A program made the translations under genes and the position numbers. Under the pieces are notes generated by a model, which was not told the origin of the DNA, ran no database searches, and saw only the letters and a program-made list of their open reading frames with translations. Shown piece after piece: positions 1 to 36,365 of a DNA stretch of 36,365 bases (position 1 is the stretch's first letter; each line of letters begins with the position of its first letter). The stretch is from a virus. Its lineage: Duplodnaviria; Caudoviricetes. The stretch is taken from the IMG/VR virus record IMGVR_UViG_3300017649_000012, positions 1 through 36,365 of that record; one strand, written 5' to 3'.

Positions 1-99
1 CATCGCAACATCGGCCTGTCGATTCTCGTACCCCTTGTGGCTGCGCTCGTAGTTGTCGTGTTCCAGGTTCGACAGCGCATCATTCAGTACGTCATTCAT
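1..99 (-). CDS. Hypothetical phage protein (N-terminus only; runs off the window)
   Basis: ATG at 99 overlaps the stop of the upstream 92..448 ORF; AAGGGG RBS-like sequence; reads MNDVLNDALSNLEHDNYERSHKGYENRQADVAM. Confidence 0.6.
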   Translation of the reverse strand, partial: MNDVLNDALSNLEHDNYERSHKGYENRQADVAM

Positions 100-448
100 T
101 GCTTTCCCCTTTCGTAGCGGCCATGGCGGCTCGGGCGTAGTCCTGCAATTGCTCGGCGCTGTAGAGGTCAACGTGACCGTCCCCCGCGTCATTGATGGCG
201 CTGCCCCAGGCGGCGGGCAACGGTGGCAGCGCCCGCTCATCGGCTACAGGGGCGCGCAGCTTGGATAACACGGCGGTTTCGATGGCGCGGCCCAGCTCCA
301 GGAGCCCGGCGTCGTCCATGATGGTCCGGGACGGGGCGCCCATCCCATGGAACCGCGTGATGTTCAGGCTGTCGCTCGCGTTGATGGCCGATCGCATGAT
401 CTCCTCGTCCGTCAGCACGGGCTGGGGGGTGTTGCTCTGGTTGGTCAT
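92..448 (-). CDS. Hypothetical phage early protein
   Basis: 118-aa ORF with ATGA overlap to the MTase stop and GAGG RBS; LTDEEI motif typical of phage accessory proteins. Confidence 0.75.
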   Translation of the reverse strand: MTNQSNTPQPVLTDEEIMRSAINASDSLNITRFHGMGAPSRTIMDDAGLLELGRAIETAVLSKLRAPVADERALPPLPAAWGSAINDAGDGHVDLYSAEQLQDYARAAMAATKGESNE

Positions 449-2244
449 GCTGCTTTCCTCAACAGAAGCTCCCGCGGGGCATTGGCGGCAATGAGCGCGA
501 CCGCCGGCGGCGGGCTGACGCTGTTGCCGACCATGTGAACCTGCTGGGATTTGGTGAACACGCGGCCATCGTGGCCGTGCGTGATGATGTAGCTACGCGG
601 GAAGCCCTGCAGGTCGTACAGCTCGGCCGGCGTGAGCATGCGCAGGCGGATGTCGACCACCACATAGGGATTGCCCTGGATGTAGACAGTGACCAGCGCT
701 AGGCGGTCCTTAGTAGTCAACGTGCTGGCCGGGTCGCGCAGGTCGCCCCACTGGCCGCCCTCGCCGTAGTAGCGCATCAAGAATGCCGCGACTTGAAGGG
801 CGCCTGCCTGGTCGTCGGGCGATAGGTCGTATTCCACGATGCCATGATGTTCTGCGCCGGCCGTGAGCGTTGGCAGCGTCTCGCCCATATCCCGACCGAT
901 ACAGTTGCGGCGCAGCGTCGTCAGGTGGGCCGTGATGAGCTGCTGCTGGCTACCGGTGTTGGTGATGGTGGACGCCGCCCGGCGCACGTCATGGGCCGGC
1001 GTGGTGTTGTAGCCGCCGTTCGCCTGGACCATCATGGCCGTACACACCTGATGGCTGACCGATGACGCTGTGAGCGTGCCCACCGGGTCGCCAGCATCGT
1101 TGCAGCCGCTGCCCCAGCGTCTGGCCCGGCCTGGCGTGCCTTCGCCATGACCGGCCTGGACCAGGACGGGTGCGATGACGGCGCTGTCGCCCTTGCGGGT
1201 GATGGTGTAATGCGGCTCGCTGGCTGGCCTGGGCTCGCTCTGGCCAGCCCGGCCACCCACGCCCGCCAGCACTGGGGCGACCACAGCATGTGATCCGCCG
1301 CGCGGCTTCGCCGTGACTGTGCTGATGGGCTGCCGCGCCGAGTGCGTGGCGTCGCGGCTCCAGTTGGCGATGGGCACGATGAACGGATCCGCGCAGTCCA
1401 GCACATACCGCTTCATGCCGCGCGCGATCCGGCGCATGGTGGCGTCGGCCAGTGGGCGTGCTCGGTTGAAGATGCTCCGTCCCTCGATGCTCCAATCAAT
1501 GCCATCAGCGGCCGCGCGCCAGCGTTTCTGCCCCTTGGTCGGGTTCTTGAAATGCGTGGGCAGCGGCCAAACGATGGGCAGGCTATCGCGGCGCGCCATC
1601 ATGAACAGGCGCGTGCGCGTCGTGCCGGCGCCGTAGTCGGCGGCGTTCAGTTCGCGCCATTCCACGGTGTAGCCCTGGCGGCGCAGGATCGCCACCAGAC
1701 GGTGCCAGTGCTTGCCCTGCTGCTTCGGGTCGGGCACCAGGTATTGTTTCTGCACGGGCACGCGCTCGCCTGTCTCGGCCACGCTGCCATCCAGCTTGAC
1801 CACGCGACCGGTGGCCGGGTCGCGTTTGGCGATCAGGCGGCCCCATTTCAGGATCTGGACGACGTTCTCCAGGCTGATGATGTCGGGTCTGACAGTGCCG
1901 GCCCAGCGCACGGCAACCCAGGCCAGGGCGCGGATGTTCTTGCGCCGCGGCTGGCCGCCCTTGGCCTGGCTGTGGTCGGTGCAGTCCGGCGACAGGTGCA
2001 GCCAGCCCACTGGCATGCCGCCGGTTGCCTGGCGCGGGCACACTTCCCACACGTCGGCGATGTAATGCCGGGCTTGCGGGTGGTTCGCTTCGTGCATGCT
2101 CAGGGCATCGGGATTGTGATTGATGGCGATGTGCACGTGCTGGCCGGTGGCCTGTTCGTAGGCGGTCGACCAGCCGCCGCCGCCGGCAAAAATGTCGACG
2201 ACCAGCTTGGGCGCCAGGCCCAGGACAAGTTGCGGGGTCAGCAT
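445..2244 (-). CDS. DNA (cytosine-5) methyltransferase, phage orphan type
   Basis: Motif I DIFAGGGG, catalytic SPDC, ENV (motif VI), TTRTRLF (motif VIII), RMLTPAEL..LQGFP (IX) and GNSV (X); start at ATG 2244 after GGAG. Confidence 0.93.
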   Translation of the reverse strand: MLTPQLVLGLAPKLVVDIFAGGGGWSTAYEQATGQHVHIAINHNPDALSMHEANHPQARHYIADVWEVCPRQATGGMPVGWLHLSPDCTDHSQAKGGQPRRKNIRALAWVAVRWAGTVRPDIISLENVVQILKWGRLIAKRDPATGRVVKLDGSVAETGERVPVQKQYLVPDPKQQGKHWHRLVAILRRQGYTVEWRELNAADYGAGTTRTRLFMMARRDSLPIVWPLPTHFKNPTKGQKRWRAAADGIDWSIEGRSIFNRARPLADATMRRIARGMKRYVLDCADPFIVPIANWSRDATHSARQPISTVTAKPRGGSHAVVAPVLAGVGGRAGQSEPRPASEPHYTITRKGDSAVIAPVLVQAGHGEGTPGRARRWGSGCNDAGDPVGTLTASSVSHQVCTAMMVQANGGYNTTPAHDVRRAASTITNTGSQQQLITAHLTTLRRNCIGRDMGETLPTLTAGAEHHGIVEYDLSPDDQAGALQVAAFLMRYYGEGGQWGDLRDPASTLTTKDRLALVTVYIQGNPYVVVDIRLRMLTPAELYDLQGFPRSYIITHGHDGRVFTKSQQVHMVGNSVSPPPAVALIAANAPRELLLRKAA

Positions 2245-2666
2245 GCTCCAGCTCCTTGGGGAGCGGCGGGCAGAGGCATCCAATGCGTGGGTTCAGAGTA
2301 AGCGTCGTCACAGTTATCGACATTTACCCACTCGCCGTGTTTGAACATGGTGATCCCGTAGGATCTGCCGTACACCGTAGCGGCCTCGGTAGCGCCAGTC
2401 CAAAATGCCAGCACAGGCGTGCCGTCCTTCGGCGCAGAACTTATCGGCTTCCAGCCGGCGGGGATGGGGGCGGTGGGAGCGGGCTCGGTCACCGCGCCAT
2501 GCGATATGACGCCGACGCGGCGCAGGTCGGCATCCAGGCGATCAATGACATGCAGCGCGGTGCGCAGGTCGTGCCGGCCGACGAGGCAGGTGTTCGGGCC
2601 TTCTCCGGCCGACGGCGCGGCATAGGACGCCTCGCGCAGGCGGGCGATGGCGGTATGAAATGTCAT
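2238..2666 (-). CDS. Phage protein with C-terminal DUF551-like domain
   Basis: WKPISSAPKDGTPVL...EPTHWMPLPAAP signature; ATG 2666 overlaps the upstream stop. Confidence 0.8.
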   Translation of the reverse strand: MTFHTAIARLREASYAAPSAGEGPNTCLVGRHDLRTALHVIDRLDADLRRVGVISHGAVTEPAPTAPIPAGWKPISSAPKDGTPVLAFWTGATEAATVYGRSYGITMFKHGEWVNVDNCDDAYSEPTHWMPLPAAPQGAGAC

Positions 2667-3019
2667 GTTGCGAGTTCCCTCCAGGTGACGACGTTGCTGG
2701 CGGCGACGATGAGGCGCGGCTGGACAGCCGCTGCTCGCGCGGCGGTGACGCGCATGGACAGGCCGTAACGCAGCGGCGGACGGACGACGGGACGGTACGG
2801 CGGCGGCGTCGCTTCGGCGCGCAGCTCCAAAAATCGGAGCAGGTAGGGCAGGAGCGAGTCCGGCGTGATCTCCATGGGCACCGGCCATCCGGTGCGCTCG
2901 GCGATCATTTCCGCCATCTGGATTACCGTGGTGGACGGTCTCACCGGCGCGCCCAGGCGGCGCAGCTGGTCGCCGGCCATGCGCCGAGCGATCTGCATGT
3001 CGGAACTGTGGTATTTCAT
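2663..3019 (-). CDS. Hypothetical phage protein
   Basis: MKYHSSDMQIARR...; ATG 3019 with GGAGG RBS, coupled to the ATPase stop. Confidence 0.7.
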   Translation of the reverse strand: MKYHSSDMQIARRMAGDQLRRLGAPVRPSTTVIQMAEMIAERTGWPVPMEITPDSLLPYLLRFLELRAEATPPPYRPVVRPPLRYGLSMRVTAARAAAVQPRLIVAASNVVTWRELAT

Positions 3020-4794
3020 GCGGCCTCCCTCATTGCCTGCTGGCCCGCGTGGCCGTGGTCGATCCAGAAAACGGTGAACAGTTCGGTGGGCGCGGCCGGC
3101 GGGGCCTTGAGCGTGCCCAGCAGCAGGATGGTGTCGAAGTTGCGCTCGTCGGCCAGGGCGTCGACCAGGCCCAGTGCATCGCCGCGGCCCGGCAGATCCA
3201 GGCAGTCGAAGCGGTCCAGGATCAGGCAGCGCAGGCCCGATATTTCGGCCAGCGCGGCGCCCACCAGCGCATCCACGCGCCAGCGCTCGGATTCCGACAG
3301 CAGGCGGTAGGGCCGGCCGCCCCAGGTGATGCCCATGTCGCCGCCGATGGCGGGCGCGCGCCAGCCCGCCAGGTCGGCCAGGTCGGCCAGCTTGGTGTTG
3401 AACGGCTGCAGGGCCTCGGCCAGGATCTCGCCGGGGATGCCGTCCGGCGACAGCGCGTCGGCGATGGCGCCCCATGCCAGCACCTCCTGGTGATAGCGCG
3501 CGGCGTTCGCGGTACGCTCGGCAGCGCTGACTGCCGCCCGCTTGGCGTTGAGCAGCCCCTGGACGACCGCGTCCAGGCTCTTGCGTTCGGCCTGGAGCGC
3601 AGCCAGGCGCGCACGCACGGCCTCTACGTCGGCGCGCTCCACGGCCTCGGGCGCAGTCGCGCCGTCCAGGCTGGCGGCTGCCTCCTCGGCTGCGGCGATG
3701 TCGCGGCGGTCGTTCTCCACGCTACGCGCCATGAGGTCGCGGGCCTCGATGGCCTTGGGCAGGGCCGCGGCAGCCTCGGCGTCTCCGGCGGCGTCGGGCT
3801 TGCCGTATTGGGCCTCGTAGCGGCGCAGCGCGTCCTGTGCCGCGCAGTCCTCATCGCTCAAATCGTCGAGATTGACATACGACAGCAGGTAGCCCGTCGC
3901 ACGCGCCAGATCGTGGATCAGACCGTGACGAGGGCCGGCCCCGGCTTTGGCCTGCAGGGCGTCCACGTGGGCGACCGCCTTGGAATGCTCGGCCAGGTCA
4001 AATTCCAGCTTCTGGCGCAACGCAGGCAGTTTCGCGGCCCTGGCCCGGCGGGCCGCGATCTGGTCGCGCGCGGCCGCGTATGCTTCGGCTTTCTGGGCCA
4101 TCTGGCCCAGGCTCTGGTTGGCGGCCGCGATGCGCTCATCCAGCGCCGTCAGGTCTGCGCTGGCGCGCTCCAGCGCGACGCGGTCAAAGGGGGGGATTTC
4201 GGCGGCCCAGTCCCGTGCCTTTTTCTCACCATAGGTTTCGCCAGTGGCGGCACGCCACGCGCCTTTGGCCTGAGTGGCCTGCTGCCGGGCAAACTCCGCG
4301 CCCGGCCCGAATCCGGTGCGCAGGATCGGCTTGATCTGCGTCACCAGCGCCGGCACGCAGCCGCGCGCGAGCAGGCGTTTCTCGATTTCGTCAGGGGAAA
4401 TGCGAGTCCCCGTCAGGCCAAACAGCAATTTGCGGCGGTCGTCGGCCGCGGCGGCCGCGAATGTCTCCGGTGCCAGAACGAAGGGCAGAGCGGGGGACTG
4501 CGGGACGAGGGCCTCGCCCGACTGCGTACCCTTGGGCAACGAGAACGATACCGGGCCGGTGTCCAGCTCCAGGGCGACGCTGCCAAGCTTGGCGCCGTCG
4601 GTGACCAGAAGGGGCAGTTCCTTTTTCAGGCCGACGCGTTCCGGCGCGCCCAGCAGCGCCAGGCGCACGGCCTCGGCGATGCTGGATTTCCCCGCGCCAT
4701 TGGGGCCGGCGATCAGCGCCACGGGCGTGGCCAGGGCGATCTGGGCGGCGCGCACGCCCTGGAAATTGTCGATGGTGATGCGCGAGATTCTCAT
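3016..4794 (-). CDS. SbcC/Rad50-like (SMC-type) ABC ATPase
   Basis: MRISRITIDNFQG start, Walker A GPNGAGKSS, long Ala-rich coiled coil, degenerate signature LSESE, Walker B LILDRFD. Confidence 0.88.
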   Translation of the reverse strand: MRISRITIDNFQGVRAAQIALATPVALIAGPNGAGKSSIAEAVRLALLGAPERVGLKKELPLLVTDGAKLGSVALELDTGPVSFSLPKGTQSGEALVPQSPALPFVLAPETFAAAAADDRRKLLFGLTGTRISPDEIEKRLLARGCVPALVTQIKPILRTGFGPGAEFARQQATQAKGAWRAATGETYGEKKARDWAAEIPPFDRVALERASADLTALDERIAAANQSLGQMAQKAEAYAAARDQIAARRARAAKLPALRQKLEFDLAEHSKAVAHVDALQAKAGAGPRHGLIHDLARATGYLLSYVNLDDLSDEDCAAQDALRRYEAQYGKPDAAGDAEAAAALPKAIEARDLMARSVENDRRDIAAAEEAAASLDGATAPEAVERADVEAVRARLAALQAERKSLDAVVQGLLNAKRAAVSAAERTANAARYHQEVLAWGAIADALSPDGIPGEILAEALQPFNTKLADLADLAGWRAPAIGGDMGITWGGRPYRLLSESERWRVDALVGAALAEISGLRCLILDRFDCLDLPGRGDALGLVDALADERNFDTILLLGTLKAPPAAPTELFTVFWIDHGHAGQQAMREAA

Positions 4795-4795
4795 G

Positions 4796-5467
4796 TCATT
4801 CCTCCTCATCAACCGCCGACTGCTCGTCGTGCCACGATTTCCACCCCTTGACCCACTGGATGCAGAGCTGACCGTCCATGACTGGACATGCCGATTCGGG
4901 TCGGCCTTCGCTTGCGGCCCGGTAGCCGTCTTCGAATGCCCGTTCCAGCTCCTCCTCGCTAGGCCCATCCGGCGGTGCAGGCAAAACGCGGATCTCTGCA
5001 TCCACGATGTCGTCGTCCATACCGTCACCGTCCTGATCCGTGTATTCCTTGCCCAGGTTCATGGCGCGCTGGTCAGGTTCTCCACGTACTTGATCCATGC
5101 CAGAGATGTGCTCGCCGACAGACGCCACGGTGATCAGCACCGCCTTGCCCTGGGCGTCGTAGAGTTCGTGAAGCGATTCCGCGCCCCGGCTGATCTTGAT
5201 GACGGCCTTCGCCCCGTCCTTGATGGTCACCTGGTCTAGGTCGCCCACGACCACGGTGCGGCCCTGGCTGGCGATCAAGTGCACGGCCATTCTGATGTTG
5301 TCGGCGACTCGCTCGCGCAGGCGGTCGATGATGTCGTCCTGCTTGGCTTGGGAGAGCTTGTGCCAGGGCTCCGGCAACAGTTTCAGCTCCTGGACGAGGG
5401 CCGACAGCAGATCGCGGCCCACCGTGTCGGCGGCCATGGCTCGGGGGTCTTGAAATTCTTGGGTCAT
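4796..5467 (-). CDS. Phage protein with C-terminal ribosome modulation factor (Rmf)-like motif
   Basis: ATG 5467 after AGGA; C-terminus ERAFEDGYRAASEGRPESACP...QWVKGWK matches the Rmf pattern A..GY.A...GR....CP......W..GW. Confidence 0.7.
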   Translation of the reverse strand: MTQEFQDPRAMAADTVGRDLLSALVQELKLLPEPWHKLSQAKQDDIIDRLRERVADNIRMAVHLIASQGRTVVVGDLDQVTIKDGAKAVIKISRGAESLHELYDAQGKAVLITVASVGEHISGMDQVRGEPDQRAMNLGKEYTDQDGDGMDDDIVDAEIRVLPAPPDGPSEEELERAFEDGYRAASEGRPESACPVMDGQLCIQWVKGWKSWHDEQSAVDEEE

Positions 5468-5560
5468 CTTGGGTTGTCCTGAAAATCTGGTCGAGGCGTG
5501 TAGGGGTTTGGGGCTCCCCGCACTGGCGCGGCGGGGATTTGCGGACATTCGCCGATGGCG

Positions 5561-6733
5561 TTATTCCGGCGCCTGCACGCGGCGGCGCTGGGTAGGCGCG
5601 CGCTGGGCCGCGGCGGTCATGGACAGGCGGCGCTGCTGGTAGAGCTGGTGCAGGCGGGCGCGCTCGCCCAGGTCCAGTACGCCGTCGATGGAATCCGAGG
5701 CCACGTCCAGCACGTCGATGGTGGTCGCGCTCATGAGCTGAGCCTGAACCTTCGCCGGATCCAGGCCGAGGTCGTCGCCGCTCGGATCGGTGCCGGGCAG
5801 GTCGGCCCGCTGGTGCTGGTCGTCTGCGCGGGCGTCGTCCACTGGCTCCGCGGCGGGGGCGGTGTCGGTCGTGTTCTGCGCATCCGTGGCAGCGCTGGTG
5901 GGGCGCGCTTCCACGTCCGTGACATTGGTGGCCGAGGCGCTGGACTGACGCTGCGTCGGCGCGGCCGAGGCGCGCAGCTCGTCCACGTTGACGCTGATGG
6001 TGCCGTCGGGGCCCGTGGTTGCCTCGATGATGTCCTGGGCCTCCTCGACCGTCTGCAGGCCCATCAGCAGCTCGGGCGCATACAACTTGCCGAAAAAGCT
6101 GGCGGTGCGGTAGCGCAGCATGACCTCGTCCATGGTCTGCCACTTGCTGCCGTTCTTGGTGTACCAGCCTTCGAGGACGGCCATTTCGATCGATACGGCA
6201 GGCGACTCCAGGCGCTCGCCGGTCTCCTTCTCGATGGCCCAGGCGACGCAAACCTTGTCGACGATTTCGACCTTCTCGACCTTGCTGCGGCGTTCGCCAG
6301 CTTCCCAGTACGTCGACTTGTAGTCGATACACTTGGGGCCCAGAACTTTGATGTCGAAGCGCAGCGGGGAAAACCGGCCGCAGCCGTTCACGGCCGCGAT
6401 GATCCATTGCGAGGACCAGGACGGGCGGCCCTCGACGATGTACAGGTTCTGCATGACCATGAGCGGGTCGGCGCCCATGCGCTGCGCCATGTTGAGCGCC
6501 ACGACGGCGTTCGCCAGGGCGTTGGGGTTCTCTCGGCTCTCCTTGACGTTGCCGTAGCGGTCCAGCTTCTCGATAACCTTGCGGTACTGCGCGGGTACGA
6601 GCGTGCTGCTGGCGAGCAGATTGGCGGCGCGCTGCATGAGCTCGAAACTCTGCAGGCTGCCGAATCCGGGGGCGACGCTGGGAAGGTTAGCCTCGCTGGG
6701 CGCGCGCAGGTTCTGAATGGTGGTTTGGGACAT
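5561..6733 (-). CDS. RecT/Bet-like single-strand annealing recombinase
   Basis: MAQRMGADPLMVMQNLYIVEGRPSWSSQWIIAAVN and W.TM.EVMLRYR...FF..LYAPELLMGL core, acidic low-complexity tail; adjacent to an exonuclease. Confidence 0.8.
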   Translation of the reverse strand: MSQTTIQNLRAPSEANLPSVAPGFGSLQSFELMQRAANLLASSTLVPAQYRKVIEKLDRYGNVKESRENPNALANAVVALNMAQRMGADPLMVMQNLYIVEGRPSWSSQWIIAAVNGCGRFSPLRFDIKVLGPKCIDYKSTYWEAGERRSKVEKVEIVDKVCVAWAIEKETGERLESPAVSIEMAVLEGWYTKNGSKWQTMDEVMLRYRTASFFGKLYAPELLMGLQTVEEAQDIIEATTGPDGTISVNVDELRASAAPTQRQSSASATNVTDVEARPTSAATDAQNTTDTAPAAEPVDDARADDQHQRADLPGTDPSGDDLGLDPAKVQAQLMSATTIDVLDVASDSIDGVLDLGERARLHQLYQQRRLSMTAAAQRAPTQRRRVQAPE

Positions 6734-6736
6734 GGT

Positions 6737-7540
6737 TCAACCCTTGTATTTGCAGGTGGGATGGCGCGGGCAGTACTTGCCCGAACAGAGAACGGATTTG
6801 GGGTTGGCGTAGAAAGCGCCGCTGTGGATGAGGCGCGAGGCGTGCTGCAGCAGCCCGGGCGATTCCTCGGTGCCGACGAGCGCATCACGGGTGCCGGCTA
6901 TTTCGGCGGTGCCCACGCGCTGGGCAGCGGCGGTTTTGCCGGTCTGCAGGCCGATGATCTGCGCGGGTGCCGTGATCGGTTGGCCTACGGCGTACTGCGC
7001 CAGGATCTCGTACACGCCCATCTGCGGGCCGTGGCCGGCGGTGGCCACGGCACCGTCGGCGCCCACGGCGCGCGCACCGCTTTTCAGGTCAGCGATGCCC
7101 AGCTCGCCGGTGGGCGTGCGCCGCACGCGGTCGGTGGTGCCGGTGAGGGCGAGGCCCAGCTCGGGAATCTCCATGCGCTCGCAGGTGAGCTCGACGGCGA
7201 CGTAGTCCTGCCGCGGCGCGATCTCGGCGCAGTAGCGGGTGTGCAGGGCCAGGGCGATGCGCTCGGCGTCCTGCGGCCGCGCCTCGTCCCAATCCACCTC
7301 CTCGGTGGTGTCGTGCAGGGTCTTGACCAGCTCGCCGGCGGCGTCATCGGGTGTGATCGGGCTCCCGTTCAGCCTGGCCTGGTCGAAAGCGGCCGTGCCG
7401 GCGTGGATTGCCGTGCCCAGGCGCGCGGCGCCCGAGGACGGCATACGCATGCCAAGCAGGTTCTTGGCCTCCCAGCGCGCCGGGCAATCGAACAGCTCGG
7501 CAAGGCTGGACGCGCGGATCGGAATAATGCGTTGCATCAT
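6737..7540 (-). CDS. PD-(D/E)XK RecB-family exonuclease with Fe-S cysteines (Cas4/AddB-like)
   Basis: SSL..LFDCP, GTAIH, GTTD...IADLKSG, Q..VY motifs; one N-terminal Cys plus C-terminal CSGKYCPRHPTC. Confidence 0.87.
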   Translation of the reverse strand: MMQRIIPIRASSLAELFDCPARWEAKNLLGMRMPSSGAARLGTAIHAGTAAFDQARLNGSPITPDDAAGELVKTLHDTTEEVDWDEARPQDAERIALALHTRYCAEIAPRQDYVAVELTCERMEIPELGLALTGTTDRVRRTPTGELGIADLKSGARAVGADGAVATAGHGPQMGVYEILAQYAVGQPITAPAQIIGLQTGKTAAAQRVGTAEIAGTRDALVGTEESPGLLQHASRLIHSGAFYANPKSVLCSGKYCPRHPTCKYKG

Positions 7541-7554
7541 GTTGGCTCCGGGGG

Positions 7555-7713
7555 TCAGTGGTTGTGGGGCGCAGTGGCTTCGGCGTGCGCCGTGATGGCT
7601 GCGGCTTCGTCGGCCTGTTGGACATAGCCGTAGCCGACGACGGCGCAGACGATGGCGATGGCCGCGACGGCATGGTCGCGGTCGAGGGCACGCAAGAGGC
7701 GGCGGATCATCAT
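7555..7713 (-). CDS. Small single-TM membrane protein (52 aa)
   Basis: Read manually (below the ORF track cutoff): MMIRRLLRALDRDHAVAAIAIVCAVVGYGYVQQ...; start overlaps the upstream TGA. Confidence 0.65.
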   Translation of the reverse strand: MMIRRLLRALDRDHAVAAIAIVCAVVGYGYVQQADEAAAITAHAEATAPHNH

Positions 7714-8072
7714 CAGTTCCCCCCAGCGGTTTCAGCCTCGCCAAAGCAGCACGGGCCGCACAGTTCGGTGGGGTGCACGGTCGGCTTCTGTCCGCAGACC
7801 TGACAACCTGTGCCCCAATCCTTGTCGCCATCTTTCAGCGTGTCGCAGCGCGCGGCGGCACCGTGCTCCTGCAACTGGACCTGCACTTCGGCATGAATCT
7901 GGTCCATCGACCCCACCTCGTGCAGACGAGCAAGGCGACGAGCCTCCGGCGTGCCGGACGCGAAATCGACCGAACGCCCACGCTGATGACCCACGCGGTA
8001 GCCGCCGCCGACGACTTCCGCCAGAAAGTGGCCGTCATGGAAGAGGGCGAGGATGTTGCTGGTGGGCTTCAT
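7713..8072 (-). CDS. Hypothetical protein with C-terminal Zn-finger-like CxxC-x10-CxxC
   Basis: CQVCGQKPTVHPTELCGPC; ATGA coupling with the upstream gene. Confidence 0.7.
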   Translation of the reverse strand: MKPTSNILALFHDGHFLAEVVGGGYRVGHQRGRSVDFASGTPEARRLARLHEVGSMDQIHAEVQVQLQEHGAAARCDTLKDGDKDWGTGCQVCGQKPTVHPTELCGPCCFGEAETAGGN

Positions 8073-8383
8073 GCCTGCTCTCCCTTGGCCTTGGCGATGG
8101 CGGCGCGGCTGGCGATGATGAATTGCTCCGGAAGGTAGCTGTCGCCGCTGTAGGGACGCTCAGGACCACAGCACTCGGAGACTATGGCGAGCAGGGCTTC
8201 CAGCAGCTCCGGCGCGGCGGCGATCAGATCGGCGCGGGCATTCATGCGGTTGATATCGCCAAGTGCGCCACGCAGAGAAAGCGCGCAAACAGTCAGGCCA
8301 GATTCGTCTTCCACAATGACTCGCGGGTTACTGACAATCCCTGCAGCCTTGCGCCATGGGCCGAATGTGTGATTCGTCGTCAT
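8069..8383 (-). CDS. Hypothetical phage protein (HTxGPW / LIAAAPELLEAL family)
   Basis: MTTNHTFGPW...ARADLIAAAPELLEAL...ARAAIAKAKG pattern common in phage early regions; AGGAG RBS. Confidence 0.8.
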   Translation of the reverse strand: MTTNHTFGPWRKAAGIVSNPRVIVEDESGLTVCALSLRGALGDINRMNARADLIAAAPELLEALLAIVSECCGPERPYSGDSYLPEQFIIASRAAIAKAKGEQA

Positions 8384-8481
8384 GCTTCGCTCCTGAAAAT
8401 GGCCATGACGCGGTCGCCCAGCACGGCCAGCGGGTAGGCGGCCAGCAGGCCGCAAGCGGTGAAGAGGAGGAAGGCCGTCAT
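8380..8481 (-). CDS. Small hydrophobic protein (33 aa)
   Basis: MTAFLLFTACGLLAAYPLAVLGDRVMAIFRSEA; ATGA overlaps at both ends. Confidence 0.55.
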   Translation of the reverse strand: MTAFLLFTACGLLAAYPLAVLGDRVMAIFRSEA

Positions 8482-8564
8482 TTGCGCCGCCCCTTGCGGC
8501 GCGCGAGCAGGTCGCGCACCTCGACGGCGATCAGCACGATCCCGATGAGCAGGAATCCAGCCAT
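8478..8564 (-). CDS. Small hydrophobic protein (28 aa)
   Basis: MAGFLLIGIVLIAVEVRDLLARRKGRRK; TGATG overlap and GGGAG RBS; TM segment plus basic tail. Confidence 0.55.
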   Translation of the reverse strand: MAGFLLIGIVLIAVEVRDLLARRKGRRK

Positions 8565-8920
8565 CACAGGCTCCCATCGTGCGCGGGGTGTGCCAGCAAC
8601 ATCCTGGCGCGCGACACCAGCTCGGCGCGCAGGGCCTCGACGCCTGCGGCGCCGGCACGCTGATCGAACGGCCATTTGCTGATCGCGGTCAGTGCCACGC
8701 CGGCGGCGGCCCGAGGGTCGAGATCGCATTGCAGCGTCTCGATCCACCAATCCAGGCGTTCGCCGAACGCGACCTGGGTGCGGCGGGCGAACAGATCGCA
8801 CAGCACGCCGAGGATGGCCTCGTCGTCCAGTTCGGGGACAGGGACGACCGCCTCGCCCGGCAACTCGCCGTGGTCGGCGGTGCGGGTGGCGTCGTCGCTC
8901 GGAATCAGGAAGTCGGACAT
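8564..8920 (-). CDS. Hypothetical phage protein
   Basis: 118 aa, strong AAGGAG RBS. Confidence 0.75.
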   Translation of the reverse strand: MSDFLIPSDDATRTADHGELPGEAVVPVPELDDEAILGVLCDLFARRTQVAFGERLDWWIETLQCDLDPRAAAGVALTAISKWPFDQRAGAAGVEALRAELVSRARMLLAHPAHDGSL

Positions 8921-8937
8921 CGTTTTCTCCTTCCCCG

Positions 8938-9027
8938 CTACCAGCCAATCACAACCAGGCCAACAACGAACAGCACGGCCAGTGGGATCGACCAGTAGCG
9001 GAGGTTGGTGAGGAGGGCGGGGAGCAT
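8938..9027 (-). CDS. Small membrane peptide (29 aa)
   Basis: MLPALLTNLRYWSIPLAVLFVVGLVVIGW; starts 2 nt after the upstream stop. Confidence 0.5.
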   Translation of the reverse strand: MLPALLTNLRYWSIPLAVLFVVGLVVIGW

Positions 9028-9029
9028 GG

Positions 9030-9239
9030 TCAGGCGTCCGTTGAAGGGGTACTGACGATTTCTTCGCGGACTTCTCGCAGGGCCAGCAGCAGCCGGCCCA
9101 GCTTGGAGTCGTAGCCCCAGTCGCCCGGCGAGCCTCCGTAACGCAGCATCGGGTCGATCACGTTCAGCCACTTAGCGCGCTCTTCGATCGACAGCGCACA
9201 CGCGGCCAGGGGGCAATCCTTGAATGCGCGGGCGGTCAT
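9030..9239 (-). CDS. Hypothetical phage protein
   Basis: 69 aa, GGSPGDWGYDSKLG motif, AAGG RBS. Confidence 0.7.
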   Translation of the reverse strand: MTARAFKDCPLAACALSIEERAKWLNVIDPMLRYGGSPGDWGYDSKLGRLLLALREVREEIVSTPSTDA

Positions 9240-9242
9240 GGC

Positions 9243-9572
9243 TCAGGCCGCCTTAAGGAACTTGGTGAACATGCCGCGGCCGTGATTAGCGCCGCCGCAC
9301 TTGCATTCGCAGGTGCCGTTATGCCGGCCGTTCAGGCACTTGGCATTGCACTCATGGCGCGAGGGGAAGGCCTTGTATTCGATCTTGCGGGTAACAGGCA
9401 GGACGGCGCCCCCCAGGTTGCCGCCGACATGGCCGACCAGCATCTGGTAGCCGTCGTAGCGCAGCATCATGGCTACGCCCTGCTCGGTGCTGCCCAGCAG
9501 CGGCTCGGCGGCGTGGTGGTGGTGGCGGTAGTGGTTGAGCGCGACTACCGGCGCGGTGGGGTGGATTTGCAT
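9243..9572 (-). CDS. Cys/His-rich putative Zn-binding protein, first gene of the PL operon
   Basis: ATG 9572 after AAAGGGA; HECNAKCLNG...CECKCGGANHG motif. Confidence 0.75.
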   Translation of the reverse strand: MQIHPTAPVVALNHYRHHHHAAEPLLGSTEQGVAMMLRYDGYQMLVGHVGGNLGGAVLPVTRKIEYKAFPSRHECNAKCLNGRHNGTCECKCGGANHGRGMFTKFLKAA

Positions 9573-9620
9573 GGCGTTTCCCTTTGTGATCGCCCCGAAG
9601 GGGGATGACAGCGCCATTGA

Positions 9621-9683
9621 TCTAGCACTGCAATGCTAGATTCTAAGCATTAAATGGCTAGTGTCAAGCAATTTGATGCTAGG
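9621..9683. promoter_or_regulatory. Three tandem repressor operators (OL1-3), consensus TCTAGCA-N6-TGCTAGA
   Basis: 9621 TCTAGCACTGCAATGCTAGA, 9643 CTAAGCATTAAATGGCTAGT, 9664 TCAAGCAATTTGATGCTAGG; 21-22 bp period. Confidence 0.85.
9640..9667 (-). promoter_or_regulatory. PL-like early leftward promoter
   Basis: TTGACA (9667-9662), 16 nt, TAGAAT (9645-9640); overlapped by operators. Confidence 0.75.
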
Positions 9684-9689
9684 ATGGAG

Positions 9690-9716
9690 AAAAAAGGCCG
9701 CCAATTACGGTGGCTC
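9690..9716 (-). terminator. Intrinsic terminator of the cI / MuF-paralog transcript
   Basis: Minus strand GCCACCG-TAAT-TGGCGGC (one mismatch) followed by CTTTTTT, about 15 nt after the 9731 stop. Confidence 0.65.
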
Positions 9717-9730
9717 TGGCAGGGGAGAAA

Positions 9731-10468
9731 TCAGGGGCGGCGCAGGAACCGCGCCATGTTCTTAAACCAGTTCGAAAGGCGCGTGCGCCACGTCGGCCCA
9801 CTTGAAGGGGCCGAAACTGTGGTTACAGCGTTGGCGGCCAATGGCTGTGTATTCTGGAAACTTGGGGTGGGGCTGAGGGGGGATGGCTCGTCGCCGTGAA
9901 CGATCAGCGCGTCCAGGTCTTCGAGCAGCGGCAGCCTCGGCTCGGCCCAGCATTTACACAGACCGCCCTCTCCAGGGTGGCCGCCTTCTGGGGGATCGTC
10001 CCACTTGAATATGGTGCCGTCGCGCTCCATGTGGTACGCGCAGATGCTGCGCCATCGGTATTCGGTTACCCCCAGTGAGGCACAGCGGTGGCGAGTGATG
10101 GCGGAGCAAACTTCGCGCATGCCGGCAACGGCGATAAGCCGAGCGAGTCCCGGGGCTACATCCAGTCTTGTTCGAAGCTGTGCTGACATCGTTGCTGCAC
10201 TAGATCCGCGGCGGACATGCTCATAGAAAAAGCCGCGCAGTGTTGGAATTGCTTCGGGATTGCCTATCTTCGGCGAGACCCTCCGCTTACCGGCTAGAGT
10301 GAGCAATGTGGCGGGGTATCCCGGCTCGCAAAGCGAGTCGATGAATCGACCATCTGCCTCAAGTGCGGCAATGATGAGCGCATCATCGCCAGAAAAAATA
10401 TTCGCCTTCAGCGCCTCGCGCCTTTCGGAATGAGCCGACCCCACGCCATTTATGCTTTTATCAGCCAT
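9731..10468 (-). CDS. Diverged SPP1 gp7/Mu gpF-like head-morphogenesis paralog in the immunity region (candidate superinfection-exclusion decoy); alternative GTG start at 10510
   Basis: GVTEYRWR...H...F.WDDPP..GHPG....CKCWAEPRLPLLEDLDALIVH aligns with the end of 20128..20967 (36/59 identical by hand); extra Pro/Ser/Thr linker and amphipathic C-terminal helix. Confidence 0.85.
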   Translation of the reverse strand: MADKSINGVGSAHSERREALKANIFSGDDALIIAALEADGRFIDSLCEPGYPATLLTLAGKRRVSPKIGNPEAIPTLRGFFYEHVRRGSSAATMSAQLRTRLDVAPGLARLIAVAGMREVCSAITRHRCASLGVTEYRWRSICAYHMERDGTIFKWDDPPEGGHPGEGGLCKCWAEPRLPLLEDLDALIVHGDEPSPLSPTPSFQNTQPLAANAVTTVSAPSSGPTWRTRLSNWFKNMARFLRRP

Positions 10469-10513
10469 GCCCACCTGACCACAAAAATGACATTCCCTCG
10501 GCGGCGCCACCTT

Positions 10514-10924
10514 TTAGGCAGTGCTTTTGATGGGAGGAGTTCCCTTCTGAATGGGGTTGCCTGCAACGTATCCGCGCGCGTTCAGCAGCAGATAGGTCCG
10601 CTCTGGCTCGTTGAGGGAGCGAAATAGCGTGAGGAGTTCGACTTCCTCCGGGGCGAGGTCTACCGCGGTTGTGGCCGTGTTGGCCAGTTTCGGCGGGGAT
10701 AGCGGATTGAAGCCGGGGACCAGCAATTGCCAAGTGTCAAATCGAAAAAACTTAGCAATTTGTTGAAGCGTCTCGACGTTCGGATTACCTGTGCCGTATT
10801 TGATGCGCCCAAGCGTGCCGTCGGCAACACCCATCAGTTTCGAGAGATTCAGACGCGAGATGTCCTGCCGCGTTTCCAGCAGCTTGGCGACACTTTGGGC
10901 GAGGATCTCTTTTACGTCTGGCAT
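10514..10924 (-). CDS. cI: CI-like repressor (XRE HTH, no peptidase domain)
   Basis: SRLNLSKLMGVADGTLGRIKYGTGNPNVETLQQIAKFF HTH; divergent from cro across the operators. Confidence 0.85.
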   Translation of the reverse strand: MPDVKEILAQSVAKLLETRQDISRLNLSKLMGVADGTLGRIKYGTGNPNVETLQQIAKFFRFDTWQLLVPGFNPLSPPKLANTATTAVDLAPEEVELLTLFRSLNEPERTYLLLNARGYVAGNPIQKGTPPIKSTA

Positions 10925-10991
10925 TGGATTGCTAGTGTATCGAGGCGAGGTAGCCTTTTGGTGCTTGATGATCTAGCCACATAATGCTAGA
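10917..10991. promoter_or_regulatory. Three OR operators
   Basis: 10972 TCTAGCCACATAATGCTAGA, 10949 GGTAGCCTTTTGGTGCTTGA, 10917 TCTGGCATTGGATTGCTAGT; same half-site spacing as OL. Confidence 0.8.
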
Positions 10992-10993
10992 TT
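10965..10993 (+). promoter_or_regulatory. PR-like promoter for cro
   Basis: TTGATG, 17 nt, TAGATT; spacer occupied by OR1. Confidence 0.7.
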
Positions 10994-11021
10994 GGCGGCA
11001 TTCAAAACTCAGGTTGCCGCC

Positions 11022-11249
11022 ATGTCTCTAATTTCTGAAGTCCGCTCGGGCCTGCAGCTGAATAAGGGCCGCTGGCCGCTCATCAGCAGGCGCGCGGGCG
11101 TGTCCTATTCCTGGCTGACGAAGTTCGCGCAGGGGCGCATCGCCAATCCCGGGGCGCGCCAACTCGAATCCGTGGAGGCCGCATTGCGCGAGCCCATGGC
11201 GGGCCAGCCGCCCGCCGAGTCCGACACAGCCGGAGCGAGCCATGCGTGA
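11022..11249 (+). CDS. cro: Cro-like HTH regulator
   Basis: WPLISRRAGVSYSWLTKFAQGRIANPG HTH, 75 aa, divergent from cI. Confidence 0.8.
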   Translation: MSLISEVRSGLQLNKGRWPLISRRAGVSYSWLTKFAQGRIANPGARQLESVEAALREPMAGQPPAESDTAGASHA

Positions 11250-11616
11250 GTTCCAGACCTATGCCGACCTGGACATTCACGCCTGGCTCGAACCTGCCGG
11301 GGGTGGTGTTCGCCTGGTGCTGGAGGGGGCCAAGATGCGAGAGGTGGCGCCGGAGTTGTTGGGCATGCGCCTGCGTGATGGAGCTGGTCGTCACATTGGC
11401 TATGCCACTTTCCGGCCCGTCAGTGATGTGTGCAACCGCTTCACCTACGAGCTGGCTCAAATCATCCCCGGGCTGACGCCGCCCGAGGGCGTGACGGAAT
11501 GGAGCCGGCCATTCGGGTATCTCATGATCGGCTGGGAGAGGGAGTTCAGAGACCAGCCGCAAGCTGCATCCGACACCGCGTCGCCTATTGGCGCAGGCGA
11601 GGAAAACCATGCATGA
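11242..11616 (+). CDS. Hypothetical protein
   Basis: 124 aa, GGAG RBS, overlaps the cro stop. Confidence 0.65.
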   Translation: MREFQTYADLDIHAWLEPAGGGVRLVLEGAKMREVAPELLGMRLRDGAGRHIGYATFRPVSDVCNRFTYELAQIIPGLTPPEGVTEWSRPFGYLMIGWEREFRDQPQAASDTASPIGAGEENHA

Positions 11617-11651
11617 GACTCCGCTGGCTGCCGCGCTGCGCGCGGTACTCC

Positions 11652-11939
11652 TTAGGCTTCTGCAGCACCTGTCGGCTGAACAAAGCCGATCGGACGACTC
11701 TCCTCGGGTTGCACCTGCATCACTGCCACAACTGATTGGTGCGGCACCCACGCTTCGTAATCCCTTGAAGGATGCAATTGCGTGGGAGACAGCCGCAGGC
11801 CGAGATAGTGCGTATTGGTCCAGTCGACGCGCGAACACTCCACTGCAGGATGACCCTCGAAGTCTGTCGTCTGCTGCCTCGCAAGTACCTCTGCCGCAGC
11901 CGATTCTCGGTGCAGCACAACATGCCAATTTCCTGCCAT
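11652..11939 (-). CDS. Hypothetical protein, antisense accessory gene
   Basis: MAGNWHVVLHRES...RPIGFVQP; GAAGGA RBS; lower GC than flanks. Confidence 0.65.
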   Translation of the reverse strand: MAGNWHVVLHRESAAAEVLARQQTTDFEGHPAVECSRVDWTNTHYLGLRLSPTQLHPSRDYEAWVPHQSVVAVMQVQPEESRPIGFVQPTGAAEA

Positions 11940-12024
11940 GGCCGGTTCCTTCTCCGAAGTAGGGTTGTGTGAGAGCACCCATTCTACGGGGCTGGAACTG
12001 GCCACCCATTGCCGCCGCCACGCC

Positions 12025-12216
12025 TCAATGCCGCGTGGCGGCCAGCTCGCGCGTGGGCTCAACGTCGCCCCGTGCGTCGACCTCGCAGCACAGCCGCCCG
12101 AACACCTCGCGCACCGTTTCCTCGCTGGCCTGGCCGAGCACACTCTCCGCGATGCTCTTGGCCAGTTGCAGCAGCGCGCGTGTGGCCTGGGCCGCGTCCC
12201 GTTCCCAATTGTCCAT
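12025..12216 (-). CDS. Hypothetical small protein, antisense accessory gene
   Basis: 63 aa, helical-looking, GGGAGA RBS. Confidence 0.55.
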   Translation of the reverse strand: MDNWERDAAQATRALLQLAKSIAESVLGQASEETVREVFGRLCCEVDARGDVEPTRELAATRH

Positions 12217-12278
12217 TCGATTTCTCCCGTCGTCCCCTACGTGATGGCGGGAATGTAACTGTCAGGAGCTCACCCCGC

Positions 12279-12878
12279 ATGCGCAACGTATCGCACAAAA
12301 CGCTGATCGCCATCGTCCGCGAACACACCACGGCCTGGCGCAAGGCCCACGGCTGGTCGCGCGAGACGATGGTTGATGCCATCGTCCAGGCCCACGAACA
12401 GCTCAACGGCCCGGCCGTGACCGGCATCCGGTTCGACCCTCACACGCAGGACACATTCTCGCGAATGAAAGTCAATGCCGACCGCGTCTCGCGTTGGCTG
12501 GACGACGACAGCAAGGACACCAACCTGCTGCCCACCAATTTCCTACCGTCGATTCTGGCGGCGATGCCGCACGACCGGCGCCGGCACTGCATCGACGACA
12601 TCCTGCGACCGCTGGGGCTGGCGGTGCGCAGCCTGCAGCTCGAGGTGCTGTGCGGCGTGGACGTGAGCCAGGTCACCAACCTGATGCGCGAACAGACCGA
12701 GGCCAGCGCCGCGGCCGCTGCCCTGTTGGATGGCACCGCCACGGCCGACGAGTTGATCCGGGCGCACCGCGAGCTCTCTGAATCCATCGTCGCCGCGCGC
12801 AGCGTGCGCGCCACCGTCGAGTCTCAGATGGCCGACGCGGGCTTGCCGCTGCCAGCCAGAGAGGGGGATGCGCTGTGA
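12279..12878 (+). CDS. CII-like/phage regulatory protein
   Basis: ATG 12279 after AGGAG; sits between cro and the replication gene; helical protein with a coiled C-terminus; function inferred from position. Confidence 0.6.
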   Translation: MRNVSHKTLIAIVREHTTAWRKAHGWSRETMVDAIVQAHEQLNGPAVTGIRFDPHTQDTFSRMKVNADRVSRWLDDDSKDTNLLPTNFLPSILAAMPHDRRRHCIDDILRPLGLAVRSLQLEVLCGVDVSQVTNLMREQTEASAAAAALLDGTATADELIRAHRELSESIVAARSVRATVESQMADAGLPLPAREGDAL

Positions 12879-12989
12879 GCGGGATCATCGGCCAGTCCAT
12901 CCTGCTGGCGCGTGGCGGGGGGGACAACATGAATTTCACCCACAACGCCCTGGCGGAGGGCGGAGCCTCAAACAGAGCAGGACGGATCT

Positions 12990-14180
12990 ATGGACACGAC
13001 GCATAGCCCCGATCTGCCTGCGCCCATGACCCCGCCGGACTGCAACCTGCGCGGCCTGCCATTCATGCCGCTGGACACCGAACGGCTGCTCGACAGCGAC
13101 ATGATGGCGCTGTCCACGGGCGAGGAGTTCAAGACAGCGCTGCGACTGTGGTGCAAGAGCTGGAGCCAGGAGCCGGCGGCATCCTTGCCGGACGACGACA
13201 GGATCCTGGCCCACCTAGCCGGCAAGGAGCTGGCCGCGTGGCGCAAGGTGCGGGCAATGGCGCTGCGCGGATTCGTGAGGTGCAGCGACGGTCGTCTGTA
13301 TCACCCGGTGATAGCAGAGAAGGCACTGGAGGCCATGCGTCGGCGAGAAGAGCACCAGGCGGCTCGCGAGGGCGATAACGAGCGCAAACGGGAGGAGCGC
13401 GAGGACCGCAAGTTGCTCTTTGCCGCGCTGCGTGACATGGGCGTGATTCTGCCAGCGAAGGGCACCAGTACGTCACACCTGCGTGAGGTCGCGGCGTCAC
13501 GCGGAATTTCCATCGTCGTCACGGAGGGTCACAAGGGCGTCACTGTGACACCCGTAGGAAGTCACAAGGAAAGTCACGGGGATGTCACGGCTAAGACAGG
13601 GACAGGGACAGGGACATATATAAAAGATAATGCGGCGGCAGCGTCTCACGCGCGTGCGCCCGCGCACGAGGACGACCCCCCGCCGCCGCCGCTTGACGGC
13701 GAAAAAACGCTCGACGAGAAGGCCCTGGCCGTGGCTGTCTGGCTGCGGCGTCGGGAAAAGGCCCGCGGCAAGCAGCCCAGGGGCACGCAGAGCAACGACC
13801 CGCGCATCGTCGCGTGGATCGCGGCTGGCGTGACCGGCACCCAGCTGGCCGAAGCCTACGAGCTGGCCGTCCTGGACCGCGAGGCAACCGGCGACCCTGG
13901 CCCGATCACGCCGGGATTCCTGGACGTGTTCGTCGCCAAGGTGCTGACCCCGCCTGCTGCGCAGAGTACGGTGAACGGCAAGCGCCAGGCGGCGCAGCTG
14001 GTCGACCCACTCGCCTGGGCCACAACCGCGTCAGGCATCGTCGCCAAGGGTGCCGAGCTGGGCCTCGAACAGGGCAAAACCGAGCCGTTTCCCGCGTTCA
14101 AACTGCGCGTCCACGCTGCCGCGAACCTGTCCGAGCAAGACCGAGCCCGGCTGCGCGCCGACTACGGGGTGCACGCATGA
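12990..14180 (+). CDS. Replication initiator (DUF1376/YdaU-like N-terminus, lambda O analogue)
   Basis: LPFMPLDTERLLDSD...LWCKSW.Q.PAASLPDDD..LA.LAG...GRLYHPV; carries internal iterons. Confidence 0.82.
   Translation: MDTTHSPDLPAPMTPPDCNLRGLPFMPLDTERLLDSDMMALSTGEEFKTALRLWCKSWSQEPAASLPDDDRILAHLAGKELAAWRKVRAMALRGFVRCSDGRLYHPVIAEKALEAMRRREEHQAAREGDNERKREEREDRKLLFAALRDMGVILPAKGTSTSHLREVAASRGISIVVTEGHKGVTVTPVGSHKESHGDVTAKTGTGTGTYIKDNAAAASHARAPAHEDDPPPPPLDGEKTLDEKALAVAVWLRRREKARGKQPRGTQSNDPRIVAWIAAGVTGTQLAEAYELAVLDREATGDPGPITPGFLDVFVAKVLTPPAAQSTVNGKRQAAQLVDPLAWATTASGIVAKGAELGLEQGKTEPFPAFKLRVHAAANLSEQDRARLRADYGVHA
13472..13630 (+). repeat. Iteron array, putative replication origin
   Basis: GTCAC at 13472, 13496, 13518, 13528, 13539, 13561, 13573, 13584 (inverted GTGAC at 13545), then (GACAGG)x3.7 at 13595-13616 and AT-rich ATATATAAAAGATAAT. 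Confidence 0.75.
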
Positions 14181-14401
14181 TCGCCACCGTCCAATGCGTG
14201 CGCTGCGCGCTGTTCACGCTGCGCGAATCGCCGCGCTACGCCGAGCTGGGCTTGGGCCGCTGTGCCGCCATGGCCGGCCGGCCCGGCACGTTCGTCAGTC
14301 CGGAATTTCCCCGGCAGTGCCGGGACCACCAACCCACGACCCCGGCCAAAGCCGAGGCGCGTATCGAATGGCTGCGCAGCCTGCGCGGCGAGGGAGCATG
14401 A
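14177..14401 (+). CDS. Small Cys-rich protein
   Basis: MIATVQCVRC...GRC...RQC; ATGA-coupled on both sides. Confidence 0.7.
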   Translation: MIATVQCVRCALFTLRESPRYAELGLGRCAAMAGRPGTFVSPEFPRQCRDHQPTTPAKAEARIEWLRSLRGEGA

Positions 14402-14889
14402 TGCCGAACCAGATCGTTTTCACCGTACCGGGCGTGCCCAGGGGGAAGGGGCGCGCGAAGTCCAGCTCGCGCATTGGCCGGGATCCCCGGACTGGCGCAG
14501 CGCGCGTTTTCACGCGCCACTACACGCCGGAGGCCACGGCCGCCTACGAAAGCCTGGTGAAACTGGCCGCGGCCCGCGCCATGGCCGGCCGGCCGCCCTA
14601 TACCGGGGCGATACGCATGGACATGGAGATTGTCCTGCCCATCCCGCAGTCGTGGTCCGGTGTGCGCAAGCGGCGTGCAGCCGCCGGCCAGATTGCGCCC
14701 ACGGTCAAACCGGACGCGGACAACGTCGAGAAGGCCGTGAAGGACGGCATCAGTGGCGTGGTGTATTGCGACGACACCCAGGTGGTGCTGGACAGCAAGC
14801 GCAAGGTCTACGGTGCCTCGCCTGGCGTCACCGTGGTGGTGACCCTCCTCGAGGGGATCGAACCCGCCCAAGGAGCGAATCGTGCGTGA
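14398..14889 (+). CDS. rusA: RusA-family Holliday junction resolvase
   Basis: FTVPGVPRGKGR, KPDADNVEKAVKDG, DDTQV catalytic motifs. Confidence 0.92.
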   Translation: MMPNQIVFTVPGVPRGKGRAKSSSRIGRDPRTGAARVFTRHYTPEATAAYESLVKLAAARAMAGRPPYTGAIRMDMEIVLPIPQSWSGVRKRRAAAGQIAPTVKPDADNVEKAVKDGISGVVYCDDTQVVLDSKRKVYGASPGVTVVVTLLEGIEPAQGANRA

Positions 14890-15508
14890 ACCCGGAACGT
14901 TCTCCTGCCCCGAGCACGCCATCGCCGTGGCCTACCTGATGCTGGCCTATCCGATCGAGCCCAAAAACCCCACGCAGCTGGTCTGCGAGGCCCTGCAGGA
15001 GCGTTTCGACGTGGAGTACGAGCGCAAGGAGCTGTCGGGCCTGACGCCGCACGACTGGCACGCGCAGGCGGTTTTCACCATCAAGGTCCTGGAGCGCACG
15101 CTGGGCGACAACATCGGCTTTCACATCCTGCAGGCGCAGTACGGCACGGGCGAGGAGGGCGCCATCAGCGCGCGGCGCGTGTCGGAGTGGTTGAACCCGG
15201 AGGCGCCGGCGGACAGCCGGGAGCGCGAGCTCACCGACCTGTTGGTGGGCAACATCCTGCGCGGGCGGCCGCGGCTGCGCGATCTGTGCGATCGCTTCGA
15301 CCTGCCGTATTCGGCGTTGCAGCGCCCGGCCAGCGCTTACCGGGTGCTGGTGGAAGGCGCGCGTCGCGCGGCGCTGAAACGCCTGGATATTCGCATGCGC
15401 GATGCCGATATCGTCGTGGACCTGGAAGGGGACGTGAAGCCCACGGCACTTGACAACGTGAATCAAGATGAGCAGAATTCGCCCAGACTCGTAGCAAGTA
15501 CGACCTGA
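14882..15508 (+). CDS. Putative late-gene regulator (Q-like antiterminator by position)
   Basis: GTG start with AAGGAG; follows rusA; C-terminal HTH-like LRDLCDRFDLPYSAL; followed by a promoter plus terminator. Confidence 0.6.
   Translation: MREPGTFSCPEHAIAVAYLMLAYPIEPKNPTQLVCEALQERFDVEYERKELSGLTPHDWHAQAVFTIKVLERTLGDNIGFHILQAQYGTGEEGAISARRVSEWLNPEAPADSRERELTDLLVGNILRGRPRLRDLCDRFDLPYSALQRPASAYRVLVEGARRAALKRLDIRMRDADIVVDLEGDVKPTALDNVNQDEQNSPRLVASTT
15450..15478 (+). promoter_or_regulatory. Late promoter (pR'-like) inside the 3' end of the Q-like gene
   Basis: TTGACA, 17 nt, CAGAAT. Confidence 0.7.
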
Positions 15509-15510
15509 CG

Positions 15511-15545
15511 AAACGCCCCGGCCAAAAACCGGGGCGTTTTGCATT
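15511..15545 (+). terminator. Intrinsic terminator (tR'-like, possibly bidirectional)
   Basis: AAACGCCCCGG-CCAAAAA-CCGGGGCGTTT perfect 11-bp stem followed by TGCATTT. Confidence 0.88.
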
Positions 15546-15653
15546 TGGGCGTCAGGCGCGAAAAGAGACGGCGACGATGCCAGGGCGGCCACCCTGGCAC
15601 CGACAGCCGACCCACGGACGTGGCCGCCGCGCCAGCGGGCCTGTTCTGAGCTC

Positions 15654-15980
15654 TCAGAAGTCCAGCTGCGCTGCCTCGATGCCGAGCGCGGCCGAGATCT
15701 TTTCACGGGTGGCCTTGCGCAGCCGGTCGCTGCTCTCCTGCTGCGCGTAGGCCGATTGGCTGATTCCCAGGCGCCCGGCCACCTCGGCCTGCGTCAGGCC
15801 CAGATGCTCGCGCCAGGCACGTGCTGGCGTCGCGCCGTCCACGGTGCGGCTGACCACGTCATGAGGGATCAGGCCCTTTTCCGCGTTGCGGGTGGCCACG
15901 TAATCCGCGTAGGGGATGACCACGAAGGCCGGCTGTCCGCCGGGGCCGTTGATGATTTGGATGTTAGTAGGTGCGTTCAT
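15654..15980 (-). CDS. higA: HigA-like XRE antitoxin
   Basis: PAFVVIPYADY N-terminus, AWREHLGLTQAEVAGRLGISQSAYAQQE HTH; downstream of the toxin. Confidence 0.85.
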   Translation of the reverse strand: MNAPTNIQIINGPGGQPAFVVIPYADYVATRNAEKGLIPHDVVSRTVDGATPARAWREHLGLTQAEVAGRLGISQSAYAQQESSDRLRKATREKISAALGIEAAQLDF

Positions 15981-16218
15981 CGCGTTTCCTCACTTCTTCG
16001 ATTTCCACCACCCGGATCGCTCCGTCCCAGCTGAATAGCACTCGGAAATTGCCGATGCGCAGGCGGTAGCCGTACTGGTGATTGGCCAGGGCCTTGACGT
16101 TTTGGCACGCCGGCATTGCCTTCAGCTCCTCGACGCCATCACGGATCGCCACTTGGTGCTGGCGGTCCAACTTGCGCAACTGCTTGGCGGCTTTCAGGGT
16201 CCAGTGAATCGTGTTCAT
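15964..16218 (-). CDS. higB: RelE/HigB-family mRNA interferase toxin
   Basis: I.WT.KAAKQLRKLD...YRLRIGNFRVLF...I..V.KRDE RelE-fold motifs; toxin-first order. Confidence 0.88.
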   Translation of the reverse strand: MNTIHWTLKAAKQLRKLDRQHQVAIRDGVEELKAMPACQNVKALANHQYGYRLRIGNFRVLFSWDGAIRVVEIEEVRKRDERTY

Positions 16219-16225
16219 GGGCTCA

Positions 16226-16254
16226 ATTATAAGTCAAATATAAGTTTTAGGCAA
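16226..16254 (-). promoter_or_regulatory. higBA promoter with TATAAGT direct repeats
   Basis: TTGCCT, 17 nt, TATAAT ending 7 nt before the ATG; TATAAGT at 16228 and 16239 (plus strand). Confidence 0.8.
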
Positions 16255-16279
16255 AATTATTAGTTTGATGGGAGTGCGG

Positions 16280-16885
16280 ATGAGCGAGGTTCCCACAACG
16301 CGGCCCGCGCCACCCCAGCAGCTGGATTGCTTCCGGCCGGCGCCCGAGCTGCTGGCCTGGGTCGAGCAAACCATCCTGGCTCGGGGCGGCCAGCTCCACA
16401 ACCCCGGCCACGCCCACCTTCTGGATGCCGATCTGGCCTTTCTATGGGCGCCTGGCGCGTTCGAGAAGGCTGGCCGCACCGTCCTGGGCCAAGCCGAACG
16501 GGTCATGTTCCGGGCCGGCGGCTGGCAGAAGGCGCGCCAGGAACAGCAGATGATCGAGTGGTTCGGCCGCGTGCCCGAGTTCTTGATCACGCTGGCGGCC
16601 GACTATTGCGAGGTCTGTAGCGATGCGGAATTCTGCGCGCTCGTGGAGCACGAGCTCTATCACATCGGGCAATGCCTGGACGAGTTCGGCGCGCCGGCAT
16701 TCGACAAGGAGGGCCGGCCCAAGCTGCGCATCGTCGGGCACGACGTGGAGGAATTCGTGGGCGTGGTAGCGCGCTACGGGCCGTCCGAAGACGTGCGGCG
16801 GCTGGCGGCGGCCGCTGGCGCCGCGCCGGCTGTGCCGAGGTTGGACATTGCGCGGGCGTGTGGCTGTTGCCTGAGGGCGGCATAG
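16280..16885 (+). CDS. Putative phage metallopeptidase (HExxH)
   Basis: ALVEHELYHIGQ and HDVEEF motifs; upstream of the terminase; GGGAG RBS. Confidence 0.82.
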   Translation: MSEVPTTRPAPPQQLDCFRPAPELLAWVEQTILARGGQLHNPGHAHLLDADLAFLWAPGAFEKAGRTVLGQAERVMFRAGGWQKARQEQQMIEWFGRVPEFLITLAADYCEVCSDAEFCALVEHELYHIGQCLDEFGAPAFDKEGRPKLRIVGHDVEEFVGVVARYGPSEDVRRLAAAAGAAPAVPRLDIARACGCCLRAA

Positions 16886-16901
16886 CGACAGGATCTGCAA
16901 C

Positions 16902-17375
16902 ATGGCAAAGCTCAGCGAGGCGCACAAGCGATTCATTGTCCAGTCCCTGGCGTGCTGGGATACGCCCACTGAGGTGTCCCAGGCAGTGCGGGAGGAGTTT
17001 GGCATAGACGTGCCGCGGACGCAGGTCGCGCAGTACGACCCCACGAAGGTGGCCGGGGCGGCGCTGGGCAAAAAGTGGGCTGAGCTATTCTGGGAGACCC
17101 GCAGGCGTTTCATGGCCGAGCAGGCCGATATCGCTGTGGCGCAGCAGTCCTACCGCCTGCGGCAGCTCGGCAAAATCTACGAGAGGCACATGCAGCGCGG
17201 CAATGTCGTGGCGGCCGCGGCGGTGCTTGAGCAGGCCGCCAAGGAAACCGGAGGGGCATTTACGAATAGGCGGGAACACACGGGCGTCGACGGTGGCCCG
17301 ATAGAACAGAAAACGGTGGTGGTCGATGAAACACAAGTCGCCGCCGCCGTCGCCAGGCTCAGCGACGAGTATTGA
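16902..17375 (+). CDS. terS: Terminase small subunit (DUF2280-like)
   Basis: [22 protein letters not shown]...QYDPTK...LEQAAKE.GG.FTN; precedes terL. Confidence 0.85.
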
Positions 17376-18909
17376 TCCTGCGGTCCTGCGCGCCACGGCG
17401 AAAGCCATGTGCGAGCGGGATCATTTGTTCTTCAGCCGGTACTTTTTCAAGCATCGGCAGGCCATCAAATTTCGGGTCAACTGGCACCATGAGTTGATCG
17501 CCGAGAGGGTGCAGGCCGTCATCGACGGCCGCATCAAGAACCTGGTCATCAATGTGCCTCCGGGCTCGTCGAAGACTGAGTTGGTGGCCATCAACCTGAT
17601 GGCCCGCGGCCTGGCGCTGAACCCGCGGGCGCGCTTCCTGCACATCAGCTACTCGGACGACCTAGCGCTGCTGAATTCGCAGACGGCCCGCGAGCTGGTG
17701 CAGTCCGACGAGTTCCAGGAGCTCTGGCCCCTGGCGATTGCCGACGACGCGAAGTCGAAGAAGCGCTGGAACGTCCTGGTGGACGGCAAGAAGGCCGGCG
17801 GCGTGTACGCCGTCAGCCTGGGCGGCCAGATCACCGGATTTCGCGCGGGCCACATGGCGGAGGGGTTTCAGGGTGCCATCATCATTGATGACCCGCTGAA
17901 ACCCGAGGACGCCTACAGCAAAGCGCGGCGGTCGGCGGCCAATCGCAGGTTGTTGTCCACCGTCAAGAGCCGGAAGGCCAACCCGGACACGCCGATCATC
18001 GTGATCATGCAGCGGCTGGCGCAGGAGGATGTGACCGGGTTCATCGAGGCTGGCAATCTGCCTGGCGAGTGGGAGCACATCGTCATCCCGGCGATGATCG
18101 ACGACGATTACGTCGCCGGCCTGCCGGAGCACCTGCGGGCCAAAGTGGGCAGCACCGAGCGCGACGACAAGGGGCGCTTCAGCTACTGGCCGTACAAAGA
18201 GCCGCTGGGCGACCTGCTCGCCATGGAGGCGGGCACAGGGGCCGATCAGGACGGCGCGCGTGTCAGTCGGTTTGTGTTCGCTTCGCAGTATCAGCAACGT
18301 CCAGCGCCGCTGGGCGGCGACTTGATCCAGGGGGCTTGGTTCGGGCGGTACCGCACGCTGCCCAAGATCGTCTCGCGCAAGGTGTTCGTGGACACCGCGC
18401 AAAAAACCGCCGAGCGCAACGACTACAGCGTGTTCGAGTGCTGGGGCCTGGGCGACGACGGAAAGTTGTACCTGCTGGATCTGCTGCGTGGGAAATGGGC
18501 CGCGCCGGAGCTCAAGCGCCGTGCGGTCGATTTTTGGACCAAGCACAGGCCATACGACACGAAACTCTCTGCGCCGTTGAGGCAGATGCTCATTGAGGAC
18601 AAGTCAAGCGGCACCGGCCTGATCCAGGAGATCGCCGCCGATGGCAAGATCCCCGTTAGGGGCGTGGAGCGCGTCAAAGACAAGTTGACGCGTGTCATGG
18701 ACGTGCAGTCGTACATCGAGGCTGGGCTGATCTGCATCCCCGAAGAGGCCGATTTCGTGGCCGATTTCCTGGCCGAGTGCGAGGCATTCACGGCGGACGA
18801 CACGCACGCCCACGATGACCAGGTGGACCCAATGGTCGACGCCATCAACGACATGCTCGCCACAGCGGGCAGCAACATAGGGCGCTTCAGGGCGCTGGCA
18901 CAGGCATGA
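17326..18909 (+). CDS. terL: Terminase large subunit (start uncertain; alternative ATG at 17407)
   Basis: Walker A PPGSSKT, Walker B IIIDDP, MQR, nuclease VDTA...DYS, IEDKSSG, HDDQVD. Confidence 0.95.
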
Positions 18910-20186
18910 TCAACCAGGACGGTTACCTCACTGCGGTGATGGGGCATGGTGGCCTTCGCGCGCTCGCGGAACGCGGGCTGCAAGCCATCAACGACATGGA
19001 GATGTACGCCGATGGCGGCCTGGCTGCCCGTGTCGTGGACATGATTCCCGATGCGGCCGTGTCGCGCGGTGTCGAGATTCGCGGCGACGACCGCGTGCAC
19101 GGTGAACTGGACCGGCTGAAAGTGCTGCCGGCGCTGGCGGATGCCTGGCGCTGGGCGCGGCTCACGGGTGGCGGCGCAATCGTCTTGCTCAGCAGGGACG
19201 GGCGCGCGCTGCGCGACCCGCTGAACGTGTCTGGCCTGGACGAGCTGCTGGAACTCAAGGTATTTGCACTCGATGATGTGTCGGCGACGGACCAGCGGTA
19301 CTCCGACCCGAATCTGCCCAATTTCGGCATGCCCGAGCTGTACCGCGTGCGAACGCAGGCGCCCGGCGCAGTGGCTGCAGAATTTTTCGTGCACGAATCT
19401 CGCCTGATCGAAGTGCCGGGGGATCCACTTCCCGCAAAGCTCAACCGCACGGGTATTCCGTGGGCTGGCCGTCCTGCCGTCAGCGCCGCATACCGGGCCA
19501 TCCGCCGGTACCGCGCTGGCCTGCGCTGGTCGCTAAACCTGCTGGAGAAACAGCAGCAGGCCGTGCACAAGATGAAGGGCTTGGCCGAGGCTATCGAGCA
19601 AAAAATGGAAGAAACCGTGCGCAAGCGCGTCGAGATGGTCGACGCGGCGCGCAACGCCATGAACGGCGTGGCGGTTGACAGCGAGGACGACTACACGGTG
19701 CTGAGCTCCAACCTCAGCGGCGTGCGCGACGTGATCGCAGAGTTCCAGATCGCGCTGTCGGCCGAGACGGGAATCCCCGTAACGTTGCTCTTCGGTCGCT
19801 CTGCGGCCGGCATGAACTCCACCGGCGACGGCGACCTGGAGGGTTTCTACAACGGCGTCGTGATGGGGCGAGCTGTCAAGATCCAGCCCGCCCTCGAACG
19901 CATCGTCTCCCTGATCCGGGCGCAGCGCACGCTGGCCGGTGAGAGCCAGGGCGAGGATTGGAGCATCGTCTGGCCGGCTCTTAAGCAGATGAGCGCCAAG
20001 GAAGAGGCCGAGGTCGATAAGACGCGCGCTGAAGCACAGGCCCGGCTGATGGACGGCCTCAGTACTGCGGTGGACAACGGGCTGAGCCAAAACGAGGCAC
20101 GAGAGTTCATGAAAAAGGAATCCATGTATGGCCTCACCCCGGATTCCGCGGGCCAGTCGGCCGCGCAGTACGCCGCGCAAACCTAA
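18906..20186 (+). CDS. Portal protein (DUF1073 type)
   Basis: [31 protein letters not shown]...FY; follows terL. Confidence 0.88.
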
Positions 20187-20967
20187 GCCCTGGCGGTACC
20201 CGCTGGGCGACGAGCGCGATTACCAGAGCGCGCTGCGCAAGATCGCGGTGGCGTGCTCTCTGGCGGTGGAGAGGCATGTCATCGCGGCCCTGCCCGCCGT
20301 GCTGCGCCAGGACGACCTGCGCAACACGCCAGCCGGCGACGACGGATGGTTCGAGGCCCTGCGCCGGGCGTTCATGGAGGCGCTGGCGGTGGCCACCGTG
20401 TCCGATGGGCAGGCGTCAGAGCTGGCGGCAATGGTGGCCCAGCGTGTGGAGGCGTACAACCGCGAGCAGTTCCACCGCCTGTTGCGGCACGCCTATGGCG
20501 TGGACGTGTTCAAAGCCGAGCCAAGGCTGGCCAGCATTCTGCGGTCGTGGGAGGCCGAGAACATCGGGCTGATCAGGTCGATACCTGAAAAATACCTCGA
20601 CACGCTGCACGGCCGCGTCGTGGCCGCGGTGCGTGCAGGCACATCGCTGCGCGACATGACGCGCCAGATCCGCGAATCCTACGATTTGCCGCGCAACCGG
20701 GCAGAGCTGATTGCGCGCGACCAGATCGGCAAGCTCAACGGCGACTTGACCGAGTACCGGCAGCGCAATGTCGGCGTCAAGAAGTATCGGTGGCGCGGCG
20801 TCCTGGACGAGCGCGAGCGCGATGAGCATGTCGCTCGGGAAGGGCAGGAGTTCGAGTGGGACAAGCCGCCGGCCGACGGCCACCCGGGCAAGCCCATCCG
20901 CTGTCGCTGCTGGGCCGAGCCGGAGCTGCCGCAGCTTGAAGATCTGGACGCACTGATCGTTCATTGA
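20128..20967 (+). CDS. Head morphogenesis / minor head protein, SPP1 gp7 / Mu gpF family
   Basis: RAELIARDQ, YRWRGVLDERERDEH, HPG.PIRCRC motifs; follows the portal. Confidence 0.93.
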   Translation: MASPRIPRASRPRSTPRKPKPWRYPLGDERDYQSALRKIAVACSLAVERHVIAALPAVLRQDDLRNTPAGDDGWFEALRRAFMEALAVATVSDGQASELAAMVAQRVEAYNREQFHRLLRHAYGVDVFKAEPRLASILRSWEAENIGLIRSIPEKYLDTLHGRVVAAVRAGTSLRDMTRQIRESYDLPRNRAELIARDQIGKLNGDLTEYRQRNVGVKKYRWRGVLDERERDEHVAREGQEFEWDKPPADGHPGKPIRCRCWAEPELPQLEDLDALIVH

Positions 20968-20977
20968 AGGGAAAATC

Positions 20978-22045
20978 ATGGTGATGCGATATGACCGGGT
21001 GCCTTTCAAGGCCAGCCGGACCGATGAGGGATTCATCGTCGACACGCCGGTGCTGACGCGCACGGGCGTGTTCGAGTACCGGGACGGCGGGGGGCGCCTG
21101 CGGCGAGAGTATCGGCCGCCCGAAGAGGTTTTCAACGCCGACTCCCTCGCGTCGCTGCGTGGCAAACCGATCACGGACGGCCATCCCGGCAAAGTTACGG
21201 CCAAAAACGTGCGCCTGCACATGATCGGCACGGTGCTGTCCGATGGTCGCCAGGACGGTGACGACATGGTCGGAGACATTCAGATTTTCGACCCGACGCC
21301 GGTGGACGCCGGCAACAAGGAGCTCTCGCTCGGCTACGAGCTCGAACTGGATGAAACACCGGGCGTGTCGCCGCAGGGCGAGCGCTACGACGCCATCCAG
21401 CGCAAGATCCGATACAACCACCTCGCGGTGGTGAAACGTGGCCGGGCGGGCAACGCTCGGCTGAACCTTGACGCGGCGGACGCCGTAACCAAAACCGAAG
21501 AGGACAGTGACATGAATCTGGTCAAGATCCGCCTCGACAACGGCCTGCAGTACGACGCCGCGCCGGAAGTCGAGCAGGAGCTGCAACGCTTGCGCGAAGA
21601 CGCGAAGGCGGCGCAGACCAAGGCCGACGCCGAGGCCGCACGGGCGGACGCTGAGAAGGCACGCGCCGACAAAGCCGAGGCGGACATCAAGCAGGCCCGT
21701 GAAGATGCGCATACTGCAGCGCTGGCCCGCGTGAAGCTGGAAACGATCGCCGCCCAGCACAAGGTGGAATTCAAGGCCGATACGACCGACCGCGCGCTGC
21801 GCGAGGGCGTCATCAAGGCCATTCGGGGCGATTCCATCGACCTGGCCGGCAAGTCCGACGGCTACGTCGAGGCTGCCTTCGACCTGGCTATCTCCGACGC
21901 GCAGGCACGTCAGGATGCCGCCGCGGGCCAGCGCCGCGACACCACTCCCGCCCAGAAAACGGGCGGCCAGCGTGAGGACGGCGCCGACGGTTGCGCCTCG
22001 GCGCGTGCCGCCTACATCGCCAATCTGAAAAAAGGGGGCCAATGA
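20978..22045 (+). CDS. Prohead protease/scaffold (DUF2213 family)
   Basis: YRPPEEVF..DSLAS..GKPIT.GHP, ELS.GY, YNHLAVV..GRAG, C-terminal coiled coil. Confidence 0.88.
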   Translation: MVMRYDRVPFKASRTDEGFIVDTPVLTRTGVFEYRDGGGRLRREYRPPEEVFNADSLASLRGKPITDGHPGKVTAKNVRLHMIGTVLSDGRQDGDDMVGDIQIFDPTPVDAGNKELSLGYELELDETPGVSPQGERYDAIQRKIRYNHLAVVKRGRAGNARLNLDAADAVTKTEEDSDMNLVKIRLDNGLQYDAAPEVEQELQRLREDAKAAQTKADAEAARADAEKARADKAEADIKQAREDAHTAALARVKLETIAAQHKVEFKADTTDRALREGVIKAIRGDSIDLAGKSDGYVEAAFDLAISDAQARQDAAAGQRRDTTPAQKTGGQREDGADGCASARAAYIANLKKGGQ

Positions 22046-22494
22046 TGGCTATCTACGATGATCGTATGGACGCGGCCTTTGCCGGCATGAAGGCGGATCT
22101 GGGATTTGACGATGTCGAATCCTATGCCGCCGCAGGTGACATCCGCCCGGGCGTGATCGTGGGCGACACCACCAACGACCGCATTGTCGCGGGGCCGGGG
22201 ACGAAGATTCGCGGCCTGGCGCTGCACACCCACACCATTCCGCGCGATGGCGGCTACCGCGAATTCGACTGCGTCAGCGTGCTGCGCGTGCGCCGCGGCT
22301 GGGCCATCGTTACCACGGGCGGAACGGTGACCAAAGACGGCCCGGTGATGTGCGCGGCTGACGGCACGGTCTCCGACGACGGCGCCACTGCGGTGCCGAA
22401 CGCGGTGTTCCGCTCCGACGCTGTGGACGTGGCCGGTGGCAAGATCGCGCTGATCGAGCTCTCCGCACCGTTCGCCACCCCGCCGGCTGCCTGA
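22045..22494 (+). CDS. Head decoration/cement protein (start 22042 or 22045)
   Basis: About 149 aa, beta-rich, between scaffold and capsid genes. Confidence 0.75.
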   Translation: MAIYDDRMDAAFAGMKADLGFDDVESYAAAGDIRPGVIVGDTTNDRIVAGPGTKIRGLALHTHTIPRDGGYREFDCVSVLRVRRGWAIVTTGGTVTKDGPVMCAADGTVSDDGATAVPNAVFRSDAVDVAGGKIALIELSAPFATPPAA

Positions 22495-22520
22495 CCCCAG
22501 GCACCGCATCCGATCAAACC

Positions 22521-22547
22521 AGGGCCCCTCACGGGGCCCTTTTCATT
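22521..22547 (+). terminator. Terminator-like hairpin upstream of the major capsid gene
   Basis: AGGGCCCC-TCAC-GGGGCCCT followed by TTTCATT. Confidence 0.75.
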
Positions 22548-22557
22548 GGGAAACACA

Positions 22558-23511
22558 ATGGACAATCACGAGCACTACGACGAGGCCGACCTGCCGGCGG
22601 TGCAGGCCGTGGGCCTGGTGGCTGGCATGCGCGAGGACGAGGGTCTTTTCACCGCGCGCCAGCTGGACTACGTCAAGTCGCGCACCTATGACAAGAAGCT
22701 GCCCCCCATGGTGGGCCTGCAGCTGGTGCCCATCTCCACCGAGGTGCCCGAGTGGGCCGAGACGTTCACGTACATGATGTTCGACGAGGTCGGCATGGCC
22801 AAGGTCGTGTCGAACTATGCGATGGACCTGCCGCGCGCCGACGTGAAGGGCGAAGAGAAGACGGCCTCCGTCAAAAACATCGGCGACTCGTATGGCTACA
22901 GCATCATGGAGATCCGGGCAGCGCAGGCCAACCGCACCAATCTGCCGACGCGCAAAGCGACGGCGGCGCGCAAGGCGGTGGAGGTGAAGCTGAACCAAAT
23001 GGCCTTGGTCGGCGACACGAAATACGGCCTCTATGGCCTGACCAATCACCCGAACGTGCCCATCGTGGTCGGCCTGAATGGCAATTGGCTGACGACCGCC
23101 ACGCCTGACCAGATGCTGGCGGACCTGGACACGATCTACGACGCGGTGCCGACGCAGTCCAAGGGTGTGCACACGCCCACGCGCATCGTGATGCCGACCA
23201 AGCATCGCAGCAAGCTGTTCTCCACGCGGCTGCCGGATTCCAACGGAAAAACGGTGGGCCAGTTTTTCCTGGACAAGCACCCCGGCCTGCAGATCATCGC
23301 TGCGGCTGAGTTCGAGGGGGCTGGTACTGGCGGCAAGGATTTGATCATGGCCTACGAGTTCGGCGAGGAGAACCTCTCGATGGAACTGCCAATGCCTTTC
23401 AACCAACTGCCCGCTCAGGCGCGTGGCCTGGAGCTGGTCGTGCCCTGCCTGGCGCGCGCGGGCGGCGTGGTTGTGTACTACCCGCTGTCCACGGCGAAAG
23501 GAGATCTGTAA
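22558..23511 (+). CDS. Major capsid protein (DUF2184 family, HK97 fold)
   Basis: 317 aa; ARQLDYV, G.AK......DLPR.D, YGL.NHPNVP, GGVVVYYP. Confidence 0.9.
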   Translation: MDNHEHYDEADLPAVQAVGLVAGMREDEGLFTARQLDYVKSRTYDKKLPPMVGLQLVPISTEVPEWAETFTYMMFDEVGMAKVVSNYAMDLPRADVKGEEKTASVKNIGDSYGYSIMEIRAAQANRTNLPTRKATAARKAVEVKLNQMALVGDTKYGLYGLTNHPNVPIVVGLNGNWLTTATPDQMLADLDTIYDAVPTQSKGVHTPTRIVMPTKHRSKLFSTRLPDSNGKTVGQFFLDKHPGLQIIAAAEFEGAGTGGKDLIMAYEFGEENLSMELPMPFNQLPAQARGLELVVPCLARAGGVVVYYPLSTAKGDL

Positions 23512-23855
23512 TGGCGCGCAAGTATTTCGTGAACAAGGCGAGGGCCGTCATCAACATCGGTAATCACACGGTGATCGCGCCTACGCGCGGCGCCATGGTG
23601 GATCCCGAGATGCGTGGCGTGCAGGATCTGATCAAGCGTGGTCTGCTCGAGGAGGCCGAAGCGCCGGCCGACCTCGATGAGGCCGAGCAAGCGAAGGCCC
23701 GCAAAGCCGCCGCCGAGGGCAACAGCAGAGAGCCGACCTCGGTGAACGAGCTCAGGGCGTGGCTCGATAAGAACCAGGTCTCCTATGAGCCCGACGCGAA
23801 GAAACCCGAGCTGCAGGGCCTCTATGAGGCCATGAAGGCCAAGGTAGGAGCGTGA
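23511..23855 (+). CDS. Small head-associated protein with HeH/LEM-like C-terminus
   Basis: SVNELRAWLDKNQVSYEPDAKKPELQGLY. Confidence 0.7.
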   Translation: MARKYFVNKARAVINIGNHTVIAPTRGAMVDPEMRGVQDLIKRGLLEEAEAPADLDEAEQAKARKAAAEGNSREPTSVNELRAWLDKNQVSYEPDAKKPELQGLYEAMKAKVGA

Positions 23856-23857
23856 GT

Positions 23858-24232
23858 ATGGCGGCCACCGTGGAAGACTTGGATTTTCTGGCGCCGGCGG
23901 TGGCCGCCATGCCGGTCGATGAAAAGCAGCGGGCCCTGGACATTGCCGCCGACTACCGGCCGGCATGCCTGCCGGAAAAGCGGCAGGACGAGGCGCAGGT
24001 CTGGTACGCGGCCTGGCTGCTGTACGGGATCAAGCTGCAGCGCATCGCCGAGGCCGATGGCGTGACGCCGCGGCCTGGCGTGGTCAGCGAGCGGGAGGGC
24101 GATTTGCAGCGCACGTATGGACGCGTGGACGGCGCCGACGACCCGGCCGGCTTCTATGGCCAGTACGAGCGATTGGCGCGCCTGTGCCGCGTCGGTGCGG
24201 CGACTGTGAGGACGTACCCTCGTGTCTGCTAA
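23858..24232 (+). CDS. Head-tail adaptor (DUF4054-like)
   Basis: V.SEREGDLQRTY...YGQY; AGGAG RBS; synteny. Confidence 0.75.
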   Translation: MAATVEDLDFLAPAVAAMPVDEKQRALDIAADYRPACLPEKRQDEAQVWYAAWLLYGIKLQRIAEADGVTPRPGVVSEREGDLQRTYGRVDGADDPAGFYGQYERLARLCRVGAATVRTYPRVC

Positions 24233-24674
24233 AACCATCGACAAAGGCTTTGACGAGTTCGTGCGGCTGTCTCGCGCCATCGATGGGCGCGGCGTGAAAT
24301 TTGGCATTCAAGCCGACGCCGGCGCTGATCCGCAGAGCGGCACCGACCTGATCGACATCGCCATCTTCAACGAGTTTGGCACCGAGACGATTCCGGCACG
24401 CCCCTTCATGCGAGACTTTGCCGAGAAGAACGGCAGGGTGTTGGGCCAGGCCATGGACCGCATCGCGGTCGCCGTGCAGGGCGGCCAGCTCGGCATTGAG
24501 AACGCCCTGGACCAGCTGGGCATGTTCGCCGAGAAGCACCAGAAGGCGCACGTGCAGCAATCCAAGAAGTGGGCCAAGCCGAACGCGCCGTCCACGGTGG
24601 AGAAAAAGGGCAGCGACGTGCCCCTGATTGATCACGCCGTGATGGTGAACGCCATCCGATACCAGAAGGTATAG
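24222..24674 (+). CDS. Neck/tail-completion protein (HK97 gp10-like)
   Basis: NEFGT..IPARPFMR, PNAPST..KKGS..PLID. Confidence 0.82.
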   Translation: MSAKTIDKGFDEFVRLSRAIDGRGVKFGIQADAGADPQSGTDLIDIAIFNEFGTETIPARPFMRDFAEKNGRVLGQAMDRIAVAVQGGQLGIENALDQLGMFAEKHQKAHVQQSKKWAKPNAPSTVEKKGSDVPLIDHAVMVNAIRYQKV

Positions 24675-24676
24675 CC

Positions 24677-25054
24677 ATGGGATTTCGCCGACCACAGGCC
24701 ATCCGACGCCGTGCTCCGGGCCAGTATGAGCGCGGGCGCTGGGTGGACGGTGCCGCCCTGGCGGACATCACCATCGCCGCGTCCGTGCAGCCGGCCAAGG
24801 CGAGCGACTACGACATGCTGCAGGCCAACCCAGAGGGCCGGCGCGTGCGCGCTGCGGTCCGTATTTACACCGACGCGGTGTTGAACGTCGCTGGCCAGGA
24901 TTGGACCAACGGCGACCGGCTGGTATGGGACGCCGGACCGCTGGCCGGTGAGTACCTGCTGGTGGGGGTGTCTCCCTGGCAGTCTGGCGTGATCTCCCAC
25001 TACCGCTACCTGGCCGTGCTACTCGCTGCGGCAGAAACCGATAACACACCCTGA
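24677..25054 (+). CDS. Head closure/stopper protein
   Basis: GQY..GRWV, ASVQP, PEG.R, D...W.G..Y pattern; synteny. Confidence 0.75.
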   Translation: MGFRRPQAIRRRAPGQYERGRWVDGAALADITIAASVQPAKASDYDMLQANPEGRRVRAAVRIYTDAVLNVAGQDWTNGDRLVWDAGPLAGEYLLVGVSPWQSGVISHYRYLAVLLAAAETDNTP

Positions 25055-25057
25055 CAC

Positions 25058-25200
25058 GCCCATGGGTACCCGGATGCTTGGACCGGGCCGGACGGGGCCA
25101 AACGTCCGGGAGACTTTCCCAGACCCGGCTGGGGCTTCCGAGCTACCGGGGAGGGCAGTGCCGAGTTGGCGCGCAGGCGCACCAATAGCCCCATCGGCAC
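25058..25200 (+). ncRNA. Candidate structured RNA in the intergenic gap (multi-stem, pseudoknot potential)
   Basis: Complementary segments found by eye: CCCGGATG/CGTCCGGG, TTGG/CCAA, TGGG/CCCA, CCCGG/CCGGG, GCCC/GGGC, GTGCCGA/TCGGCAC, TGGGGCT/AGCCCCA. Confidence 0.45.
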
Positions 25201-25219
25201 GGATTAATCAGGAGCAGGG

Positions 25220-25744
25220 ATGGAGCCGCACGACGCAATTTTTGAACTGGTGGAGGCGGCCGCTGGCGGCGTGCCGGTCATATTCGCCAACGAGAACGGA
25301 CGACGGCCGGCCATGCCCTACATCACGCTGGCGATCCGCTGGGCGCAGGCCAGCGGTGCCGAGATGGACCGGGTCCGCGATGACGGCGTGCAGGCCGTGC
25401 GCCAGCACGACGACGCCACGGTCGAGCTGCAGGCATATGGCATGGCCGCCTATGACAGGCTGGACGAGCTCGGGTTAATCCTCCGGCATCCCCTTTATCA
25501 GGAGCGCGCCGAGGCGCTGGGCCTGGCGGTATTCGACGTGGGCCGCCTGCAGGATCTGCCGCTACTGCGCGATGTCGCGCGCTACGAGCGGCGCGGCGTG
25601 CTGGAGCTGGGCATCCGCTACGCCCGCGACTTCGCCGCCAACGTGGGTGTGATAGAAACCGTACAGGGCGCCTTCACCACCTCTGGCGGCGCGACCGACA
25701 TGCCCGAAATTCCATTCACCGCGACAGCCGCGCCCGCGCCGTAG
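25220..25744 (+). CDS. Tail terminator/neck protein
   Basis: VIFANENG.RP..PYITL; AGGAG RBS; directly before the sheath gene. Confidence 0.75.
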   Translation: MEPHDAIFELVEAAAGGVPVIFANENGRRPAMPYITLAIRWAQASGAEMDRVRDDGVQAVRQHDDATVELQAYGMAAYDRLDELGLILRHPLYQERAEALGLAVFDVGRLQDLPLLRDVARYERRGVLELGIRYARDFAANVGVIETVQGAFTTSGGATDMPEIPFTATAAPAP

Positions 25745-25765
25745 CGCGACTGTCTTCGCCACCCG

Positions 25766-25794
25766 GCCGCCAGCAGGCGGCTTTTTCATTTTTT
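25766..25794 (+). terminator. Terminator-like hairpin upstream of the sheath gene
   Basis: GCCGCC-AGCA-GGCGGC followed by TTTTTCATTTTTT. Confidence 0.75.
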
Positions 25795-25804
25795 GGAGCC
25801 GCAA

Positions 25805-27163
25805 ATGGCAAATATCGACCGGATCGTCAATGTGGCGATCTCCCTGAACACCACGGCAATCAAGGAGCAGAATTTCTCCGACGTGCTGGTGTTGGGCGCG
25901 CACGCTCTGGATATCAACCGCGTTCTGGTGGTGACGGAGGCATCGGAGCTGCTGGACCTGGGCATCGACCAGGCCGACCCGCTCTACATCGCGGTCCGCG
26001 ACGCGTTCAAGCAGATTCCGGCCGTGCCGCGCATTTTCGTGGGGCGGCGCCACGTCGAGACCTCGCGCGTGACGGTAACGCGCGCCAGCGTCGCCGAGTA
26101 CACGATCACCATGAAATGGCGCGCCGCCGATGGCACAGTCCAGACGGCTGACGCGAAATTCACGGGGTTGGCCGACAGCACGCCCACCACCATTGCCGCA
26201 GGGCTGGTGGCCGCTATCACCGCGTCTGCTGCGCCGGTCGAGGCCAGTGCCGTCGGCGCCGAGGTGTCGATCACGGCAAACGACGCCGAAACCGCCGTCG
26301 CGGTGGCCATCAAGGGCAGTCTGTCGCTGGCGATTCCTACCAGCGCTGAGACGCCCACCGCCGCGCTTACCGCGTGCCGGCGCGAAAACGCGGACTGGTA
26401 CGGGGTGGCGCTGGCCAGCCGGGTGGAGGCGGACGTGCTCGACGCGGCCGAATGGGTCGAGTCTAACGGCTGCCTGTTCGGCGTATCCAGTGCGCAGGCC
26501 GGCATCATCGACGCGGCGGTGGATACCGACATCGCTTCCAAGTGCCAGCAGAAGCAGTATTTCCGGACCCACGTCTGGTATCACGGCCAGGCCGCCAGCG
26601 AGGCGCTGGAATCGGCCGTGATGGCTAACCGCTTCACGTACTACCCGGGCGGCGAAACCTGGGCCAACACGCGGTTGGCGGGCGTCACCTACGACAACCT
26701 CTCCGAGGGCCAGGCCCTGGCAGTGCACGGCAAGAACGCCAACACGTTCGAGCAGATGCGCAACTTCGCCATCACGCAGAACGGAAAGGTAGCCGCCGGC
26801 GAGTGGATCGACGTGATTCGCGGGCGCGACTGGCTCGCCGAGCAGGTGAAGATCAACGTGGCCACGCAGCTGATCAACGCCGACGGCAAGGTGCCCTTCA
26901 CCGACGACGGTATCCAGATCATCGTCAACGGTGTGCGGCAGGCGCTGATGCTGGGTCAGGCGCGCGGGCTGATCGCGCCGGACGAGATCGACAGCGCGGG
27001 CCGCAAGATCCCGGGCTTCGTGATCTCTGCGCCCCGCTCCATGGATATCTCGGCTAACGACAAGGCCAACCGGATTCTGCGCGACCTGAAATTCAGCGCG
27101 CGCCTGGCCGGCGCCATCCACGTGGCCGAGATCAAAGGCAACCTGACCTATCAACAAATCTAA
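25805..27163 (+). CDS. Tail sheath protein (DUF3383 type)
   Basis: IVNVAI, GEWIDVIRGRDWL, KVPFTDDGI, LAGAIH motifs. Confidence 0.92.
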   Translation: MANIDRIVNVAISLNTTAIKEQNFSDVLVLGAHALDINRVLVVTEASELLDLGIDQADPLYIAVRDAFKQIPAVPRIFVGRRHVETSRVTVTRASVAEYTITMKWRAADGTVQTADAKFTGLADSTPTTIAAGLVAAITASAAPVEASAVGAEVSITANDAETAVAVAIKGSLSLAIPTSAETPTAALTACRRENADWYGVALASRVEADVLDAAEWVESNGCLFGVSSAQAGIIDAAVDTDIASKCQQKQYFRTHVWYHGQAASEALESAVMANRFTYYPGGETWANTRLAGVTYDNLSEGQALAVHGKNANTFEQMRNFAITQNGKVAAGEWIDVIRGRDWLAEQVKINVATQLINADGKVPFTDDGIQIIVNGVRQALMLGQARGLIAPDEIDSAGRKIPGFVISAPRSMDISANDKANRILRDLKFSARLAGAIHVAEIKGNLTYQQI

Positions 27164-27177
27164 ACGGGGCGACCAGC

Positions 27178-27606
27178 ATGTCCGTGAAAACCTATGCACC
27201 CGGTCAGATCAAGATCGTGATGGGGGCCATCCCCCTGACCGGCCTGGCCGAAGACACCTTCGTGAACGTCGAAGAAATCGGCGAGGGCATTTCCTCGGTG
27301 GCTGGCGCCGACGGCGAGGTGGCGCGCTCGATGTCGCGGGACTCGCGTCTGCGCATCACCGTGACGCTGCTGCAGACCAGCGCCAGCAATGAGCTGCTGT
27401 CGGCGCTGCACCAAGCCGACAAGGCGACCGACGGTAACGGCGCCGTTCCGGTGGCTGTGACCGACCTGCGCGGGAAATCGCTGCACGCAGCCGATTCCGC
27501 CTGGATCGTCAAGACGCCGGCAGCGGCCTATGCGGCCAAGGTCGGCAATCGGGAATGGGTCATCGAGACCGGCCCGTCCATCAACGTCGTGGGAGGTAAT
27601 ACCTGA
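27178..27606 (+). CDS. Tail tube protein (DUF3277 type)
   Basis: TY.P, GADG, TVTLLQTS.SN..L, REW.I. Confidence 0.88.
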   Translation: MSVKTYAPGQIKIVMGAIPLTGLAEDTFVNVEEIGEGISSVAGADGEVARSMSRDSRLRITVTLLQTSASNELLSALHQADKATDGNGAVPVAVTDLRGKSLHAADSAWIVKTPAAAYAAKVGNREWVIETGPSINVVGGNT

Positions 27607-28091
27607 TGAGTCGCGTTATCTCGGTGCCCATCGGCACCACCACGTTTCATATTGCGCGGTTTGACGCGTTCCGTCAGCTGGAGCTGCTGGGCGACCTGCA
27701 GAAGGAGGTACTGCCGGCGGCCGGGTCCATGTTGGAAGCCGTATTCGCCGGCAACGGCGCCGCACAGGAGCGCGACGAGCAGGCCGTGGTGCAGGCCCTG
27801 CGGGAGCTGTCCGGCCGGCTGGGCGGCGCAGCGCTCAAGCGCTGGGCCGACCAGCTGATCGACCCCGAGCTGGTCAGTTTCGAGCTGCCCGGGCGTGAGC
27901 CGCAGAAACTCACGCCGGCCCAGCGCGGTCTGGCGTTCGAGGATTTCTCCCAGGTGCTCGAACTGATGTACCAAATCCTCCGGCACAACTTCGCCGGCCC
28001 TTTGGCGCGATGGGCCGGCCGCTTTGGACCGGCCCGCGAAAAGCTGGCGACGCTGTCGGGCATTTCGACCCCGCCCTCGAACGAGAGCTGA
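27606..28091 (+). CDS. Tail assembly chaperone (gpG-like)
   Basis: Between tube and tape measure genes; ends ..HNF.. Confidence 0.8.
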   Translation: MSRVISVPIGTTTFHIARFDAFRQLELLGDLQKEVLPAAGSMLEAVFAGNGAAQERDEQAVVQALRELSGRLGGAALKRWADQLIDPELVSFELPGREPQKLTPAQRGLAFEDFSQVLELMYQILRHNFAGPLARWAGRFGPAREKLATLSGISTPPSNES

Positions 28092-28237
28092 TCATCTGGC
28101 GGCCCATTGTGGCCCGCCTCGTCAGCCCGGACGCCGTGCGCCGTGGCGAGGTCGATCTCCTTGACCTCATGAAACTTAACGCCCTGATGGACGCCCAGGA
28201 TGCGGCCCAGGCGCCCGCGAGTGGGAAATTCCAATGA
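28037..28237 (+). CDS. Tail chaperone C-terminal extension (gpT-like), probably reached by -1 frameshift
   Basis: Open -1 frame IWRPIVARLV...VDLLDLMKLNALMD ending in an ATGA overlap with the tape measure start; no good RBS/start of its own. Confidence 0.65.
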   Translation, partial: RKAGDAVGHFDPALERELIIWRPIVARLVSPDAVRRGEVDLLDLMKLNALMDAQDAAQAPASGKFQ

Positions 28238-30507
28238 GCATCGTGCGAGAGCTGGTTACCCTCCTGCGTTACCAGGTGGACGAGTCCGGCCTGAAGAGGT
28301 ACCAGGAGCGCTACCAGGTAGCTCGGACAGCCATGGCGCAGGCGTCGGCCCGCGCCGGCCAGACGTTGCGCCAAGCGGCCGCCAGCAGTGGGCTGGCGGG
28401 GCTGGCCGCTCGGGCGCGCGGTGCCATGCATACGGTGCGCGAGGTGGGTATCGGTGCGTGGGAGGGCGTGCGCCTGGGTATCCAGGATGCGCGTCAGGCG
28501 CAGGAACGCCTGAACAGCAGCGTGGTTCGCGGCGCGCGGCTGGCGCGCGAGCAGGCCGGCGCGTTCAGCGGGCTGCGCGGCGTGTTGAGCGCCGTTTTCG
28601 GGGGGGCGGTGCTGCAGCGGATCGGCGCGGACATCGACGCCTGGGGTCAGATGGAAGCCCGCATGCGGCAGGCCACGGCCTCCGCACAGGAGTATGCCCA
28701 GGTCGATCAGGATCTGGCGCGGATCTCGCGCCTGACCTATAAATCCTACACGGACAATGCCGAGCTGTTCGTGCGCACGCGCCGCACCATGGCTGACCTG
28801 GGAAATACCACCCAGGACACGGTGGACGTGACCGAGGCGCTATCCCTGGGCATGGCGCTGTCCAGCACCAAGGCGCAGGACCAGGAGTCAGTGGTTTCTT
28901 CACTGACCAAGGCCATCATGCAGGGCAAGCTCGGCATGGACGAGTACTCCACGCTGATGCGCGCTGCACCGCGCCTGCAGGTCGCGCTGGCGGATGGGCT
29001 CGGCATCACAACCGCCGCGCTGCTCGAGCAGGTCAAGGCTGGCAGCATCACCACAGACAAGTTTCTGCCGGCGCTGCAGGCGCAGCTCGCCAGGATGCGC
29101 GCCGAGGCGGAGGCCATGCCGGTCACCATCGCCGACGCGATGACGGTGTGGGGCGATGCGTTCCAGAGGTCCTTTGGGCAGATGACGCTCGGGCGCGCCG
29201 CGGTGCTGGGCGTGACCAAGACCATCGAGATGCTGGCCGACAACATCGGCCTGGTGATCAAGCTGTTGGCACTTTCTGGCGGCGCGTGGGGGCTGGTGCG
29301 TCTGCGCAATTGGATGGCGCTGGTGACCCTGCAATCCGGTGGGCTGATGCGCTCGCTGGTGGCGACCACGCGGGCAGCGTTGCGGCTGGACAGCGCGATG
29401 GCGCTACGCCGCGGTCCGGCGGGCGCCCTGCAAATGCTGGCGCTGTGGCGTCGCTCGCTGGCTCCGCTGCTGCGCATGGCGGCGATCCTATACACGATCT
29501 ATCTTATTGGAGACGACATCGCCGGCTGGCTGCGTGGCGATATTTCGGTGCTTGGTGGGCTGATTGGTCGCTCGGAAGAATGGAAGGACCAGATCGACGC
29601 CGTGCGGCAGTTCCTGATCAGCGTCAAGAACGCCCTGGGTGGATCAGGGCAGGAGCTGGGGCCGTGGATTCGTAAGTGGGGGACCATCGCGGTCATGGTT
29701 TATGGGCTGTGGCGCATCCTTTCCCCGGTTCGGGGCCTCATCATGTTCCTGGCGCGCACGGCTGTGCCGCTGCTGTGGCGCGCGTTTGCCATGACGCCCA
29801 TAGGGCGCATTGTGACGCTGGTGGCGGCCGGCCTGTGGCTGATCTGGTCGAACTGGTCGAGCATCGTCAAATTCTTCACGGAATCCTGGACGAGCATCAA
29901 GAACGCCGCGAAGGGCTCGTTCATGGAGCCCGTCATCGAGTACATCGAGGCCATCTGGAATTTCTGGGCGGGCATTCTCAAGGGCGTCATCGCCGCGTTC
30001 ACGGGCGATTGGGACGGCGCCATGGCTCACTGGCGCGGCGCTTTTGAGGGCCTATGGACGTTTTTCTCGGATATCGGCGGCCGTATGGTGCGCAAAATCC
30101 AGGAAATCGGCGATGCCATCGCGAAGTGGATCACCGGCAAGATCGAAGCCGCAGCGCAGTGGTTGCAAAACCTCCTGCCGGGCCAGATGCTGACCGACGA
30201 GCAGCGGGCCGCCATGACGGGGCCCAAGGGGCTGCTGGGAGGTCAGCAGCAATGGCAGGCGTTTGCGTCGGGCGCAGGCGTTCCTCTCGTCTCGGCGGGC
30301 GCTGTCGTGCGCGCTGGCGGCATCGGCGCGCGCGGGCCGGCGTCGATCGAGATCCACAACGAGGTCAACGTCAATGCGCCGGGCGGCGATCCGCAGAAAG
30401 TGGCCAACGCCACGAGCCGCGGCCTGGCCACGACTCAACGGCGCAGCAATGACGCGATGGCGCGGTTCTTCGAGTTTCCGACGGGCGTGGAAGCCCCCGC
30501 TCAGTAG
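28234..30507 (+). CDS. Tail tape measure protein
   Basis: 757 aa; tape-measure N domain (LTKAIMQGKL..DEY.TL...AP), Trp-periodic C-terminal part. Confidence 0.93.
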   Translation: MSIVRELVTLLRYQVDESGLKRYQERYQVARTAMAQASARAGQTLRQAAASSGLAGLAARARGAMHTVREVGIGAWEGVRLGIQDARQAQERLNSSVVRGARLAREQAGAFSGLRGVLSAVFGGAVLQRIGADIDAWGQMEARMRQATASAQEYAQVDQDLARISRLTYKSYTDNAELFVRTRRTMADLGNTTQDTVDVTEALSLGMALSSTKAQDQESVVSSLTKAIMQGKLGMDEYSTLMRAAPRLQVALADGLGITTAALLEQVKAGSITTDKFLPALQAQLARMRAEAEAMPVTIADAMTVWGDAFQRSFGQMTLGRAAVLGVTKTIEMLADNIGLVIKLLALSGGAWGLVRLRNWMALVTLQSGGLMRSLVATTRAALRLDSAMALRRGPAGALQMLALWRRSLAPLLRMAAILYTIYLIGDDIAGWLRGDISVLGGLIGRSEEWKDQIDAVRQFLISVKNALGGSGQELGPWIRKWGTIAVMVYGLWRILSPVRGLIMFLARTAVPLLWRAFAMTPIGRIVTLVAAGLWLIWSNWSSIVKFFTESWTSIKNAAKGSFMEPVIEYIEAIWNFWAGILKGVIAAFTGDWDGAMAHWRGAFEGLWTFFSDIGGRMVRKIQEIGDAIAKWITGKIEAAAQWLQNLLPGQMLTDEQRAAMTGPKGLLGGQQQWQAFASGAGVPLVSAGAVVRAGGIGARGPASIEIHNEVNVNAPGGDPQKVANATSRGLATTQRRSNDAMARFFEFPTGVEAPAQ

Positions 30508-30516
30508 AGGTGTTTC

Positions 30517-31122
30517 ATGACCTTCGTAGCGTTGATGTTCGGGCTGAACTCGAACACGACCATCGGCGTTATCCCGCTGGACGCGCTTCTGAGCGAGAGC
30601 ACCTCGCTGGAGAGCCAGGCCACCAGCTACGCGGTGGAAGACGGGCCGCCGGTGACCGACCACATCGCCCAGGAATCGGAGGTGTTGCAGCTCGACGGCT
30701 GGGTGACGGCGGCGGAAGCGACGATGCTGGGCGCGGTCGGCAGAAGCATTGTCGGCCCGCCCAGCTGGGGCGGCACAGGCCGACAGAAGTTGATCGGCGC
30801 CAAGGCCGCACTGCGCAAGATTCATGCCGACCGGCTGCCGATAACCATTACCACTGGCCTGGACGTGTACGTCGATTTCGCCATGGTCCGCTGCGAGATC
30901 GGCCGCACCAATGAGGCCGGTGACCGTTTCACCATCTCGGCTGAGTTCCGGAAGATCCGAAAGGTGACGTTGCGCCAAGCGGACATCCCGCCGGAGAAAA
31001 CGAGCGGGACGGGAACGGGTAAGGCCGGCAGCACCAAGACGAACGCTGGCAAGGCCAACGGTGCGGAGCCGACGGCGAAGCAGCGAACGGATCTCAGCAA
31101 GATTTTGGGGTGGGGCACATGA
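30517..31122 (+). CDS. Baseplate tube initiator / Dit-like protein
   Basis: LDA.LSE.......T.YAVE.G..VTDH motif after the tape measure gene. Confidence 0.8.
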   Translation: MTFVALMFGLNSNTTIGVIPLDALLSESTSLESQATSYAVEDGPPVTDHIAQESEVLQLDGWVTAAEATMLGAVGRSIVGPPSWGGTGRQKLIGAKAALRKIHADRLPITITTGLDVYVDFAMVRCEIGRTNEAGDRFTISAEFRKIRKVTLRQADIPPEKTSGTGTGKAGSTKTNAGKANGAEPTAKQRTDLSKILGWGT

Positions 31123-31451
31123 TCGTAATCCCCGTGCTCGACGCCAACGACAGCCTCACCGAGGTGGAGCTGGAGGGCGTGACCTATTTTTTCCAGCTCT
31201 CATGGAACAGCGAGGCCGAGCTGTGGACACTCTCCATCGAGAATGCCTACAACGAGGTCATCGTGGCGGGTATTGCCGTGGCGCCCGACACGCCGCTGCT
31301 GGCGCGGTATCGGCATCTCGCCGTGCCGGCCGGCGAGCTCGTGGCGGTGGCGCCTGATCGGCGCAATACGATCAGCCGGACCGCGCTGCCGGCCGGCGAG
31401 GTTGCTCTGATATACGTCGATTCGACCGAGGTGGCAGATGGCGCGCTTTGA
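31119..31451 (+). CDS. Small baseplate protein
   Basis: L.GVTY...L.WN.....W.LSI pattern; synteny. Confidence 0.75.
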   Translation: MIVIPVLDANDSLTEVELEGVTYFFQLSWNSEAELWTLSIENAYNEVIVAGIAVAPDTPLLARYRHLAVPAGELVAVAPDRRNTISRTALPAGEVALIYVDSTEVADGAL

Positions 31452-32358
31452 TCGCGTTTACCGGCTCCTGGTGGGCAAGCCGAACCAGAAAGGGCTCGAG
31501 GTCAGGCAGCCCATTCGGATTACCTTCGACATCAGCAAGGATGCCGAGGAGGAGCCCAACGACCACATCATCCGCATTTACAACCTGGCGCCAGACACGC
31601 GGCGTGCGCTGGAAGAGCCTGGACTGCGCTGCGTGCTGCACGCTGGGTATGCGGAGGAGGGCGGGCCGCTGTTGATGGCCTCGGGATCCGTGGTGTTCGC
31701 GTACACCAAATTCGAGCAGCCCGACGTGGTGACCGAGCTCATCGTGAAGGATGGCTACACCGAGGTGCGCGACACGGCGATTTCCATCGGCCTGGGCCCG
31801 GGCGCACAGGCCAGCAGCATCATCCGCGAGATCGCGCGGCAGATGGGCCTGCCTCTGGTGATGGCCGACGACGTGCCGGACCGCCGCTGGCAGCAGGGAT
31901 TTTCGTTCTACGGTGCGGCGCGCACGGCGCTGCACAAGGTCACGCAGGGAACCGGCCTCGAATGGTCGATCCAGAACCAGCAACTGCAGGTGGTACAGCG
32001 TCGCGGCACCACGCGGCGCCAGGCCGTCGTGCTTGCAGCCGATACCGGCCTGCTGGGCTACCCGGAGCGCATGCGCGAGGCCGCCCGCGAGAAGGCCAAG
32101 GTGAAAGACCTGAAGACGGGCGATGACGTAAACCTGGTGAGCGCACGGCAGCAGCGCGACGGCTGGCGGGTCAACTCCTTGCTGCTGCCAACGCTCAATC
32201 CCGGGGACTTGGTGAGGTTGGAGAGCCGCACGGTTGAGGCTTTCTTGCGTGTCGACGCGCTGCGTCACACCGGCGACAGCGCCGGCGGCGACTGGCAGAC
32301 CGAGCTGCAGTTGGTGGACCGCTACGCACCTCCGAAAAAGAAAGGGGGAACGAAATGA
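31438..32358 (+). CDS. Baseplate hub protein
   Basis: I.F.ISK...PN...IRIYNL, AGY, WSIQN, TGLLG.PE, LLLP. Confidence 0.83.
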   Translation: MARFDRVYRLLVGKPNQKGLEVRQPIRITFDISKDAEEEPNDHIIRIYNLAPDTRRALEEPGLRCVLHAGYAEEGGPLLMASGSVVFAYTKFEQPDVVTELIVKDGYTEVRDTAISIGLGPGAQASSIIREIARQMGLPLVMADDVPDRRWQQGFSFYGAARTALHKVTQGTGLEWSIQNQQLQVVQRRGTTRRQAVVLAADTGLLGYPERMREAAREKAKVKDLKTGDDVNLVSARQQRDGWRVNSLLLPTLNPGDLVRLESRTVEAFLRVDALRHTGDSAGGDWQTELQLVDRYAPPKKKGGTK

Positions 32359-33053
32359 AAAATCCGATCACGGCGCTGCGTGCGCTGATCGCTACCGAGC
32401 TGTCCGAGGTGTACACGACGTTGCCGGGCGAAGTGGTGGCCTACGACGGCACGCACGTCACGGCGCGCCCGGCGCTCGCCAAGCGCTTGGCCAATGGCGA
32501 TGTGCTGTCGCCGCCGCAGATCGTGCACGTCCCGGTCTGCTGGCCGGTGGGCGACGTGAACGGCGCGCAGGCGCTGATCTCGGTGCCGCTCAAGGCGGGC
32601 GACCCGATCAAGTTGTCCTTCTCAGCGCGTGCCCTGGAGAATTGGTTGGCGGGCAGCAACGGCCCGCCAGATGATCCGCGGCAGTTCGACCTGTCCGACG
32701 CGTTCGCCACGCCCGTGGTTCGTCCCGGCACGGTGGCGGCCGACACGGAAAACGTCAGCATGCAGTACGGGCCCGGCACCTTGAAACTGTCGCCGCAGGG
32801 CGATCTGACGATCAACGTGAAAACGTGGACCGTCAACATGGAAACAGGCACGTTCAACGGCCCTCTCACGGTAAACGGGCTGCTGACATACACCCAGGGC
32901 ATGAACGGTTCCGGTGGCGAGAGCGGTGAGACGATTAACATCGACGGCAACGTCAACTTCCGCAACGGCTCGCTAACCCACAACGGCACGAACGTTGGCA
33001 GCACGCATAAACACCCGAACGGAATGGGTGGCATGACGGAGGATCCTGTCTGA
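32355..33053 (+). CDS. Baseplate central spike (gpV/Gp138-like)
   Basis: T.LPG.VV.YD OB-fold, R.FDLSDA, beta-helix repeats, terminal HKH metal motif. Confidence 0.88.
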   Translation: MKNPITALRALIATELSEVYTTLPGEVVAYDGTHVTARPALAKRLANGDVLSPPQIVHVPVCWPVGDVNGAQALISVPLKAGDPIKLSFSARALENWLAGSNGPPDDPRQFDLSDAFATPVVRPGTVAADTENVSMQYGPGTLKLSPQGDLTINVKTWTVNMETGTFNGPLTVNGLLTYTQGMNGSGGESGETINIDGNVNFRNGSLTHNGTNVGSTHKHPNGMGGMTEDPV

Positions 33054-33421
33054 TGAGCCTCGATCTTGCACTTGGCGAGGACCACGACCTGGCCACCGAT
33101 GCGCTGGGCCGCACTCGCCTGATCGGCGGCGCGGACCGCATCCGTCAGCAGATCAAGGTGACGCTGCTGGCTTTCCTCGGGGAATGGTTTCTCGATACCT
33201 CCTTCGGGGTGCCATATTTCGAGAACATTCTGGTAAAGAACCCCGACCGGGCGACGATCGAGGCCGTGCTGCGCGCCCGCATCCTGGATGTGCCGGGCGT
33301 GGCCCGCGTTGGCCGCCTCACGCTCGAGATCGAGCGAACCCAGCGCGCGCTGCGCGTCACGTTCGAGTCGGAAACGACCGACGGCAGAGTCAACGACGTT
33401 GTGACGCTCCAGGTGTCGTAA
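33053..33421 (+). CDS. Baseplate wedge/sheath initiator (gp25-like)
   Basis: FLGEWFLDTSFGVPY...IL.VPGV. Confidence 0.83.
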   Translation: MSLDLALGEDHDLATDALGRTRLIGGADRIRQQIKVTLLAFLGEWFLDTSFGVPYFENILVKNPDRATIEAVLRARILDVPGVARVGRLTLEIERTQRALRVTFESETTDGRVNDVVTLQVS

Positions 33422-33450
33422 ACCACCCTGGATTTTTTGCGAGGTTACCT

Positions 33451-34902
33451 ATGGCCTACGGCGTAACGCCGGATGGGTTTGTGCGCATGCGCCTGCCCGA
33501 AATCCGGCAGGCAATCATTGAGGATCTGCGGGCCCGGCTACTGGCGGCGGGCGTCAGCGAAACCATGGAGACTCGGCCGGACAGCATCACCGGCCTGCTG
33601 ATCGACACGTTCGCCGAGCGCGAAGCCGCGCTGTGGGAGCAGACGGAGGGAGTCTACCTAGCGATGTATCCGGACTCGGCCAGTGGCGTATCACTGGACC
33701 GCGCGGTGTCGTTCACGGGCGTGCAGCGGCGGACGGACGAGCAGTCGCGAGCCTATGTGGTGCTGTATGGCGCCAGCGGCACGACGGTGCCGGCAGGTGC
33801 CCAGGTCCGGCACCGCGTGAGCCAGAACCTCTGGCATCTGGAATCTGCCGTGCAGATCCTGCCCGGTGCTGCCGCAGACGTGACGCTGCAGCCGGAGGTC
33901 CAGGGTGGCGCGCTCTATTCAGTGACCATCGACGGCCAGCCGCGCACGTACACGGCGGCCGCAGTTACGAACCTGCCTGCCATTCTGGCCGGCCTGGTGG
34001 CGGCGCTGGAACCGAGTGGGTTGGCTGTTTCCAGTGACGGCGCGACCGTGCGCATCCACACTGATGGGCGCGTGGCCGCAGCGTTCACCTGGTCGGCGAA
34101 CCTCTCGCTGGTGCGCCTGGGCTCGCCTGGCCTGGCACTCTCCGACGGCGCGTCGGAGGAGACGGCCGCCGTCGGCGACCTGAACGGTATTGTGACGGCC
34201 GTGGACGGCTGGCAGGCCGTTGAGAACCTGCAGGCAGCAATCGCGGGGCGACTGGCCGAGAACGACGCCGAGCTGCGCGCCCGATATCCGACGGGCCTGT
34301 TCCGCCTCGGCGCGGCCACGCTTCCCAGCATCGCACCGAACATCCGGGACCGAGTGGCAGGCGTGCGCGCCCTGCGGGTGTTTCAGAATGACTCCGACGT
34401 GACGGACTCCGCAGGGCGGCCGCCGCACAGCATACACGCGGTGGTCGATGGCGGGCTGGACGATGAGGTGGCCAAGGCCATCTTCCGCACGAAGGCCGCG
34501 GGCATCGACACCCACGGCAGCATTGAGGTCGTTGTCACGGACGACGAGGGGGCCATGCAGCCTATCCGATTCGACCGCCCGGAGAGGGTCTACGTATGGG
34601 TGTCGTGCGCGGTAACGCTGTTGCCGCCGGCTGAGCAGCCATTTCCACCGGATGGCTTTGACGCCATCGCCGCCAATCTGGCCGCAGCCGGCGAGAGTTT
34701 CTCCATCGGTGATGATGTGATCCGACAGAGGCTGTTTGGGGCCATCTATCAAACGCAGGGCATTGCGTCGGTAGAGCTGCTCCTGGCATCGTCCACAGAC
34801 CCGGGGTTTGTGCCTGAGCCTGGCGACTATTCCGCCTCGAACATCGAGATCCTGGATATGCAGGTCGCGGTGTTTGATCGCTCGCGCATCGAGGTGACGT
34901 GA
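33451..34902 (+). CDS. Baseplate J/gp47-family wedge protein
   Basis: MAYGVTPDGF, P.SASGVSLD, END.ELR.R, PPHSI.AVVDGG, KAAGI.T.G; GAGG RBS. Confidence 0.9.
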   Translation: MAYGVTPDGFVRMRLPEIRQAIIEDLRARLLAAGVSETMETRPDSITGLLIDTFAEREAALWEQTEGVYLAMYPDSASGVSLDRAVSFTGVQRRTDEQSRAYVVLYGASGTTVPAGAQVRHRVSQNLWHLESAVQILPGAAADVTLQPEVQGGALYSVTIDGQPRTYTAAAVTNLPAILAGLVAALEPSGLAVSSDGATVRIHTDGRVAAAFTWSANLSLVRLGSPGLALSDGASEETAAVGDLNGIVTAVDGWQAVENLQAAIAGRLAENDAELRARYPTGLFRLGAATLPSIAPNIRDRVAGVRALRVFQNDSDVTDSAGRPPHSIHAVVDGGLDDEVAKAIFRTKAAGIDTHGSIEVVVTDDEGAMQPIRFDRPERVYVWVSCAVTLLPPAEQPFPPDGFDAIAANLAAAGESFSIGDDVIRQRLFGAIYQTQGIASVELLLASSTDPGFVPEPGDYSASNIEILDMQVAVFDRSRIEVT

Positions 34903-35567
34903 TGGACCTCCAACAAGAGCACGCGAGCGTCGCGTGGGGCCATTGGCTCGGCCAGTTCCAGGCAAAGCCGCGACTGGAGGCGTTGGTCAAAGCGCTGCTC
35001 AAGCCAGCCCAGGGCCTGCAGGGCGCGCTACGGGACATGTACGAGCAGCGCTGGTTAGACACTGCGGTGGGTGCGCAGCTCGACGGGATCGGCGAGATTG
35101 TCGGGTTGCCTCGGGTTATTGACGAGGCGGTCTATGTGCAATTCTTCGGATTCCTGGGGCAGCCTAACATCGGTGGTTTCGGCCAGGCGCGGTTGCGGCG
35201 GGCGAACGAGCGGGCGGTTGGCGGCTCCACCACCCTGCTGGATCCCGAATACCGAAAGCTTTTGTACTGGAAAATCGCGCTCAACAACGGGCACGGGACA
35301 ACGCCGGAAATCTCGTCGTCGCTCAAACCCATTTTCGACGTGTCGCGCGTGGTCGTGCAGGACGCCGGCAACGCCAAGATCCGGATCTGGGTCAGCCGAA
35401 TTCCAGGCCCCAACGATCCGCTCATGATCAACCCCCACAAGTGGGTGCCCAAGGCCGCTGGCGTGGGCGTCCAGATCATTTCCGGTTCGACGGAAAAGCC
35501 CTTTGGCTTCCGCGGACAGGGTTTCTATGGCTTTGGCGTCGGCGTGCTGGCGCGAAGGATAAATTGA
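34899..35567 (+). CDS. Baseplate wedge protein (DUF2612-like)
   Basis: LDTAVGAQLD.IGEIVG..R, L.D..YRKLL..KI..N, P.AAGV. Confidence 0.85.
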   Translation: MMDLQQEHASVAWGHWLGQFQAKPRLEALVKALLKPAQGLQGALRDMYEQRWLDTAVGAQLDGIGEIVGLPRVIDEAVYVQFFGFLGQPNIGGFGQARLRRANERAVGGSTTLLDPEYRKLLYWKIALNNGHGTTPEISSSLKPIFDVSRVVVQDAGNAKIRIWVSRIPGPNDPLMINPHKWVPKAAGVGVQIISGSTEKPFGFRGQGFYGFGVGVLARRIN

Positions 35568-36365
35568 TGGCAGATCCGACCTTCTTCGACCTTTTTCAGG
35601 CACTGTGGGGCGAAAACGGCACCGCCGACGTTATCACGCTGCCGCAGTACAAGGCTGGCTGGGCCTATATCGGCTCGTTGCCGCCGACGGTGGAGCAGTT
35701 CAATAAGGTGCAGCAACTGGCGGACCAGAAGATGGCGTGGCTGTTCCAGCAGGTGAAGGCCGTGGCCGATGCCACTGGCCAGGAGATGAATGCCGGTACG
35801 CTGAACTTGCTGCTCCACGCATTCCAGAACCTGAATATGGACGACGCTAAGTCCGGGACGCTCGCAGTAGCGCGCGGCGGGACCGGGCTGGGCTCCATCG
35901 GCCAGAACCAAATCCTGGTCGGCTCTGCCGACGGCGGGTTTGTGCGGATGTCGCCCAACGAGGTGCGCGCGCTGCTGGGCGCGCCTCCGGTGGTTTCCAT
36001 CTCGGCGCTGCCGACGCAGGACATCGGGCCGGTGGTGGTCGCCGAATGCAGCGAGGTCTGGATCTGGACCAGCACGCAGTACTACACCGGATACCGCTCG
36101 CCCCTGTGCGGTCGCCCGCTCGATGGCCACACGGTGGTGCCGCTGCCCAGCGAGGTCGATGCTGCGGGCGGCGTGTTGCCGAAAACGGCATATGCCCGCC
36201 TGTGGGCCTATGCACAGGAAAACGGCCTGGTCGTGAGCCAGGCCAGCTGGAGTGCAAACCTCGGCGCGCATTATTTCGTGGACGTGGACGCCAACACGTT
36301 CCGGGTGCCGGACCTGCGCAACATGTTCCGTCGCTACACCGGGACTGACTATGACACTGCAAATG
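35567..36365 (+). CDS. Tail fibre protein (partial, runs off the window)
   Basis: Missing from the ORF track because it has no stop; MADPTFFDLF...KAGWAYIGSLPPTVEQFN, GTLAVARGGTG, collar-like YARLWAYA...TFRVPDLR.MF.R. Confidence 0.88.
   Translation, partial: MADPTFFDLFQALWGENGTADVITLPQYKAGWAYIGSLPPTVEQFNKVQQLADQKMAWLFQQVKAVADATGQEMNAGTLNLLLHAFQNLNMDDAKSGTLAVARGGTGLGSIGQNQILVGSADGGFVRMSPNEVRALLGAPPVVSISALPTQDIGPVVVAECSEVWIWTSTQYYTGYRSPLCGRPLDGHTVVPLPSEVDAAGGVLPKTAYARLWAYAQENGLVVSQASWSANLGAHYFVDVDANTFRVPDLRNMFRRYTGTDYDTAN

Follow-up and report, generated by a model that had tools for sequence, protein, structure and literature searches.

The 36-kb virus record analysed in this paper (the window, 36,365 nt; completeness 67% by CheckV) carries a second gene derived from the gp7/MuF minor head protein, located between the cI repressor gene and the left operators (Table 1). 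This paralogue is real, conserved in part and recurrent. The best reading, held at somewhat short of even confidence, is that it represents a membrane-tethered gp7 decoy made by the lysogen against related phages. Some action of the paralogue against other phages, with all such readings taken together, is probable.

Table 1. Coordinates of the paralogue, its parts and the surrounding features in the window.
Feature	Position	Strand	Evidence and remarks
Left operators, three palindromes (9622, 9644, 9665)	9622..9682	.	overlap strong leftward sigma-70 early promoter at 9667-9640 (11/12 match)
Intrinsic-terminator-like hairpin + U tract, imperfect in window allele	9690..9716	-	folding; sister-allele comparison
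gp7/MuF-derived accessory gene	9731..10468	-	245 aa; 259 aa from GTG 10510; BLASTP, Pfam, TIGRFAM matches
C-terminal cationic amphipathic helix, residues 227-243, predicted membrane anchor	9734..9790	-	moment, charge; helix in both models
Pro/Ser/Thr-rich linker	9791..9895	-	low model confidence
Retained C-terminal gp7 module	9896..10072	-	alignment, model; 5-residue deletion removes D-x-R-x-R
56-nt tract read as gene conversion, codons 173-191	9897..9952	-	55/56 vs sister phage's virion gp7
Site of gp7 ARDQIGKLNG motif, replaced at 9 consecutive conserved columns	10103..10132	-	alignment
Residues 1-70, degenerate relic of gp7 middle with ~23-residue insertion	10259..10468	-	alignments; exact register uncertain, one alignment differs
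cI-like repressor, 136 aa, HTH only (HTH_3)	10514..10924	-	profile matches
Right operators, two palindromes of left-operator type (10918, 10973)	10918..10990	.	between cI and cro
cro-like gene	11022..11249	+	profile matches
Portal protein (PF06381), likely gp7 partner	18906..20186	+	Pfam; partner role from SPP1 literature
Virion gp7/MuF minor head protein, 279 aa	20128..20967	+	domain and PHROG matches

As seen in Table 1, the gene order of the window is lambdoid: exonuclease, early genes, left operators, paralogue ORF, cI, right operators, cro and cII, followed by replication genes, terminase, portal, gp7, protease and capsid. Genes from four Achromobacter genomes share 78-80% identity with the window gp7, which makes a host of the Achromobacter group likely. 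The ORF is open to 9731 from GTG 10510 or ATG 10468, and the GTG stands 3 nt past the cI stop; the genuine ORF on the cI strand that the sequence-only reading had proposed is confirmed as an open frame. In the public protein collection, the 245-aa form (ATG 10468) is present and the 259-aa form is absent. The interval between cI and the left operators is the one that holds rex in lambda, and the layout suggests that the paralogue would be co-transcribed with cI from the cI promoter. None of the 20 runs listed was of RNA, a result that carries no information on expression. The terminator claimed in front of the left operators was upheld in part. A hairpin is present, but it is weak in the window allele (-8.2 kcal/mol, one mismatch, z -0.82, no better than shuffles) and the terminator scan of the window made no call behind the ORF, whereas the sister allele has a perfect 7-bp stem plus U8 (-13.6 kcal/mol).

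Several other properties of the window were recorded. The window repressor (10514-10924) is without an S24 self-cleavage domain, and relatives with the same flanks alternate between HTH-only and S24-type repressors; because the window repressor is HTH-only, induction of this phage likely needs an antirepressor. The accessory ORFs between cro and cII (11652-12143, minus strand; 11242-11616, plus strand) are patchy among relatives, and neither Pfam nor PHROG gives them a family above cut-off. The window also has an exact direct repeat of 20 nt, at 2953-2972 and 13985-14004, 11 kb apart.

Comparison of the paralogue with the phage's own gp7 (20128..20967) by BLASTP gives 53/123 identities (43%, E 6e-31), which bears out the earlier alignment of the two cores; the 36/59 identities noted for the last segment and the identical LEDLDALIVH are both exact. 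Likeness at the DNA level is limited to 113 nt (86/113, 76%; 9897-10009 vs 20851-20963), the sole long internal repeat of the window. The Phage_Mu_F HMM search suggested for the ORF was run, and both PF04233 (E 4e-8, 34.4 bits vs cut-off 29.6) and TIGR01641 (40.0 bits vs cut-off 39.65) scored over their cut-offs; PHROG 324 also matches. The three long paralogues group together in a 76-row tree, where they sit apart from the phage's own gp7 on a very long branch (2.67 + 0.63 changes per column for the paralogue). Judged by this divergence, the paralogue is an old, fast-diverged family and not a fresh copy of the phage's own gp7. A role as a normal virion component was rejected as unlikely in view of an intact gp7 and the loss of motifs.

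Two features go beyond the sequence-only reading: a 54-residue extension with a cationic amphipathic helix, and the disappearance of two invariant gp7 motifs (comparison set, 79 gp7 orthologues plus P0003). The N-terminal third of gp7, its first ~110 residues, is absent as well. The module that is retained follows the pattern G-x3-Y-x-W ... H ... R-x-G ... W-x-x-PP ... GHPG ... CxC ... LxDLDALIVH. Conserved gp7 columns are retained at 30/49 and variable columns at 20/59 (p 0.004); over residues 135-191 the counts are 21/28 vs 12/29 (p 0.01), and over residues 84-134 they are 9/21 vs 8/30 (p 0.18, not significant). The extension past gp7's natural end consists of a low-confidence linker plus one helix, the hydrophobic moment of which (0.68 over 18 residues, net +6) is the protein's highest (median 0.17), and the tail is predicted to bind the inner membrane. 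Pfam finds PF04233 alone in the paralogue and no toxin domain in the extension. An alignment-based model reached pLDDT 76.6, with 88-96 over residues 71-160, from an alignment of 69 sequences that are mostly virion gp7s, and it therefore leans to the gp7 fold; the single-sequence model was poor (pLDDT 48.8). The nearest viral structures in Foldseek are MuF/minor capsid proteins, consistent with a MuF-like predicted fold, and nothing significant was returned from solved structures (PDB) by sequence or by Foldseek.

Word-based searches found only two orthologues of the paralogue. An exhaustive search of 1.84 billion representatives yielded 2,793 matches, of which the best 150 were listed and 20 inspected. 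Among the listed matches, P0082, P0102, P0112 and P0127 align from the paralogue's N-terminus, and P0146, P0166, P0172 and P0173 are short forms; a profile search added P0227 and P0229. The family set of 16 proteins was chosen by eye, which makes its motif counts partly circular, a description of the set and no test of it: ARDQ (A(R/V)DQ) is kept in 0/16 vs 80/81 virion gp7s, the C-terminal His/Cys module pattern in 14/16 vs 77/81, and a cationic amphipathic tail (moment at least 0.55, net at least +3) is present in 10/16 vs 0/81, with two more family tails hydrophobic (12/16). P0127, P0146 and P0227 have no anchor-like tail. In P0002 the frame departs from MuF at CxC, and the end of P0166 looks like the G447 copy read in a different frame, so that two of the 16 members look frame-broken (P0002 and, probably, P0166). 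Family proteins are only 30-46% identical, and the module tree splits them into three groups. With regard to repeated independent origin, this tree needs 3 changes, but a single origin is not rejected (p-AU 0.27, 76 columns). MuF-type clusters, some of 106-114 aa, were also seen in the ESM Atlas as leads only.

The gene context of the family covers the window lineage plus four records. With six family queries, a first viral-contig scan gave 15 loci, 11 of them translated, among which L156, L157 and L164 hold non-virion copies and the others are head or toxin-type genes; a second scan (13 loci, 8 translated) found no new non-virion copy. A module profile over 68 records located copies in G447, G452, G474 and G475. 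Such copies are rare, being carried by 2/66 records picked only by gp7 likeness. In G447, G452 and G474, the copy is a 115-124-aa form whose start lies some 30-50 nt beyond the three palindromes of the left operators. It is oriented towards cI, from which a further small slot gene separates it, and a cI-S24/cro/cII module adjoins. The proposed synteny survey for MuF-like genes near repressors found gp7-derived copies at the left operators of all three. G447 and G452 also carry a virion gp7 15-16 kb away, while G474 is a fragment, with a gp7 on another contig of the same source prefix (G473); the gp7s of these phages are 50-54% identical to the window gp7. The promoter scan for these convergent copies gave one weak candidate in L156 and none in L157 or L185. 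The copy of G475 is a stand-alone, AT-rich form of 167 aa (GC3 0.28 vs 0.66) with a transmembrane-type tail and a terminator-like hairpin, placed apart from its own portal-gp7 pair and far from the repressor; a promoter-like site seen by eye failed the promoter scan. It is flanked by an antirepressor-like gene and a glycosyltransferase. The accessory cluster (L164:7938-11661) comprises a HicAB-like pair, a P22-type antirepressor, the gp7-derived gene and the AT-rich glycosyltransferase.

Other uses of MuF sequence were encountered during these searches. In P0007, P0035, P0043, P0051, P0063, P0067 and P0232, the MuF C-terminal module is fused to unrelated domains (peptidoglycan-binding, coiled-coil and others); with many proteins of this kind, in which it occurs alone, the module is mobile. 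Another possible reuse is a stand-alone protein of 309 aa (L225:1128-2057, minus strand), encoded away from any obvious phage module; its C-terminus bears a weak MuF-like His/Cys module and its N-terminus looks amphipathic. The gp7 frame of L137 has 635 codons, and its insertion, which ends in His-Asn before the CxC motif, resembles an intein in this end motif.

Two alleles of the paralogue are available as DNA, that of the window (L005, L028) and that of a sister phage (L006, L030), and they differ at 23/735 nt. The differences amount to 11.5 synonymous changes over 185 sites and 11.5 replacement changes over 550 (dN/dS 0.33, Fisher p 0.008-0.024); the window allele is under purifying selection. 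The corresponding dN/dS values of cI, cro and a neighbouring accessory ORF are 0.056, 0.13 and 0.45. Seven of the 23 differences cluster in 33 nt (codons 177-187, p 0.003), where the window paralogue is nearly identical to the sister phage's virion gp7 (Table 1). Over the 56 nt of codons 173-191, it agrees with that gp7 at 55 positions, with its own gp7 at 50 and with the sister paralogue at 49; the closest among 100 stored gp7 matches also reaches 50. Contigs of the sister gp7 come from runs X13, X15 and X16, all with the sister allele, and their flanks read as the virion gp7 3' end. The tract is best read as gene conversion between virion gp7 and paralogue, which may be neutral. An assembly artefact is ruled out, as the same allele was recovered in L005, L028 and run X5, and the second allele in L006, L030, X13, X15 and X16.

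These data bear on the possibility that the gene is a near-neutral relic, in which gp7 fragments were repeatedly captured in a recombination-prone immunity region and left to drift, with the end kept gp7-like by gene conversion. Gene conversion could maintain a gp7-like tail without selection, and the synonymous identity of the tail to 34 close gp7s (0.64 vs a codon-usage expectation of 0.58) is not above that expectation. The short forms of G474 and G452 differ by 12 changes, 3 of them synonymous and 9 replacement (dN/dS 0.87, vs 0.03 for their cI), and the clear conversion tract, the weakened terminator of the window allele, the two members that look frame-broken and the rarity of the family in every sample point in the same direction. 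However, the window ratio of 0.33 (p about 0.01-0.02) argues against drift, and an open, indel-free frame has persisted over about 150 codons at 78% identity to P0002. Also, the same motifs were lost, the module kept and a membrane-type tail gained among proteins of such low identity, and the copies were placed at left operators in two orientations. The prospect raised beforehand, of dN/dS near 1 or frequent pseudogenisation, is not borne out by the window allele; the short pair and the two members that look frame-broken go in its direction. A relic is considered rather unlikely.

To describe the slot behind cI, 27 related regions were fetched and the 22 with both anchors compared, several loci being near-duplicates. 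An unrelated small gene is present behind cI in 18/22 loci and no gene in 4/22, indicating that the slot is a variable accessory site. No MuF copy was found in the slot of the related loci examined, and a weak paralogue match in L081 runs through a stop and is attributed to chance. Most slot genes show a signal-peptide or membrane-like segment by eye, and one is a TM2 protein by Pfam. Even with a near-identical repressor type the slot gene differs, as a TM2 protein is found in L008 and a small membrane-like protein in L009. In L064-L087, TM2 proteins, a KKPTS-starting family, signal-peptide proteins and a zinc-ribbon membrane protein lie between cI and the left operators, and these recurrent small exported or membrane proteins are candidate exclusion genes. 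The sequence-only reading had placed the paralogue under lysogenic control in this slot; the variable accessory site holds, but the layout for co-transcription with cI is confined to the window lineage, since the copies of G447, G452 and G474 face cI.

In 401 genomes of the host family, 23 matches in 21 genomes all lie beside a portal or protease homologue, giving 0/23 gp7-derived copies, and the genome-collection scan with alignment A1 found no relative. In a class-wide sample, alignment A10 matched 2/400 genomes (11 scored candidates per genome at most) and PF04233 matched 42/400 (one genome unscored). Eight weak PF04233 places were fetched and showed no short copy beside a repressor, a credible MuF ORF being recovered in only 3/8. 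Among isolated phages, gp7 was found at 1,691 places in 1,690 records and the module at 1,235 places in 1,232 records; matches to the short form in 19 records are all head-operon genes. Plasmids gave 60 records with one place each. Second candidates in G439 and G460 had no score even at E 10, and the second match in G428 is a full-length gp7-type protein. The genomic context of P0002 and P0227 was not found in viral contigs (match L219, E 5e-4, left out). With PADLOC 2.0 (2023 library), 0/10 proteins match at E <= 0.01. A gp7-derived gene beside a repressor is apparently undescribed, at least in the literature searched, which covers few subscription journals and includes PMC4493119 and PMC12254948. 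The tables of PMC5576092 comprise 1,515 MuF proteins, 13-15% of them away from portal/terminase genes, and may include such genes unremarked.

How the paralogue might act can be sketched from its architecture. The lysogen would make it from the cI transcript, and the tail helix would hold it at the inner membrane. There, the retained module would bind gp7's normal partner, likely the portal, of a superinfecting relative; the captured partner would be kept from assembly, leaving heads mis-assembled or without working gp7. As one gp7 module is kept, the rest dropped and a membrane grip present, catching the module's partner would be the simplest action. The prophage would spare itself, likely by shut-off of the cI transcript on induction plus an excess of late-made gp7. 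SPP1 gp7 binds the portal and is targeted by it to the procapsid, yet it is dispensable for assembly, with only about 25% of gp7-less virions infectious (PMC6316719). This dispensability implies that simple competition would give only a few-fold effect. That a prophage protein blocking assembly of relatives can give population-level defence is reported for Tab (PMC10884400). The membrane-type tail puts tethering, or a sensor-pore, on a par in plausibility with a soluble subunit that poisons assembly.

In the sensor-pore version, an invader's 12-fold portal ring would be the docking site for the gp7 module; docking would cluster the helices into an inner-membrane pore, and the cell would die by abortive infection. 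This would combine a ring-partner domain with an amphipathic helix and would turn weak binding into a strong effect; Rip1 offers a parallel, as it contains an amphipathic helix, it assembles on terminase rings, and phages escape it through portal mutations (PMC13434031). Against it, no such tail exists in 3/16 members and one has a single transmembrane-type helix instead, no PADLOC match was obtained, and the phage's own portal would kill the cell without an antidote, none of which was identified. This explanation is judged unlikely. An entry block, in which gp7 or the leading DNA end is caught on injection by the module at the membrane, giving superinfection exclusion, would agree with the membrane or exported proteins in the slot of relatives. 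In the literature covered, SPP1 gp7 aids the start of infection, control of ejection is a role proposed for it, and delivery of MuF fusions into the host has been proposed. However, such delivery of gp7 is itself only a proposal there, only a few gp7 copies enter per infection, and module self-association and DNA binding are assumptions of this explanation, which appears improbable. Equally improbable is a self-directed role, in which the paralogue dampens leaky assembly of the phage's own heads or shields them from a host portal/gp7 sensor. The own gp7 does rank 2nd to 10th of 81 by BLASTP score for each of six copies with a known own gp7, and host systems that sense portal exist, such as RAZR. 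Nevertheless, one would look for a gene shielding late proteins in the late operon, where anti-Tab lies (PMC10884400), and the window tail is closer to the sister's gp7 than to its own. A MuF polymorphic toxin is ruled out by the lack of a toxin domain and of an immunity ORF downstream, where a hairpin, operators and the early promoter are found.

The membrane-tethered decoy thus remains the preferred reading for the window. A broader proposal, possible but more doubtful, is that temperate phages of several host groups have repeatedly turned the gp7/MuF gene into a membrane-tethered trap. Only the partner-binding module would survive in such a trap, refreshed by gene conversion from relatives' virion genes, and the gene's place in the immunity region would serve to catch the portal of superinfecting kin. 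If true, prophages would have their own counterpart of virus-derived restriction factors, and the 60-residue minimal module would mark the part of the poorly understood MuF domain that carries its function. The family forms a natural deletion series, always with one 60-residue module and tending to gain an anchor, which makes the module's partner directly testable. If protective in lysogens, it would represent phage defence by recycling a structural gene. In annotations such a gene passes unnoticed as a second 'minor head protein', and PF04233 misses the short forms.

Among known systems, MuF polymorphic toxins are, like the paralogue, encoded by temperate phages and have a MuF domain extended at its C-terminus. 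Those toxins replace the head gene beside portal/terminase (85-87% of muf genes) and carry a toxin domain and an immunity ORF (Jamet et al. 2017, PMC5576092), whereas in the paralogue the 54 added residues form a linker and a helix, no enzyme domain is present, and a terminator-like hairpin follows. Tab of Pseudomonas phage JBD26 (PMC10884400) and TerI of a Listeria prophage (PMC12908700) are, like the proposed decoy, prophage-encoded, aimed at virion assembly of relatives and faced with self-targeting. Their targets are the tape measure and the small terminase, they have dedicated antidotes, of which none was found for the paralogue, and in the texts covered they are not described as structural-protein paralogues. 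Like the paralogue, Rip1 is a small prophage protein with an amphipathic helix; it has a domain that contacts a phage ring protein, a role that is predicted for the gp7 module under the sensor-pore reading, and portal escape mutants. Its helix is N-terminal, its gene lies between terminase genes, no MuF relationship is mentioned in the available text, and its pore formation is demonstrated (PMC13434031), while for the paralogue a pore is a hypothesis.

With SPP1 gp7/MuF1 (PF04233, TIGR01641, PHROG 324), the paralogue shares a domain scoring over curated cut-offs and a predicted fold. Unlike virion gp7, it is no part of the head operon, the portal gene being some 9.6 kb away on the other strand; it also lacks the N-terminal third, ARDQ and D-x-R-x-R, has an added membrane-type tail and coexists with an intact gp7. 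The lambda rexAB and Sie genes sit behind cI, in the same genomic slot. No prophage example with a gp7 copy is known to us. Ccm of the cos-type SaPIs interferes as a capsid paralogue, a satellite gene acting on its helper, and Fv1 and enJSRV Gag are retrovirus-derived restriction factors. In Ccm and Fv1, a copy of a structural protein is used against a related virus, the same logic as that proposed for the paralogue.
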